A stretch of DNA of 64,000 bases, taken from NCBI GenBank assembly GCA_963706955.1, contig CAVPOC010000013.1, forward strand, positions 28,407 to 92,406, read 5' to 3'. The notes under the pieces were generated by a model that was not told where the DNA came from, ran no database searches, and saw nothing but the letters and a program-made list of their open reading frames with translations. The translations under genes were made by a program, and so were the position numbers. The DNA is from an uncultured Verrucomicrobiae bacterium (GTDB lineage: Bacteria > Verrucomicrobiota > Verrucomicrobiia > Chthoniobacterales > Terrimicrobiaceae). Positions 1-64,000 of the stretch are shown in pieces; the first letter of the stretch is position 1, and the number at the start of each line of letters is the position of its first letter.

Positions 1-173
1 TTAATAATCTGGCTCATCGCCGCCTGATTGAGGTCCGCCGGAGCTCTCAATGGTCCCGGGGCTTGGACGGGCGCAACTGGCGTGATGGCCGGAGGCATGG
101 TGACGAAAGCCGGCCCAGCCTGCATGGACCCGAGCGCCATGAGAAGACCGATTAACCCTGCCAACCGTTTCAC
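1..173 (-). CDS. 5' part of a secreted protein, running off the left edge of the window
   Basis: GTG at 173 gives MKRLAGLIGLLMALGSMQAGPAFVTMPP..., a signal-peptide-like start. The frame is open to position 1 and lies just downstream of mgtE. Confidence 0.55.
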   Translation of the reverse strand, partial: MKRLAGLIGLLMALGSMQAGPAFVTMPPAITPVAPVQAPGPLRAPADLNQAAMSQII

Positions 174-216
174 ACGTAAAAGTAACCCCAGCGGGGTCCT
201 TTGTAAACCGGAAGTC

Positions 217-1560
217 CTAGAGGGCGTAAGGGAAATAGTTGAGGACGGCGGCGGCGAGGCCGAGGAAGAGAAAAAAGCCAACCACATCGGTGACGGTTGT
301 CAGCATGATCGCGGAGGCAAGTGCAGGGTCGATTCGCAGAGCCTTCAACCCCAGAGGAATGACCACCCCAGCCACGCCAGCGGCGATCATGTTCATAACC
401 ATCGCGGCAAAAGTGATCACGCCGAGGATGACGTTGTTTTTCCATAACCAAGAAACCGCGCCGACGATAATACCAATGGCGAGACCATTCAGAAGTCCAA
501 CAACAATTTCTTTCCCGAGGATGGCGCGGTGGTGCTTCTCGGGCAGTTCTCCGAGTGCGATTGAACGGACCATAATCGTCAGCGTTTGCGTGCCCGCATT
601 TCCGCCTTGTCCAGCGATGATTGGCAGAAACACAGCGAGGACAGCATATTTGGCGATGGTACTCTCAAAAAGGGAGACCACCCATCCCGCGAAAAAAGCG
701 GTGCCAAGATTAAAGAGGAGCCACGGTAGGCGATTGCGCACCGAATGCCTCCAGGGCGTCTCCGCGGACTCTTCGCCGGAAAGCCCGACCATCCGCTGCA
801 TGTCTTCCGTGGCCTCTTCTTCGACAATATCGAAGACATCATCGGCGGTGACGACGCCCCGTAGCCTTTGAAAATCGTCTACCACCGGCATGGCGCTGAA
901 TCCGTAGGCACGGAACAAACGCGCGATCTCCTCCTGGTCGGCGTGCACTGAAACTGACCGCACCTCGGGCACCATGATGTCGCGGATCTTGCGATTGGGG
1001 GAGCTGAAAAGAAGATCACGCACGCGAAGAACGCCACGCAGCCGGTATTCTCCATCCACCACGTAGATATAGAAAATGCCATTGGGTAGAGTTTCCTCCT
1101 CCCGTCGTAGCATTTCGATGGCCTCCGCGATTGTGAGATCTTCCGAGACGGCGATGACCTCCGTCTGCATGATGCCCCCGGCGGTATCTTCGGGATACTG
1201 CAGGAGATCGTTGATCTGCTTCGCCTCCGGCGCCGACAGGCCGCGCATGATTTCCCGTAGCTTCGCTGCCGGGATGTGCCCGAGGACATCCGCAGCGTCA
1301 TCGCTGAACATTTCCGCGACGATGTCGCAGAGGCGCACGATGGGTATCGATTCAAACAGGCGCACCTGAATTTCCTTGGGCAATTCGGAGAGAACTTGTG
1401 CGGCCTTCGCGTTCGGAAGAGCGCGCAGAACGTCTTCGATTTTGGCAAGCGGAATGTCACGCATCCCTTCGGCGATATCTCGGGGATGCCGGTTCCCAAA
1501 ATCATCGCGACGCATGAGATCGTCGGAGGTCTCCTCCGGAACATGCGTCTCATCTCTCAT
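217..1560 (-). CDS. mgtE: Magnesium transporter MgtE
   Basis: MgtE_N region, YPEDTAGGIM followed by a CBS pair, EEATEDM, and TM motifs PIIAGQGGNAGTQ and DPALAS..TTVTDVVG. Start placed at ATG 1560. Confidence 0.95.
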   Translation of the reverse strand: MRDETHVPEETSDDLMRRDDFGNRHPRDIAEGMRDIPLAKIEDVLRALPNAKAAQVLSELPKEIQVRLFESIPIVRLCDIVAEMFSDDAADVLGHIPAAKLREIMRGLSAPEAKQINDLLQYPEDTAGGIMQTEVIAVSEDLTIAEAIEMLRREEETLPNGIFYIYVVDGEYRLRGVLRVRDLLFSSPNRKIRDIMVPEVRSVSVHADQEEIARLFRAYGFSAMPVVDDFQRLRGVVTADDVFDIVEEEATEDMQRMVGLSGEESAETPWRHSVRNRLPWLLFNLGTAFFAGWVVSLFESTIAKYAVLAVFLPIIAGQGGNAGTQTLTIMVRSIALGELPEKHHRAILGKEIVVGLLNGLAIGIIVGAVSWLWKNNVILGVITFAAMVMNMIAAGVAGVVIPLGLKALRIDPALASAIMLTTVTDVVGFFLFLGLAAAVLNYFPYAL

Positions 1561-1723
1561 CCCCGCAAAATAGGAAAGTTTCGCAGAGAGACAATGCAAA
1601 CCCGGTCACTGGCCGACCCGGGCTGCGCCTTGATCAGGGCATTAAACGTGACCTGGGGATGGCTTGAGCGGTGCCCTGCCGGCTGAAATGACTCTGGCGC
1701 GACGAACTGAATTGCCGCGCCGC

Positions 1724-2293
1724 CTACTTCCGCAAAAAGACAGAGGTCAAGCGAACGACATCCTGCATATCCACGTCTCCGTCCCCGTCAGAGTCAAGAA
1801 ATTGGGATAGGATGGGATTTACTTGCCCACCGGTCTGCGTGCCTGGGATAGAGGTGCCACCGGAAGGCTGGGCTCCCGCGGTGGCACCCGCCGCAGAAGA
1901 GGCGGGAGCGGGACGGCCGGACTGAAGGAGTCCGATAATTGCCGGAAGAACAATCGGTAGGAGACGCATGATGGAACTCGCATCAAGTCCGGTCTTTTGC
2001 TCAGCTTGTCCGACCACCTGATCCATCCGCTCGGAGCCTATGACTTGCCGCAATTGGTCAGGCGAATGAGCGCTTTGCTTAAGCTCTTGAAGCAGAGAAT
2101 CAACGCCTTCAGGACCAGCGACAGCCTGTTGCTCCCGCAACATGGGCTTCAAGAATCCGCCGAGAAGGCTGGCGATTTGATTTGTGGAAGATCCGCCGCT
2201 TCCGAACGCCGATGAAAGATTTTCAAGATCGCTCATCTGAGTTTTGCGGGAAGGATCATTCAGGGATGCGAGGACAGTGTCGAAGAGGTTCAT
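1724..2293 (-). CDS. DUF937-like protein with C-terminal EF-hand-like motif
   Basis: QKTGLDASSIMRLLPIVLP segment and C-terminal NPILSQFLDSDGDGDVDMQD. Confidence 0.7.
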   Translation of the reverse strand: MNLFDTVLASLNDPSRKTQMSDLENLSSAFGSGGSSTNQIASLLGGFLKPMLREQQAVAGPEGVDSLLQELKQSAHSPDQLRQVIGSERMDQVVGQAEQKTGLDASSIMRLLPIVLPAIIGLLQSGRPAPASSAAGATAGAQPSGGTSIPGTQTGGQVNPILSQFLDSDGDGDVDMQDVVRLTSVFLRK

Positions 2294-2638
2294 AGTTTCT
2301 AAGGTTTAGGTGAGACTTCGGGAGTATTAGGATTATCCGCTGTGCAAGTAAGAGCGTCGCGGATGGAAATAATGGGGTCTCGTCCTGGTACCATATGTGC
2401 GGATTCCGGTAGAGGAAAAAGAGAGACTTCGTTCGGTGCCGTAGCGAGGGATAGCTTGGGAAGCGAAAGCTTCGACGGAGCGAAGGAGAAGAGTAGATCT
2501 ACTCGGGGGAGGATCCTCACACTCTTCCAATAAGCCCTCGGCTAGGTTCTTGTCAAATACGCGATCTTCCAGCCACCACAAGCGATGGTCTAGTTATGCT
2601 CGCACGAGCGTGCACGTGGTCTATAACAAAGAACTTTT

Positions 2639-3436
2639 ATGAGCATTCTCACGGAAACCTCTATCGATCTTCCAACCTCGCGTGGAGACATGCGCGTGCA
2701 CCTCTTCGTGCCGCAAGCGCCCGGCCGCCATCCTGGGGTCGTCTTCTATTCGGAGATCTTTCAAGTTACCAGTCCGATCCGTCGAATGGCTTCCGCCTTG
2801 AGCGGCCACGGATATGTCGTCGCGGTTCCGGAGGTTTATCATGAATTTGAGCCGCTAGGAGCAGTGCTCGCATATGACCAAGCAGGCTCCACCCGGGGCA
2901 ACGAGCTGAAGTATACAAAGGAGCTCGCTTCCTATGATGAGGATACCGACGTGACGGTGAAGTTTCTTCGTGGCCATGAAAGCTGCACCGGCCGCGTCGG
3001 AAGCTATGGCGTTTGTCTCGGGGGACATCTTGCCGTCAGGGCGGGCTTTCATCCCGAGGTGAGCGCAGTAGCTGCCTTCTATCCGACGGATATTCACTCG
3101 AATTCGCTCGGCGCAGGTAAACATGATGACACCTTGGAGCGGTTTGGAGGAGTCAAGGCTCCCTTTCTTTTCGTGTGGGGTCGGCAGGACCCGCATGTTC
3201 CGCTTGAGGGAAGAGTAAAGATCGCCAATCGGCTAAACGAAACGGGAACGGAATTCGAGTGGCACGAGTTTAACGCCGCTCATGCGTTTCTTCGTGATGA
3301 GGGACCGCGGTATAATCCGGCGCTGGCACACGTCTGCATGAGCCTGCTCCTCCGCTTCTTTTGCGAGCAGTTGATGCCCGACCAAGGCTTGCTTGGCCAA
3401 TCGGCGTCGACTCGAGGATTGCGGCCGGCGTCGTGA
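2639..3436 (+). CDS. Dienelactone hydrolase family protein
   Basis: EIFQVT, nucleophile elbow GVCLGG, WGRQDPHVP and AAHAFLRD. Confidence 0.9.
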   Translation: MSILTETSIDLPTSRGDMRVHLFVPQAPGRHPGVVFYSEIFQVTSPIRRMASALSGHGYVVAVPEVYHEFEPLGAVLAYDQAGSTRGNELKYTKELASYDEDTDVTVKFLRGHESCTGRVGSYGVCLGGHLAVRAGFHPEVSAVAAFYPTDIHSNSLGAGKHDDTLERFGGVKAPFLFVWGRQDPHVPLEGRVKIANRLNETGTEFEWHEFNAAHAFLRDEGPRYNPALAHVCMSLLLRFFCEQLMPDQGLLGQSASTRGLRPAS

Positions 3437-3706
3437 GTCGAGCTGCCAGAATGCGATTTCCTACCCTGGGATTTCCGGGACGAATCGGTGCTGCTTGGGC
3501 GCCAACAGCACGGGTCGATCTGAGCTGGTGACGTCGCCAGGACCGTGCTCTCGTTATCATAGCTGCCGCGGGTCAGCCGCCAAACTACTGATCGACAATG
3601 GGCTCTCTGGTTCGTGAGCTGATTGGAGCCGAGGCCTAGCAGCTTGCTGGCGGCTTTTCTTTCTTGGATTCTGATTGAATATTTTGGGCGATGAATGCTT
3701 CTGTGA

Positions 3707-5251
3707 ATGCCCGCTCCGCAAGCAAAGACGATTAGCTATGCGCTGCTGATCACGGCATTGTCTCCGGTGCTACCGCAGATTCTCGGAAGCGCGTTTAACA
3801 TTTGGTACAACATCATTATTGTTGACCCGTTGCTAACGACGGCCGCGCTCAGGCAACGCTTCCTGAGCACGGTGATCGTCTACAACAGCATCTCTTATCC
3901 GTTGGTAATGTATCTCTGGTTACGTTTGGTCTATTCTCTTCGACCAGCGCTTACGAAAATGCAAAACGGAGAGCCAATCTCCGAAACGATGCTGCAGGAG
4001 GCGCGGCGACGTGTCATTCGTTTGCCATTTCTTGGCGCGATCATCTGCGGCTTGGGCTGGCTGCTCTGCATACCAGTCTTTGTTCTTTCGCTTGCCCAGG
4101 TTAGCAATGGTCTGGATTGGCGGCTGCTTTGGCACTTGCCGGTTTCATTTGGAGTATCTGGTTTCATTTCGATAACGCACGGCTTCTTTCTGGTCGAACT
4201 AGCGAGCAATTGGGGACTGTTTCCGGTACTTTTTCAGCGGACTCGTGCCGATCTGACGCCTGGAGCAAAAACCCTATCGCTGCGAGGCCGGGGACTAATC
4301 TGGGTGATCTCTGCGGGCATCTGTCCGATCGGATCCTTACTCTTATTGAACTTTGCGCCCGCTTCGGCGGAAAATAATCAGCAATGGCTGGCGGTCTTTG
4401 TCGGGAGCATCGGAATAGCCTTCGGACTCTGCACCGCAATGATGGTCAGTCGACTGTTTCTCGAGCCAATCGACTACCTGCGCTCGGCGGCCCAAGCCGT
4501 GGCGCGAGGCCGCCTCGACGTAGAGGTGCCACTGGTGAGGGCGGACGAGTTTGGGCTGCTCATCGGCGAGTTCAACCATATGATCGTGGAGCTTCGTGAA
4601 AAGGAACGGCTTCGGCGGACGTTCGGGCTGCACGTTGGACAAAAGGCCGCCGAGGCAATCCTGGCACGCGATCCCGGTCTTAGCGGGGTCGAGGAAATTA
4701 TCACGGTGATGTTTGTGGACATTCGGTCCTTCACTGCCATGAGCGCTGCCGCAACCCCCCGCCGCGTGGTCGAGATCTTGAACAAGTTTCTTCCGGTGAT
4801 GGTCCAAGTGGTCGAGGAGCGACATGGCGGGATGGTCAACAAGTTCCTCGGCGATGGTTTTCTGGCTCTTTTCGGCGTCGGAGGAAGTTTGAAGGCTCAC
4901 GCCGACGCGGCCGTCGCCGCCGCGATCGAGATGCTTCATGCGCTCCCACGGTTAAATAGCGAATTGGCTCTCCCGGGAGAGGCAGCCCTCGCCATCGGAA
5001 TCGGTATTCATACCGGTCCTGCTATCGTTGGCAGCATCGGATCGCCAAACCGGCTCGAATACACGGCAATCGGAGGTACCGTGAACTTTGCCTCGCGAGT
5101 CGAAGGCTTGACGAAACAGCTTGGGACGCAGTTGCTGGTTACTGAATCCACAAGAAACCGGCTCAATGCAGGAGTCGCGTTTATGGACTACCCGCCGCAA
5201 ACGATCCGCGGAGTCGAAGGAGCGGTGAAGGTCTTTTCGGTAGTTGACTAG
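3707..5251 (+). CDS. Membrane class III adenylate/guanylate cyclase with HAMP domain
   Basis: About six TM helices, HAMP (RADEFGLLIGEFNHM), and cyclase motifs FVDIRSFT, NKFLGDG and YTAIGGTVNFASR. Confidence 0.92.
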   Translation: MPAPQAKTISYALLITALSPVLPQILGSAFNIWYNIIIVDPLLTTAALRQRFLSTVIVYNSISYPLVMYLWLRLVYSLRPALTKMQNGEPISETMLQEARRRVIRLPFLGAIICGLGWLLCIPVFVLSLAQVSNGLDWRLLWHLPVSFGVSGFISITHGFFLVELASNWGLFPVLFQRTRADLTPGAKTLSLRGRGLIWVISAGICPIGSLLLLNFAPASAENNQQWLAVFVGSIGIAFGLCTAMMVSRLFLEPIDYLRSAAQAVARGRLDVEVPLVRADEFGLLIGEFNHMIVELREKERLRRTFGLHVGQKAAEAILARDPGLSGVEEIITVMFVDIRSFTAMSAAATPRRVVEILNKFLPVMVQVVEERHGGMVNKFLGDGFLALFGVGGSLKAHADAAVAAAIEMLHALPRLNSELALPGEAALAIGIGIHTGPAIVGSIGSPNRLEYTAIGGTVNFASRVEGLTKQLGTQLLVTESTRNRLNAGVAFMDYPPQTIRGVEGAVKVFSVVD

Positions 5252-5283
5252 ACGCAATCAGGCCAGATGCAACGACCACTTCC

Positions 5284-5336
5284 TGTAGCGACCGTGTCCT
5301 CACGGTCGAGGTTTCCGGCGGTGGGACGCCGCTACA
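5284..5336. repeat. GTAG-type REP-like palindrome doublet between convergent genes
   Basis: TGTAGCG...CGCTACA inverted ends with internal hairpins CGACCGTG-tcct-CACGGTCG and GGCG-gtggga-CGCC. Confidence 0.55.
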
Positions 5337-5365
5337 ACACGCAGCTTGAGAAGCGTTCCTCGATG

Positions 5366-5809
5366 CTATTTCAACTCCGCTTGGTGGAACTCGGTCCAGT
5401 CGTCGAGATTATTCAGGTTGACCGCATCGCGCGCAGCCTTGGTGTCGTCCGCCAAATTCGCCGCTCCCAGTACCGAGCGTCGTGTTTCATCATCGTGGTT
5501 ATAGCCGGCGATGGCCTTGTTGAGTTTATCGATCGAAGCTTCGTCGAGCGTAGCTCCGGGCTGCTCACGAACCCACTTTTCAAATTGCGGATACGTAGGT
5601 CGTTTCTCGGAAATAAAGGAAACGACGGCGTCGCGCTTCAGATTAAGGCCATCAATGACCATCTGATCGAATCCAGTACCGACAGCCGGGTAGCCGTCCG
5701 CCAGTTTGCCTCGACTGTCGAGGGAGACTTTGAGCCACAGACGCGGTAAATGCAAAACGCCGAGAGGCCCGGCGATTCCAGAGCTAATGAGGGGAACGAA
5801 TTTCGACAT
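5366..5809 (-). CDS. DUF5069-like protein
   Basis: MSKFVPLISSGIAGPLGVLHLPRLWLK...LNNLDDW. Start placed at ATG 5809. Confidence 0.7.
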   Translation of the reverse strand: MSKFVPLISSGIAGPLGVLHLPRLWLKVSLDSRGKLADGYPAVGTGFDQMVIDGLNLKRDAVVSFISEKRPTYPQFEKWVREQPGATLDEASIDKLNKAIAGYNHDDETRRSVLGAANLADDTKAARDAVNLNNLDDWTEFHQAELK

Positions 5810-6212
5810 AACGATATCAATAGAACGCATCATGCGCACGAGGTCAATCCAACGGCGGTAACCACACTTCGGTGCGACGGAACCGTCTTGTGCCAATTAA
5901 TGCTCCCAGCCAGCCTGCTTCAAGAAGCGCCACAGCCGAGGATCGTCGGCTGAGAGCGCCGGAGGCCAGCTTCCGAGTAGTTGGCGCCTCCACCACTGGT
6001 GGTTGGGTTGCTCGGCTCGGCGAGCTTATATCGGTAGAGCGTGGCACGGACAAACTTCGGAGGCCGGTCGGAAACGGGTTGTTTGCAAACAGGCTGAGCG
6101 CCTCGGCAAAATGATTGAAGATGACTCCGGTTTGTCCCCATCTGCCGATATAACCCGTGCGCCTCTGCGTCGCCGATATTGCCTTTGTCGAGCCATCGTC
6201 GACTGCAAATCG

Positions 6213-6521
6213 TTGAATCGCGCTTTCAGCGCTGGCAATCGTCTTCGCATGCGTTCCTCGGGCGATGCCCGAGGCTGATATGAAGCCGCGCCTTTGGCGC
6301 TCGCGTCAGCTTCGCTCAGCGCCAACGACGCCATTCGGTTACTAATCTGAGGCAACGCCCCAGGGGACCTCGGACGTTGCCCGAGGCTGATATGACCCTG
6401 CGCCTTTGGCGCTCCGCGTCAACTCCGTTTAGCGCCAACGGCGCGACTCAGTTTTAGCCTGGGGCAAACGCCCCAGGAAACGAAGACAAACATCTCGGCG
6501 AGCGCTGAAAGCGCGATTCAA
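6213..6521. repeat. Composite REP/REPIN-like element: 21-bp terminal inverted repeat enclosing two ~110-bp palindromic units
   Basis: TTGAATCGCGCTTTCAGCGCT (6213-6233) is the exact reverse complement of 6501-6521. Similar internal units lie at 6256-6364 and 6368-6477. Confidence 0.85.
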
Positions 6522-6618
6522 ACAAAGCTTTCAAGCGGGCGCATTTCAGTTCGCCCATCCGCTCCCGTCATAACAACCGGCTAGTTGCCGGACTGCGGCT
6601 GTGGAAGTGCGGCAACCC

Positions 6619-6993
6619 TCAGCGTGTCGTGGCTTTCCGCGGCAAGGGTCGCTTGCGGGCAATGACCTTCCCTTTGGGGGCAAAGGATCGACCGCGTTCT
6701 CGAAGAGCTTTCAAGTCCTCTGAAAAAGCCCGGAGAGCTTTTGGCACTCCCTTATACTCTTTGCCCGCCTTCTTGACACGCCCCTGCCGCACAAGATCCT
6801 GAAGCTTCTCGTAGGCCCGCAGGCGAAGCATCTCCTCGCCACCGCTGACTGCATTCCGCGCGCGAAGTCCCGCATGGACAACGCCAAAGAGCGCCTTGAA
6901 CTCATACGGACGCGCGTCCAGCAGCACGTCAACTAATTCCTCGGTGACCGTATCAGGACCACGGCGTGCAAACGAGCTAAACTTTAATCCCAT
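6619..6993 (-). CDS. Hypothetical basic protein, possibly winged-helix
   Basis: Clean ORF containing SGGEEMLRLRAYEKLQDLVRQGRVKK and a K/R-rich tail. Start placed at ATG 6993. Confidence 0.65.
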   Translation of the reverse strand: MGLKFSSFARRGPDTVTEELVDVLLDARPYEFKALFGVVHAGLRARNAVSGGEEMLRLRAYEKLQDLVRQGRVKKAGKEYKGVPKALRAFSEDLKALRERGRSFAPKGKVIARKRPLPRKATTR

Positions 6994-7213
6994 AACAACT
7001 AATACCACAAAGCCGACGAGGGCGAAAGCCCTCTTGCAGTCAACTTGCGATAGGGTGCAATCCCCATTGAACCAACTTGAAATTTCCCCAAACTATGCGA
7101 TAGTAAAAATAGCAAGGTTAACTCCACTGGTTTCGCTGAATAAGTGAAACTGGTTCTCGAAAAGGAGAAGAAACAGTGTGAGCCAACCTTGCTGCTTTTG
7201 TACGCAGCACTCC

Positions 7214-9049
7214 TTATGGCTGACCGAGCAGTGTCTTTGGAAGGTCCAGCTCGACGCGCCAAATTCTTCTGGGATCGTTGAATCCCCGCAAGCGCACATC
7301 GGACGGCTCCGGAGCGGTGGTATACTGGCTCACAAACTCGCGCATTTCCGGACGGTGATAGAGTTCGTCGGAGACGACCAGATCACCTCCTTTGCAGCAC
7401 GAGATCATTCGGGCTGCCAGGTTGATAGTCGTGCCGAAGAAATCCAATCTATCGTTTGCGTTTACAGCCAGACACGGTCCTGCATGGAGACTGGCCTTCA
7501 GCGTCAGAGGAACCGTGCGCATACCTTCGGCAAGCTTCCGGTTCATGTCGCGGACTGCTTCCAAGGCTTCGTCCACGCGGCTAAAGCAAGCCATGACGGC
7601 ATCCCCAATTGTCTTGACCACGGTCCCATGGTGACTGCGAACGACGTCGGTCAGGATTGCAAAATGATCCCGCACCAGGGCATAAGCGGGCGCGTCTCCG
7701 ATGCTTCGATACATCGCGGTTGAGCCACGCAGATCGGTGAACAAGACGACCTGCGAACCGACGGTGATGTCCTCAGCAGGCGAGATGACCTCGTGGGCAA
7801 AAAGGTCGCGAAATTCTTGCCAATTCGTCACCCGCGCCGCCGTGAGGATGTCCTCACTCCAACCGACCTGATCGAGACTTAGCGCAACGGGAAACGGATT
7901 AGGGTTGTGCACGCGCACGGAATTGTCCGATGTAGACTGCGGTCCGTATTCAATCTCGAAACCCGAGGCGTTTGTCCGAATAAGTGCCGGGCGGAGCTCG
8001 CGAAACTCCTCCGGATCGAGCGTTCTCGATCCTTTTACCTGGGGCGAACGCAAGCGGAGCGGTCGAGTGAGTGTCGGAAGTTTCCATGGACGTTCTTCGC
8101 CTGGCTGTAGCCATACCTGGCTGATCACGTGAGGCTTCCCGCCGGGTCCCGCGAGACAATAGGTCTGTTCCTGGCGCGGCCGGATGGCTTGATTGACTGC
8201 GAACTTTAGCTCGACCGATTTATCAAACTCAGCATCGAATTCAATTTGGCAGACATCGCAATGCGAAGTTCGCGAGATTCCACTCAACGAATGAACCAGC
8301 TGATTTCGGGACGAACGACAGTTTGGACAAAGAATCTCCCAACGAAAATCGAGAAGACCGCACTCGGTGGCGTGCAAGAACAAGGCGAGAACATCCCAGC
8401 GATCAGAATCCCATTTCTTGGCGATCGCAAACGGGCGAATGTGGGTCAGTTCGACATCGGCCGACTCCCTGATGAGTCGTTCGAGCAGATCGATCCGATC
8501 GCTCGCGAGATCAATATGCCGCAGCTTATCCAGGCCAGATCGGAGGGCGACTTCATTGACGGGATGAGTAGTCAACCGCGGCAGAGCTACGTGCTTCTGG
8601 CCGCGCAGAAATTCCTCCACGTGGCGCATGATCCTGTGGACATCATGTCTCGTCTTGGGAAAGAGGATTTTTTCCGCGACCAGTTTGCCGAGCGCATTAC
8701 GGGGAAGAACCTCGGAACTGATAATAACTCGAGTCCCACTTGTCTGTGGCTGGAGTTCCAACGCCACGATGGCTTCGCGAAACGGTCCGCGCTGGAGGAT
8801 GCGCCTGACGCGGTAGAATTCAGGCTCCAGCCACTCGAAGGGCAGTTCCTGCCAGACGATCTCGAGTCCCGCGATGCGTGCTCGAGCGATCGTCGAGCTC
8901 CCGCCCTCGGCTCTTGCCTGGAATTCATACTGAACCGCCGGCAGGCCAAGCGCACGATTGAACCAGTCAGTGTTGCTGAGCACGGGCCAGACAAGTTCAC
9001 GGGGAAAAGGCAGATCGTGCTCGCTTCGGAAGTGAATTATCTGCTCCAC
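7214..9049 (-). CDS. Soluble class III adenylate cyclase with SRPBCC-like N-terminus and DUF5939-like CxxC region
   Basis: VWPVLSNTDWFNRALGLP, CPNC...HCDVC, and cyclase motifs FTDLRGST, KTIGDAVM and DFFGTTINLAAR. Start is GTG 9049 (or TTG 9094). Confidence 0.9.
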   Translation of the reverse strand: MEQIIHFRSEHDLPFPRELVWPVLSNTDWFNRALGLPAVQYEFQARAEGGSSTIARARIAGLEIVWQELPFEWLEPEFYRVRRILQRGPFREAIVALELQPQTSGTRVIISSEVLPRNALGKLVAEKILFPKTRHDVHRIMRHVEEFLRGQKHVALPRLTTHPVNEVALRSGLDKLRHIDLASDRIDLLERLIRESADVELTHIRPFAIAKKWDSDRWDVLALFLHATECGLLDFRWEILCPNCRSSRNQLVHSLSGISRTSHCDVCQIEFDAEFDKSVELKFAVNQAIRPRQEQTYCLAGPGGKPHVISQVWLQPGEERPWKLPTLTRPLRLRSPQVKGSRTLDPEEFRELRPALIRTNASGFEIEYGPQSTSDNSVRVHNPNPFPVALSLDQVGWSEDILTAARVTNWQEFRDLFAHEVISPAEDITVGSQVVLFTDLRGSTAMYRSIGDAPAYALVRDHFAILTDVVRSHHGTVVKTIGDAVMACFSRVDEALEAVRDMNRKLAEGMRTVPLTLKASLHAGPCLAVNANDRLDFFGTTINLAARMISCCKGGDLVVSDELYHRPEMREFVSQYTTAPEPSDVRLRGFNDPRRIWRVELDLPKTLLGQP

Positions 9050-9543
9050 AAGCCTTTGGGACTTACAGGTTCCATGTCCGCTTTGCGTCCGCAACCGGCG
9101 TGAAATTGAAGAGCATGGTTATCTCGCGCATACCAAGCATAAAACGGAGGGCGTGATTATCTTCCCAGATAAGGCGATAGGTTGCATGCGTTCGATGAAG
9201 GATGTTATCGTCCATCTTGCCGGCGTGCAAACCGAAGGAAGCTACTTTGGACCGAGATTACTCCGCGAGGGAGCGGCGCCTCCGGCACGAGCGTGCTGCA
9301 GGTCTTAGCGCACCGGTAAATTGGTCCTGGCTGGACAACTGGCATGCTCTGCTAAGCTAAGCGATCGATCTATTCAAAAAGACTTCCAACCAATCACGGG
9401 GGAGAGGCCAGTCAGTATGGCGCCTGTCGGCTCTTTCTCTACTGGTTTTTGGGATTGTTTTCTGCATCGTAATTTTCCCTGCTGGGTTCGAGAGACGGTC
9501 GCACGCCCTACCACCGGCGACGGTTTCTCAGAGCGCCGAATCG

Positions 9544-10704
9544 ATGGAGCACGAGGCGCTGGCACTTCAAGACAAGGGCGAGTACAAAGCTGCTGAAGAA
9601 CTCTTTCGCAAGTGCCTGGCCGAGCGTCAACGAGCCTTGGGCCCCGACCATATTGACACTCTCGCGGCGATGAACAATCTGGCTAATTTGCTCCACGAGC
9701 GCGGCGAGAATGTCGAGGCCGAGACTCACCATCTGCAAGCGTTGGAGGCCCGAGAGCGGACGTTGGGTCCTGACCATCCGCATACCTTGGCGAGCCTGAA
9801 CAACCTGGCTCTTGTCCTCCAGGCCAGGGGAAACTTGGCGGGGGCGGAACCATATGCACGCCGCGCCTGGGAATCGATGCGCCGGACAGCTGGACCGGAA
9901 AATCCCGACACCCTTAGGTGTCTGAACAATCTCGCCAATTTGCTCTCAGACAAGGGGGACTATGTGGCGGCCGAGCCTCTCTACCGTCAACTCGTTGACA
10001 CGCTCGAGGCCCAGCTTGGACCTGAAGATCCAGCCACCCTCGCCGGGCAAGGCAACCTGGCAAACCTCCTCTTACGCAAAGGTGACCCTTGGGCGGCAGG
10101 ATCCATTTATCGACGTTGCTTGCAGATTCGCGAGCGTGTCCAAGGCCCTGCCCATCCGGAGACCCTCCTGGCCCTCAATAACTATGCGGCATTCCAGCTG
10201 GAAACTGGTAGCTATGCCGAGGCCGAATATCTCTTTCGTCGCTGCATGGAGGCCCGACGCAGTGCCTTGGGTGACGATCATCCCGATACCCTCGCCGTCT
10301 TGGAAAATCTCGCTCGAACCCTCCGCAAAGCAGGCAAGCTTCAGGAAGCCGAAGCGTTGGCTCGAACTGGACTGGCCGCGCGGGAACGCGTTCTCGGAGT
10401 GCAACACCCGGATACCTTCGGTAACATGGCAACTCTCGCGGATGTCATGCGCGACAGCGAAGATCTTGCCGCGGCAGAGTCCCTCTATCAAAAATCGCTG
10501 GCAGGACTGGAAAGCTCATTGGGCCCGAGTCATCCGGAAACCTTGCGCGTGCTTTACGAGTATTCTGTGCTTCGGAAAAGCCAACGCCAGGAAATCGCCG
10601 CGCGACGCCTCGCCTTCCAATTGATCGCCGGCGCACGTCGCACGCTTGCTCCAAATCATCCCGACCGCATTAAATATCAGCAACTGCTCGATTCGCTTCG
10701 ATAG
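9544..10704 (+). CDS. Tetratricopeptide repeat protein (42-aa kinesin-light-chain-type repeats)
   Basis: About nine LGPDHPxTLxxxNNLA repeats. Confidence 0.92.
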   Translation: MEHEALALQDKGEYKAAEELFRKCLAERQRALGPDHIDTLAAMNNLANLLHERGENVEAETHHLQALEARERTLGPDHPHTLASLNNLALVLQARGNLAGAEPYARRAWESMRRTAGPENPDTLRCLNNLANLLSDKGDYVAAEPLYRQLVDTLEAQLGPEDPATLAGQGNLANLLLRKGDPWAAGSIYRRCLQIRERVQGPAHPETLLALNNYAAFQLETGSYAEAEYLFRRCMEARRSALGDDHPDTLAVLENLARTLRKAGKLQEAEALARTGLAARERVLGVQHPDTFGNMATLADVMRDSEDLAAAESLYQKSLAGLESSLGPSHPETLRVLYEYSVLRKSQRQEIAARRLAFQLIAGARRTLAPNHPDRIKYQQLLDSLR

Positions 10705-10804
10705 CTCTGATGTCGTTTAAAAAGAGGGCGAAAGCGGACTTTTGCGGTTCTTTAGGCGCCTCGTCCTTGACGCTTAGATCGACGTTCGTAGGGTACAAAT
10801 TGCT

Positions 10805-10963
10805 ATGAAGCCAACCGGGTTCAAACTACCAAAAAACGAAGTTGAAACTGAGGCTGAGATCCATGCCGAAGAAACTCGGCGTGCAGTTTCAGCGGCCTCT
10901 AAGGGCCGGCAGGCCAGGCCGAAACAGTCGAATCAACGTAGGAAAACCGCCCGCGGATCCTGA
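10805..10963 (+). CDS. Small basic hypothetical protein (52 aa)
   Basis: MKPTGFKLPKNEVETEAEIHAEETRRAVSAASKGRQARPKQSNQRRKTARGS fills the intergenic gap. TTGACG-16nt-TAGGGT lies upstream at 10767-10794. Confidence 0.4.
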   Translation: MKPTGFKLPKNEVETEAEIHAEETRRAVSAASKGRQARPKQSNQRRKTARGS

Positions 10964-11008
10964 CAGCTTAGGCAGTCAGTGATGCTAAGCGAGGTATCGG
11001 TCGCTCTT

Positions 11009-12091
11009 TCAGGAGGAGAGACGGACCGCCCGGCGCGTTGCGCCCCAGCTTCCCGGCCGACGCTCGAAACGCCCGGGTATGTAAGCACCACAGTCTTCGC
11101 ATCGATGATCGATCAGGTTCCACTCACCCAGCTGGTACCAATCGCGTTCGATGAGAAGTTTACCGCACCCTGGGCAGAAGGTGCTGCTGCCATCCGGGTC
11201 ATGGACGTTGCCGGTATAGACATAGTGCAAGCCCTTCGAGAGAGCTATTTGCCGCGCGCGGTCCAACGTTTGTCGTGGAGTGCGCGGCTTGTTGAGCATT
11301 TTGAAATCGGGATGGAAGGCCGTGAAGTGCCACGGCACATCAAGTCCAAGGTTTTCGGCGAACCACTCCGCGGCGCGATGAATCTCCGGGTCGCTGTCAT
11401 TCTCATCCGGAATGAGCAGTGTGGTGACTTCAAACCAGACGTCAGTTTCCTTGAGAAATTTCAGCGTCTCGAGCACCGGTGCGAGGCTGGCGAAGCAAAG
11501 TCGGTGGTAAAAATCCTCTGAGAAGGCTTTGAGATCCACATTCGCGGCGTCCATGTGCTGGTAGAAGTCGATACGAGCTTCGGGGGTGATATAACCTGCG
11601 GTGACGGCGACCGTTCTGACGCCCTGCTCACGGCACGCTTGCGCGACGTCGATCGCGTATTCAGCAAAAATGACAGGGTCGTTGTAGGTAAATGCGACCG
11701 ATCGGCAGCCATGCCTCCGAGCTTCACGGGCGATCTCTTCTGGGGAGGCGGTGTCGGCCAACTTATCCCATTCGCGCGCTTTGCTGATGTCCCAGTTCTG
11801 ACAAAACCGGCAGCCGAGATTGCAGCCGGCTGTGCCAAAGGAGAGCACGCTGGTTCCGGGCAGAAAATGGTTAAGTGGTTTTTTCTCGATGGGATCGATG
11901 CAGAACCCGCTGCTGCGGCCATAGGTAGTCAGGACAATTTGGTTATCCAAACGCTTTCGAACAAAGCAGAAACCACGCTGGCCTTCGTTCAGCTTGCAAA
12001 AACGCGGACAAAGCTGGCATTCCAAGCGTCCGTCAGGAAGGGGATGCCACCATCGACCGGGATAGTTGGATTCAGTCACAGATTTGGCCAT
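11009..12091 (-). CDS. amrS: AmmeMemoRadiSam system radical SAM enzyme
   Basis: CQLCPRFC...GFCFVR, DPIEKKPLNHF, CNLGCRFCQNWDIS (CxxxCxxC) and a C-terminal CPGCG..C..C. Confidence 0.93.
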   Translation of the reverse strand: MAKSVTESNYPGRWWHPLPDGRLECQLCPRFCKLNEGQRGFCFVRKRLDNQIVLTTYGRSSGFCIDPIEKKPLNHFLPGTSVLSFGTAGCNLGCRFCQNWDISKAREWDKLADTASPEEIAREARRHGCRSVAFTYNDPVIFAEYAIDVAQACREQGVRTVAVTAGYITPEARIDFYQHMDAANVDLKAFSEDFYHRLCFASLAPVLETLKFLKETDVWFEVTTLLIPDENDSDPEIHRAAEWFAENLGLDVPWHFTAFHPDFKMLNKPRTPRQTLDRARQIALSKGLHYVYTGNVHDPDGSSTFCPGCGKLLIERDWYQLGEWNLIDHRCEDCGAYIPGRFERRPGSWGATRRAVRLSS

Positions 12092-12935
12092 CTTTGTCTA
12101 ACCTTGGAAGCTTGATCGTTCTGGCCCGAGACAATATAGCCACGCTGTAGCCGACGCCAAACGGCCCTTCGTAGCTAAGGAGCTCACCCCCGGCTGCGGA
12201 AAACCGGAGGGCGGCGAGAACGACAAGCAACGGCGCAATTACATCTTGCCCCGCCGAGGTCTCTAGGTGGGGATCGAGCTGCAAAAGGTCGCGGTATGCG
12301 CCCCGCTTCAAGACATCCACGAGCCAGCAGTCAAATTCCCGTCCGCGCGGGTCGTAGCCGAGTGGGGCGCCGATCGTCAGCCGATGGCTCATGTCTCCAC
12401 TGGCGATCAGAGCAACTCGGCGGCTCGTGGATGCTGCAGCTTCGGCAATCGTTTCGCCAAGTGCGATGAGAGTTTTCCGGTCCGCGGAGTTTACAGCCAG
12501 GACGGTAGTTGGGCGATTCCAACCTGCTTCCGCAATAAACCAAAGAGGCACGGTCGCTCCATGGTCGAGCGAGGATTCCGTGATGGAAGCGATGTCCAGT
12601 CCGCGGCGAGTGCACAGAGTTGCGACTATGTCAGCAAGCATTGCGTCGGCGGGTAGATCGATGGTCCGGTGCGGAACGCGAAACGCCCGGAGCGATCCCC
12701 GCAGACGCTCGCCGCGCCAGATACCTACCGGTTTAGACATGCACGGCGAATGCGGAGATATTACGACCAGGGTATCAGCAGCTGCGGCGATGATTGATCG
12801 CGCGGCTTTACGCATCGCGGAGAGAGTCGTGGCGATGTCGTCGTGGCGAGGGCCGCCGACGCCGGGAATTAGGATAGGCGCGTGTGGCAGAAGAGCTCCA
12901 CAGACTACACTACCGGCAAGAGCAGAATTACTCAC
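12072..12935 (-). CDS. LigB/Memo-like (class III extradiol dioxygenase subunit B fold) partner of AmrS
   Basis: LLPHAPILIP, VISPH, LDHGATVPL, ASGDMSHRL and LSYEGPFGVGY. It overlaps the amrS start. Confidence 0.85.
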   Translation of the reverse strand: MSNSALAGSVVCGALLPHAPILIPGVGGPRHDDIATTLSAMRKAARSIIAAAADTLVVISPHSPCMSKPVGIWRGERLRGSLRAFRVPHRTIDLPADAMLADIVATLCTRRGLDIASITESSLDHGATVPLWFIAEAGWNRPTTVLAVNSADRKTLIALGETIAEAAASTSRRVALIASGDMSHRLTIGAPLGYDPRGREFDCWLVDVLKRGAYRDLLQLDPHLETSAGQDVIAPLLVVLAALRFSAAGGELLSYEGPFGVGYSVAILSRARTIKLPRLDKDGQICD

Positions 12936-12988
12936 GGAGAGGGCGCGTCATCCGTTCGCTGCCCGGAGCATGCGCGTCCGAAGGACGT

Positions 12989-13504
12989 TCAGGGACCTGG
13001 CGCCTTCTCTGGGGACTGCGGCAGGGCCAGGTTTTCCCCGCCCGAAGGAGAGCTGGGGAGCACCTTACGGATAAGTTTGGTAAAGCCACTCTCGGCCGCG
13101 TCTTGGTCCGCGGTCGCCTGACGCACCGCCAGTTCCCAAGCCTGGGCAAACCCAGGCGCCTGCTCACGCATACGCGCCACGGCCGTTTCCAAGATCTGCA
13201 GTTGGCGCGCTTCCGCGCGGCCAGGTCTTTGCTGGAGAGCCGCGATATTAACTCTCAGGTTTTCATTTTGTTCCTTTAGAGACGAGAGGTCCTTCTCTAG
13301 ACGATCATTTCCCGAGGCGGTGATTTTCAGATGCGTATTGAGGTGCTTTTGCAGCTGGTCGTGTTCGTCTTTCAAACGCTTGATCTCCCGATTCAGGTTG
13401 GCCTTGGTCGACAAGGCGCTCTTCAGGACAAAGGCGGCGATCAAAAGGCCGAGGCCAAGCCCCCAAGTGAACGGATGCGAGAGGACCGGCCAGACGGTTT
13501 CCAT
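12989..13504 (-). CDS. Membrane-anchored coiled-coil hypothetical protein
   Basis: N-terminal TM (HPFTWGLGLGLLIAAFV) followed by heptad-rich helices. Confidence 0.75.
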   Translation of the reverse strand: METVWPVLSHPFTWGLGLGLLIAAFVLKSALSTKANLNREIKRLKDEHDQLQKHLNTHLKITASGNDRLEKDLSSLKEQNENLRVNIAALQQRPGRAEARQLQILETAVARMREQAPGFAQAWELAVRQATADQDAAESGFTKLIRKVLPSSPSGGENLALPQSPEKAPGP

Positions 13505-13586
13505 GTAGCCACGTTAAGTGCGTCCGCTGGCATGGCAAACGAAAACCCTTCGCTGCCGAGATCGGCTGGCCGAAGCAAAGGTATCG

Positions 13587-14843
13587 CTATCTCGGGTCCG
13601 CGACGCGTCCAATAAAGAGGCAAGCTCCGCTTGGGCGATGCTGAATGGCAAAGAGGAATGGCCGGTCGACGCGAACCTCGACAGGTTTCGGTTTGTCCAG
13701 GTGGGCGGTGGCCCGCATCATGACAACGGCAGTCGCGGCGGCTGCTTCTGTTCCCTTCTCATCAATCTCGACGAAGGTTTTGTGAAAAACGTTGGAGATG
13801 TAGAGATAGTCATTCGCTCGCCGCGGCGCTATCCCGTTGAAGTTTGCGCTTCCTTGCGGGACGTCAAAGGCGCTTTCCATGCCAAGCGCTTCGAAGGTTT
13901 TTCTCAACGCGAAGAGAGGCGGCTCCAGCCTCCATTTGGGCAAATAAAGAAGAATTTCCTCAGGCTTCAGACGCGCGCATTCCGCCAGCAGATCCGGAGT
14001 CAATTTGCTTTCGAGTTTTGGGAGTCCCACCGCGGTGTCTGGCAAGAGCACGAGAAACTGGAGATCGCCACCTGTGTACGGAAGTGCGACGGCAACAAAC
14101 CCGTCATGCTTAGCGTAACCCAAGGCATCCTGGCGTCTCATCGTCGGCACATCCGCACTTGAACCGTCGGCAAAATGAAATGCGGCTGGGACAGTCTCGT
14201 TCTGTTTGAATTCCTCTTTCCAGGGAGCTTTGAGATAGACCGCATTGGCGAGCACCAGACGTGTGTCCTTGTTGAGCGCATTCGGTGGGATCAAATCGCG
14301 GATTCGTTCCCTCGTCTGTTCGGCGATCCAGCTGTTAATGTGCTTGGTGGCGCCGGCAGAATCGCTGATGAAATCGAGGGCTTCGAGTGGCGAGTCCAAC
14401 GTCTTCTTGAGCAGCTCGAGGTAGGCAGGTCGAAAATCGTATCCCCGTTGTCCGAATAGCCTGTTCGCAACCGTCAATGTAATCGGCTCGCTTGGCCCAC
14501 CGGCTTTCTTAGACTCGGCGGCGATCTTTGCCGTCCGCTGAGCCATTTCATCGAGTTCGTCCTGGAGCCGGGCAAAGTCTCTCACGATATCCGGATCGCT
14601 GGGCGGATAGTGAAGCACCCGGGCCATTTGCTGCCGGGTGTCCCCCTCAGCGCCGGCATAAGTCATCACAAGAGCGAGTTGAATCGAGTAGGGGGAAAAG
14701 GCTGTGTTCTCCTGGGGCGGCGCGGCGTGAGCAAGCAGATCGAGCGCCAGATTGTTCACCGCGCGAGCAGCGGTGGTCGACGGATCGACTGCCGAGAGGC
14801 AAGAAAGCGGCAGCAAGAGGGCGGCGACAATTTTGCTGTTCAT
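13587..14843 (-). CDS. Secreted serpin (serine protease inhibitor)
   Basis: FSPYSI, LVLANAVYLKAPW, hinge EKGTEAAAATAV and VDRPFLFAI. Signal-like N-terminus from ATG 14843. Confidence 0.95.
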   Translation of the reverse strand: MNSKIVAALLLPLSCLSAVDPSTTAARAVNNLALDLLAHAAPPQENTAFSPYSIQLALVMTYAGAEGDTRQQMARVLHYPPSDPDIVRDFARLQDELDEMAQRTAKIAAESKKAGGPSEPITLTVANRLFGQRGYDFRPAYLELLKKTLDSPLEALDFISDSAGATKHINSWIAEQTRERIRDLIPPNALNKDTRLVLANAVYLKAPWKEEFKQNETVPAAFHFADGSSADVPTMRRQDALGYAKHDGFVAVALPYTGGDLQFLVLLPDTAVGLPKLESKLTPDLLAECARLKPEEILLYLPKWRLEPPLFALRKTFEALGMESAFDVPQGSANFNGIAPRRANDYLYISNVFHKTFVEIDEKGTEAAAATAVVMMRATAHLDKPKPVEVRVDRPFLFAIQHRPSGACLFIGRVADPR

Positions 14844-14844
14844 G

Positions 14845-17067
14845 CTAGATCTCCTCGCGCAGGAGCTTCTCAATGGTTTGGGACCAGGCGGCGTCGAGGT
14901 CGGTTAAGGACCACCCGAATGTCTTGCCATCGGCCGAAATCCTTAGCGAGTCGGACTTGGTAACTATCCCCAAACGATGGGCTGGCACGCCGCGCCACTC
15001 GAGGAGCGCCAGCGCTACCGATGCGTTTTGTTTCTTCACAGAAATAATGATCCGCGATTGCGTTTCATTGAAGATCAGCACGTCGGCACGCAATCCGGTC
15101 TCGCCGAAATCCACCTCGGCTCCATGCGGCTCGGGTCCGCTCAAGCAAGATTCAACCAGGGCGATAGCTAATCCACCTTCAGAACAATCGTGCGCGCTCT
15201 CGACCAGGCCAATCTTTATCAAGGCGCGGACTGCCGCTTGAAGAGCTTTCTCGCGGGCAAAGTCCAGCCGAGGCGGAGGCCCCTCTTTTCGTCCATGCAC
15301 GATCTTAAGATAGTGCGACGCACCCAGCTCATTTCCCAGCTCACCAACAAGCAAAATCACATCCCCGGCTTGCTTGAAAAACTGAGTGGTGATGTCTTTC
15401 GAATTCTCGATCAGCCCCACCATGCCGACCGTTGGCGTAGGATCGATTGTGCCCGCAGGGCTCTCGTTGTAGAGGCTGACGTTTCCCCCCGTCACAGGAA
15501 TATTGAACTCTCGACAAGCATCGGCCATTCCTTCGACAGCTTCACGCAACTGCAGGAAATTTTCCGGTTTATAGGGGTTTCCGAAATTGAGGTTGTCGGT
15601 GATGGCCAGCGGGACCGCCCCTGAGCACGTCAAATTGCGCGCGGCTTCAGCAACAGCAATTTTCGCCCCTTCTCTCGGGTCCTGCCGGCAATAGAGGGCG
15701 TTGCAGTCCGAGGTTGCGGCGAGAACTTTGTCCGCCTCGCGCACGATGAAGACGGCCGCATCTGAACCTGGTCGCACCGCGCAACCGAGCCGCACCATGT
15801 GGTCGTACTGTCGCCAGACCCAGCGCTTTGAAGCGATGCTCGGATGGGAAGAGAGTTGGATCAGCGAATCGCGGACGTCCACCTCTTGAACAGAGGTGAG
15901 ATCAAGTGGCGGGGGAGGATGTCGTTCCGATGCTTCGCGACGATAAACGGGCGCTTCATCGGCGAGGGCGCGAGCAGGAATTTCAACGACAGTCTTTCCC
16001 TCTTCCTTGACTCGCATGAATCCGTCACCAGTGACGATGCCGATCTGCGCATAAGGCAAGTCCCACTTCTCGAAAATTTCTTTGACTCTGACTTCCTCAC
16101 CTTTTTTCACGATGACCAGCATACGTTCCTGGGATTCGCTCAGAAGGATCTCATAGGGCGTCATCCCAGTTTCTCGCTTTGGCACGAGCGAGAGATCGAT
16201 TTCCACGCCGGTTCCGCCGCGACTTGCCGTCTCACAGGTCGAACATGTCAGACCGGCAGCACCCATGTCCTGGATGCCCGCGACGCAGCCGCTCGCGAGC
16301 AATTCAAGGCAGGCCTCGAGAAGTAACTTTTCGCGAAAGGGATCCCCGACCTGGACTGCTGGACGATCTTCTTTCGATTCCTCGGTCAAGTCGCGGGAGG
16401 CAAACGCAGCTCCAGCCAACCCATCGCGTCCGGTCTCCGCCCCAACATAAAACACGGGATTTCCGATTCCCGTGGCGGCGCCGCGGGCGATTTGGCCGTG
16501 GCGCAATATTCCAAGGCAAAAGACATTCACCAGCGGATTGCCGGCATACGATTCATCGAAATAGGTCTCGCCGCCAATCGTAGGGACCCCGATACAGTTT
16601 CCGTAGTGGGCAATGCCCGCTACGACGCCCGCAAAAAGGTGACGGTGGGCGGGATCTGTGAGCGGACCGAACCGCAGCGAATTCAAACTAAAGACCGGCC
16701 TTGCACCCATCGTAAAGATGTCGCGAATGATGCCGCCCACCCCCGTGGCGGCTCCCTGAAAGGGTTCAATGGCGCTGGGATGGTTGTGACTTTCCATTTT
16801 GAAAGCCACCGCCCAATCATCGCCGATATCGATCACCCCGGCGTTTTCCTCTCCGGCCCCCACCAGCACCCGATCGCCACGGGTGGGAAATTTTCGTAGT
16901 TCGAGCTTCGAATTCTTGTAGGAACAATGCTCGCTCCACATGACCGAAAACACGCCAAGCTCGGTGAAGTTCGGCTCCCGACCAAGAATTCCGCAGATCC
17001 GTTCATACTCCTCGGGGGTAAGACCGTGCTTGGCGATCACTTCAGGCGTAATGAGTGGATCTGGCAT
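14845..17067 (-). CDS. purL: Phosphoribosylformylglycinamidine synthase subunit PurL
   Basis: [38 protein letters not shown] and HDCSEGG. Start placed at ATG 17067. Confidence 0.97.
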
Positions 17068-17072
17068 TTTTT

Positions 17073-17223
17073 TAACCACAGAGGACACAGCTAACCACAG
17101 AGAACACAGAGGAAAGTCATTAGAGAAATGCACTTCAGGCCGTCTCTGAGCTTAAGACATGTGATCACGGCCCGAGTGACCTGTTTATCAGCAAACTCTG
17201 TGCCCTCTGTGTTCTCTGTGGTT
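17073..17223. mobile_element. Miniature internally deleted derivative of the GxxExxY repeat-flanked unit (MITE-like)
   Basis: Inverted CACAGAG arrays at 17073-17111 and 17196-17223. The minus-strand ORF 17091-17240 reads [34 protein letters not shown], matching three separate segments of the GxxExxY protein. Confidence 0.75.
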
Positions 17224-17242
17224 GGTCTTTGTTGAGGCATTT

Positions 17243-17677
17243 TAACCACAGAGGGCACAGAGAACACAGAGGAAGGTCATAGAGAGATTCGCTTGAGACC
17301 ATCTCTAAGCATTGGGACGTTGAAGTTGACAAGGAGGCCTGTCCGCAATCCGGTGAGCTTCAGATATGTGATCACTTGAGCATGGTGAATCGGAAGCAGT
17401 TGGTCGATGGCTTTGACTTCGATCAAAACCTTGTTGTCGACGATCAGATCAGCTCGGAACCCCATCTCGAACCGAATGTTGTGATACACGATGGGGATCT
17501 CCTTTTGAATTTCGACAACATGTCCTCGCGTGCTCAATTCATAGGCGAAACACCTTTCATAGACCGATTCGAGCAGGCCCGGGCCGAGTTCCTTGTGCAC
17601 GCAAATCGCTGAGCCGATGATGGCTTCAGTGACCTCTTTATTAAGAAACTCTGTGCCCTCTGTGTTCTCTGTGGTTA
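17243..17677. repeat. Inverted arrays of a 9-bp NNCACAGAG unit bracketing the GxxExxY gene
   Basis: TAACCACAGAGGGCACAGAGAACACAGAG (17243-17271) and CTCTGTGCCCTCTGTGTTCTCTGTGGTTA (17649-17677). Confidence 0.9.
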
Positions 17678-17681
17678 GCAT
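17277..17681 (-). CDS. GxxExxY protein (PD-(D/E)XK nuclease-like fold)
   Basis: VHKELGPGLLESVYE, FRADLIV...IEVK and AQVITYLKLTG..GLLVNF. Confidence 0.93.
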   Translation of the reverse strand: MLTTENTEGTEFLNKEVTEAIIGSAICVHKELGPGLLESVYERCFAYELSTRGHVVEIQKEIPIVYHNIRFEMGFRADLIVDNKVLIEVKAIDQLLPIHHAQVITYLKLTGLRTGLLVNFNVPMLRDGLKRISL

Positions 17682-17683
17682 CG

Positions 17684-18394
17684 TCAGGCGACTTGGCGCA
17701 GAGGGGAGGCGGGCCACTCGAGCATGCTTTGGAAAATGAGCAGGCCGTCGGTGCTACCTAAGAGCGGGTCGCAAGCTCGCTCCGGATGAGGCATGAGGCC
17801 GCAGACGTTGCGGGCCTCGTTGCAAATTCCAGCGATATTGTCTTTCGAGCCGTTCGGGTTTGCCGCCTCGGTGGTGCGCCCGCGCGCATCGCAGTAACGG
17901 AACAGCACGCGACCTTCACGTTCGAGATCGTGGAGAATGGCATCTTCAGCAAAATAGCAGCCCTCGCCATGCGCAATGGGAAGACGCAGGACGGTTCCGT
18001 TCCATGTGGCATTCGTGAAAGGACTGTTATGTCGCTCGACACGGACATGTATATGCTCGCAAATGAAGTGAAGCCCCCGATTGCGAACCAAAGCGCCTGG
18101 CAAAAGCCCCGACTCGCACAAGATTTGGAAGCCGTTGCAAATGCCGATGACCATCCCGCCGTCGGCAGCAAAGCTTTTTACAGCGCGCATTATTGGCGAG
18201 AAGCGCGCAATAGCACCACAGCGCAGGTAGTCGCCGTAGGAAAATCCGCCCGGCAGCACAACCGCATCGAATCCGGCAAGCGAGGTCTCCTTGTGCCACA
18301 CATAGTCCGCGTTGCCGCCGGGAATTGAGTTGAGCGCATGAATACAATCCTGGTCGCAATTAGACCCGGGGAATTGAAGGACTGCGAATTTCAC
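17684..18394 (-). CDS. purQ: Phosphoribosylformylglycinamidine synthase subunit PurQ
   Basis: [33 protein letters not shown] and MPHPER. Confidence 0.97.
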
Positions 18395-18424
18395 CGTTAG
18401 GCCCAGGAGTTCACCGAGAATGGC

Positions 18425-18658
18425 TCACGGCTCTACTTCGAGTCGGTAATCTTCAATGATCGGATTCGACAAGAGGTCGCGTGCGATCTGATGAAGTTTA
18501 GTCTCATCGACATCGCTCTGGAGCTCGATTTCGATGCTCTTTCCCACGCGGACACGAGCGACTTTGTCGAGCCCGAGATGTTTCATCGCTTCGGCCGTAG
18601 CGGCGCCTTGCGGATCGAGCACGGAACGCTTGGGCATGACGGTGACGATGGCTTTCAC
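18425..18658 (-). CDS. purS: Phosphoribosylformylglycinamidine synthase subunit PurS
   Basis: VLDPQG, VRVGKSIE and LLSNPIIEDY. GTG start at 18658. Confidence 0.95.
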   Translation of the reverse strand: MKAIVTVMPKRSVLDPQGAATAEAMKHLGLDKVARVRVGKSIEIELQSDVDETKLHQIARDLLSNPIIEDYRLEVEP

Positions 18659-18701
18659 GCCACAACAATTTCGTGTCCTGCCTTGGCGCACAAGCCGATT
18701 A

Positions 18702-20279
18702 TCATTTTTTGCGGGCGATGTGGAGAGCGCAGGCGATGGCGGCAATGGCAAGGCAACCCAGCGAAAAAATTTCTCCATACCGCGTGTAGAAAGTTTTCGC
18801 TGGATCAATCGGGACGTCCAACTGCGCGAAGAGCACGCCCTCGATAAAAGTATCTCCCTGGTCATTTTGCAGTTGGTTCACAATCCGTCCGAATCGATCG
18901 ATTACGCAGGTAACTCCGGTGTTCGCCGCCCGGACCATCGGCAGTTTTGTTTCCGCGCAGCGAAAAAGTGCGTGCTTCACATGCTGCTCTGAGCCGGCAC
19001 TTTTGAGAAACCACGCATCGTTAGTCATTGTCACCAAGACTTGCGCCCCGCGCTGGGCAAACTGACGCGTCAAATCGCCCAAGGTATCTTCAAAGCAAAT
19101 CAGCGGGCCGATGCTGATCGGTTTGCGCGACATTTTTAGAATGACAGGTTCTCTGCCGAAATCGAAGTCGTCAGGAATCAATTCACCCACCAGCCAGGCG
19201 AAAAGCGGGAACGACCCTCGCAGCGGAACATACTCCCCGAAGGGAACCAGGTGGATCTTGTGATAGAGCTGCGCGTTGCGCGCGCTGTCGGTAAGCAGAA
19301 CCGCCGAATTGTAGTCGCCGGATTGGTCAAAATGCACCGTCCCCAACAGAAAGTCACCGGCATGCTTTTCGGCAAGGCCGCGAACAACATCCCAGTTTCT
19401 TTGATCGGAGAAAAGTGGACGCGGCGTGGCCGCTTCGGGCCAGATGAGAAGGTCAGGGTTGACCGCGAGAGCGGTTTGCGTCAGGGCGACATGAAGGTCG
19501 AGAATGCGCGCTTCGTGCTCGGGATCGCGTTTTTCGCTGACCGGCACGTTAGCTTGGACTGCGGCGACGCTCAAACCCTCCGAAGGAGGAGAAGGTTGAG
19601 ACAATCGCCGGACACCGTAGACAAACACGAGCGCGACCAGCGCGATGGTCAAATTGAAATCGTAGTGGGGCCGGAGTCGTTCCCGGCCAATTTCAGCCCT
19701 AAAGCGCCGGACGGTGATAACGATTATCACATTGACCATGGCCACCAGAAAGGAGAGGCCGCCGACGCCGGTGATGTCGCAAATTTGGATGAGCGCGATA
19801 TTCTTGTTCAAGGCGACTCCAAGGGCATTCCAGCCGAAGCCGGTGAAGACAACTCCGCGTAGCCACTCGAGGGCGGTCCATCCGGCTGAGGCGAGGGCGG
19901 CGACCCGCAGATTGTTCCAGGACTTAGTCCAGACCGGCTCCCGCTCCAGAGAGGACGGACGTGGTCTGGCGACCGTGCCAACAAAGAGTGCCCAAAGTGC
20001 CGTGTAGCTGCCGAGGAAAAGACAGAGCGCGATCAATCCGGGGACCGTAACGGTGACAAGCCAATGGAGACTGCCGAGCATGTAGATCAACCCGGTCACG
20101 TAACCGAGCAGGAGCAGTCTCAAGGCGTCTCGCCTTTTCCACGGTTCAGAAAACCAGATCGCTGCGGTGATGGGAGTTAGCGCGAGCCAGCAAAGGCCGC
20201 CAAGATTCGCCGGAGGGAAGCACAACGTGAGCAGCAGACCGCTCAGGATTGCGCATAACCATGGCCAATAACGTCTCAT
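18702..20279 (-). CDS. lnt: Apolipoprotein N-acyltransferase
   Basis: Multi-TM N-terminus and nitrilase-fold motifs WPEAA, KIHLVPFGEY, LICFE, TNDAWF and RAANTG. Confidence 0.95.
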   Translation of the reverse strand: MRRYWPWLCAILSGLLLTLCFPPANLGGLCWLALTPITAAIWFSEPWKRRDALRLLLLGYVTGLIYMLGSLHWLVTVTVPGLIALCLFLGSYTALWALFVGTVARPRPSSLEREPVWTKSWNNLRVAALASAGWTALEWLRGVVFTGFGWNALGVALNKNIALIQICDITGVGGLSFLVAMVNVIIVITVRRFRAEIGRERLRPHYDFNLTIALVALVFVYGVRRLSQPSPPSEGLSVAAVQANVPVSEKRDPEHEARILDLHVALTQTALAVNPDLLIWPEAATPRPLFSDQRNWDVVRGLAEKHAGDFLLGTVHFDQSGDYNSAVLLTDSARNAQLYHKIHLVPFGEYVPLRGSFPLFAWLVGELIPDDFDFGREPVILKMSRKPISIGPLICFEDTLGDLTRQFAQRGAQVLVTMTNDAWFLKSAGSEQHVKHALFRCAETKLPMVRAANTGVTCVIDRFGRIVNQLQNDQGDTFIEGVLFAQLDVPIDPAKTFYTRYGEIFSLGCLAIAAIACALHIARKK

Positions 20280-20321
20280 CGAGGCGGAGAGCAAACATGC
20301 CCGGCTGTCGAGCGCCAAGCT

Positions 20322-20711
20322 TCAATCCGCTTTCATCGCGTCAATAGAGAGTGACGTATCCACCGTCACGCTGCAACGCGTGTCCGGGCGTGCTTCTGTC
20401 GGGACGTCCTTGAGAACTATCACCACTCTCGTCTCGTCTTCTTCGGTTTCGCGCGATTCGACCGCGCCATCAAAACGTTTTGAGGGAGATGTTTCGAAGG
20501 TGACGATGGCCTTCGATCCTTGTCGGATTTTTCCAGCAACGTTCGATGGAAACTTCGCCAGAACGAGCCTTTCTGAGATGAGGTGCGCGTTCACGGTAGA
20601 TGGTGCTTGCGATCTATATCGGAGCCATGTCAAAGCCGCGGCAATAGCGGCCAAGAGGAGAATACTGATGACAACGGTTCGCCCTGGGTTCTTTTTTTCC
20701 GTGCGTTCCAT
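20322..20711 (-). CDS. Single-TM hypothetical protein resembling the beta-barrel of HlyD/membrane-fusion proteins
   Basis: ATG 20711, one TM helix, then KIRQGSKAIVTFETSPSKRFDGAVES...CSVTVD. Confidence 0.6.
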   Translation of the reverse strand: MERTEKKNPGRTVVISILLLAAIAAALTWLRYRSQAPSTVNAHLISERLVLAKFPSNVAGKIRQGSKAIVTFETSPSKRFDGAVESRETEEDETRVVIVLKDVPTEARPDTRCSVTVDTSLSIDAMKAD

Positions 20712-20738
20712 CGAAGCGGCTGAAAAGGTATCGTTCCC

Positions 20739-22067
20739 ATGAACGAAGGGAAGGAAAACGGCCATCTGGCACGCTCGATCGGCCTGTTTGCTCTCATCGT
20801 TTACGGCGTCGGCGACATGATTGGTGCCGGAATCTATGGCACGATCGGCGTCGCCGCGGGAAAGATGGGAAACGCTGTCTGGCTGGCTTTTCTCGTTTCG
20901 ATGGTGGCCGCCTTGCTTACCGGTCTTTCGTACGCATCGCTGGCCTCTCGCTACCCGAGGGCGGCCGGCGCTGCGTTTGTCACCCAACGTGCGTTTGGCT
21001 GGCAATTTCTTTCCTATGTTGTCGGCTTGGCAGTGGCCTGCTCAGGATTGACCTCAATGGCGGCAGGCAGCCGGGTGTTTGCGGCGACATTGCAACCTTT
21101 CTTAGGAGTTCCGCTCTGGTGCATCTTCCTCGCATTTATCGTGGCGTTGACACTGGTGAACCTTCGCGGAATTCGAGAATGCGTTTGGGTGAACATGGTC
21201 TGCACGACGATCGAGCTCGGCGGGCTCCTCTTTGTGATCGCCGTCAGCTTGCGGTACTTTGGCAGCGTCAACTATTTGGAAACACCGCCGTCCGCCGGCG
21301 CGCTCACCGTTCCGCTGATCATGTCCGGCGCCGTCCTGACCTTCTACGCGTTTGTGGGTTTTGAGGACCTGCTCAATCTCGCTGAAGAAGTGAAGAATCC
21401 GCAGCGAAACATGCCTTGGGGAATCATCCTGGCCGTCGCCGCCGTCGCCATCATTTACGTCCTTGTCAGCATCGCGGCGATCTCTGTGGTCGCCTACGCA
21501 GATTTGGCAGATTCGAAGAAGGGCGCTCCACTGGCACAAATTACCAGGGTCGCCGCGCCATGGTTGCCTTATCACGTCTACACGGGCATCACGTTATTTG
21601 CGGTGGCAAATACCGCGCTCATGAATTTCATCATGGGCTCGCGCCTTATCTATGGAATGTCTCGACAAGGTTTACTCCCGCCAGTTCTCGGTCTGGTGCA
21701 CAGCACTCGACGGACACCGCATGTGGCCATTCTGACGTTGGCGGCGATTGTTTCCATTTTAGCCTTCTCCGGCGACATTTCCGAACTCGCCTCCGCCACG
21801 AGCCTCTTGCTGCTTCTCGTTTTCGCGCTCATGAACAGCGCGCTGATTGTCCTCAAACTGCGCAAAGGCGAAGCTGCCGGACAGTTCGAAGTTCCTCTTT
21901 TGGTGCCTTTTCTCGGGTGCCTGATCTGTGGCCTTCTGATTGTCTCGCGCGTCACGACCGCCGCCGCCGGAACGCGCGCGCCGCTCATCGCAGCGATCCT
22001 GCTCGCAGCCATTGCCGTGCTCTACTTTGTCGTTCGCCCTCGTGAGCCGATCGCAGTGGCGGAATGA
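20739..22067 (+). CDS. APC-family amino acid permease
   Basis: GDMIGAGIY, YPRAAG, FYAFVGFE, AEEVKNP and about 12 TM helices. Confidence 0.93.
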   Translation: MNEGKENGHLARSIGLFALIVYGVGDMIGAGIYGTIGVAAGKMGNAVWLAFLVSMVAALLTGLSYASLASRYPRAAGAAFVTQRAFGWQFLSYVVGLAVACSGLTSMAAGSRVFAATLQPFLGVPLWCIFLAFIVALTLVNLRGIRECVWVNMVCTTIELGGLLFVIAVSLRYFGSVNYLETPPSAGALTVPLIMSGAVLTFYAFVGFEDLLNLAEEVKNPQRNMPWGIILAVAAVAIIYVLVSIAAISVVAYADLADSKKGAPLAQITRVAAPWLPYHVYTGITLFAVANTALMNFIMGSRLIYGMSRQGLLPPVLGLVHSTRRTPHVAILTLAAIVSILAFSGDISELASATSLLLLLVFALMNSALIVLKLRKGEAAGQFEVPLLVPFLGCLICGLLIVSRVTTAAAGTRAPLIAAILLAAIAVLYFVVRPREPIAVAE

Positions 22068-22128
22068 GTTCCTTTGCATTTGAATTTCCCTGTCTGTTGC
22101 CACTACGGTGCGAATGCGTGAATTAGGT

Positions 22129-23946
22129 ATGCGCTTTTCTGCGATCCTGCTGGTTCTCATGGTTAGTCAACTCGCGAGTTTTAGCTTGCGTGCACAACCG
22201 GCGCCCGCCGCCGCGCCAAAAAACTTGGTCGTCAATGGCGGCTTCGAAGCATCCTCTCAGCGGCAGAATCTTTGGCAGGGAGTGGACAGCGCGGGCTTTC
22301 TTACCGGTGAGCGCGGCCAGGTGCCGGTTTTAACCTTGCGCGGGGAAATCGCCGACACCGTCATGCCTATTTCCGTGGGGGCGACCGACATGAACGCAGA
22401 TGGCCTGGTCGATCTTGTTACTATGGACGTGCTTGGCTATCTGCGAATCTATTTCAATAGCGGCGACAAGCAGCAGCCAAAGTTCACGTCGGGGGATTTG
22501 GGAGGGATTTTTCTCACGCGGACCGCGCAAAACGATCTCACTATCGGACGAGAAGCGCCGGGGGCGCGCCTCGCTCCGAGAATCTTTCCCACCGAGATGA
22601 TGAAGTCCGGGAAAAAGGACCTGGTTGTCGGTAATTATCTTGGCGAAGTCCTCTTTGTCGCGAACGGAGGGTCGGCCCAAGTCCCCGATTTCAAGCAGCC
22701 GCAGGAGGTTTCTCGATCTGCCATCCCGACGATGAAAGACCCGAGGAAACGTTGGGGCAATGTATTCGCTCCGTGTACCTGGGATTGGAACGCGGATGGG
22801 AAGGACGACCTTTTATTGGGGGAGGGGTCTTATTCGGCGAACAACATCCACTTGTTAATTAATCAGGGCTCCGGGGCTCGGCCTGCCTTTGACGAAAGCA
22901 AGCGTTATGTCCTGGCCTTCGGAGATGGTCTCGAGCAGTTGACCCCTACGGTCGTTGATTACAACGGCGACGGCGCACCGGACCTCCTGGTGGCTGAGCG
23001 GTCGGGGAAAATAGCAGTCTATCTTAACAAAGGCGAGGCGACAAAGCTCGATGCGCCTCCCGCAGAAATACCCTTTGCTTCGTTTATTGCTGGCCCCGCC
23101 GGCAGCCCGTTAACCTTCGGGGGGATCTGCACGGTATCGACTGGAGATCTCAATGGAGATGGGCTTTTCGACCTCGTTGTCGGCAAGAGCAACGGACGCC
23201 TGGCCATGGCGCTGAACGTCGGCACGAAGTCCGAGCCAAAGTTCTCTCCCCCGGTTGAGCTCAAGGGAACTCCCGGCACGCCGGCCTTCCAGGTGCCCTC
23301 GGGCTGGGACATCGACTTCGGAGTGAGGCGCGGAAATTTTCTCGCCTTTATGAGTATTGTCAAAGGGGAGGAAGACAAAGTCGCCCAGCCGACCGAAGGA
23401 AAGTCGTGTTTGAAGGTGGGCTATGTGCCCGCTCAAAATAAGCTTATGCCTGCCCCCTCGGTTTACACGCTGGCATTTCCGGGTTTTAGCCTCAAAGAAC
23501 CGAAAATGGATCAGTCGCCAGAGCAGATACTCATGTATGGCCCGGCACGCTATTTTATGCTGCGGCAAGCGGATCGCTTCCGCCTGAAGGCAAATACCAG
23601 CTACATCCTTAGCTTCAAAGTGAAGGGCCGAATCGGTGATGGGCAGGCCACCATTGGATGGAGCGGCTCGAAAAAACTAAGCGATGATAAGGTTATCCAG
23701 GGAGAGCGCGGCTCAGCCGAAGTGAAAAGAAATGAGGCAAATCAAACCGTTTACGAGACGATCAAATTTAACCCGACGCCGATATGGTCTGAAGTGCGCA
23801 AGGAATTTCGGGTCGCTCTAAAGGATAAGAATTTGCAAGATCTCAAGGAGATGACCCACTCGCTCCTGGAGATCAGTTTCTCCATTCCGCCCGGGGGCGA
23901 AGCCTATATCGATGAAGTAAGCATCATCGAGAGACCGGCGACGTGA
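22129..23946 (+). CDS. Secreted FG-GAP/VCBS repeat protein with a carbohydrate-binding-like domain
   Basis: Signal peptide, NLVVNGGFE, and repeats DMNADGLVDL, DWNADGKDDL, DYNGDGAPDL and DLNGDGLFDL. Confidence 0.85.
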   Translation: MRFSAILLVLMVSQLASFSLRAQPAPAAAPKNLVVNGGFEASSQRQNLWQGVDSAGFLTGERGQVPVLTLRGEIADTVMPISVGATDMNADGLVDLVTMDVLGYLRIYFNSGDKQQPKFTSGDLGGIFLTRTAQNDLTIGREAPGARLAPRIFPTEMMKSGKKDLVVGNYLGEVLFVANGGSAQVPDFKQPQEVSRSAIPTMKDPRKRWGNVFAPCTWDWNADGKDDLLLGEGSYSANNIHLLINQGSGARPAFDESKRYVLAFGDGLEQLTPTVVDYNGDGAPDLLVAERSGKIAVYLNKGEATKLDAPPAEIPFASFIAGPAGSPLTFGGICTVSTGDLNGDGLFDLVVGKSNGRLAMALNVGTKSEPKFSPPVELKGTPGTPAFQVPSGWDIDFGVRRGNFLAFMSIVKGEEDKVAQPTEGKSCLKVGYVPAQNKLMPAPSVYTLAFPGFSLKEPKMDQSPEQILMYGPARYFMLRQADRFRLKANTSYILSFKVKGRIGDGQATIGWSGSKKLSDDKVIQGERGSAEVKRNEANQTVYETIKFNPTPIWSEVRKEFRVALKDKNLQDLKEMTHSLLEISFSIPPGGEAYIDEVSIIERPAT

Positions 23947-24908
23947 GCGGAAGGATCGGGACGGCGTTCGTCCTCGGTGCCGGATTAGGAACCAGGCTGC
24001 GGCCGTTAACGCTCGTGCGGCCTAAGCCTTTGATCCCGATCTTTGGCAAACCGCTGATCACTTTTGCACTCGATCATCTCTGCGCAGTCGGGGTGGAATC
24101 CTTCGTCATCAACACCCACCATCTGGCCAGCCAGATAGAGGCGTTGTTCCGGAACCATAGCTATGGCGGCTGCAGACTAAAGCTTATTTACGAGCGAGAT
24201 CTTCTTGAAACCGGCGGTGGTATCAAGAATGCCGAGGTGTGGATCGGCCAGGAGCCGTTCATTGTCTATAGTGGCGATATTCTCACCAACATCGAGCTGG
24301 AAGAACTCATTGAGCAGCACTTTCGCAGGGGGAACGATGTTACTCTCGCCCTACGTACCACCGGCCTGGCTGCCGGTGTCACTCTCGATCACAACGGCCG
24401 TGTCACCGCAATCGAGTCAGGGCGACATCGCTCCGGGGCTTTTGACTTCGCCAACGTGTCGATTTGGAATCGCGATATTTTCCAAAGGATTCCCGCGGGC
24501 AAAAAAATCTCGTTTGTTCCCATTTTGGTGGATTGGCTTCGAAGCGGAGGGAAGGTCGGCGGTGTCGTCCTCAACGAGCGTGAATGGTTCAATATCGGAT
24601 CGCGTTCCGAATACCTGAAGGTCCACCAAGTGATCAGCCGTCGTCGCTGGCGGCCCGATTATCTCAAGGGGGAGGACTGGCCGGCGAGCGTCGCGGCCGA
24701 TGCGGAGGTCGCTCCCGGCGCTCGTCTGACCGGATTCTATGCGGTCGGCAGTGGCTGCGTGTTGGAAGGTTCCACAGTCATCGAAGACTCAATTCTCTGG
24801 GAAGGCGCAACCATTCGAGCAGGGTCCATTCTCCGGAGTTGCGTCGTTGCCGGAAGTCTGGTCATATCTGGGCGGCACGAGAACGCTGACCTCACCGCGG
24901 CCGTATGA
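23943..24908 (+). CDS. Sugar-phosphate nucleotidyltransferase (MurU/GDP-mannose pyrophosphorylase-like)
   Basis: LGAGLGTRLRPLT..RPKPL, INTHHLA, LETGGGI and a C-terminal beta-helix. Confidence 0.88.
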   Translation: MSGRIGTAFVLGAGLGTRLRPLTLVRPKPLIPIFGKPLITFALDHLCAVGVESFVINTHHLASQIEALFRNHSYGGCRLKLIYERDLLETGGGIKNAEVWIGQEPFIVYSGDILTNIELEELIEQHFRRGNDVTLALRTTGLAAGVTLDHNGRVTAIESGRHRSGAFDFANVSIWNRDIFQRIPAGKKISFVPILVDWLRSGGKVGGVVLNEREWFNIGSRSEYLKVHQVISRRRWRPDYLKGEDWPASVAADAEVAPGARLTGFYAVGSGCVLEGSTVIEDSILWEGATIRAGSILRSCVVAGSLVISGRHENADLTAAV

Positions 24909-25891
24909 GCTTGGAACGATTAGTCCTTCAGACGCAGGAAAAATTTCCGCGCTATCGCTCGCGGGTTGAAATCATGCCTCTGGAAAAAGGGGGCTCCGAG
25001 CGGAAATTTTATCGCATCTGCGCAGGGGACGAGAGCCCGGTGATTCTGGTGAAATATTCCAGCCAGAAGGAGGAAAATCGCCACTATGTCGAGATCGCGC
25101 GGTTTCTCGCGGCCTCGGGTGTTAGCGTGCCTGCGATCTATTTTCATGATGCGACCGAGGGGTTGATCTGGATGCAAGACCTGGGCGACGAAGACTTATG
25201 GGCTTGGCGCGCTTCTCCCTGGCATGATCGGCGCTCCCTCTATGAATCCGCGCTCTTCCAGGCAAGCAGGCTGCATATCGCAGCCACTCGCGATCTTCCC
25301 ACCTCGGGTCTTCGGCTCGAACGCGAGTTCAGCGAGCAGCTCTATCTTTGGGAGCAGCAGTATTTTTTTGACAACTGTTTGCGCGCGCATTTTGGACTCG
25401 AGGAGTCCGCTGTGCACAGGTACTCGCAACTTGCCAGGATGCACGAGATCGCCGCGCGACTCGCCTCGCTTCCGCGCACGCTCGTTCACCGCGATTTCCA
25501 ATCACAGAATATTATTATTCAGGATGAACAAGCCTGGCTGATCGACTTTCAAGGCATGCGGCCGGGCCTGCCGCAGTACGATCTCGCTTCACTTCTCTAC
25601 GATCCCTACGTCGACCTGACGAGTAGCGAGCGCAGCGAGCTCCTCAATTTCTACAAGCGCGTGGCTCTCTCCTCTGGCATGCAACTGACCAGCGACTTCG
25701 ACGAAGTATTTCACTTTTGCGCCCTCCAACGCCTCATGCAAGCCCTCGGCGCCTACGGGTTTCTTGGACTTCAAAAGGGCCGCCCTGATTTCCTCGCCCA
25801 TATTCCGGCCGCTCGCCGCTCGCTCCGAGAAGTGGCTGCGCGCGTCGACGGCTTGGACGAGTTCGTAGCCTTGCTCGATTCCCTCCCATGA
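24905..25891 (+). CDS. APH-family phosphotransferase, AmgK-like (anomeric MurNAc/GlcNAc kinase)
   Basis: GSERKFYR, QDLGD, HRDFQSQN, IDFQ, YDLASLL.DPY and QRLMQALG. It is coupled to the nucleotidyltransferase. Confidence 0.8.
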   Translation: MSLERLVLQTQEKFPRYRSRVEIMPLEKGGSERKFYRICAGDESPVILVKYSSQKEENRHYVEIARFLAASGVSVPAIYFHDATEGLIWMQDLGDEDLWAWRASPWHDRRSLYESALFQASRLHIAATRDLPTSGLRLEREFSEQLYLWEQQYFFDNCLRAHFGLEESAVHRYSQLARMHEIAARLASLPRTLVHRDFQSQNIIIQDEQAWLIDFQGMRPGLPQYDLASLLYDPYVDLTSSERSELLNFYKRVALSSGMQLTSDFDEVFHFCALQRLMQALGAYGFLGLQKGRPDFLAHIPAARRSLREVAARVDGLDEFVALLDSLP

Positions 25892-27888
25892 AAATTAGTG
25901 ACCCCGGAACAGTCATAGTCGAAAACATCACCCCGCAACTCGACGGCGGACGCTATCCCATCAAACGCGCCGTTGGCCAGGACCTTGTTGTTGAGGCCGA
26001 CATATTCAAGGAAGGACACGACGTGGTGTCTGCTCTTCTGAAGTGGCGTCCGGTCGGGGAGTCCACCTGGCTGGAAACCCCGATGGAAGCTCTCGTGAAT
26101 GACCGTTGGCGCGGTGTGCTTACTGTGACGGCGCCGGGCCCTTGGGAAATGACGATTGAGGCGTGGGGCGACACTTTCAATTCCTGGCAAGAGGAGATCC
26201 ATAAGAAGTTCGACGGAGGCATCCGCGACCTCCAGAGCGAATCGCTCGAGGGCGCGGCATTTATCAAGGAGGCGGCGACACGTGCGGCCGGAACACCCGA
26301 TGCGGATTTGCTCTTAGCATTCGCGACGCGCCTAGAAACTGCAGGTCCCGAAGAAACGAACCAGGTCGCGGCTTCCGCGGAGCTCTCCGGCTTGATGACG
26401 GTCTGGGCGGACCGCTCCCTTTCAACCGATTACCATCCTTTGTTGCCCATTTGGGTGGATGGCGAGCGCGCTGTCTTCGCCGCCTGGTATGAGTTCTTCC
26501 CGCGTTCGGCTGAGGGGAAACCGGATAGCGGATCGACGTTTCGCGATTGCCTTCCACGGATCGACGACGCCAAAGCAATGGGCTTCGACGTGATCTATTT
26601 CCCGCCGATCCATCCCATCGGCGAGAGCAACCGAAAAGGTCGCAACAATTCCGTGACCTGCCAGCCGGGCGAGCCGGGCGTGCCGTACGCTATCGGAAAT
26701 TACCGACAAGGGGTCAATGGCGGCGGCCACAAGGATGTCGCGCCGGAACTCGGCACGCTGGAAGACTTCGCGTGGCTGGTCGGCGAGACCAAGAAGCGAG
26801 GGCTGGAGATCGCCCTCGACTTTGCAATCAATTGCTCGCCCGATCACCCTTACGTGAAGGACCATCCAGAATGGTTCTTCAAACGCCCCGATGGGACCAT
26901 CAAGTATGCTGAGAATCCACCCAAGAAATACCAGGACGTCTATCCGCTGAATTTTCATAATCCGAACTGGGAGGCGCTTTGGCGGGAGTTACACGATGTG
27001 ATTGCGTTTTGGTGCGACCTTGGCGTGCGCATTTTCCGGGTGGACAATCCTCACACCAAGCCGGTTTCGTTCTGGGAATGGCTCATTGCCGAGATCCACG
27101 AGAAGTATCCGGATGCGCAGTTCCTCAGTGAGGCCTTTACACGCCCAAAGATGATGGCTGTGCTCGCGAAGGCGGGTTTTACTCAAAGCTATACCTACTT
27201 CACCTGGCGAGATACGAAGTGGGAGCTCGAGACGTATCTCACCCAGTTGACGCAGACAGAGATGAAGGATTTTTTCCGGGCGAACTTCTTTGCGAATACC
27301 CCGGATATCCTGCCGCATTTTCTTCAGCAAGGCGGGCGTCCGCCGTTCCTCATCCGGGCCGTTCTCGCGGCGACGCTTTCTCCGGTCTATGGGATCTACA
27401 GCGGGTTCGAGCTCTGCGAGCATGTCCCCGTTCCGGGCAAAGAAGAGTATTACGATTCAGAGAAGTATCAGTTCAAGGGACGCAATTGGGACGCTCCCGG
27501 CAACATCAAGGAGTATATCACCAAGCTGAATGCCATCCGGAACGAAAACCGCGCTTTTCACGAATACGCCAACCTTCGCTTTTATCACGCCGAGAACGAC
27601 AACGTTCTCTTTTATAGCAAGACCACCGCGGCGCGCGATAACCTCATACTCTGTGCGGTCACCGTGGATCCTAACCACTCACAAACGGCCTTCGTTCACG
27701 TGCCCTTGGAAGATCTGGGTCTGGGCCATCACGAAACCTTCCAGGTCGAAGATCTCTTGACGGGGGAACGCTTCCTGTGGACCGGCGCGCGCAACTTCGT
27801 CTCGCTAAATCCACACACCCGACCCGCCCACATTTTCCGAGTGCGCAAGTGGGCGGGACGTTCGAATGGACAGGATGTTTATCTATAA
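25888..27888 (+). CDS. glgE: Alpha-1,4-glucan:maltose-1-phosphate maltosyltransferase
   Basis: WYEFFPRS, PPIHPIG, YAENPPKKYQD, FRVDNPHTKP, SEAFTRP and NTPDIL. Confidence 0.95.
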   Translation: MKISDPGTVIVENITPQLDGGRYPIKRAVGQDLVVEADIFKEGHDVVSALLKWRPVGESTWLETPMEALVNDRWRGVLTVTAPGPWEMTIEAWGDTFNSWQEEIHKKFDGGIRDLQSESLEGAAFIKEAATRAAGTPDADLLLAFATRLETAGPEETNQVAASAELSGLMTVWADRSLSTDYHPLLPIWVDGERAVFAAWYEFFPRSAEGKPDSGSTFRDCLPRIDDAKAMGFDVIYFPPIHPIGESNRKGRNNSVTCQPGEPGVPYAIGNYRQGVNGGGHKDVAPELGTLEDFAWLVGETKKRGLEIALDFAINCSPDHPYVKDHPEWFFKRPDGTIKYAENPPKKYQDVYPLNFHNPNWEALWRELHDVIAFWCDLGVRIFRVDNPHTKPVSFWEWLIAEIHEKYPDAQFLSEAFTRPKMMAVLAKAGFTQSYTYFTWRDTKWELETYLTQLTQTEMKDFFRANFFANTPDILPHFLQQGGRPPFLIRAVLAATLSPVYGIYSGFELCEHVPVPGKEEYYDSEKYQFKGRNWDAPGNIKEYITKLNAIRNENRAFHEYANLRFYHAENDNVLFYSKTTAARDNLILCAVTVDPNHSQTAFVHVPLEDLGLGHHETFQVEDLLTGERFLWTGARNFVSLNPHTRPAHIFRVRKWAGRSNGQDVYL

Positions 27889-28580
27889 GCTTTTCGAGCC
27901 GTATAGATACTCGCGACTCCGAAGCAGAGAGATCTCGCACGGAACTCTGTAAAGCCGTTGGCTTGCATTAGCTCCTCCATCTTGCGCCCCCGCGGGAAGG
28001 ACTCGATCGAGCTTCCCAGATATTCATAGGCTTCCTTGTTGCCGGTGATCACTGCGGCGAAGCGCGGCAGCAGCTTATGCAAATAGACGCGGTAGATAAT
28101 TCTAAGTGGAGGAAACTCTGGCAGCGAAAAGTCCATGACCAGGAGAACTCCCCCGGGACGGAGCACGCGGGCCATTTCCTGCAATGCTTCATCCCAAGCC
28201 GCCATGTTGCGCAGCCCAAAAGCGACCGTCAGCGCATCGAATTTTCCATCCTGAAATGGTAACTGAAGTGCGTCCGCCTGCACGAGGGCTGGCACTCGCT
28301 TTCTTCTTGCGATTTCGAGCATGGGCAGGCAGAAATCCGCCGCAACGACCAGCGAGTGCGGAGACGCCTTTCGCAGGGCCAAAGCAAGGTCTCCGCTTCC
28401 TGTCGCAAGATCGAGGATCCGGTGAGGTTTCTCGCCAGCGATGATGCGGGCAGCTCGCGCGCGCCACAGGAAATCGAATCCGCCGCTGAGCAGATGATTG
28501 GCGAGATCATAGCGCGCGGCGATGGCGGCGAAGGTGCGGCGAACGAAGCTGGGGTTCTGTTGTGGAAGAGTCGTTTCCAT
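27879..28580 (-). CDS. ubiE: Ubiquinone/menaquinone biosynthesis methyltransferase UbiE/MenG
   Basis: IAARYDLANHLLS, LDLATGSGD, FGLRNM, RVLRPGG and AYEYL..SIESFP. Confidence 0.9.
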   Translation of the reverse strand: METTLPQQNPSFVRRTFAAIAARYDLANHLLSGGFDFLWRARAARIIAGEKPHRILDLATGSGDLALALRKASPHSLVVAADFCLPMLEIARRKRVPALVQADALQLPFQDGKFDALTVAFGLRNMAAWDEALQEMARVLRPGGVLLVMDFSLPEFPPLRIIYRVYLHKLLPRFAAVITGNKEAYEYLGSSIESFPRGRKMEELMQANGFTEFRARSLCFGVASIYTARKAYR

Positions 28581-28630
28581 GACGAAGTTGCCTCAGAATT
28601 CGGAAGGGCCAGAGGGCGAGATCGGAGCCG

Positions 28631-28712
28631 TGCTCACGAGAGGATTCGAACCTCCAAGGGTCTCCCCATGCGCTCCTGAGGCGCACGCGTCTGCCAGTTC
28701 CGCCACGTGAGC
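28631..28712 (-). tRNA. tRNA-Leu(CAG)
   Basis: Reverse complement GCTCACGTGGCGGAACTGGCAGACGCGTGCGCCT-CAG-GAGCGCATGGGGAGACCCTTGGAGGTTCGAATCCTCTCGTGAGCA. It has a long variable arm and no encoded CCA. Confidence 0.95.
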
Positions 28713-28818
28713 AGATTGAACGCACACAATCACTCTGCTGTCTCAGGCTGTAAATTGGAAAATGCAAATTTCCACTGGCTTTGACTTCCAGCCCGTGCGA
28801 AGAAAGGCCTCTTTACTA

Positions 28819-30049
28819 ATGAATAAAGCATCCTCTTTTGTGCTCACTTTGGCCGCTGCGGTGGCTCTTCTTGCCTGTAAGCCAGCCCCGCCGCCCGCGC
28901 CTGCTGAGCCTGCTGGGACGCCTACGCCAGCCGCGACACCGACGGCAACGCCGACACCCGCACCGACGGCAACGCCGACACCTGCGCCGACGGCAACGGC
29001 AACTCCTGCCGAGACACCGCCTTCGACGCCGCCGCCATCTTCCGCCTCGACGCCTGCAGAGCCAACGCCATCGCCAACGGCCACACCAGCGGGAGCCGAT
29101 GGTTCGGCGAGTCTCGATCTCAAAGACCCGGTCGCCACCATCGATGGAGATAAGATTTCGAAAGCACAGCTTGACGAGGCCTTTGACAAAGCCGTCCAGA
29201 TGACTGGGATCAAAGCTGCGGATCTTACGCCCGAGCAAAAGCTCGAAGGCTACCGCCAAATACTCGATGAGCTGATCACGGAAAAGCTAGTGAACAAGGC
29301 CGCCGCGGGCATCACCGTGCCACCGGCCGACGTCGATGCACAGATTGCCAAAATCAAGGCCCAGTTTCCTTCCGATGAGGACTTCAGTAAACAGTTAGCG
29401 CAGGTTGGCCAAACTCCGGAGCAACTCACCGAAACGATTCAGGAAAATGTTGCAGCAACAGCGCTGGCTCGAAAGCCAGTTGGCAGGCAAGACCGAGGTC
29501 ACGGAGGAGGAGGCGAAGAAGTTCTACGAGGAGAACAAGACAGAGTTCACCCAGCCGGAGACGGTCAAGGCCAGCCACATCCTTTTTCGTGTTAACAAGG
29601 AAGATTCCGAGGATGTGTCCAATCAGAAGCTGAAAGCAGCTCAGGGGGCAGAGGCACGCGCCAAGAAAGGTGAGGACTTCACTGCTCTTGCCAAAGAGCT
29701 TTCCGAGGAGCCAGGTGCCAAGGAATCCGGTGGCGATCTCGGATTTTTTCCCAAAGATCGCATGGTCCCCGAATTCGCCGAAGTCGCCTTTAACGAAAAG
29801 GTCGGCGAAATTAGCGATCCCGTGCGCACTCAGTTCGGCTGGCATGTCATCAAAGTGACGGAGAAGAAGCCCGCAGGGACGCTGCCATACGATGAAGTGA
29901 AAACGCAGCTCCTGACCTATCTTAAGTCGAAGAAGCAGGAAGAGGCCGCGCAGGAGGTTTTGAAGTCACTCCGTGACTCTGCCAAGATTGAGAACACGCT
30001 TCCTCCGCCGGTGTCGTCTCCTTCCCCAAGCGCGCCTACCGGAGACTGA
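28819..30049 (+). CDS. PrsA/SurA-type parvulin peptidylprolyl isomerase lipoprotein, split by one frameshift near 29442
   Basis: Lipobox LLAC, PT-rich linker and SurA_N-like region in ORF 28762-29595. KASHIL, FTALAKELSE, GGDLGFF and TQFGWHVI lie in ORF 29405-30049. One extra base separates the two frames. Confidence 0.85.
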
Positions 30050-31023
30050 TGGCGCGTCCTGCAAGACAGAATGCAGGTGTCATCGGCTTGGGAATTATCG
30101 GCAGCCGGGTGGCCGCGAACTTACGCAAGGCGGGCTATCAGACGTGGGTTTGGAACCGCACGCCGCGTCCGGAGCCAAATTTTCTCTCGTCCGCCGCAGA
30201 GGTTGCCGAGTCGGCCAGGGTGGTTCAGATCTTTGTCTCCGACGGTCCTGCTTTGATCGAAACGATCGAAGCGATGGCGCCGGCGCTGGGTTCGGAACAT
30301 ATTATTCTTAACCATGCGACCATCGCTCCTAAAGAGACCCTCGAGGCTGCACGTTTGGTCACTGCCCGGAACGCCAATTATCTGGACGCACCTTTCACTG
30401 GCAGCCGAGATGCCGCCGAAGCTGGACAAATCGTCTTCTACATTGGTGGTGAGATCGGTGTGCTGGAGAGAGTTCGACCTTATCTCGAGGTCAATGCCAA
30501 GGCCATCCTCCAGATAGGCGAAGTGGGCCAGGCCGCGGCGATCAAGATCGCGACCAACCTGATGGCTGCCGTGGCGGTGGGTTCGTTCGCCGAAGCCATG
30601 TGCCTTCTCGCAAAGAGCGGCATCCCGCTCTACAAGCTTGGCGAAGCCCTCGAGCAGCACGCGCTTCACTCGCCGCTCGTCGATCTGAAAATGCCGCCAA
30701 TGATCACCGCGGATTTCGAGCCACGCTTTTCGCTTCGCCACATGTTCAAAGACGTCCAAATCGCACTCTCGATGGCAGAGGAATTCGGGGTCGAACTTCC
30801 CGAAACCGCTGCCTTCGCCGGCACGGCGATGGCCGGCATTCAAAAAGGCTGGGCCGATCTGGACTTTTCCAGCATCGCGCGGCACTACGGCTTTTCCCAT
30901 GAGGATAACGTGCTTCCGGACACGGTTTTTGTCTCCGCAAAAGCTAAGGCCGGTGAGGATGGCATGGGCGCTGCGGAAAAAGAGAAGAAGAAGGGATTTC
31001 TCTTCTTTGGACGTCGCTCGTGA
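30049..31023 (+). CDS. NAD(P)-dependent beta-hydroxyacid dehydrogenase family protein
   Basis: IGLGIIG, WNRT, LDAPFTGS, KIATN and F.PRFSL..MFKD. Confidence 0.9.
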   Translation: MARPARQNAGVIGLGIIGSRVAANLRKAGYQTWVWNRTPRPEPNFLSSAAEVAESARVVQIFVSDGPALIETIEAMAPALGSEHIILNHATIAPKETLEAARLVTARNANYLDAPFTGSRDAAEAGQIVFYIGGEIGVLERVRPYLEVNAKAILQIGEVGQAAAIKIATNLMAAVAVGSFAEAMCLLAKSGIPLYKLGEALEQHALHSPLVDLKMPPMITADFEPRFSLRHMFKDVQIALSMAEEFGVELPETAAFAGTAMAGIQKGWADLDFSSIARHYGFSHEDNVLPDTVFVSAKAKAGEDGMGAAEKEKKKGFLFFGRRS

Positions 31024-31923
31024 ATGTCGTGCTGGAGGAGAAAAGAACAGAACCTTTTGAGACGGACTGTTTGCGCGCGCTCCGCCGCGAGGGCGGCTTT
31101 TTCGTGTTGGGTGAACGCGCGCGCGTGCGGGTCACCGGTAGCCGACCGGCTTCGTTACCTGAATGGCCAGCTTAGTAACGACCTTCGCCGCCTCGTGCCT
31201 GGCGAAGCAATGCGAGCCCTACTTCTCACTGCGAAAGGAAAACTCTGTTCAGACGTTTTCGTCTGGATCGATGGAGAATCGCTCATTGTCGAGGCGGACG
31301 TCTCGCTCGAAGAAGCTCTTCTCGCGCGGCTCGAGCGCTACGCTGTTGCGGACGACGTCGCCTTCGAGTCGCTGACGCCCGTCGCTGAGCGTTGCCATGT
31401 GTTTGGCTCGGTCTCCGCGGGGAGGGATGGATTGCAAATTCGCCGCCTGGGTGTCGAGGGGCTTGACGTGACATCGCCTCCGAACGATTTGCGGGAAGCG
31501 GGAGCCGACGAGGTTGAATTACTGCGGATCGAACGTGGGCTTCCGCGCTGGGGCAGCGAGCTTTCCGAGGACACGCTGCCTCAGGAAGTTGGCCTCGATC
31601 GAATCGCAGTTGATTTTAACAAAGGTTGCTACGTTGGACAGGAGGTCGTCTCGCGCATCCATAGCGTCGGACGAGTCAATCGCCATCTTTGCGGATTTGT
31701 CGGGGACTTCGACCCTTCGCTTGCCGCAGCCGCCACTCTCGTGGATGCGGGTGGCCGGAAATCCGGACGCCTCACCAGCGCGAAGTTCCATCCTGAGTTG
31801 CGAAAGACCATCGCGCTCGGCTTTCTCCAAGGGCAGCCGGCCGAGTCGTCATTCGTGCTCCAAGATGAAAGTGGTACTTGCCTTGGCACGGCGGAACGTT
31901 CTCAATTTCCTCTTCTTCCCTAA
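31020..31923 (+). CDS. ygfZ: Folate-binding protein YgfZ, with one apparent frameshift at ~31140
   Basis: Signature KGCYVGQE. GTG 31020 gives ...RARVRVTG, and removing one A (GGT-A-GCC) joins it to ADRLRYLNGQLSND. Confidence 0.88.
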
Positions 31924-32528
31924 TGAAAAGACTGTTTTCTGCGCTCGTCCTTGTCTTCGTAACTTTGTCCTGCGGCGTCGCCGCCACGGTTGGGCCGGAG
32001 GTGGCCGTCATGCAAATCAAGATCGGGAAGGAACGAGATTTGCAGCAAGTCGTCATCGGTCTCTATGACGACGCGGCGCCAGCGACTGTGGCAAACTTCA
32101 AAGAGCTTTGTCGAAAACGCTTCTACAACGGCATGCGCTTTCACCGCGCCTTTCCCAGCACCCTGGTTCAAACCGGCGATCCGCAAAGTCGCCGTGGACC
32201 CGCAGATCGGTCCGGCACGGGTGGACCCGGCTTTACCATTCCCGCCGAACTCGGACGCAATCATGTTCGCGGGGCAGTGGCCATGGCGCGTCTGCCCGAC
32301 AACATCAATCCATCAAAAGTTTCTAATGGAAGCCAATTCTATGTCTGCCTCACTTCGATGCCGAAGCTCGATGGCAAGTATACGGTTTTTGGCGAGGTCC
32401 TCGAGGGATTGGACGTGCTTGATTCCATCAGCAACCAGCCTACCGACAGCAACGATTTCCCATTGGCAAAAATCGTGATAAAATCTATCACCATCCAGCC
32501 ACGTTTCGCCGAAGCGCCGCCCCAATAG
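31923..32528 (+). CDS. Cyclophilin-type peptidylprolyl isomerase, secreted
   Basis: Signal peptide, APATVANF, FYNGMRFHR, RGAVAMAR, GSQFYV and LDGKYTVFG. Confidence 0.92.
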   Translation: MKRLFSALVLVFVTLSCGVAATVGPEVAVMQIKIGKERDLQQVVIGLYDDAAPATVANFKELCRKRFYNGMRFHRAFPSTLVQTGDPQSRRGPADRSGTGGPGFTIPAELGRNHVRGAVAMARLPDNINPSKVSNGSQFYVCLTSMPKLDGKYTVFGEVLEGLDVLDSISNQPTDSNDFPLAKIVIKSITIQPRFAEAPPQ

Positions 32529-32560
32529 CCAAATGGCGTCCCCTGCGAAACCGAAGTGAC

Positions 32561-32643
32561 GGGTAGGTACCGAAGTGGCCAAACGGGGCGGACTGTAAAT
32601 CCGCTGGCTTACGCCTTCAGTGGTTCGAATCCACTCCTGCCCA
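32561..32643 (+). tRNA. tRNA-Tyr(GTA)
   Basis: GGGTAGGTACCGAAGTGGCCAAACGGGGCGGACT-GTA-AATCCGCTGGCTTACGCCTTCAGTGGTTCGAATCCACTCCTGCCCA. Confidence 0.97.
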
Positions 32644-32744
32644 TTACTCTGTAAAGCGCATAAATAAAGACTCTGCGGGCATTTCGCGCGTTTTTCTCTG
32701 CACTGCAAGAAGATGCACGGAAAAGCATCAAAATGGCTGTAATG

Positions 32745-32773
32745 TTGGCACCAAATTGGCACCAATTTGGCGC
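32745..32773 (+). promoter_or_regulatory. Putative integrase arm-type sites (left end)
   Basis: Tandem TTGGCACCAAA units. The 19-mer TTGGCACCAAATTGGCACC is repeated exactly at 42839-42857. Confidence 0.65.
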
Positions 32774-32831
32774 ACTAGGTTGGAACCAGACTACCTTGCA
32801 TTCGGGGTTGCGCTGGGTAAAAGGGAACCGA

Positions 32832-33359
32832 GTGAGTTCAAAACAATTAAAGGAAGACCGTGAGAAGGCCATCGGCAATCAGCTGTTGAAAGCGCTCAAG
32901 TTGGACGGCAAGCTTCTCCGCCACGGCAAGGATGGCATTGAACCCGACTTGATATACTGACTCGAAGGCAAAACTCTCGGGATTGAGATCAGCACCGCAC
33001 ACTACGACGAAGGCACGGCCAGCGTTGAGTTTAAGATGGCGCGTGGGGAGATAAAACCGGACCCTCCGCGTTGGGTGCTGCTAGGTGTGCCAAATGAACC
33101 GGATAAAGTCATGGTCTCCCGCGTCCAACGGGAACTTGATGACAAGTGCGAGAAGCACTATTCGGGAGTGGATGCAGCATGGTTGTGTATCGAACAGCGT
33201 GCCCACCTCTCGACGGTCGCGGACACTGAAAAACTGATTGCCGCTATCAAAGTTCCCAATAATGAATTTGAGCGAATCTACCTCGTTTTTAACGCCCCCA
33301 TGAACGACGGAGGAGGTTTTCGCGTCTTCCTGCTATCCCGAAAAAGGCGGTCGCGGTGA
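32832..33359 (+). pseudogene. PD-(D/E)XK nuclease-like gene with an in-frame TGA at 32958-32960
   Basis: ORFs 32733-32960 and 33036-33359 share a frame. Read-through gives EPDLIY*LEGKTLGIEIST. Confidence 0.6.
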
Positions 33360-33747
33360 TAAAGCACCAACTGAAACAAGAGCCGCCCTGGTTCGCCTCG
33401 GCGGGCTTTTTGCCTCTTCCCGTCCGCGGCCTCACTCTTGAATACGTAGAAGGTGCTTCTGCTCCTGCAGGCTTGATGCGGAGCTCCTTTTTGCGTATCC
33501 TAGGATTCCATGAGGGCACGGATCGGCCTTGTCGCTGCAGTGGCGTTGACGATGCTGAGCTGCACTACACCGACATCTACACCCGCGCCCGAAACAACAC
33601 AGCAGCGCGCGGAGTGGGAGGCGTGTGCAAGCGTGGAACAGCACATGAGTAGTCCGATGAGTCGACAGTGACGGGGCGACTGCAGTCAGTGCTCTGCCAA
33701 AAGATGGTCTGACTTGACTCTGTTTTGCATATTCTGCGCGGCGATAT

Positions 33748-33975
33748 TATTCATGAATCCGCAGCAAGTGCTCCCAGGCGCGAAAGTCGCCGTTGAATCC
33801 CAAGCTTTGCGCATCTGGTAGCTTGAGATAACCTCGCGCTCGATAGCCTTGTTGCCCTTATTCGGTCGTTCGGAGATACGTCGATATTGTTGACGGGATA
33901 GGTAAGGTGCGCGGCAAACTTGTCTCTTTCGAGGGCTTCGAGAAGCGCGAGCAAGTTAGCGATCAAGGCGAGAGG
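33748..33975 (-). pseudogene. Degenerate copy of the small 'GFNGDFRAWEHLLRIH' protein family
   Basis: DNA similarity to 34365-34630 and 44502-44768. Fragments DKFAAHL, ERPNKGNKAIEREVISS and WEHLLRIHE lie in shifting frames. Confidence 0.75.
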
Positions 33976-33976
33976 A

Positions 33977-34273
33977 TTATTCCCCCAACTTCGTGCCAAA
34001 CACATGCTTACTGTCGTTGTATCGGAACCAGTTTAGCTTGTTAAGCGCCGCCATGTAATCTTGGACCGCCTCTATGTTCGGGAACTCCTCCACCCCGGAA
34101 ACCGACCATTGATCCGAGGACCAACTTGAGTCGATGAGGATCAGCTTCTTACCGCCTACTTTCTCAAAAGCCTCGTCAAGCTTGGCTATCAGCCTCTTCT
34201 GCTCTTCCTCGGATAACTGATACCAGGCGTCCAATTTCTTGGAAACAAATTGCTTATAAATTGGTTTAGACAT
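33977..34273 (-). CDS. Hypothetical 98-aa protein, probable dimeric alpha-beta barrel
   Basis: AWYQLSEEEQ...GVEEFPNIEAVQ...WFRY, with an upstream GAGGAGG RBS. Confidence 0.75.
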   Translation of the reverse strand: MSKPIYKQFVSKKLDAWYQLSEEEQKRLIAKLDEAFEKVGGKKLILIDSSWSSDQWSVSGVEEFPNIEAVQDYMAALNKLNWFRYNDSKHVFGTKLGE

Positions 34274-34364
34274 TTTCCAGAACCTCCTCTTCGTAAGCTA
34301 CGAATCACAAAAGCGGCAGTCAAAGCATGACTGGCTTGGCTCTTGCACCTCGCATTTTGCTTCT

Positions 34365-34630
34365 TCATTCGTGAATCCGCAGCAAGTGCTCCCAAGCGCG
34401 GAAGTCACCGTTGAATCCCAAGCTCTGCGCCACCTGGAAGCTTGCGATTACTTCGCGCTCAATGGCCTTGTTTCCCTTGTTCGGGCGCTCGCAGACTAGC
34501 CGATATTGCTTTCGGGCTTGGTAGAGGTGAGCGACGAACTTGTCGTGCTCGCTGGCTTGCAATTGCTACAGCAGTGCTGCACGTCTGTTGAATCTGGGTG
34601 AGTTTCTCGATGAACGTCGCCACGGTCCAT
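34365..34630 (-). pseudogene. Frameshifted copy of the small 'GFNGDFRAWEHLLRIH' protein family
   Basis: MDR-ATFIEKLTQIQQ...LQASEHDKFVAHLYQARKQYRLVCERPNKGNKAIERE...GFNGDFRAWEHLLRIHE. Confidence 0.8.
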
Positions 34631-34643
34631 CGAGTGCTAAAGC

Positions 34644-35202
34644 TTAGCGAATTGCCAGTCGGCGCCGATTTGCCAGGACGAGAATCAGAAATGCCGATCC
34701 CAGGAGTATCGCCGTGTTGCCATTGTCAGGAACTGAAGCGCTCGAACTAAGCTGTTGGATAGTTGCTTTGACGATGGCCGAGCGTGTTCACGGCACCCGA
34801 AGGGCTGCTCAGGGTAAGCGTAAAGCTGCGATCGGAAGTTATCGCCGTGGAGAAAAGATGAAAGAAAGACGTTAAAAACTGACCTCCCGGCGCCCCGGTT
34901 ACAGAACCCTTGAACATTGTCCTATAGTCGGGATCAGAAAAAAGAAAATTGGACCCGAGATGTTTGAGAACCGGTAGACCCGCTCGACGTGATTGAAAAG
35001 AAGTCCAAAGTTTTTCTTGCAAATCATCCAGAACAAAGGTCGAAGGCTCAGGCAAAACGGTGATACTGAATGGACCGGCTGAAAAGAAGGGTAGACTAGC
35101 GTCCCAATCAAGGATCGTGTAGCTCAGCGGGACGGCAGGGGCCTTTTGAAGGCTAGCGGCAAAGAGTGACATTAAAGCAGCGACAATCAATTTATGATTC
35201 AT
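34644..35202 (-). CDS. Secreted protein with a VPDSG-CTERM-like sorting tail, frameshifted near 34785
   Basis: Signal peptide in ORF 34747-35202. The shifted frame ends SASVPDNGNTAILLGSAFLILVLANRRRLAIR*. Confidence 0.7.
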
Positions 35203-35789
35203 GAGCGGCGAACTAGATCACCGGACATGCAAGCTGTAAAGCTCTACATCCGCAAAATTCTTCGCCTAGAATATAACTCACTCAAGAATAGAAACTTGGA
35301 TAGCGAAATTTTTTGGCTGCTTAGCCGAACCAATTGGACGAGACATCTTCAGCCTGCTCCATCTTCCCGAAAATGCCGCGTTTGGCGCTAATATAAGCTA
35401 GTATTCTTAAGTCCGCTAGCTTTCGGGTGAGGGCAAAATTGCTAATGCGAGAGCGACAATAGTGCCAACGATCACTACGAGAATGATGGCGATGACTACT
35501 AAGAGTACGCATAATGCTATCGGTACGCGCGCGTGGAACTTTAGTAATCTTGATTCTCCGCGTATTCAAGTTCGCGCTGCAACTCCAGCCAGCTCACCCA
35601 ATCTTCGCGACGCATCGGGTTGGGCAGCTCCTCTTCTTGCATCGGTCGCTCCGCTGCCTCTGTGGGCCGTCGCTGTCTGCGGCCAAAGAATCTGCCGCGC
35701 TTGGCTGCTTTGCCACTCATCCGATCTAAGGGGGAACTTGGCCGGCCCCGCTGGATACGCCGAAAGACCAGCGGAGTCGACGCAAAATG

Positions 35790-36462
35790 TTAGGATGGCC
35801 AGCTAAAGGGCGTGTGCTCTTCGTTGGTGAGGAAGAACCGGGTCGCGCCGATCGCGTTGATCGGCTGGAGCTCAAACAGAACCTTCTCAATCTTAATTCG
35901 GCAGCTCCACAAAGCGCGGCAGACGCTGTCATCGTGCAACAGCCAAACGTCCGCACGCGGAGAATTAATACTCACCCGCGAGTCGTCACGAATTTGCAAT
36001 CCATTGACTTCGAGCCTGCTACTCTGCGGCGACGGCTGCTTGAGCAAGCGACTCCGAATAATTTACCAGCACGCGCCTAAGCACGGGCGCTATTAGCTCC
36101 ATTGCCTCTTGCTGCAGTTCAGCCAGCCGCGTCTGCGCTGCGACGTATTTGTCAGGATCAGCTGCTCGGATTTTGCGGCGCATCATCTCTCCCTCAAAGC
36201 CGCCAGCGCTGGCGGACACGCTAGCAAGCTTGCCCAGGGCCTCACTCATTCCGCTGATGTCGTTCACGGCCGCAATCTCTTCCTGTTCGCGATAGGCAGC
36301 AACGAGCGCAATGGCTTGCTCGCGCTCCTGTGGGGTCCCAATGGCCTGGCAGCGGTCGCGTCCAGGTATGCCGCCGGGTGGCACGAAATTCCAGCTCCAT
36401 GGCAACGGAGCGGAAACAAAAGGCGTCTTGGGTTGTTTAGATGTGGCTTGTGTCTTAGTCAT
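35790..36462 (-). CDS. Element hypothetical protein, probably one gene split near 36020
   Basis: ORFs 36019-36462 and 35790-36047 overlap. Removing one base joins AAVAAE to SRLEVNGL. Confidence 0.55.
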
Positions 36463-36694
36463 TCTGATTGTCTTTTGTGGAGTTAAAAACTTCGTTCATT
36501 TTTTCATGGACGGTTCGTGACGCCATGCTGGCTTGATCGAGTCGATAGACCAGCAATCGCAGGTTCTGGCACTTCACCACTTCGCGATTCGCCATTAAGC
36601 GCTTCAGGTCATCAGCGCAGCCCTCGATTAGCGCGACGACGCCGGCAACCGTGGCCGACTCATCGCCCTGGATGAGTTCTTCAGCTTCAGTCAT
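36455..36694 (-). CDS. Element hypothetical protein (79 aa)
   Basis: Start and stop overlap the neighbouring genes in a co-oriented operon. Confidence 0.6.
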   Translation of the reverse strand: MTEAEELIQGDESATVAGVVALIEGCADDLKRLMANREVVKCQNLRLLVYRLDQASMASRTVHEKMNEVFNSTKDNQND

Positions 36695-37592
36695 TACCGC
36701 TGACGTCCGTTTTGCGCGCGCCAGATGGCATCTTTATTTGCACGGTAAAATTCTGTCTGAGCTTCCCCATCAAGAGAGTTAAGCCTCTCAAGGACGTCGA
36801 CCGACTCACCGCCCGCGCCCGACGGCATGGGAACGATAGTCTGCGCAGCCGCAAGGCCATAAGAACGCTCAAGCGCGCTCAGGAGAAACTTAGTCCGAGC
36901 CAAAGCGTTCCTGGCGTCGTCGCGCTCCTTCGTGCGAGCGACAAGCTCTACATTGAGCGTGCGAACGGACGCCCGCAGTCCTGCCATGGTATTAGGCACT
37001 GCCGCTTCGGCCTCCGGTTCGTTCTGCTCAAGCAGATCCGCCGGGACGTGCTCAAACTTGGCAAGGTATTCAACAGGGATAGCGCTGTTCATCTTGCCGA
37101 AGGCATTTGTTGCCAGACCAATCGCGACAGCTTCGTCGGCACTGAACCATGTTTCGTCAGCCATCAACTGCGCGATACGGTCCTCTGGCAGACCTGTGGC
37201 TTGAGGTGTACACGCCAACAAGATCCTTCTCCAGACTGTCTAGCAGATCGGCGCTCTTCCGCAGGTCGTTAGCCTCGCCCGATATGTTGCCAACCCACGG
37301 GCGGTGAATCATCGTGCGGCTTCCGTTCGCCACGGTGCGCTTGGTGCCAAGAGCGAAAATGACGCTCGCCATGCTTGCGGCCAAGGATTCGTTGAACGTA
37401 TGCACTTCGCCGCTACGCTCGCGCAGAGCGGTGATGATCCGCTGGCCGGCGAAGATGCTGCCGCCGGGGGAAGCAATACGCAGTTCAATTGTTTGGTTAA
37501 GGGGAACGGCTAGCAATCTGGTCAACGAGCAGAGCGGCTGACGCGTCGCTAATCTCTCCGATGAGTCTAAGGGATGATTTGTTGGATATCAT
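36694..37592 (-). pseudogene. ClpP-like (S14) phage head maturation protease with a C-terminal scaffold-like extension, two frameshifts
   Basis: ATG 37592 gives LRLIGEI, then IASPGGS, LAASMAS, MIHRP and ETWFSADEAVAIGLA across three frames (shifts ~37513 and ~37220). Confidence 0.8.
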
Positions 37593-37603
37593 GTTAGTGA
37601 TAG

Positions 37604-38047
37604 TTAATGAGTGAAACTCTGCGGGTCAAAAACGTTCGCTAACTCTAGGAAGTAGCTAATGGTAGCGTACCTTACAGCGGGTTGACCATGGTGAAGTTTC
37701 AACAGCGGCTTGCAGTGTCCCCTCACCTCTTTAGCAACCTGAAAAACCCTTCTAGGGCTCACCTTCATGCGAAAGGCAATGTCGTCAACAGAGGGTTCTC
37801 CGAAGACCACGTGCTGCACTACCAGCATCCTTAGCTTGGCAGCAGCAGGAGTTCGGGACCACGCCGCCATGTTTTCCATAAGCTTCATCGCAAGCCTGGC
37901 ACTTTCCAACTCGAGGATGTCGAGCGTCTGCCCCATGATCTCCGGATTATCTACGCCGGGAAATGTGTCAGGCGGTCCATCGACCGGATAAACGAAACCG
38001 ACCTTCGGCCCGTGAGTCTCCTCGTAGAATGATTCCTGCTCGTTCAT
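37604..38047 (-). CDS. Hypothetical protein with a C-terminal HTH-like segment
   Basis: SVDDIAFRMKVSPRRVFQV. The ATG overlaps the upstream stop. Confidence 0.6.
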   Translation of the reverse strand: MNEQESFYEETHGPKVGFVYPVDGPPDTFPGVDNPEIMGQTLDILELESARLAMKLMENMAAWSRTPAAAKLRMLVVQHVVFGEPSVDDIAFRMKVSPRRVFQVAKEVRGHCKPLLKLHHGQPAVRYATISYFLELANVFDPQSFTH

Positions 38048-38347
38048 AAGCGCGACGTCCACCCTTGTTCGCGGTTTTGTTCAACCTTGGCGCGCAGGGT
38101 CTCGTAAATAAATTGTTGCTCATTCTTTGGAAGCGTGCCCCAATTCTCCCCAAGAAGCTTCGCGGTTTTCGCCTTCATTAAATACTTCAGAGAGCCTTTC
38201 CCTTCCGCCCACATCCTCCGCGCAGTGCCCTCAGACACGAGATGGTTGGCCGCAATGTGCAATATCTGGCAGGTCTTTTGGAGGTTGCGGGGCCGACCGG
38301 AGCCATTTCGAGCGCCGCCAGCGTTTTGATGTTTGATTCTTGCTCAT
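38044..38347 (-). CDS. Hypothetical protein with a GGARxGxGRP motif (start out of frame by one base)
   Basis: ATG 38347 gives MSKNQTSKR, then the shifted frame GGARNGSGRPRNLQKT continues into ORF 38044-38262. Confidence 0.45.
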
Positions 38348-38553
38348 AGATTTTTTTGCATCTCACTCTTACTCTTTGAGAATTCGGGCAACCGAGCCGG
38401 AATGAAGTCGCGAATAGATTCCTTTTTAGTTTTTTGGCGGGGCGGAGGGGGCTTAGGTGGCCAATCGTCAGGAATTCTCGGATCTGGCTTAGGGTTTGGT
38501 ATCGGTTCGCCCGTTCCCGGGTCTATCGGTTTGTTTGCTTGCATAAGTGTCAT
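38344..38553 (-). CDS. Proline-rich hypothetical protein (69 aa)
   Basis: ATGA overlap with the helicase stop. Confidence 0.5.
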   Translation of the reverse strand: MTLMQANKPIDPGTGEPIPNPKPDPRIPDDWPPKPPPPRQKTKKESIRDFIPARLPEFSKSKSEMQKNL

Positions 38554-39740
38554 TCTTCGAATCGTCCGAGTTCACCGCGCAGTGTGACAGGGATTGACAC
38601 GTCTCGCGGGCCTCTGCGGTTTTTGTTGATTACTAAGGCGTCCCCTGAGATATGGACGACGATGTCTGCATGGTGACCGATGGCCCGCGATTCACGCAGG
38701 CGCCCGTCCTCGTTCAACTGTGAGGCTGTAAGGACAGCGCATTGGCCCGAGAGGGCTAGGTTCTTAAATTTCCGCGCCACCTCGGCAACGCACGCCTCTC
38801 TTGTTTCTGCTCCCGAGTTCTCAACGAGTTGCACGTAGTCAACGATGACAACATCGGCTTTCTTGGTGCGGATAAGACGCCTTGCCTCTGCCTCGATGGC
38901 AGCAAGGCTTGCAAGCTTGTCGATGATTGTCAGGGGCATTGAGTAGAGCGAATTGATTGCAGCGCTGAGTGCGTCCATCTCCCGTGCGGTTGGTTTTTCG
39001 CGAATGCTCTTGATCCGAAGGCCCGCCAGATTGGCCGCCATTCGCTTTAGGACGTCCGTGGCGGGCATTTCGAGCGAGAAGAACGCTACTGCCTTACCCG
39101 CCTGCAAACACGGCAGCGCGTTTTGCGTGAGCAGAATGCTTTTGCCTCCCGATGTCTCGCCAGCCACAACGAATAGTTCGCCGCGATGAATGCCACCATC
39201 GAGGGCGAGGTCTAAGCTCGTCAGTCCGGTTGAGAATACTTCGCGTGGCTCCGTGCGTTCAAGGTCTGCGAGCAGTCTATCGAGGTATTGCTTAAGCGTG
39301 GGACGCTCGATAGTCTCTGGCCCCTGTGCAGCACTGGCGACCTTGTCGGAGAATTCACCGGGGCCGAGTCGCATCTGCTCAAGATCCTTGAGATTGTCAT
39401 GGACAGCCTGCACCGTCTCGCGGGCGACATGGGCGTGGACGAGTTTGTCGCGATAAAATGGAATCAGGCGAGGATTGGCTGCGGGGAGGGTCGAAAGAAT
39501 TTCGCTTAGTGTCCCTGGTCCCCCCACCAATACGAGTTTGCCATTAGCCTCCAATCTGCACGTGAGCGCGATTTCGTCGGTGGGGTGTCCCTCCGTGGCG
39601 GCTTGTTCGATTTCAGCGAAGATGATTCGATGCGACGGGTGGTGAAAGAATTCTGGCTTGAAGTCGGCCACGCATTCCGGGCTGTGAAGTAGGAGCGAGA
39701 GAGCTGATCTCTCGGCCGTTTGGTTTTGGGGCAGGCTCAT
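38550..39740 (-). CDS. DnaB-like replicative helicase (element-encoded)
   Basis: DnaB_N (PQNQTAERSAL, F..PSHRIIF), Walker A GETSGGKS, FFSLEM, IVDYVQL, ASQLN, LRESRAIGHHAD and KNRRG. Confidence 0.92.
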   Translation of the reverse strand: MSLPQNQTAERSALSLLLHSPECVADFKPEFFHHPSHRIIFAEIEQAATEGHPTDEIALTCRLEANGKLVLVGGPGTLSEILSTLPAANPRLIPFYRDKLVHAHVARETVQAVHDNLKDLEQMRLGPGEFSDKVASAAQGPETIERPTLKQYLDRLLADLERTEPREVFSTGLTSLDLALDGGIHRGELFVVAGETSGGKSILLTQNALPCLQAGKAVAFFSLEMPATDVLKRMAANLAGLRIKSIREKPTAREMDALSAAINSLYSMPLTIIDKLASLAAIEAEARRLIRTKKADVVIVDYVQLVENSGAETREACVAEVARKFKNLALSGQCAVLTASQLNEDGRLRESRAIGHHADIVVHISGDALVINKNRRGPRDVSIPVTLRGELGRFEE

Positions 39741-40417
39741 AGTCGGAATGGCGCAGGTTTCCCGACGAGTTTTTGAAGCCCTGTTAGTTCTCCGTTCCTT
39801 CTATGTTCTTTCTTTGTTCTTTCTATTGTAGGACTGAAGGCCGTTTTCTGATTAGTCGCAACGTAAGGACTGCTGGTCGCAACGCTGGGACGGTCAGTCG
39901 CAACCGATAGCAGTCGGAACGTAATCGGGCCACGCAACTTCGGCGTCTCGTATTCGATGACCCCTATCTCTCGAAGAAGCGGGAGAACGCGCTGGACGGT
40001 TTTGGTTGATATATTTCCCGCTAAGCGCGCAAGGTGACCTTGGAGCGTTGTGATCTCTTCTGCTCCTTTGTCGCTCGCGTTTTCGGTAAGCGCGCAATAG
40101 ACGCCTAGTGCATACGGAAGCAGGCTATCTCCATCAAGGCGCTCTCGTATCTTTCGGAGCGCCTCTTTGTTCTGCCAGCAGAAGGGCGGCTCTGGTGTGC
40201 GTGATCGTGTGCCGCTCATTGCAGAAGCCCTTCCCGTTTTCAGAATTTCGATTAGCCGCTCCGGTTCCTGCTTGGCCTCGCTAGCTATGCGTGCAAAGAA
40301 TTCTCCGACATCCGTAAACCCGCGAGCGGCCAGTGCATCACGCTGGCCGTTTGCATGTACAGACTTCGGCGGATCAGCACCGGTTTGAAGCCAGCGCTCT
40401 TCGTTTTCGCCGGCCAT
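39737..40417 (-). CDS. Putative replication initiator with a winged HTH
   Basis: GVYCAL...LARLAGNISTKTVQRVLPLLREIGVI, followed by short repeats (VATDRPS/VATSSPY/VATNQ). It is coupled to the DnaB-like gene. Confidence 0.65.
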   Translation of the reverse strand: MAGENEERWLQTGADPPKSVHANGQRDALAARGFTDVGEFFARIASEAKQEPERLIEILKTGRASAMSGTRSRTPEPPFCWQNKEALRKIRERLDGDSLLPYALGVYCALTENASDKGAEEITTLQGHLARLAGNISTKTVQRVLPLLREIGVIEYETPKLRGPITFRLLSVATDRPSVATSSPYVATNQKTAFSPTIERTKKEHRRNGELTGLQKLVGKPAPFRL

Positions 40418-40418
40418 A

Positions 40419-40604
40419 TTAGTTGATCTCCTTGATGGTCAGTTTCTCGAGGGCTTTCTGGACGGCAACTTGTCGTAAATAACTCGGCGCCCGAGCTTTA
40501 GGTGAGGAAGCAGCCGGTCTGTTCCGCATGTTGATCAAGTGTCGCTGACTTACCCGCAGTTCCTTCGCCAGTTCCTCCTCGGTCGTGTAGTGGTTTGCTT
40601 GCAT
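40419..40604 (-). CDS. Excisionase/AlpA-like small HTH protein (possibly degenerate)
   Basis: YTTEEELAKELRVSQRHLINMR, at the head of the rep-helicase operon. Confidence 0.7.
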   Translation of the reverse strand: MQANHYTTEEELAKELRVSQRHLINMRNRPAASSPKARAPSYLRQVAVQKALEKLTIKEIN

Positions 40605-40914
40605 TGTGTTGCGTGTGAGCTACCCTGGCAGGGTGTTTACATTATGACTGTCACTGAACTGGCTGACGTGAAGGTGTTACGCGGCAAACAATATATGCAC
40701 GGATAAGGCGCGGGAAGGTCCAGCGAACCGGAAAATTGACGAAGAATCGGCGTGGGAAGGCCTCTCCGCGACTACGAAGCACCGCCTGCGGAGCTACTTT
40801 CAATACCCCGAGGTGGAAGGTCTTTGAGATTCGTTGCCGCCGAGAGCGAATCAGTCCTTTTACGGTCCTTGAGGTTTTGGTGTCACGCTGCCGCAAGGAC
40901 CCCGACTGCTCGCA

Positions 40915-41750
40915 ATGGGTATTCTCCTTACCCTTTACTCGCCTCGCCCGTTTCTAAAGCACCTGAAGCAAGAAATTTCCGGCAGGGTGAACTCCAGCAA
41001 CGCGACTCTAGAGGCTGAGTTTGCCACGCTTATTGGCCGCCCTCCGCGTATGGAATACCGGCGTAGTAAGCCTGTATTGCCAAGGGAGGCGACCTTCATG
41101 GAAATGTGGAATGAAGCAAAACACTACATCTACCGTTGCCTCTGGAAAGGTGGCTGGAGGTATAAGGTTTCCCCCATGATTCAGAACTTTAGTGGTGACC
41201 GCCATCGGCTAATTATGCGTCCCGATTGGCAGCTATCGCTCTCGAAAAACTCGCGCCACGACCTAGAAGACCTAAACTTGGCGCACTCAACGCAAACCGG
41301 CGAGTATTTTCCCCGGCACTTTGGTTCGGCGCGGCGCCGCAAGTGGGAGCCTGCTCGAACTGAAGGCCGGAGTTCGAGAAATTCCTCTCGAAGCTTTTCC
41401 TGCTGGATGGCTCTAAGCGGAGTCGGTTGGAAAGGGTATTGTCGCGATTCGCGTCCCTGCCGACCACTTTGTCTTATGGGCGGACCAGAGTTGAATTCAC
41501 GAATGCCGACGAGAAAGCGATTTCCTGGCTCGGAGGACAGACCGGCGGCGACTACGCCAATGCAAGGAGACTCGCGGGAGCGCTCGCACGACGCAATCTC
41601 GGCATGCTCTCGAATGGGCGGTTCTGGAGGTTGACTAACCGAATCTTCAATATCCGCGGGAATCCGAAGGGAGTTCAGGCAATCGCCACAATCTTCTCTC
41701 GACTCTCGCTCGGCACGATCGAGAAGAATCGTTCCGCGTCCTCAGGCTGA
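40915..41750 (+). pseudogene. Fragmented hypothetical gene convergent with the integrase
   Basis: Overlapping ORFs 40915-41634 and 41427-41750 carry protein-like segments in alternating frames. Confidence 0.35.
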
Positions 41751-42828
41751 ACCCTGGCGCGGTAGTGACGGAAAAACGTGCGTGGGTTGGTGTGGCCGGC
41801 TTGAGCCATCGTTAGGCCGGCATCATTATGCAGCGCGTAATGGTATGAGCAAAAGCAGTGTCGCAGCGCGTCGGGCGGCCACGTTTTGATGCGAGCCGCC
41901 TCCCTGGCCTTTTGAAGGCGGGCAAAGTAAGAGTCACCATGGGGAGATACGAGGCCAGCTTTTTTCCGATACGGCATGAGCCACTCAATGAGGTTGTCGG
42001 GCATTTGCACCCAACGCACAGAGGCGTTGTCTCCGCTGTTCTTGGTCGATAGCGGTTCCACATCGATTAGCTTCCGCTTGAAATCGATCCTGTTCCAATG
42101 CAGGCGCCAGACTTCGGACTCGGGGCGAAGGCCGGCGAACATGCCAAGCGCAACCGCAGGAAGGATTTTGTCATCGCAAGCGGAGAGGAGTCGTGCGCAT
42201 TCATCCACGGTTAGAATCCCAGGCTTGCCGCGCTTCACGCTCGATTTCGACTGCTTGGAGATTGGCACCTGGAGGACGTACCTGCGATCGACAGCAAAGC
42301 CGAATAGGACGCCCAGCAATCGGCGGTAATTGTTCTTGGTCGTGCCAGAGTAGGGGATCGCGGTTATCCAGTCGTCAACCATTTGCTGGCTGACATCTAC
42401 GGCGCGCTCATCGCCAAACGATGCGCAAATATATTCAGTCGGATGCGAGGATCCTTTAGATAGCGTGCAGACATCCCCGCAGCCTTCTTTACCGAAAGAA
42501 GCTCGTCCACAATTTGTCTGATGGTCTTGTCGCCGGTAGCGGTCGCAGCATGGCGCCCGTAAAAGTCCGCGCATTCCCGAAGCGAGATTTTATAGGGAGC
42601 GATCAATTTGAGTGCGGCTTCGGCGTCTATTCTGTCAGTCGCACGAAACCTAAAAGCTGAATCTCCCTCGCTCTTCCGCCTGGCGCGCTGAACCTGCGCC
42701 CATGCCTCAGCTGTTTTCTCGCTTGAGAAGAATAGGCGCTGTCCCTTCCCGGCGATTCTGGCGTCCACCAGCACCGCGGGCTTGCCGTTCTTTATTACCG
42801 GCTTAATGATTGGCCATGATTTGTTCAT
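41675..42828 (-). CDS. Tyrosine recombinase/integrase, frameshifted near 42424
   Basis: The N-terminal ORF 42397-42828 is joined to a catalytic ORF with AGLRPES (R), DALRHCF, AGHTN and FRHYRA (Y). It lies adjacent to attR. Confidence 0.9.
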
Positions 42829-42878
42829 GGGGTTAACCTTGGCACCAAATTGGCACCTAAGTCAAGGTTACCTGTTAT

Positions 42879-42938
42879 GGGGCGGACTGTAAATCCGCTG
42901 GCTTACGCCTTCAGTGGTTCGAATCCACTCCTGCCCAT
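42879..42938 (+). repeat. attR: duplicated 3' 60 bp of tRNA-Tyr
   Basis: Identical to 32585-32644. Confidence 0.95.
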
Positions 42939-43070
42939 GTTTTCGCGAAGCGAAAAGTGATGACCTGTCTGGTGGATGAGAATTTGTTCGACTACCCGCG
43001 CGGAAGCGCTCGTTTGGGCGGAGCCAAGATGTAGAGCCCGACTTAGTCGGGATAATCCACTCCTGCCCAT
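42939..43070 (+). repeat. tRNA-linked palindromic repeat, copy A
   Basis: GTTTTCGCGAAGCGAAAAG...GGATGAGAA...TTCGACTACCCGCGC...CCAAGATGTAGAGCCCGACTTAGTCGGGAT, ending in the tRNA 3' fragment AATCCACTCCTGCCCAT. Confidence 0.9.
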
Positions 43071-43379
43071 TACTCTGAAAAGCCCATAAAATCAGGTTCT
43101 TCGGGCTTTTTTCGTATTTTTCCGCACTTGCACCACGATGCACAGAAAAGCATCAAAATGCGAGTTTTATTGGCAGTAGTTGGCAGCAAACTCACTAGAA
43201 GCTGAACCTTCTCCTCGTTCGCTGTGCAACCAGCGAGCCGCAATTCTCAAACTCGGCCTCACGAGCCGCGTGCGATATAATGACAACGAGAAAACAAGCC
43301 TGTCCTCCGATAGCCGTTCCAGATCGTGCTGTGCGGCAACAAGGGTTGCACCTTCGGGGGCAGGCTTTTTTCACAAGTT

Positions 43380-43872
43380 ATGAACACTCGATCAAACCGG
43401 GGCGGCCAGAAGGTCGCCAAAACTGAAACAAATAACCGTCTCAACGAGATTCGCCAACAATCTGCGCGAACTTGCCTACTTGCTCGATGACAAGAGACCA
43501 CTCGCAGAGTTCCTAGACGAGCACTGCGGATGGGTCCTGACCAACCTGGTGGAGGAAAAGGCCAGCACCGTAGGCGAATGGTGCGATATCATCAGCCAGG
43601 TCGCGCCCTGGAAAACGGAAGCGGAGTGCCGGGCCTTCGTGGATCGGGTCCGCCCGAAGTTCGAGGAAACGGCGATCTTTGAGGTCTACCTCGACGACGA
43701 TGGGAAGTGGGACGTCGGAATGTTTGATTCCAGATACTCTCATTGGCATTGGATCTGGCTGCATTGCCGCGAACACGGAATTGAGTTCGAGGAAGCCCGC
43801 AAGGCATTTTTGCGAGGCGAGCTGGAGAAGTTTCTTGTCTCGAAGGGAACCATCGAACCTGTCGCCGCGTAA
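43380..43872 (+). CDS. Hypothetical protein (N-terminus probably frameshifted near 43460)
   Basis: Protein-like ORF 43480-43872. The upstream ATG 43380 is in another frame, and a GC hairpin follows at 43893-43925. Confidence 0.55.
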
Positions 43873-44131
43873 CCAACTCTCAACCCAACAAGAGCCCGCC
43901 CCGGGAACCGCGCCCGAGGCGGGCTATGGAGGGCGGCTGCCAACTGTGGATTGAAGAAAGCGGCCCGTGCGTTCGGTTAGCATTGTAGCGCCCCTGCGCA
44001 TTTCCGGGAGTCGGGGCGATCACTGCAAAAGCCCTACGGAGTCTCCTGTCGTCGCAGCTTCTCGAAAGTTCGTAGCCGCCAATACGTATACTCCCCTATA
44101 GGTACGAACAGTCTCCACGGCTAAAAAGGGA

Positions 44132-44275
44132 ATGTTGTTGGGCATGGTGATGAAGAGGGCAAAACCAGAGAATTTTCCCGGTGAAGCGGCTATGTTAGTG
44201 GTTATCGGAGTATCTCTCCTACTCGACTTCGCACTGGCCTTCCTTGCAAGCGTGTTCTCAAGTCGCCCTGGTTAG
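44132..44275 (+). CDS. Small single-TM protein (47 aa)
   Basis: MLLGMVMKRAKPENFPGEAAMLVVIGVSLLLDFALAFLASVFSSRPG. Confidence 0.35.
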   Translation: MLLGMVMKRAKPENFPGEAAMLVVIGVSLLLDFALAFLASVFSSRPG

Positions 44276-44501
44276 CGAGCCGCGGCAGGCTCGCTGTTAT
44301 GGACAATCAGAAGTCGGACAGTCTCCAGTATCGCACAGCGCCGGCCTGTGATGCGCCACTTGGGTGACAAAGCCAGCCAAGGCCAGAGCCGCAGCGATTC
44401 CTAGAATGACGGCGATAGTGCGCATGATTTGTGGAGGCGTTTAGCCTATTCCGGAACTCACGTCTAGCTTGCGTCAGAAATGGCCGGGGCCGGCCCTTGC
44501 T

Positions 44502-44768
44502 TCACGCGTGAATCCGCAGCAAATGCTGCCACGCGCGGAAGTCGCCGTTGAATCCCAAGCTCTGCGCGACTTGGCAGCTTGAGATAAGCTCGCGCTCGAT
44601 TGCCTTGTTTCCCTTGTTAGGTCGCTCGCAGAGGAACCGGTAATGCTTTCGAGCTTGGTAGAGGTGAGCAACAAACTTGTCATGTTCGCTAGCTTGCAAC
44701 AGCCTCAACAACTGTCCCACTATCTGTTGCACCTCGGTGAGCTTCTCTATGAACGTGGCGCGGTTCAT
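44502..44768 (-). CDS. Intact copy of the small 'GFNGDFRAWxHLLRIH' protein family (88 aa)
   Basis: MNRATFIEKLTEVQQIVGQLLRLLQASEHDKFVAHLYQARKHY...GFNGDFRAWQHLLRIHA. Confidence 0.75.
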   Translation of the reverse strand: MNRATFIEKLTEVQQIVGQLLRLLQASEHDKFVAHLYQARKHYRFLCERPNKGNKAIERELISSCQVAQSLGFNGDFRAWQHLLRIHA

Positions 44769-45355
44769 GACGTGTAATATCACGATACGGTAGCGCCGTT
44801 CAAGCTTACTTACTGAAGGAGCAATAAAACAGCCTTGCGGCACCTCCGGCGACGAGCAGAAACGCGCCTGCAGTTACAGCAGCGAGCCAAAGTTGTGGTT
44901 GTCGGGCTGACGGCGTAACGGGCGGCGTTTCTCCATCTCGCAGAAGCAAGCCAACTCTGCGCAACTTTATGCATTTTGCAACCTTGCGAAACTCTGCGAA
45001 AATGGATACGGCAGCCTACCTCAGGAAAAGCCCATTTTAGAGGGAAGCTGCCGCGGGCGTGAGATTATGCGCCGCTAAGAGCCCTGCAACCTGAATTGCG
45101 TATAAGGATGCAGGGTTTTTTCTGCAAATCGACCGATAAACAAAACTGCTTCGCAATCGCCCCGCGAGTGCCACAAGCGCCGGGGCTTCTGCTTTATCTG
45201 AAAGGGAGCGGGCTACTTTGTCGGGCTGTGCACGTCTGCAAATGGAGCAAGCTGCCCGTTAACCATCATGGGAATTCCTCTTCCTGCCATAGGGCCCGGC
45301 CCGCGTCGGGGGCTTGCACGGCATCCGCCGTCGACGGCCGCCGCGAACGATAGGT

Positions 45356-45475
45356 ATGATTGCGTCAATCCTTATGCTAGCCGCAGCTGGCTATTCCTTG
45401 TTGTATCTGCTCTTGGGCGGTGGCTTGGGCGGAGCCATACTTATCTTCATCGTGGCGAAAATGCTCGGTCGGTGA
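45356..45475 (+). CDS. Small glycine-rich membrane protein (39 aa)
   Basis: MIASILMLAAAGYSLLYLLLGGGLGGAILIFIVAKMLGR. Confidence 0.6.
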   Translation: MIASILMLAAAGYSLLYLLLGGGLGGAILIFIVAKMLGR

Positions 45476-45575
45476 GACTGCCAGCGCTCAATGGACTGGC
45501 AGCTCCTGAGGAAGGAAAAAAGCCCCTTGCGGCAACCACGCCACGAGCAGAAACGTGCCTGCGGTCACGGCGAGC

Positions 45576-45983
45576 ATGATGAGCGACAAGATTTCCATCG
45601 ACTTCGTTCGTGAAGGAACAGGCAAACGCATCTTCCGCCGGCAGTATTCGCGAGAACTCGTTGAGCGGGTTTGCAAAGAGCGCGGTTTGACCGAACGGGA
45701 ATGGGTTACGGGAACGCTGGGCAAAGCTCTGAGTTTTCTGGGATGGGAAAGCATGAGCGCTAGCACCCTCCAATTCACAAGCAACGACGACGCGGTCTTG
45801 CAGATCCAGATTCCCGCTACAGCATGGTACGCCTTCGAAGTCTGCGCGGAGCGAAGGAAAGTCGACCCGGCAAGCCACTTAGCCGTTCTCGTTGGCCGGT
45901 CGATAGCGAACGGCATCACCGTCGCAGAGATGGTGGAGTGGCTCCGCCCTCGAGAAAAGCACGCCCGACATCGCGAGGTTTAA
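45576..45983 (+). CDS. Hypothetical protein
   Basis: Clean ORF with two similar beta-helix-helix-like halves. Confidence 0.55.
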   Translation: MMSDKISIDFVREGTGKRIFRRQYSRELVERVCKERGLTEREWVTGTLGKALSFLGWESMSASTLQFTSNDDAVLQIQIPATAWYAFEVCAERRKVDPASHLAVLVGRSIANGITVAEMVEWLRPREKHARHREV

Positions 45984-46413
45984 GGCAGCGCAACCGCACG
46001 GGGCTTCGCATGAGAAGGAGCCTGGAAGAAACAGCGAAGCGACTTAGGAACACCATTGGCTGGTTACGCTTGTCGAGGGCCAAGGTCAGGGTCACTGGGA
46101 GCAATCACGGAAATCGCAGATTGCTTGGTCGGACCCTAAACCACAACGGACCCGGGTTGCCACAAGCGCTAGGGCGTTTCGTTTCTGGTCCAAAAGAGGA
46201 GCCCGGCTAGGTGTGAAGAACATTCCGTTTAGCCGGGCTGCGTTGCCTTGAGGATGTGGTGACTTTGACCAGATTGTTTCTATCCTTTAAGCAGGAAAAG
46301 GCGCTCATCGGGGTCCCTACTGAGAATGCTATCAGCAGTGATGTATTCGCAGCAAGTGCTCCCACTGACACGGTCAAAGTAGGTCGCCCAAACGATTTCA
46401 CGCATTAATCGTT

Positions 46414-46776
46414 ATGAAACTAATCGCCCTTACCCTACTTTTGACTGCCGCAATTGCTGGCAGCTCTTGGTCACAAGATACAAACGCTGACAACACCGGC
46501 AAAAACGTGCGTGATAGGGACGATCAATCGGTGACAGCCACCGATCAGTCAAATGATCCAGCCGACCTTAAGCTGACCGCGGATATTCGCAAGATGGTCG
46601 TTGGCGATGACTCTCTTTCGATGATGGCGAAGAACGTCAAGATTATAACGATTGGTGGCGCCGTCACGCTTCGGGGGCCTGTCGAAAACGAGAAAGAGAA
46701 AGCCGCGATTGAAAGCCACGCTAAGCAAGCAGGTGCAAAAAAGATCACCAACGAACTCGAAATCAAAAAGTCGTAA
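46414..46776 (+). CDS. BON domain protein
   Basis: Signal peptide, ADNTGKNVRDR, DLKLTADIRK, NVKIIT..GAVTLRGPV and ITNELEI. Confidence 0.9.
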   Translation: MKLIALTLLLTAAIAGSSWSQDTNADNTGKNVRDRDDQSVTATDQSNDPADLKLTADIRKMVVGDDSLSMMAKNVKIITIGGAVTLRGPVENEKEKAAIESHAKQAGAKKITNELEIKKS

Positions 46777-46791
46777 CCACAGAACAAACTT

Positions 46792-47316
46792 ATGTCTAAA
46801 TCTATTGTAGGAATCGCAAATTCCACCAGCCAAGTTGAGGCTACGCTGGCCGATCTTCAGAACGATGGCCTAGTTCCCTCCAGCGATATCTCCCTTCTCA
46901 TGCCGGACTCCGGGCCAAACGCTGGAGACGCACCGGAATTGGGAGCTGTCAAAGCAACCAAGGCTCCTGAAGGAGCAACGACGGGTGCTTTGAGTGGTGG
47001 TGCCATCGGTGGCACGGTGGGGCTGCTAGCTGGGATTGGAGCCTTGGCAATTCCCGGCTTGGGGCCATTTATTGCCGCCGGTCCCATTATGGCGGCGCTG
47101 AGTGGCGCGGCGGCAGGCGCGACCGCAGGCGGCCTCGTCGGCGGTCTTGTCGGTCTAGGAATTCCCGAATATGAGGCAAAGGCGTACGAAGATCGCATCA
47201 AAAAGGGCGGATACCTCGTGGCTGTCCACGTCGAAGATAGTAAGAAGGGCGATGTTGTCCGCGAGATTCTGAAAAGGAATGGTCTGGACGACATCTCGTC
47301 AGTATCAGAAAAATAG
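46792..47316 (+). CDS. General stress (YflT/17M-like) glycine-zipper membrane protein
   Basis: TKAPEGATTG, LAIPGLGPFIAAGP and GLGIPEYEAKAYE..IKKGGYLVAVH. Confidence 0.85.
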   Translation: MSKSIVGIANSTSQVEATLADLQNDGLVPSSDISLLMPDSGPNAGDAPELGAVKATKAPEGATTGALSGGAIGGTVGLLAGIGALAIPGLGPFIAAGPIMAALSGAAAGATAGGLVGGLVGLGIPEYEAKAYEDRIKKGGYLVAVHVEDSKKGDVVREILKRNGLDDISSVSEK

Positions 47317-47703
47317 TTCCGTAAACTGAAGGATTGTCCCGCCGACCCAAATGCATGAGCTAGCCGCCACAAATAGACGGTTGATTTTTCAAGGTTCAAT
47401 CTTGATTTGTGGCTGTTTGCCCAGGGCCGACTATTCGAAGCCATTCAAGCCAATCATGAACCGAATGTGCGGGGTCTAGTGCTCGCAGGTTTTCGACGAT
47501 TTCAGGTTCAACGGGCTTTGCTTTTCGACGGCAAAACATGCGACCTCTGGGGGCGGCTTTATTGCTCACGTTAGACTTGCGACTGGCGCGAGAGCTGCAC
47601 CCCCGTGTTTTAACGTTCTAACGCGTCAATGAGCCCTTCCAGGCTTGTGGCGCAAATGTTTGCTGCTACTGAAAGCCCCTTTGCTGTCGTCTGGATTCCC
47701 GCT

Positions 47704-48221
47704 TTAAGCGCTTCGAGTTGGAGCTTCGATTTGGGGAAACGTCTCGCCGATATCGCATTCGACGCGGAAGCGCGCCGCCTGCTCGCGCAAGCGCACTGCG
47801 ATCTCCCAAGCACGCACGGCCTGGCGACGGTCGAAGCCAGCCCCTGGCACACCGATTTCCAAGGGCTGGCCGCCGTAACGAATTTTCTTAGGAATCAGAG
47901 CCACTGAAAGGGAATCGGCGACTCGTCGCTACATAGAAATTGGACTGCTCCAATGGCAGTGTCTCTGTCGACAGTCAGCGCAGAATGCCTGGCGCACTCA
48001 CGCCGGCATTGCCAGCCCGTGACGATGGGATCGGCGTGAACAGGGAACTCCTTGTACGGATAGCCGGCAGCGTCTACACGGTCGGAATAAAGCAAAATGC
48101 CCATTGCTAGGAGTTCCGATTCGCGTTGAAGCGCGACCGCATTGAGTTCCTTGTCGAACGCCTCGACTAGCCTTTCGAAAATTGGACGAACAAGCTTAAT
48201 GGATTCCTCACTCCTGCCCAT
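47704..48221 (-). pseudogene. Hypothetical gene fragment(s) abutting the tRNA 3' fragment
   Basis: ORFs 47895-48221 and 47704-47904 overlap. The first ATG is supplied by the att-like 13-mer. Confidence 0.4.
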
Positions 48222-48363
48222 GTTTTCGCGAAGCGAAAAGTGATGACCTGTCTGTGGATGAGAATTCCGCCGTGGCGAATTCGACTACCCGCGTGATAGC
48301 GCTGGTTTGGCGGAGCCAAGATGTAGAGACCGCGGTCAGTCGGGATAATCCACTCCTGCCCAT
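48222..48363 (+). repeat. tRNA-linked palindromic repeat, copy B
   Basis: Near-identical to copy A, with an extra hairpin (AATTCCGCCGTGGCGAATT). It ends in AATCCACTCCTGCCCAT. Confidence 0.9.
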
Positions 48364-48474
48364 TACCTCCAGACCCGCACGGATAAAGGTTATCCGGGTT
48401 TTAGCTTTTCAGAGGCGTTTCTCAGGAAACGGATGGAAACGACTGGAAGTGGCTCGAACTTGTCCACCCGATTC

Positions 48475-49566
48475 TCATAATTTCCCAAAATTTGGATGCA
48501 CCCAGTTCGGCAAACAAGTCAACACCGGAGCGATTACGTTCCATGTCTGACGCCGTGCGTCGTCATGCCAGCCAGCACCCTTAGTAGCGGTCTTTACGCG
48601 AAGAAGGAACCGGTGGGCAGTGATGTAGAGGGTGCCGCCGTCATCGCCCCAACAGCAGTTGCTAGTATCCTCGTTTGTGAGAATGGAACCAAGATGCTTG
48701 CCGGCAGGACTGAAAACGAGGACGCCGCCGGGACCGGTAGCCCAGACGTTACCTTGCGCGTCCACTTTCAGTCCGTCGCACGTGCCTCGGCGACCTTGCC
48801 CGCGCAACGGTTTGTCGAATAAGGTGCGGCCGTTAGCCACGGTGCCGTCGGGCTGCACTTCGTAGGCCATAATTCGCGGGTCACCAGGGTCGCTGACGGC
48901 GACGTAGAGGGTCTTCTCGTCAGGAGAGAAGGCAATGCCGTTCGGCCACGTGAGGTCGGAAATCAGCAGGGTTACTTCGCCCTTCGGATTCACGCGATAG
49001 ACGCCGTTATGTGGCAGCTCCTTCAATGGTGATTCGTTGAAATTGGCGAGGCCATACGGGGGGTCGGTGAAGTATACGTCGCCGTTCTTGCGGATTGCTA
49101 GATCGTTGGGGGAGTTGAAGCGCTTGCCATCGAACGTTGCGGCAATGACGGTCTGCGTGCCGTTCTCTTCCAAACGTGCCACACGTCGCTCGCCTTGCTG
49201 GCAGATCAGCAGACGTCCGTCCATATCCACGGCGAGACCGTTTGAGCCGGATTCGCGAAAGCCCGGCGCTGGGTTGAGCAAGCCGCTCGGCTTCATAAAC
49301 ACAGTTGCAACGGTATCGCCGGGCTTCCACTGATAGATGACGTTGTCTGGCACGTCGGAGAAAACGACCGAGCTTTGGAACCACGTCGGACCTTCGCTCC
49401 AGATGAAGCCTTCGGCGAGCTTCTCCAGTTTGGCGTCCCTCGGGACGAGGGTATCAAAAGCAGGGTCTAGACGCTCAATGCCCGTCCCAAATCCCGGGAA
49501 GCTTTCGTCGGCGACAAGCACCAGAAAAAATACAGTGAGAGCAGCGAACGCCAGAAAGCTTCTCAC
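48475..49566 (-). CDS. SMP-30/gluconolactonase family protein, secreted
   Basis: WSEGPTW, GSNGLA, FNSPNDL, YFTDPPYG, PNGIAFSPD and DGLKVD. Confidence 0.92.
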   Translation of the reverse strand: MRSFLAFAALTVFFLVLVADESFPGFGTGIERLDPAFDTLVPRDAKLEKLAEGFIWSEGPTWFQSSVVFSDVPDNVIYQWKPGDTVATVFMKPSGLLNPAPGFRESGSNGLAVDMDGRLLICQQGERRVARLEENGTQTVIAATFDGKRFNSPNDLAIRKNGDVYFTDPPYGLANFNESPLKELPHNGVYRVNPKGEVTLLISDLTWPNGIAFSPDEKTLYVAVSDPGDPRIMAYEVQPDGTVANGRTLFDKPLRGQGRRGTCDGLKVDAQGNVWATGPGGVLVFSPAGKHLGSILTNEDTSNCCWGDDGGTLYITAHRFLLRVKTATKGAGWHDDARRQTWNVIAPVLTCLPNWVHPNFGKL

Positions 49567-50002
49567 GATTGCCTCTCACTTACCAAGAACGCCGCCGGTT
49601 TCCAAGACGGCTCTAACGGAAAACTAGGGAAACGGAAGCATTACCGATGTGCCCCGGTGCCCGTAGAGCAGACCACACTTCGAGTCGCTCGCTATCCCGG
49701 TCGTCGACACGATCTTGAACCAGTGGCGATCCAAGTTGCTGATGAAAAGCGGCGCAAGCCTCAGACCACAAAGTAATCGCGTTTCATACCTGCATCCCTT
49801 GCTTACTGGCCGAGAGGTCTGAGGTGAGAGGTTAGGACATGGTCGACGAAACAGCCGCTTACAATAATGATACGCTATTATTGTGTTCCGAGCCTCCGAG
49901 CGAACTGCAGGGGACAAGTGCTTCGAATCGGTTCTCAAATAGAAAGTGAAGCGCGATGTGAGAAGTGCTGATATTGAGCACTCCTATGGGCATAGGGCGA
50001 AG

Positions 50003-50060
50003 CCTCTGTGCTGGATAAGGATATGTTCGACTACCCGCGCGGAAGCGCTAAGTTTCAGCT
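50003..50060 (+). repeat. Palindromic repeat, partial copy C
   Basis: TGGATAAGGATATGTTCGACTACCCGCGCGGAAGCGCT matches copy A. Confidence 0.8.
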
Positions 50061-50076
50061 CTCGCTGGCGTATGGT

Positions 50077-50568
50077 TTAAGGAGAGTCCAACGAAGAAGC
50101 GGTCACCTTCCAGAACTGCGTCGGGTTGTGCTGTCTTGGCCGTGTCACCACGCGATATTTCATTTCGGGTATTTCGTGGGCATCCATAAACCTACCGCTG
50201 CTCACCTGCATGATCTCGAAGACGTTCCCGCCCTGAGGGGTGAGTTGCCAAAGTTGCGTTTTGTCGGAGGTTTGTCTCTCTCTTGTTACGACGTCGAAAT
50301 CCTTCTCGGCGATCTCGTGTGCATCGATATACCGCGCGTGCTTGCCTGTTCCCTGCTGTACGGCAAACAGTCTGTGAAAGGTGTAGATGCCCGCTCCCTG
50401 GGAGGTTCTGACCCATCTCGGATCATCTCCGGTGGGAGAGGTGGTGCCGCTCGTCACAACGTTCCAGTCGCCGCGGTACTGGCCGACTAGAAAGCGTCCG
50501 CTGCTGACTTGCTTGATAGTCACAATGTCCTGCTGTCGGGTCTCTTCCGATGGTTCGTTCTTGTCCAT
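50077..50568 (-). CDS. Ricin-type beta-trefoil lectin-like protein
   Basis: Three internal repeats I.QVSSGRF / QQGTGKHARYIDAHE / QVSSGRFMDAHE, with TQLW and TQFW. Confidence 0.7.
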   Translation of the reverse strand: MDKNEPSEETRQQDIVTIKQVSSGRFLVGQYRGDWNVVTSGTTSPTGDDPRWVRTSQGAGIYTFHRLFAVQQGTGKHARYIDAHEIAEKDFDVVTRERQTSDKTQLWQLTPQGGNVFEIMQVSSGRFMDAHEIPEMKYRVVTRPRQHNPTQFWKVTASSLDSP

Positions 50569-50648
50569 GTTGGGGAAGATCGGTTTATTTGGATCCTAAA
50601 TGGGATCGTTTCGTAACGCCAGGAAAAAGGCGTTCAGATCGCAGAGAG

Positions 50649-50746
50649 GAAAGTGGTTATCTCTATGCTGGATGAGAACTTTGCCGTGGCGAATACCCGC
50701 GCGATAGCGCTTAGTTTGAGCGCGGCCAAGATGTAGAGCCCGACTT
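50649..50746 (+). repeat. Palindromic repeat, copy D
   Basis: GGATGAGAACTTTGCCGTGGCGAATACCCGCGCGATAGCGC...GCCAAGATGTAGAGCCCGACTT. Confidence 0.85.
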
Positions 50747-50955
50747 TTTTTAGTCAAACGATAAAGTCTTGCCTATGGTCTTCGCGAAGTGGCTGCGGCA
50801 GCTTGTTTAGCTTCGGAAAAGCGCTTTGCTATCGACGCTAGGGTGGCGCTCAGATACGACATGAGCACCTCAAAGCTCATGAACGCTTTCAAACACAAGG
50901 CAAGATAAGATGTGGGCGTGAAAGGGGAGAACCGTTAGAGATTGAGAGCACCTGC

Positions 50956-53184
50956 ATGAAGACAGCCGTTCACTCGTCTAAGGCTAAGAATGGCGAGCCG
51001 ATCATGAAGTCCTCGGAAAAGGAGACGGAGCGACCAGCCCGCTTCGGGCCGTATGATGCAATGCTTGGCATCCAGCGCGCAATTGGCAACCAGGCGTTTG
51101 CCAAACTATTGGCATCGGCGGCGAACTCTTCTCAAACAATGCCAAGCCTCCCCCGTCAGCGGAACAGCGCGAAGCAAACGTCCGGCGTGATCCTTCAGCG
51201 CAAGTGCGCGTGTGGCGGAACACCTGGGCCCGCGGGTGAATGCGAGGAGTGTCGGAGGAAGAGGCTGCAGCGCAAGCTCTCGATCGGATTAAGCAACGAT
51301 CCTCTCGAATCGGAGGCGGATAGATTGGCGGAGCAGGCGCTCGCGGGTCATCGGCGTTCGAACGTGACCCCGGCACGTAATCACGTTCAGCGTGCTTCGG
51401 GGCCCCTCGATGAGATCGATGCTTCTGAGGCAGGCGTCGAACAGATTCTTGCCAGCTCCGGCTCGGAGCTGGAACCGCCGGTGAAGAATGACATGGAACG
51501 TCGCTTCGGCCATGACTTTTCCAGGGTGCGAGTCCATGCGGACGGCAAAGCATCCGAGTCGGCTCGAAAACTTAGCGCGCTGGCTTACACCGCAGGCCAT
51601 CACATCGTTTTTGCAGCTGGTCGATATGACCCCCGTCATAGCGAGGGCAAGCGGCTTCTCTCGCACGAACTCGTGCACGTAATGCAGCAGCAAGGCAGCA
51701 ACCGCGGGATTGTTCAGCGCGACATCAATCCTGCCTGCGCACCAATCTTGGCCCGAAACAAGGGCGACCAGGTCTGTAAAGAGCCACCTTCGGCCACCAA
51801 AGTTGGCAATGCGGCGCACAGACGCATTCAGGCGGGGTTCGTCCGTCCCCCGGACAACTTGGTTGAGTTGCCCATTCCGGGCGCGGGAAACGTCTGCTCA
51901 GAAAGCAGGTTCGAGCCGGAGTTTTCGCGCGGAAAGGCCGACTTGGTTAGAGTTGTGAGCCGGGAGAAGGCTGTCCAAGTCGAGCTTGGTGAAATCAAAC
52001 CCTTGAACAACTCGGGTCTAAGCTTAGGACCGAGCCAGCTTGCGTGCTATCAACGTCATCTGACTGATGTAGGCACACTGTGCAAGTCGATGACTCCTGA
52101 AGGAGCGGAAAAGGCGAAGAAGCATCCGACTGACAAGCTTGCCGCCGAAATGTGCTTGCGCCTAGGCGCGGTGGGCAAGTCAGTGAAGGCGACTAAGGAG
52201 GGCGTGTTCGTGCCTGCTCAACGCTTCGAGTTATTCGGACGGCAAATGGTGGCGCTCACCTGTTTCCCTGGAGTAGTCGGTTACTCCTGTTTAGATCCTG
52301 AACAGGAGTCGCGGCCGGATCCGAAAGATGCTGCCGGCCTCGCAATCGCCGGTCCAGGGGGCGCAGCAGCCGCTGGATTCGTCGTCGGTTTTCTGGCTGG
52401 GGCCAAGCGCACGATCCCCGAGGAGACCTGGACCAAACTGTATGAAACCTTGAGCCAACCTTTGAACCAGGGGAAGTTTCAAGCTGGGCTGCTGGTGGGC
52501 CGTCCGTTGGGAATGGTCGCCAGTTTGGAAGACCTCCTCAAAGGATTGGCCGAACTGTTGAAGCTGGGCCTTGAGTTCAGTGCGGTCGGTGTGGTCGGGA
52601 CGGAACTCTATGCGCGCTTTAAGGGCGAGGAATCGCCTACCTTGCGTCGAGCTCGCATGGCCAAAGACCTAGCCCAAGGGCTCCCTCAGTTCGTCGAGGA
52701 AGTAAAAAAGAATCCAGGCCTGTTCTTCGATACAGGAGAAGACATTGGTAACCTGTGCGGGGAGGAAGCTGGCCGAAGATTTCTGAAGGAGTTTGTTTCC
52801 GCGGATCCTTTTGTCATGGGAATGATTGTCGGCAAGGTGCAAGGATATCTGGCTGTCGAGATCGCCATGTTGCTGGTCGGAGCAGAGGAGATCACGGCGG
52901 TTGGCAAAGGGATATCAGCTGCCGCCAGAACGGCCAAGGCCAGCCGATTCGGAGCCAAGATCCTGGAGGTCCTGGACAAGATTCCCGCGTTGAAGCGGCT
53001 TCTGGATGCCCTCCGCGGAGCGAAACGGGTGCGAGTCGCCGCGGAGTTGACAGAGGCTACGGCGGCTAGCGACGCCTTGAAAGCGCGAGACGCAGCCAAG
53101 GCAGCGGACAGAGCCCGCGCGTTGGAAGCTTTGGAGCATCCAATCGAGGAAGAGCAAGCAGCCAAGAAGGTGATGCGACGGTAG
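50956..53184 (+). CDS. DUF4157 (eCIS core-like) protein with a putative nuclease-fold domain
   Basis: QRAIGNQA, LQRKCACGG, DPLESEAD, MERRFGHDFSRVRVH, ALAYT.G, LLSHELVHVMQQ, then GNAAH..IQ, KADLV and GEIKP. Confidence 0.88.
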   Translation: MKTAVHSSKAKNGEPIMKSSEKETERPARFGPYDAMLGIQRAIGNQAFAKLLASAANSSQTMPSLPRQRNSAKQTSGVILQRKCACGGTPGPAGECEECRRKRLQRKLSIGLSNDPLESEADRLAEQALAGHRRSNVTPARNHVQRASGPLDEIDASEAGVEQILASSGSELEPPVKNDMERRFGHDFSRVRVHADGKASESARKLSALAYTAGHHIVFAAGRYDPRHSEGKRLLSHELVHVMQQQGSNRGIVQRDINPACAPILARNKGDQVCKEPPSATKVGNAAHRRIQAGFVRPPDNLVELPIPGAGNVCSESRFEPEFSRGKADLVRVVSREKAVQVELGEIKPLNNSGLSLGPSQLACYQRHLTDVGTLCKSMTPEGAEKAKKHPTDKLAAEMCLRLGAVGKSVKATKEGVFVPAQRFELFGRQMVALTCFPGVVGYSCLDPEQESRPDPKDAAGLAIAGPGGAAAAGFVVGFLAGAKRTIPEETWTKLYETLSQPLNQGKFQAGLLVGRPLGMVASLEDLLKGLAELLKLGLEFSAVGVVGTELYARFKGEESPTLRRARMAKDLAQGLPQFVEEVKKNPGLFFDTGEDIGNLCGEEAGRRFLKEFVSADPFVMGMIVGKVQGYLAVEIAMLLVGAEEITAVGKGISAAARTAKASRFGAKILEVLDKIPALKRLLDALRGAKRVRVAAELTEATAASDALKARDAAKAADRARALEALEHPIEEEQAAKKVMRR

Positions 53185-53201
53185 CAGCAGCTCTCAGTTG
53201 A

Positions 53202-53290
53202 GGTGCATAAGAATTCGCCGCGGCAAATTCGACTACCGGCGCGGTAGGGTGAGCGCAACCAAGGTGTAGAGCACGACCTTGTCGGAATGA
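53202..53290 (+). repeat. Palindromic repeat, diverged copy E
   Basis: GCATAAGAATTCGCCGCGGCAAATTCGACTACCGGCGC...CCAAGGTGTAGAGCACGACCTTGTCGG. Confidence 0.8.
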
Positions 53291-53334
53291 TTTTGTTCTC
53301 GTCTCAACGAACAAGCCAAAGATACAGCTAGCCG

Positions 53335-54783
53335 GTGAAAGTTACGACACGATCCTTCCTCCCGCGGACGCTTGTCTTTGGTTTCGTTGCCGCCATCTGT
53401 CTGCAGGCCAGCCAAGCTATCAACTCTGAACCGGTGACGCCGGAAGAGGCTCACGCCATCGGCATGGATGCCTATCTCTATTTTTACTCCGTCCTCTCGA
53501 TGGATGTGACCCGCAAGCAGTTCACGAACATCGAGGCCGGCAAGGAGCCTGGCAAGGGACCGATGAACAGCGTCTCGAACATCCCGGAGTATCCGCCTGC
53601 CGATTTCAAGGGTGTCGTCCGCCCCAACTTCGACACGCTGTATTCCAGCATCTGGCTTGACCTAATCGAAGAGCCGGTGGTCGTCTCGGTGCCTGATACC
53701 GAAGGTCGCTATTACCTCTTCCCGATGCTGGATATGTGGTCAGACGTCTTCGCGTCGCCGGGCTGGCGCACGACCGGGACCGAAGCGGCAAATTATCTCG
53801 TCACTCCGCCGGGCTGGACAGGTGCCGTGCCGGATGGCTTGGAGCAAATCAAGGCGCCGACGCCATACGTTTGGATCATCGGCCGCACGAAGACCGACGG
53901 TCCAGCGGACTACGAAGCGGTCCACAAGATTCAGGCCGGCTACAAGGTCTCGCCTCTGTCGCGCTTCGGCAAACCCGCGGAACCTTTGACAGTGAAGATT
54001 GATCCGACCGTCGATATGAAGACGCCGCCAAAGATCCAAGTGGATACGATGCCGGCGGACAAATACTTCAGCTATGCCGCGGAGTTGCTAAAGACGATCC
54101 CACCGCATATCACCGACGAGCCGATCCTCGCCCGCATGAAGAAGATCGGCATCGAACCCGGAAAGAGCTTCGACGTTTCCAAGCTCGATCCGGCCATCCA
54201 AAAAGCGCTGGCTAGCGTGCCGGCGGAAGCGCAGGCACTCATGAAATGGAAAGTTCCTACGCTCGCCCGCGTGGTGAATTACTGGTCTCTGAACACCGAC
54301 ACGATGGGGGTCTATGGCAACTACTATCTCAAGCGCGCCATTATCGCTCAACTCGGGCTTGGCGCCAACCTACCCGAAGATGCGATCTATCCGTTGAACC
54401 TCGGGGACGAGGCTGGCAAGCCGCTGGATGGCGCTGCAAGCCAGTTTAAAATTCACTTTGCTAAGGAGAACCTTCCGCCAGTGGATGCTTTCTGGTCTAT
54501 CACTCTCTATGATAACGAAGGATTCCAGGTGGCCAACGAGCTCAATCGTTTCGCCGTCAGCAGTTGGATGCCGTTCAAGTTCAATTCAGACGGCTCGCTA
54601 GACCTCTACTTCCAAAACGAAAGCCCTGGCCAAGACAAGGAAGCCAACTGGCTGCCGGCGCCGAAGGGGCCGTTCAATCTGACCATGCGCCTCTACGCCC
54701 CGAAGTCGGCAGCGCTGACCGGCAAATGGAGTCCGCCGCCGGTGGTGAAAGCAACGGGTCTTCCCGACGCCTTGCCTGAGTAA
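53335..54783 (+). CDS. DUF1254/DUF1214 periplasmic protein
   Basis: VVRPNFDTLYS, LDMWSDVFASPG.RTTGT, GLGANLPEDAIYP, AFWSITLY, NWLPAP and MRLYAP. Confidence 0.9.
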   Translation: MKVTTRSFLPRTLVFGFVAAICLQASQAINSEPVTPEEAHAIGMDAYLYFYSVLSMDVTRKQFTNIEAGKEPGKGPMNSVSNIPEYPPADFKGVVRPNFDTLYSSIWLDLIEEPVVVSVPDTEGRYYLFPMLDMWSDVFASPGWRTTGTEAANYLVTPPGWTGAVPDGLEQIKAPTPYVWIIGRTKTDGPADYEAVHKIQAGYKVSPLSRFGKPAEPLTVKIDPTVDMKTPPKIQVDTMPADKYFSYAAELLKTIPPHITDEPILARMKKIGIEPGKSFDVSKLDPAIQKALASVPAEAQALMKWKVPTLARVVNYWSLNTDTMGVYGNYYLKRAIIAQLGLGANLPEDAIYPLNLGDEAGKPLDGAASQFKIHFAKENLPPVDAFWSITLYDNEGFQVANELNRFAVSSWMPFKFNSDGSLDLYFQNESPGQDKEANWLPAPKGPFNLTMRLYAPKSAALTGKWSPPPVVKATGLPDALPE

Positions 54784-54875
54784 GAGAAGTCTTATTGAGC
54801 CATGCGGGAGCGCCATTTCGCGGCGCAGCCAAGATGGAGAGCCCCCATTAGTCGGCGACTCATGCAATCCCGGAG

Positions 54876-55805
54876 TTACGACACGACGTTCTTGGGGGTG
54901 CCGGTGAGAAAGGCGCGCACATTGTCGACAACCGCATCCATCAATCGCGAGCGCGCGGCACGCGTTGCCCAGGCAATGTGCGGAGTGACAAAGCAATTTT
55001 TCGCCTGCAGCAGCGGATTATCGGCTGAGGGTGGTTCCACGGCGAGGACATCCAGCCCCGCTCCGGCAATGCGGCCCTCATTCAATGCTTTCGCAAGAGC
55101 AGGCTCGTCGATCAACGGACCCCGACTCGTGTTGAGCAGAAGCGCGGTCGGCTTCATCCAGGCAAGTCGCTCCTCATTTATCAGGTGTTTGGTTTCTGGC
55201 GTGAGCGGACAATGCAGACTGATGACGTCGCTTTGGCGAAAGAGTTTTTCCATCTCCTCGGCGGGGTGCTTGCGGGAATATGTCAGGACCTTCATTCCGA
55301 ATGCTTCGGCAAGCTTGCCGACCATCTGGCCGATTTTTCCGAAACCGACGATCCCGATAGTCAGGCCATCCAACTCGACTAGCGGATAGTCCCAATAACA
55401 GAAATCGGGCGAACGATTCCATCGCCCTTCGCGCACGGTGTCCGCGTGATGGCCGACATGCTGCGTAAGTTCCAGCAGCAACGCGAAAGTCATTTGTGCC
55501 ACCGACGGCGTTCCATAGGTCGGCACATTCGTGACGGTTACCTTCCGCTCCCGGGCAGCTGCGACGTCAACGACGTTGTAACCCGTCGCCATGACTCCAA
55601 TGTACTGCAAGGCCGGGACCGATGACATATATTTCCCGTCCAGTTTGACCTTGTTGGTGAGAACGATTTCGGCCGAGGCGGACCGCGGAACAATTTCATC
55701 CGGAGCGGTGCGGTCGTAGATCTCACATGACCCCAGTTCCCGCAGCGCGTCCCAGCTGAGATCGCCAGGATTGAGTGTATAGCCGTCCAGGACGACGATA
55801 TTCAT
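54876..55805 (-). CDS. D-2-hydroxyacid dehydrogenase (glycerate dehydrogenase/hydroxypyruvate reductase-like)
   Basis: IVVLDGYTLNPGDLSW, GFGKIG, SLHCPL, NTSRG and TPHIAW. Start placed at ATG 55805. Confidence 0.92.
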   Translation of the reverse strand: MNIVVLDGYTLNPGDLSWDALRELGSCEIYDRTAPDEIVPRSASAEIVLTNKVKLDGKYMSSVPALQYIGVMATGYNVVDVAAARERKVTVTNVPTYGTPSVAQMTFALLLELTQHVGHHADTVREGRWNRSPDFCYWDYPLVELDGLTIGIVGFGKIGQMVGKLAEAFGMKVLTYSRKHPAEEMEKLFRQSDVISLHCPLTPETKHLINEERLAWMKPTALLLNTSRGPLIDEPALAKALNEGRIAGAGLDVLAVEPPSADNPLLQAKNCFVTPHIAWATRAARSRLMDAVVDNVRAFLTGTPKNVVS

Positions 55806-55806
55806 C

Positions 55807-56601
55807 TTAATATTTAGCAATCGGCCCCTCGCCGCCGATACCTATGTCGCGCAAAACTTCCTGCGCTTTGCTGAGCATAAACCCGGCTTCGCTGGCCACC
55901 GCAATGAACTGAAAGCCATCGGCGATGCGCTTACGCGCGCCGGCCGCATCGAGCGTATGCATGCCTCCGGCGACACCATGCTTCTGCGCGGTTATCAACA
56001 CATGCTGCACCGCATCGACAAACGCCTTGTGCTCGCTGTCGAACGCTGGAGGTTTTCCCATCGAATTGAGCAAGTCGTTTGGCCCAATAAAGACGGCGTC
56101 GATGCCGGGAACACTCAGGATTTCATCCGCGGCCTCGACAGCCTCCACGTGCTCGATCATAACCACAACAAGAATCTCTTCATCCGCTTTGGCATAATAG
56201 GTTGCAGGGTCAGTCTCGAAGTTCGCCGCGTGGAGCTGCCCACCGATGGAGCGCTTGCCCAATGGCTGATAGCGCGCCGCATTGACGACCGCTTCGGCTT
56301 CACTACGCGAATTTACCATCGGGACCACAATCCCGAACGCGCCGTTATCCAGCACGCGCTTGATGTTTTCGACGGTATTCCATGGCACTCGGGCGAGCGG
56401 AATCACACCACTGGCGGCGATGATGGCAAAGCTGTTCGCCGCAGTCTCCCAATTGATCGGCGTATGTTCGAACTCCACCGTCAACCAATCGAATCCGACC
56501 CGCGCCATTAAGCGGGCGGCGACAACGTCGGGCAGAGTCAGCCAGGTGCCAATGCTCGGCTGGCCTTGTTTCAACTTGGCGCGGACGTGGTTTTTTTTCA
56601 T
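55807..56601 (-). CDS. HpcH/HpaI aldolase family protein
   Basis: GFDWL..EFEH, ARVP, KRVLD.GA.GIVVPMV, MIEH and FIGPNDL. Confidence 0.92.
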   Translation of the reverse strand: MKKNHVRAKLKQGQPSIGTWLTLPDVVAARLMARVGFDWLTVEFEHTPINWETAANSFAIIAASGVIPLARVPWNTVENIKRVLDNGAFGIVVPMVNSRSEAEAVVNAARYQPLGKRSIGGQLHAANFETDPATYYAKADEEILVVVMIEHVEAVEAADEILSVPGIDAVFIGPNDLLNSMGKPPAFDSEHKAFVDAVQHVLITAQKHGVAGGMHTLDAAGARKRIADGFQFIAVASEAGFMLSKAQEVLRDIGIGGEGPIAKY

Positions 56602-57599
56602 TTAATTGCGGTTCGCAAATCAGGGGAACTGAACACCTCTGGATTGACGACAAATTCCGGTCTGCGGCCGTGCTGGAGATCCACAATTGCCTGCGCCGCA
56701 CATAGACTCACGCGTTCGCCGGTTCCGCGCGCGAGCGAAGCCAGATGAGGCGTGAGTAGGACATTCGGGGCCTTCCGGAGCGGATGTTCTGCCGGCAACG
56801 GTTCGACGAGAAAGGCATCCAATGCCGCTCCGGCGATCCAATTCTCATGCAACGCCTGAAGCAGGGCCGCTTCGTCGATCAAAGCGCCGCGCGCGGTATT
56901 GATGATGTAAGCGGTCGACTTCATCTTCCGCAACTCTCCTCCGCCGATCAGTCCACCATTCTGCGCAGTCAACGCCGCATGCAGCGAAATGAAGTCCGAC
57001 TTTGCGAGCAACTCGTCCATCGAGACAAATTGCACCCCCAGTCTCTCCGCCTCCGCATTCACGCAAACATCATAACTGAGAACGCGCATGCTGAACCCGG
57101 ACGCACGTCGCGCCATCGCCGAGCCGATCCGTCCGCAGCCAATAATTCCCAGCGTTTTGCCATGCACATCTGAGCCCCAAGGCGTCTTCCATTCGCCCTG
57201 GCTCATCTCAAGGTGACCGAGGTAAATTCTCCGCGCTACGGCGAGCAACAAGCCGAACGCAAAATCCGCGACCGCCTCGTTCAACAGGCCCGGCGTGTAA
57301 GCCACCACGATTCCGTGTCGAGTCGCAGCCGGAACGTCGATGGCGTCGTAGCCGACGCCCCAACGCGAAATCACCTTCAAGTCCCGCGCCTCCTTGGATC
57401 CTAGCACGTGGCCCTGAAAACGATCTATGTCCGCGAGGACTGCATCCGCGCGCTCTAAGAGCGGGATGAGTGTCTCCGGGCGATGCGGCCCGTGCGTTGG
57501 CGGAATGATCAACTCACACCCACTGCCCTCCAGTAGCTCCAGCGCACCGGCCCCCACTTCATCCAGCGTCCGCGCCGTAATCAACACACGCCACGACAT
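56598..57599 (-). CDS. D-2-hydroxyacid (phosphoglycerate-like) dehydrogenase
   Basis: RWGVGYD, GCGRIG, INTARG, AALDAF..EP and TPHLAS. Confidence 0.9.
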   Translation of the reverse strand: MSWRVLITARTLDEVGAGALELLEGSGCELIIPPTHGPHRPETLIPLLERADAVLADIDRFQGHVLGSKEARDLKVISRWGVGYDAIDVPAATRHGIVVAYTPGLLNEAVADFAFGLLLAVARRIYLGHLEMSQGEWKTPWGSDVHGKTLGIIGCGRIGSAMARRASGFSMRVLSYDVCVNAEAERLGVQFVSMDELLAKSDFISLHAALTAQNGGLIGGGELRKMKSTAYIINTARGALIDEAALLQALHENWIAGAALDAFLVEPLPAEHPLRKAPNVLLTPHLASLARGTGERVSLCAAQAIVDLQHGRRPEFVVNPEVFSSPDLRTAIK

Positions 57600-58436
57600 G
57601 GTGCCAGTTTAACAACGCCCACCGTCACGGCAATGACCGAGCGATTGACCCCGATTGAATAGAAAGGATTAAACGATTCCCGTTGCATGATTCGCTGAAC
57701 CCCTTCGTTATGCGTCGTGAAGGCAGCGGCGAGACTACTACAGGGGTAACTTGGCAAGAAGGCTCGCAAGATTAGCTTTGGTCGCATCGTCGAAGTCACT
57801 TGTGCGGCACGGACAATTCTAAAGGCAGCTGTTTGACAAGTGACCTTCGCTCCACAAAAGGAGGAGGGCCTTCACGTGACATGGAAACGGTCGTTGTGGG
57901 CGCTTGGCTGTTTTCCCGCGGCGGGAAATCTCGTCTTCGCAGGAACGGTGCCGTCAAACGAGTTTGGTCGCGGAATCGCGAAGAGCTGGTTTGGCGCAAC
58001 TAAGAGATGGAGCCCAGATTAGTGAGATAATCCAGCCATATCTACTGGTTAAACTACTAACAATGAAGGATCTACGTGGGTTTTTCCTATTTAATCGGAT
58101 TTTGTATTTCAGTATCCTGGAGGCATGATTAGGCCAAAGGGTTTCAACAAATTGTCCACTGCTTTTAAGAGTCGCGATGAGCAAGTGCACAATTCCGGCC
58201 CGCTGTATAAGGGAGGAGTTGGCCCTCATGGTCAACCTCGGTCTGTAAGCCTTTCCGGCGTGCATGAGGCGCCGCCTTGACCCGCGAAGCCCTTCTGGGG
58301 GGGCCAGTCCACCGGTGAGTATCGGGGAAATTCTCGATCAGAGGGAGACAACACCGAGAGGAGCACAGCCCCGACTAAGAATGCATAAAGATCGGGTACC
58401 TAGCATGGATGAGACCGTCGTATGTCGCTCGGTTAT

Positions 58437-58589
58437 TTACTGAATGCGACCTTCCTGATCTCTGACCCAGAGCTCCTGATATTTGTCTTCGCGCGCCTCC
58501 TGAACAGGAGTTATCTGGTCATTCTTGTTGGCACAGCCAATGATCAGCAAACAGCCAAGGAGTGCAAACGCGGCGGACGGTAGCTTCAT
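58437..58589 (-). CDS. Small putative lipoprotein (50 aa)
   Basis: MKLPSAAFALLGCLLIIGC-ANKNDQITPVQEAREDKYQELWVRDQEGRIQ, with lipobox IIGC. Confidence 0.55.
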   Translation of the reverse strand: MKLPSAAFALLGCLLIIGCANKNDQITPVQEAREDKYQELWVRDQEGRIQ

Positions 58590-58878
58590 AAACAGCTGCT
58601 AGCACTTTCAACATCCCCTCACAACAGCAAAACGGCCAAGGTCGAATTGGGTCATATCCGACATCAAGAAAGGCGAAGATCCCGTGTGGCAATGGCCAGA
58701 ATCAGTGCGTGAGCGTCATCCGCGTCGACTTACGCGAGAGCCGGCGATCGATTTGAATTTCGGCCTTGAAGCTGCAGCAAGGACGTTTTGTATGGGTCCA
58801 GGGGAGAGCACCTTCACATGCTCGCTTTCGTCGCTTGCCGAAATGCGGACCCGAGGTACCTCTTAAGGGGAAACCCTG

Positions 58879-61504
58879 ATGACGTTTCTTTCCATACCCC
58901 CCGGTAGGAATTGGCCCACGCGTTTCGTCCGCATGGTGGGACTTTTCGCTGCCGCCATGCTCGTTCCATGTGCAAGCAGCATCATAAACGCCGAGCCTGC
59001 GTCATCAGTGCCATTGCGACGCGTCCTCGTGCTCTACTCGGATGAACGACTCCTTCCGGCCAACCTCATCGCGGATGAGGCCATTCGGGCGACCTTCGCC
59101 GCCGAAAGCAAAGACCGCATCGAATTTCACAGCGAATTTCTGGACGTTTCTCGATTTCCCGGCGAGGCGCAGCAACAGCGTGAGCGGGATTTTTTGCGCG
59201 ATAAGTATCGGGAACGTCTTCCCGATCTGGTGATCGCCGGAGGCGGACCAGCCCTCGAGTTTCTGCTAAAATACCGAGCTGAACTGTTCGCTGACGTGCC
59301 AATTGTGCATTGTTCAGTGGACGCTGAGGCGCTTCCGAAGGAGATGCCGGATGCCAAGATCGCCGGCATTCCGATACATCGGTGGGCCGCATCGACTTTG
59401 GAACTGGCTCTGGGCTTGCAGCCGGAGACCCGCCATGTTGCAGTGATAGCCGGCAGCGCACTAGAGGACCTAGAATCAGCCGAGCGATTTCGGCGCGAAG
59501 CTGCCCTCTTTGCAGGCCGCGTGAGCTTCACTTGGCTGACCAACCTGTCGTTGTCAGACCTGCGCGTTCAATTGTCGCGTCTGCCGGATCACACGATAGT
59601 CCTCTACCTGACGATGTTCGAGGATGCCACCGGCGCTTCCTTCACGCCCCGGCAGGCGCTGGCCTTGTTTGCCCCGGCGAGCCGGGTGCCGATCTACGGT
59701 CTCTACGACACTTACCTTGGGAACGGAATTGTTGGCGGCTCGATGGTGACATTTGAGGAGATCGGCCGCAAAGTTGCCCGATTAGGAATGCGCGTCCTGG
59801 CCGGCGAAGACGCGCAAGCCGCCGCGCGATCCGAGTCGCACCAGGCGGCGCCGATGTTTGATTGGCGCGAGCTTCGGCGATGGAGCATCAGCGAGAAGCG
59901 GTTGCCGCCCGACAGTGTCGTCCGGTTCAGAGAGGCGACTTATTGGGAACGCCATCACCGGTTTATTATTGGGGCGATCACTTTGTGCAGTCTGCAGGCA
60001 TTCTTGATCGGCGCGCTGCTGATTCAACGCCGCCGTCGCCGGCTGGCCGAGAGTTTTCTTCGCGAGAGCGAACGGCGGATGAGCCTCGCTGCCGATGCAG
60101 CTAACCTTGGCATCTGGATTCGGCATTTCGTTGGGGACGAGATCTGGGCTACCGAGAAGTGGCGGGAATTGTTCGGCTTTGAGAAGTCGGAGCGGCTGGA
60201 CATGCAGTGACTTTCTCCAGCGGGTGCACCCGACCGATCGAGAACCAGTCCGTCAGCTTCTCGCCAAAGCGCTCCTGGATACGGCGGGCTATGAGACGGA
60301 ATATCGAATCGTGCTTCCCGACGGCTGAATTCGCTGGATTGCTGCCCGCGGCCGGACCGAGTTCGACGCCGAGCGCCGACCGCTCTTCATGCGCGGTATC
60401 TCGTTGGATATCACCCAGCGTAAACTCGCCGAGGAGGCATTGCAGGAAAGCGAGATCCGCTTTCGGACCATGGCCAACACCGCGCCTGTCATGATCTGGA
60501 TGTCGGACACCGACACGTTATGCACATTCTTCAATAAGAGTTGGCTGGACTTTACCGGTCGCGCGCTCGAGCAGGAACTCGGCAATGGATGGACCGCTGG
60601 TGTTCACCCTGAAGACTTCGACCACTGTCTCAAGACCTACGTCGATTCTTTCAATGCGCGAAGGGAGTTTTCCATGGATTACCGATTGCGGAGAAGCGAC
60701 GGTGAATATCGTTGGATTTTAGACATTGGCGTGCCGCGCTTTGCGTCGAATGGCACTTTCCTCGGGTATATCGGTTCTGCCATCGACATCACCGAGCGGC
60801 GACTCGCCGAGGAAACCGCACACAATCTGAGCGGGCGGCTAATCCACGCTCAAGAAGAGGAGCAGACGCGTCTCGCCCGCGAATTGCACGATGATTTGAG
60901 TCAGAGCCTCGCCTTGCTCTCTGTTGAGCTGGAGATGTTCGGCCGAAGTGCCTCGGGGGAGCGCGGGCAGATCGGCACGCGAATGGAGGAATTCTCTGCC
61001 CAGGTGAAGAGATTGTCTTCTGAAGTTCACCGGCTTTCCTACAAACTGCATCCGGCCAAACTCGAGCAGCTCGGCCTTGCAGCGGCGGTGCGCGGATTCT
61101 GCAAGGAGTTCGCGGCGGCTCATGAGATAGCTGTAGAGTTTGCCGACGGCTCCGTGCCGCGAGCGGTGCCGGCGGACACGGCGCTTTGTCTCTATCGCAT
61201 CGCGCAGGAGGCGCTGCACAACGTCGTTAAGCACAGCGGCGGAACCACGGCAAGAGTCGAACTGGCAATGGAGAATCGCGAACTGCGCCTTGCGGTCACG
61301 GATGACGGCGTCGGCTTTGAACCGGAGACGAAACGCGTCAATGGCTCGCTCGGCTTGGTCAGCATGGCCGAGCGGGCGCGCTTCGCTCATGGGCGGTTTT
61401 CCATCGAGTCGCATGCGGGTAAAGGCACAAGGATCGACGTCCGCGTGCCGATCGCCGCAAGCGATCTTTCCGATCGAGGATATCCAACACCAGTAGCGCA
61501 GTGA
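58879..61504 (+). pseudogene. Sensor histidine kinase (periplasmic binding domain, TM, two PAS, HisKA_3/HATPase), disrupted
   Basis: Frameshift at ~60205 and in-frame TGA at 60326-60328 (LPDG*IRWI). ARELHDD, QEALHNVVKH and DDGVGF lie in ORF 60389-61504. Confidence 0.85.
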
Positions 61505-62148
61505 ACCGCCGCCCCCGCGTCCTTCTTGCCGACGACCACACCATGCTTCTCGAGGCGTTCAGACGTTTGCTGGAGCCAAAGTGCGAAATCGTCGGGACCG
61601 CCGCTGACGGCCGCGCGCTCCTCGAGTTGGCCGCGAAAACTCAGCCCGAGGTGATCGTTCTCGACATCGCGATGCCGCGGCTCAATGGCATAGACGCCGG
61701 TGCCCAGCTTCGGCGACGGATGCCGAGCGTAAGGCTTGTCTTCCTCACGGTGAATGAAGATCCTGACATCGCGGCCGAAGCTATCCGTCTGGGGGCATCG
61801 GGCTATTTGCTGAAGAACTCGGCGTCAGGCGAGCTCTTCACCGCCATCGAGCGGGCGCTCGCGGGCCAGACCTACATCACGCCGCTCGTCACTAAAGGCG
61901 TACCACTCGGCGTCTTCCTTCGCCGGGCCACAAAACCTGTCACGGAGAAGCTCACTATGCGGCAGCGCGAAGTGCTGCAACTGCTCGCGGAAGGCCGAGC
62001 GATGAAGGAAGTTGCGGACCTCCTCGCGGTAAGCCCGCGCACGATCGCCTTTCACAAATACTCGATCATGGAGCAGCTCGGCGTGAAGACGAGCGCCGAG
62101 CTGGTGCAATATGCTCTCGAGCACGGAATGTTGAAAAAGCCCACGTGA
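61501..62148 (+). CDS. NarL/LuxR-family response regulator
   Basis: LADDH, LDIAMP, GYLLK and LT.RQREVLQLLAEG..MKEVA. Confidence 0.95.
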   Translation: MNRRPRVLLADDHTMLLEAFRRLLEPKCEIVGTAADGRALLELAAKTQPEVIVLDIAMPRLNGIDAGAQLRRRMPSVRLVFLTVNEDPDIAAEAIRLGASGYLLKNSASGELFTAIERALAGQTYITPLVTKGVPLGVFLRRATKPVTEKLTMRQREVLQLLAEGRAMKEVADLLAVSPRTIAFHKYSIMEQLGVKTSAELVQYALEHGMLKKPT

Positions 62149-62541
62149 GTTTACGCGTGCTAACGTAAAAATTTGACAATAACGGAGGTTGCCTCTTACG
62201 GCTACTAATGGCGTCGTGGCCAACGCTTCCTCGATTACGATGCGGGCTCCGCGGAGCGCACGCCTGCTGCTCGCTGATGATCATCTGGCGCTAGCTGGCG
62301 AATATTCGATGGTCGGTTCAGTGCGCGATACCAACTGAACAGCGTGACGGCCATGAACTGGGACATGTGGGGATCGCCTGGGGCACAGATGGGCAGTGCG
62401 ACAAAAGTGGCGCTGGCTGGAGCAGCATCTACAGATTGCACTGGCAGGAATATAGGCGTCGACGGGATTTTTTGATCAGAATCCTTGCCGCTATCCAACT
62501 GAAGCCGGCTCCAAAATGCAGGATCGGAGAGATCGAGTTCA

Positions 62542-63810
62542 TTACGCGTTCTTCACCTCATCATCCTTAGATTCGATAATAATTCTGGCGGCTCGGTCGT
62601 GCGTTAAGGCGGACCAGCCCCAATTCCACAGCGTTTCGATCCTGTTCCGCATTCCACTCAGTAGGGCCAGGTGAACACCCAACCAGGCGAAGTAGGCCAA
62701 TGGACCATGCAGAGTCAGCTTGTTTGGCAACTCTACCACCGCGGCGCCCCGCCCGATGGTAGCCATGAAGCCCTTATCCCAATACTTGAATGGCTGACCT
62801 GGCTCACCGGCAACGCGTCGGGTTATCTGTCGCCCGACATGCTCGCCCGACTGCATCGCTACCGACCCGAGTTGCGGCAGAACCTCTCCATCCGAGGCCA
62901 CTTCACCCATGTCACCTACGACGAAGATCTCAGGGTGGTCCGGAACGCTCAGATCGGCATTGAGCTTGACGCGCCCGCCGCGGCCCTGCGGCAATCCGAG
63001 TAAATCCGCCAGTGGGTTGGCCCGAACACCGGCAGCCCAAATCAAGGTGTGAGCTTGAATCTCTTCACCCGACTTCAGACGCACGAAGGTTGGTCCGACC
63101 TCAGCGACCGCTTCTCCGAGACGTACTTCAACTCGACGCCGCTCAAGCTCTTCTTTGGCGTAGGAACGCAAATTGTCTTTGAACGGGGCGAGCACTTCTT
63201 TCCCCCTCTCTACAATGATTACCCGCGCCTTCTCTGTAGCGAGCTGGTGGTAATCGCGGGGGAGAAGGTTGTAGAACAGATCTGAGAGTGCGCCCGCGGT
63301 CTCAACGCCCGTCGGCCCGGCGCCGACAATAACAAAATTGAGCGCACCTTTTTCAATCAGAGTGGGGTCGCGGTCGGCCGCTTCAAATCGTTCCAAAATT
63401 CGGCTGCGGAGCTTGACCGCATTCATGAGAGTGTAGAGCGGAAACGCATGCTCCGCGGCCCCGGGAGTGTTGAAATAGTTGACGGTCGCTCCCCCGGCCA
63501 GCACCAGGTAATCGTAAGAGACATGTTTGCCATCGCTCAGTTGGATTTTGTGACCTGGCATGTCAACCTGAGTCACCGTAGCCATGTGAAAGGTTACATT
63601 GTCCTGGTGCCGAAACAGACCGCGAATCGGCGCCCCCACATCTTCGGCGTTTAGCAAAGAAGTAGCTACCTGATAAAGCAGCGGCTGGAAGGTGTGGTAG
63701 TCGTGCTGGTCGATTAAAGTCACCTCGACAGGGACGTGGGCCAACTGCTCGGCCACTCCCAATCCACCAAATCCTGCCCCGACAATTACTACGTGTAGTG
63801 TATTACTCAT
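62542..63810 (-). CDS. ndh: Type II NADH dehydrogenase
   Basis: GAGFGG, FQPLLYQVAT, GAGPTGVE, WAAGV, VGD and DKG.MATIGR. Confidence 0.9.
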   Translation of the reverse strand: MSNTLHVVIVGAGFGGLGVAEQLAHVPVEVTLIDQHDYHTFQPLLYQVATSLLNAEDVGAPIRGLFRHQDNVTFHMATVTQVDMPGHKIQLSDGKHVSYDYLVLAGGATVNYFNTPGAAEHAFPLYTLMNAVKLRSRILERFEAADRDPTLIEKGALNFVIVGAGPTGVETAGALSDLFYNLLPRDYHQLATEKARVIIVERGKEVLAPFKDNLRSYAKEELERRRVEVRLGEAVAEVGPTFVRLKSGEEIQAHTLIWAAGVRANPLADLLGLPQGRGGRVKLNADLSVPDHPEIFVVGDMGEVASDGEVLPQLGSVAMQSGEHVGRQITRRVAGEPGQPFKYWDKGFMATIGRGAAVVELPNKLTLHGPLAYFAWLGVHLALLSGMRNRIETLWNWGWSALTHDRAARIIIESKDDEVKNA

Positions 63811-63931
63811 GATCTTTTTCTCTCCATTCGAACGAAGTTTTCATTTATTCGTTAATCTACAGCCCGTTCTTGATGAGCCCAAGAACGCTCACGCATGCAA
63901 GATTCCATCGGTACGCCCGCGACGGGACCGA

Positions 63932-64000
63932 CTACCTGGATTCTGTATCCTGGGAAATGAAATGCTGCGCTGGCCGCCACCGCGCCACTACGGCGAGGAG
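63932..64000 (-). CDS. 3' end of a gene entering from the right edge
   Basis: Open frame LLAVVARWRPAQHFISQDTESR* upstream of ndh. Confidence 0.3.
   Translation of the reverse strand, partial: LLAVVARWRPAQHFISQDTESR

Follow-up and report, generated by a model that had tools for sequence, protein, structure and literature searches.

The window, i.e., the whole stretch of 64,000 nucleotides that was analyzed, contains a small gene with inverted repeat arms between two host genes, and all features of this locus lie on the minus strand. The upstream host gene is purQ (17684..18394; NF002957, E 1e-100, above the cut-off), and its stop at 17684 is located 2 nt ahead of the ATG of a GxxExxY gene (17277..17681). 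This gene encodes a protein of 134 amino acids, to which HMM searches, residue conservation, and structural modeling assigned a PD-(D/E)XK RecB/Cas4-like nuclease fold. The N-terminus of the ORF reads MLTTENTEGTEF, and, thus, the left arm of the full unit (17649..17677), which consists of three 9-bp units of NNCACAGAG, encodes residues 2-11 of the protein. The right arm (17243..17271) is the left arm inverted, again with three NNCACAGAG units. It is followed by a junction (17224..17242), consisting of a duplicated purL start (AAATGCC) and 12 nt of non-repeated sequence, and by a mini unit of 151 bp (17073..17223), which was recognized by sequence comparison as an internally deleted copy of the full unit. 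A 49-codon entry of the ORF list (17091..17240) extends across the junction and the mini. The downstream host gene is purL (14845..17067; NF002290, above the cut-off). Read along the minus strand, the order is purQ, the full unit, AAATGCC plus 12 nt, the mini from 17223 to 17073, and the purL start at 17067. The coordinates of the arms, the ORF, the mini, and the 49-codon ORF that had been given in the initial annotation all hold, as does its statement that the left arm encodes the N-terminus, and GGTTAAAA(AAA)TGCC was indeed found after both units, the full one and the mini.

The arms are tandem CACAGAG repeats, which are not self-complementary and carry no GTAG/CGTC tag. The genome of the window (4.16 Mb, 92.5% complete) is designated G000 in the comparison of the genus. 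In this genome an arm 18-mer had 30 matches with at most one mismatch versus none for the reversed pattern, and with at most two mismatches there were 42 matches in 16 clusters, while eight shuffled patterns gave 0-7. For the 681-nt region a strong RNA fold with paired outer arms was predicted (z -6.45), in agreement with the earlier proposal that the region forms a hairpin. Because of the 30 versus 0 matches and this fold, the arms are not due to chance.

Two other parts of the window drew attention. The gene at 13587-14873 (minus strand), which overlaps the end of purL, has the look of a secreted serpin, and its EKGTEAAAAT hinge is presumably a serpin motif. By eye, a radical-SAM gene adjoining a Memo/LigB-like gene was seen at 11009-12935 (minus strand).

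The GxxExxY gene and its protein

Profile searches showed that the protein is a member of the GxxExxY family, TIGR04256 / PDDEXK_3 PF13366 (TIGR04256: E 4e-42, 143 bits versus a cut-off of 35; PF13366: E 2e-41, 141 bits versus a cut-off of 22). PF13366 was its sole family match, and no GIY-YIG was detected at E 0.1. The GxxExxY motif is present as GLLESVY. No variation was seen at E38, D78, and N119 among 90 homologues, and E88, K90, H99, Q102, and Y106 are conserved in at least 90%, a level that applies to the catalytic residues. The structure model had a pLDDT of 91.4, with values below 50 for residues 1-11; an earlier model with a pLDDT of 51.7 was left aside. The best Foldseek match was Cas4 SSO0001 (PDB 4ic1, E 2.6e-3), and nothing was retrieved at E <=0.001. 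A wide structure search (VIA) resulted in tied top scores for BpuSI (Z 8.1, rmsd 2.9, 91 aligned), SSO0001 (Z 8.0, rmsd 4.4, 100 aligned), and 3ijm (Z 8.0). These scores are middling, level with those of PD-(D/E)XK proteins of unrelated function, and the nearest folds are mostly DNases. A sequence search of the PDB with the protein gave no match. The PD-(D/E)XK-like fold proposed earlier was borne out, as the nearest matches of the model are PD-(D/E)XK proteins and E38, D78, E88, and K90 are conserved. The model supports an intact PD-(D/E)XK active site and implies no specific activity.

Cas4 (SSO0001) and RecB-like nucleases are alike not only as top fold matches, but also in the motifs D..ExK and QxxxY. 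In contrast to Cas4, there is no four-cysteine Fe-S pattern among the conserved columns of GxxExxY, no CRISPR context was seen, and the protein is shorter (134 versus about 200 aa).

In the genome, this is the only full gene with NNCACAGAG-type arms. The best full-length relatives in the genus (76-78%) are all situated between purQ and purL, and no full-length ectopic copy of the NNCACAGAG arm type was found in the genus. A protein with 75% identity is labelled Terrimicrobiaceae, which makes a verrucomicrobium the probable host. The dN/dS ratio was 0.08-0.17 in five of nine comparisons, the other four being saturated and giving no ratio, and the synonymous divergence was comparable to that of purQ and purL. 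These values indicate that the gene is under purifying selection and that it was probably inherited vertically. A horizontal replacement of the gene was considered and is unsupported, since pS was mostly saturated and similar to that of purQ and purL.

Copies at the home site and elsewhere in the genus

The purQ-purL junction was compared in 16 genomes of the genus, including that of the window. The gene is intact in four of them (G000, G010, G012, G013) and broken, deleted, or missing in the other 12, i.e., frameshifted in two, internally deleted or truncated in four, and reduced to arms without a recognizable gene in three, while one genome has a short junction of 16 bp (G002) and two have unrelated or unrecognizable inserts of about 100 bp. 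Outside the genus, the gap is at most 23 bp in 10 of the 13 genomes in which the two genes are adjacent, and three have inserts, two of which hold GxxExxY remnants; two further outgroup genomes had no purL in the locus and are not part of the 13. The initial annotation had proposed to look for an empty or variable site in relatives. The junction does vary widely and is short in most outgroups, but in G002 the element was more likely lost secondarily, since both halves of its short junction flank the element in its sister genomes. A TTAA target duplication, an idea that came from this 16-bp junction (TTGATGTTAAAATCCC), was rejected, as the left ends of ectopic copies vary.

Several other arrangements were seen. 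A full gene with 59% identity immediately precedes purL in another genus, where the upstream gene is a different one and purQ is not adjacent. In G020 (L016:1084-1419), likewise from outside the genus, a 36%-identical GxxExxY gene is located upstream of purQ, at one more junction of this operon. On a metagenome contig, purQ and purL are separated by one full unit with 85% identity. The purQ-purL gap of 113 bp in G006 (L014) is a different inverted-repeat insert, of the GAAGGGAGAGAAAGGCC type, and G006 is the sole congener without CACAGAG arms. DNA contigs of the same species from four studies contain both the gene and the mini; the loss of a 9-nt arm unit and a 10-nt loss were seen in single contigs each, and none of the contigs had a clean empty purQ-purL junction. 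Skip joints in these contigs were disregarded because of their short sides or foreign letters.

Two tandem units are present at the home site in six of the 16 genomes, in either order. Remnants of the purL start were found between the units in G000 and G013, a remnant of the purQ end in G010, and in G001 the spacer consists of 24 nt of purL followed by about 25 nt of purQ. The layout of the junction in G001, G010, and G013 is like that in the window, with longer purL and purQ remnants. The unit therefore duplicates together with short host flanks.

The mini of the window fits this pattern. It shares an identical left arm with the full unit, whereas identity drops to about 70-80% in the gene remnants. 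On the purL side, the arm of the mini consists of two units, a break shifted by 1 nt (GGTTAGCTGTG), and a further part-unit, so that the claim of equal ends for both units applies to the left arm, but not to the right one. The same odd purL-side end is found in the single deleted home-site unit of the close relative G016, which keeps other parts of the gene, and because of this the mini is most likely an old local tandem duplicate that has since decayed. A master copy with a local duplicate that has decayed is the better reading of the full unit and the mini. The autonomous/non-autonomous pair proposed in the initial annotation is only partly right and, in its classical form, not supported, since the minis do not form one uniform family and there is a single full gene of the arm type. 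The first six codons of the mini ORF (MPQQRP) belong to the junction that separates the units, and the ATGCC of this ORF is the duplicated purL start rather than element sequence. In addition to the in-frame stitching of gene parts described for the mini of the window, the frame is kept in the deleted home-site copy of G009, but this is not a general rule, as the frame is lost in the translated home-site copy of G011 and is not kept in the ectopic copies. Selection for an in-frame mini peptide was rejected, because the frame is lost in most other deleted copies; a profile search with the 49-codon ORF gave no family match, and the ORF is probably incidental.

Outside the home site, the genome contains 33 arm ends at 22 loci, some of which are probably due to chance at this stringency. 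Inner sequence derived from the 5' or 3' end of the gene was found at 11 of the 33 ends, i.e., at 8 of the 22 loci (P <=0.0012, computed against 5,000 random windows). Each ectopic copy has its own internal deletion, and minis of 140-185 bp occur at several loci. Across the genus, 2 of 15 genomes have a copy between metF and WYL, 3 of 15 at the hydrolase site, and 2 of 17 at the smpB site (where the contig of G016 ends), and the genomes with a copy at these three sites are always among G000, G007, and G016. Of six genomes compared at the can-yjbQ site, G000 and G016 have a copy there, and G007, G017, G001, and G008 have none. At another site, G016 has a copy that G000 lacks, and at two ectopic sites of G000 no arms are present in G016. 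The empty alleles contain no trace of the element. The site C3:186.5k was not part of this comparison, as no orthologous flank was recovered. The 5' half of the gene is still present in the smpB copy of G007, but much less of it in that of G000; therefore, the copies were longer at insertion and decayed independently afterwards.

The ectopic unit at the metF-WYL site (G000:C7:108015-108388, L068) is itself tandem, with about 40 nt of the left flank duplicated, and thereby repeats the pattern of the home site. Neither a consistent target-site duplication nor poly-A was seen at the ectopic copies; the empty alleles are only 80-95% identical, and a very short target duplication could be hidden. 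Ectopic copies also occur between divergent or convergent genes and in antisense positions, so that the proposed insertion within housekeeping operons holds for the home site, but not for the ectopic copies in general. G000, G007, and G016 were the only genomes in which ectopic copies derived from the gene were seen, while the ectopic matches in G010, G001, and G004 are arm-only; the clade G013/G012/G018 was outside this search. Arm counts in the genus were highest in G000 (30), and G002 has 13 despite its empty home site. The idea that arms are better kept where the gene is intact gave a mixed result that is confounded by indels.

The origin of the ectopic copies was traced by their flanks. 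The purL start stands directly after the right arm at three of ten ectopic sites (16 flanks of 30 nt each), with best P values of 0.00014, 0.0026, and 0.0026 against 50,000 random genome windows. The three sites had been spotted by eye before testing, so that these P values are after the fact, and with 16 flank tests about 0.05 hits would be expected at that level. For the remaining seven sites P was >=0.11. At the hydrolase site of G016 the arm is followed by AGAA and ATGCCAGATC, i.e., by the start of purL, and, in general, the first 10-25 nt of purL travel with some copies. In one ectopic copy of G016, at a site that is empty in G000, the right end is doubled in the same odd way as in the purL-proximal unit. 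Several ectopic copies retain the ATG of the gene ahead of the left arm, but no significant match to the purQ-side flank was found beyond the ATG region. The purL start attached at three of ten sites therefore identifies the purQ-purL locus as the donor, with ragged ends.

The genome search for arrays that had been suggested initially thus revealed arms beyond the locus, one full gene, and eight gene-derived loci. The notion of a mobile, poorly described element gained support from the arms and gene pieces at other loci and from ectopic sites that are empty in most congeners. As for the findings that had been named as speaking against it, the arrays are not confined to this locus and the junction varies among relatives, but the mini is, most likely, indeed a local tandem duplicate.

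Three additional features of the genome were recorded. A second intact GxxExxY gene, 39% identical (G000:C3:723820-724260, minus strand; L076:1821-2260), is located between metK-like and ahcY-like genes and has its own 9-bp arms of the CACAGAT type, of which there are 25 at 19 places (reversed control: 1). None of its 25 arms showed gene-derived copies, and an independent repeat of the donor-flank pattern was not found for this arm family. An arm-only hairpin of 66-69 bp is present directly upstream of an aspS-like gene (G000:C1:169864-169931) and is kept in at least eight genomes of the genus (L086, L091, L094, L097, L100, L108, L203), with conserved arms and unrelated loops. Lastly, a Y1 (RAYT-like) transposase gene (G000:C8:934657-935184, L388) lies between GTAG-type repeats. 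These have 53 matches genome-wide, mostly as inverted pairs about 44 nt apart, and are probably a REPIN family; two of them are inside or beside GxxExxY-derived units (C2, C3:159.9k).

Distribution across phyla and comparison with known systems

Inverted arms flank 26 of 30 GxxExxY genes of this phylum. In a set from many phyla (80 loci fetched, two of which were dropped because of short flanks), arms scoring above all shuffles were found at 54 of 78 loci, and an arm score of at least 30 was reached at 46 of the 78 versus none of 73 offset controls. The arm periods are 8-12 bp across phyla, and the cognate right arm was the best partner in 29 of the 46 loci. In 46 of 69 loci the upstream gene has the same sense, according to a crude frame test. 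Because full genes are mostly in sense orientation and ectopic minis are also antisense or divergent, this operon-junction bias may reflect which copies stay expressed. PF13366 has an estimated 23,000 or so matching stretches in GTDB genomes and was above the cut-off in 60 of 121 genomes of this phylum. In the passage on PF13366 in PMC3424549, the family is listed with unknown function and multiple transfers between bacteria and archaea, and that passage is silent on repeat arms or dispersed copies.

Two known systems resemble the GxxExxY cassette. The first is RAYT/REP/REPIN, which also has one vertically inherited enzyme gene with its own flanking repeats, paired inverted repeats dispersed through intergenic space, and tandem clusters of units with 5' and 3' flanks and a short non-repeated spacer; the latter are described in a part of PMC3116915. 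In contrast, RAYT is a Y1 HUH transposase and GxxExxY has a PD-(D/E)XK fold, the Y1 genes of this genome being located elsewhere, REP is a GTAG-tagged palindrome and not a tandem 9-bp array, and the dispersed GxxExxY units hold pieces of the enzyme gene and number tens, not hundreds. The second system is Ssn with its NTS/SRM repeats, which shares a small single-domain nuclease gene with cognate repeats on both sides in an IS-like layout, repeats that are also dispersed, and many enzyme-repeat pairs across phyla. According to a section of PMC11893778, SsnA cuts ssDNA a few bases outside its repeat. Here, the differences are that Ssn is a GIY-YIG enzyme (cd10448) and not RecB/Cas4-like in fold, that each NTS is itself a semi-palindromic hairpin while the GxxExxY hairpin takes two arms, and that the left arm of GxxExxY is translated and its ssDNA cutting is only predicted. 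By analogy, the GxxExxY cassette would work like RAYT/REPIN and Ssn/SRM and is a member of neither, because the enzyme fold and the repeat type differ. A literature search, thin in the subscription literature and without supplements, retrieved no published description of GxxExxY arms, and the cassette with its arms is apparently undescribed in print.

Possible mechanisms and significance

The comparisons established, at the level of sequence, that the element is copied together with flanking DNA, locally as well as to distant sites, that the inside of the copies decays while the arms stay, and that the nuclease gene itself is intact and selected. Judged by this record, it is mobile in the evolutionary sense. 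It is likely to be a selfish element that spreads slowly and would be copied with the help of its own enzyme.

In the mechanism that we favor, a long-resident cassette of nuclease and arms at purQ-purL would be copied with short, ragged host flanks. The arms would pair when the DNA is single-stranded, and the predicted nuclease would recognize the 9-bp arms and nick the ssDNA just outside of them. The freed, folded fragment would be pasted back beside the donor, yielding a tandem, or be captured at a distant break by end-joining or microhomology repair of the host; Ku is present in the genome. Copies outside an expressed operon would lose the gene by loop deletion and end as arm-only hairpins. 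The insert may be tolerated within the operon because the purQ stop and the purL start would come to lie close together once the outer arms pair. Cutting of this kind by the predicted RecB/Cas4-like nuclease, followed by recapture of the folded fragment next to the donor or elsewhere, has, in our judgement, an even chance of being the correct explanation. Several points count against it. Long inverted repeats promote deletions and duplications without a dedicated enzyme, and cutting or binding of the arms by GxxExxY is a prediction. In addition, no ectopic full-length copy exists among those found, seven of ten sites are without a purL remnant, and the second gene is without derived copies. 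More tentatively, and with somewhat less than even confidence, GxxExxY cassettes may in general be widespread, transposase-free mobile elements, in which a nuclease of about 130 residues reads its own tandem arms of 8-12 bp, cuts outside of them, and thereby releases copy-out fragments that include host flank; a separate sequence-specific nuclease would then belong to each arm type.

A rather unlikely alternative is a domesticated Ssn-like system, in which the nuclease serves the host, e.g., by cutting incoming or exposed ssDNA at the arms, and the dispersed copies result from passive hairpin-driven slippage and illegitimate recombination. The single-copy state of the gene, its purQ/purL-like synonymous divergence and low dN/dS (0.08-0.17), the lack of ectopic full copies, and the retention of the hairpin upstream of aspS in at least eight genomes would agree with it, and RAYTs, which are likewise single-copy and vertical, are read as co-opted in a part of PMC5581495. 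However, the gene is intact at the home site in only 4 of the 16 genomes, which fits a dispensable element, and eight gene-derived ectopic loci in one genome are many for accidents.

It is improbable that the element acts at the level of RNA, with the arms of the purQ-purL transcript pairing into a long stem, which would be processed as intervening sequences are, and with the trimmed RNA, including short flanks, sometimes being reverse-transcribed in trans and inserted. No RVT_1 match was found in the genome (92.5% complete), ectopic copies are also antisense and between divergent genes, neither poly-A nor a target duplication was seen, and the nearest folds are mostly those of DNases. The strong fold with paired outer arms (z -6.45), the short ragged flanks, which would fit a processed RNA, and the predominant sense orientation of full genes with the upstream gene (46 of 69, by the crude frame test) are the points in its favor. 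Contigs from RNA libraries, a source that cannot show transcription, were sparse, covered parts of the gene, and had no clean skip joint.

Mobilization in trans, most plausibly by the RAYT (Y1 HUH) of this genome, is quite improbable as well. In this case GxxExxY would be cargo, or a homing-type nuclease with the defense of the purL junction as its only role. The RAYT-like Y1 gene between GTAG-type repeats (C8:934830), the 53 matches of this repeat family, and its occurrence inside or beside two arm units (C2, C3:159.9k) point in this direction, but the arms are tandem, non-palindromic, and without a GTAG tag, six of the eight gene-derived loci have no GTAG-type repeat among the matches listed, and the arm sequence tracks the GxxExxY gene across phyla. 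The 59%-identical full gene that immediately precedes purL, without an adjacent purQ, in another genus and the GxxExxY remnants at the purQ-purL junction of two more outgroups indicate a repeated occupation of the purL junction, which would be compatible with a free-standing homing endonuclease. A classical autonomous element with a MITE, i.e., a uniform mini with defined ends moved by GxxExxY as transposase, shares with the cassette the terminal inverted repeats of short non-coding units (here the minis of 140-185 bp at several loci) and a related longer coding unit, but it is largely refuted and hardly tenable, because every mini has a different deletion, even the orthologous smpB copies of G000 and G007 differ, the imprecise, ragged ends carry donor flank that differs between left and right, no consistent target duplication was seen, and the unit is without a DDE or Y1 transposase.

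Taken together, the locus provides PF13366, a family of no known function, with a candidate substrate, i.e., the arms, with a predicted zone of cutting that reaches up to about 25 nt outward from them, and with a donor-recipient record of copying. If the enzyme of this putative selfish element does not drive the copying, common intergenic hairpins are still explained as the decayed copies of one gene. If it does, GxxExxY would be the third independent pairing of a nuclease with dispersed repeats, after RAYT and Ssn, and the family would be a possible source of small sequence-specific nucleases.
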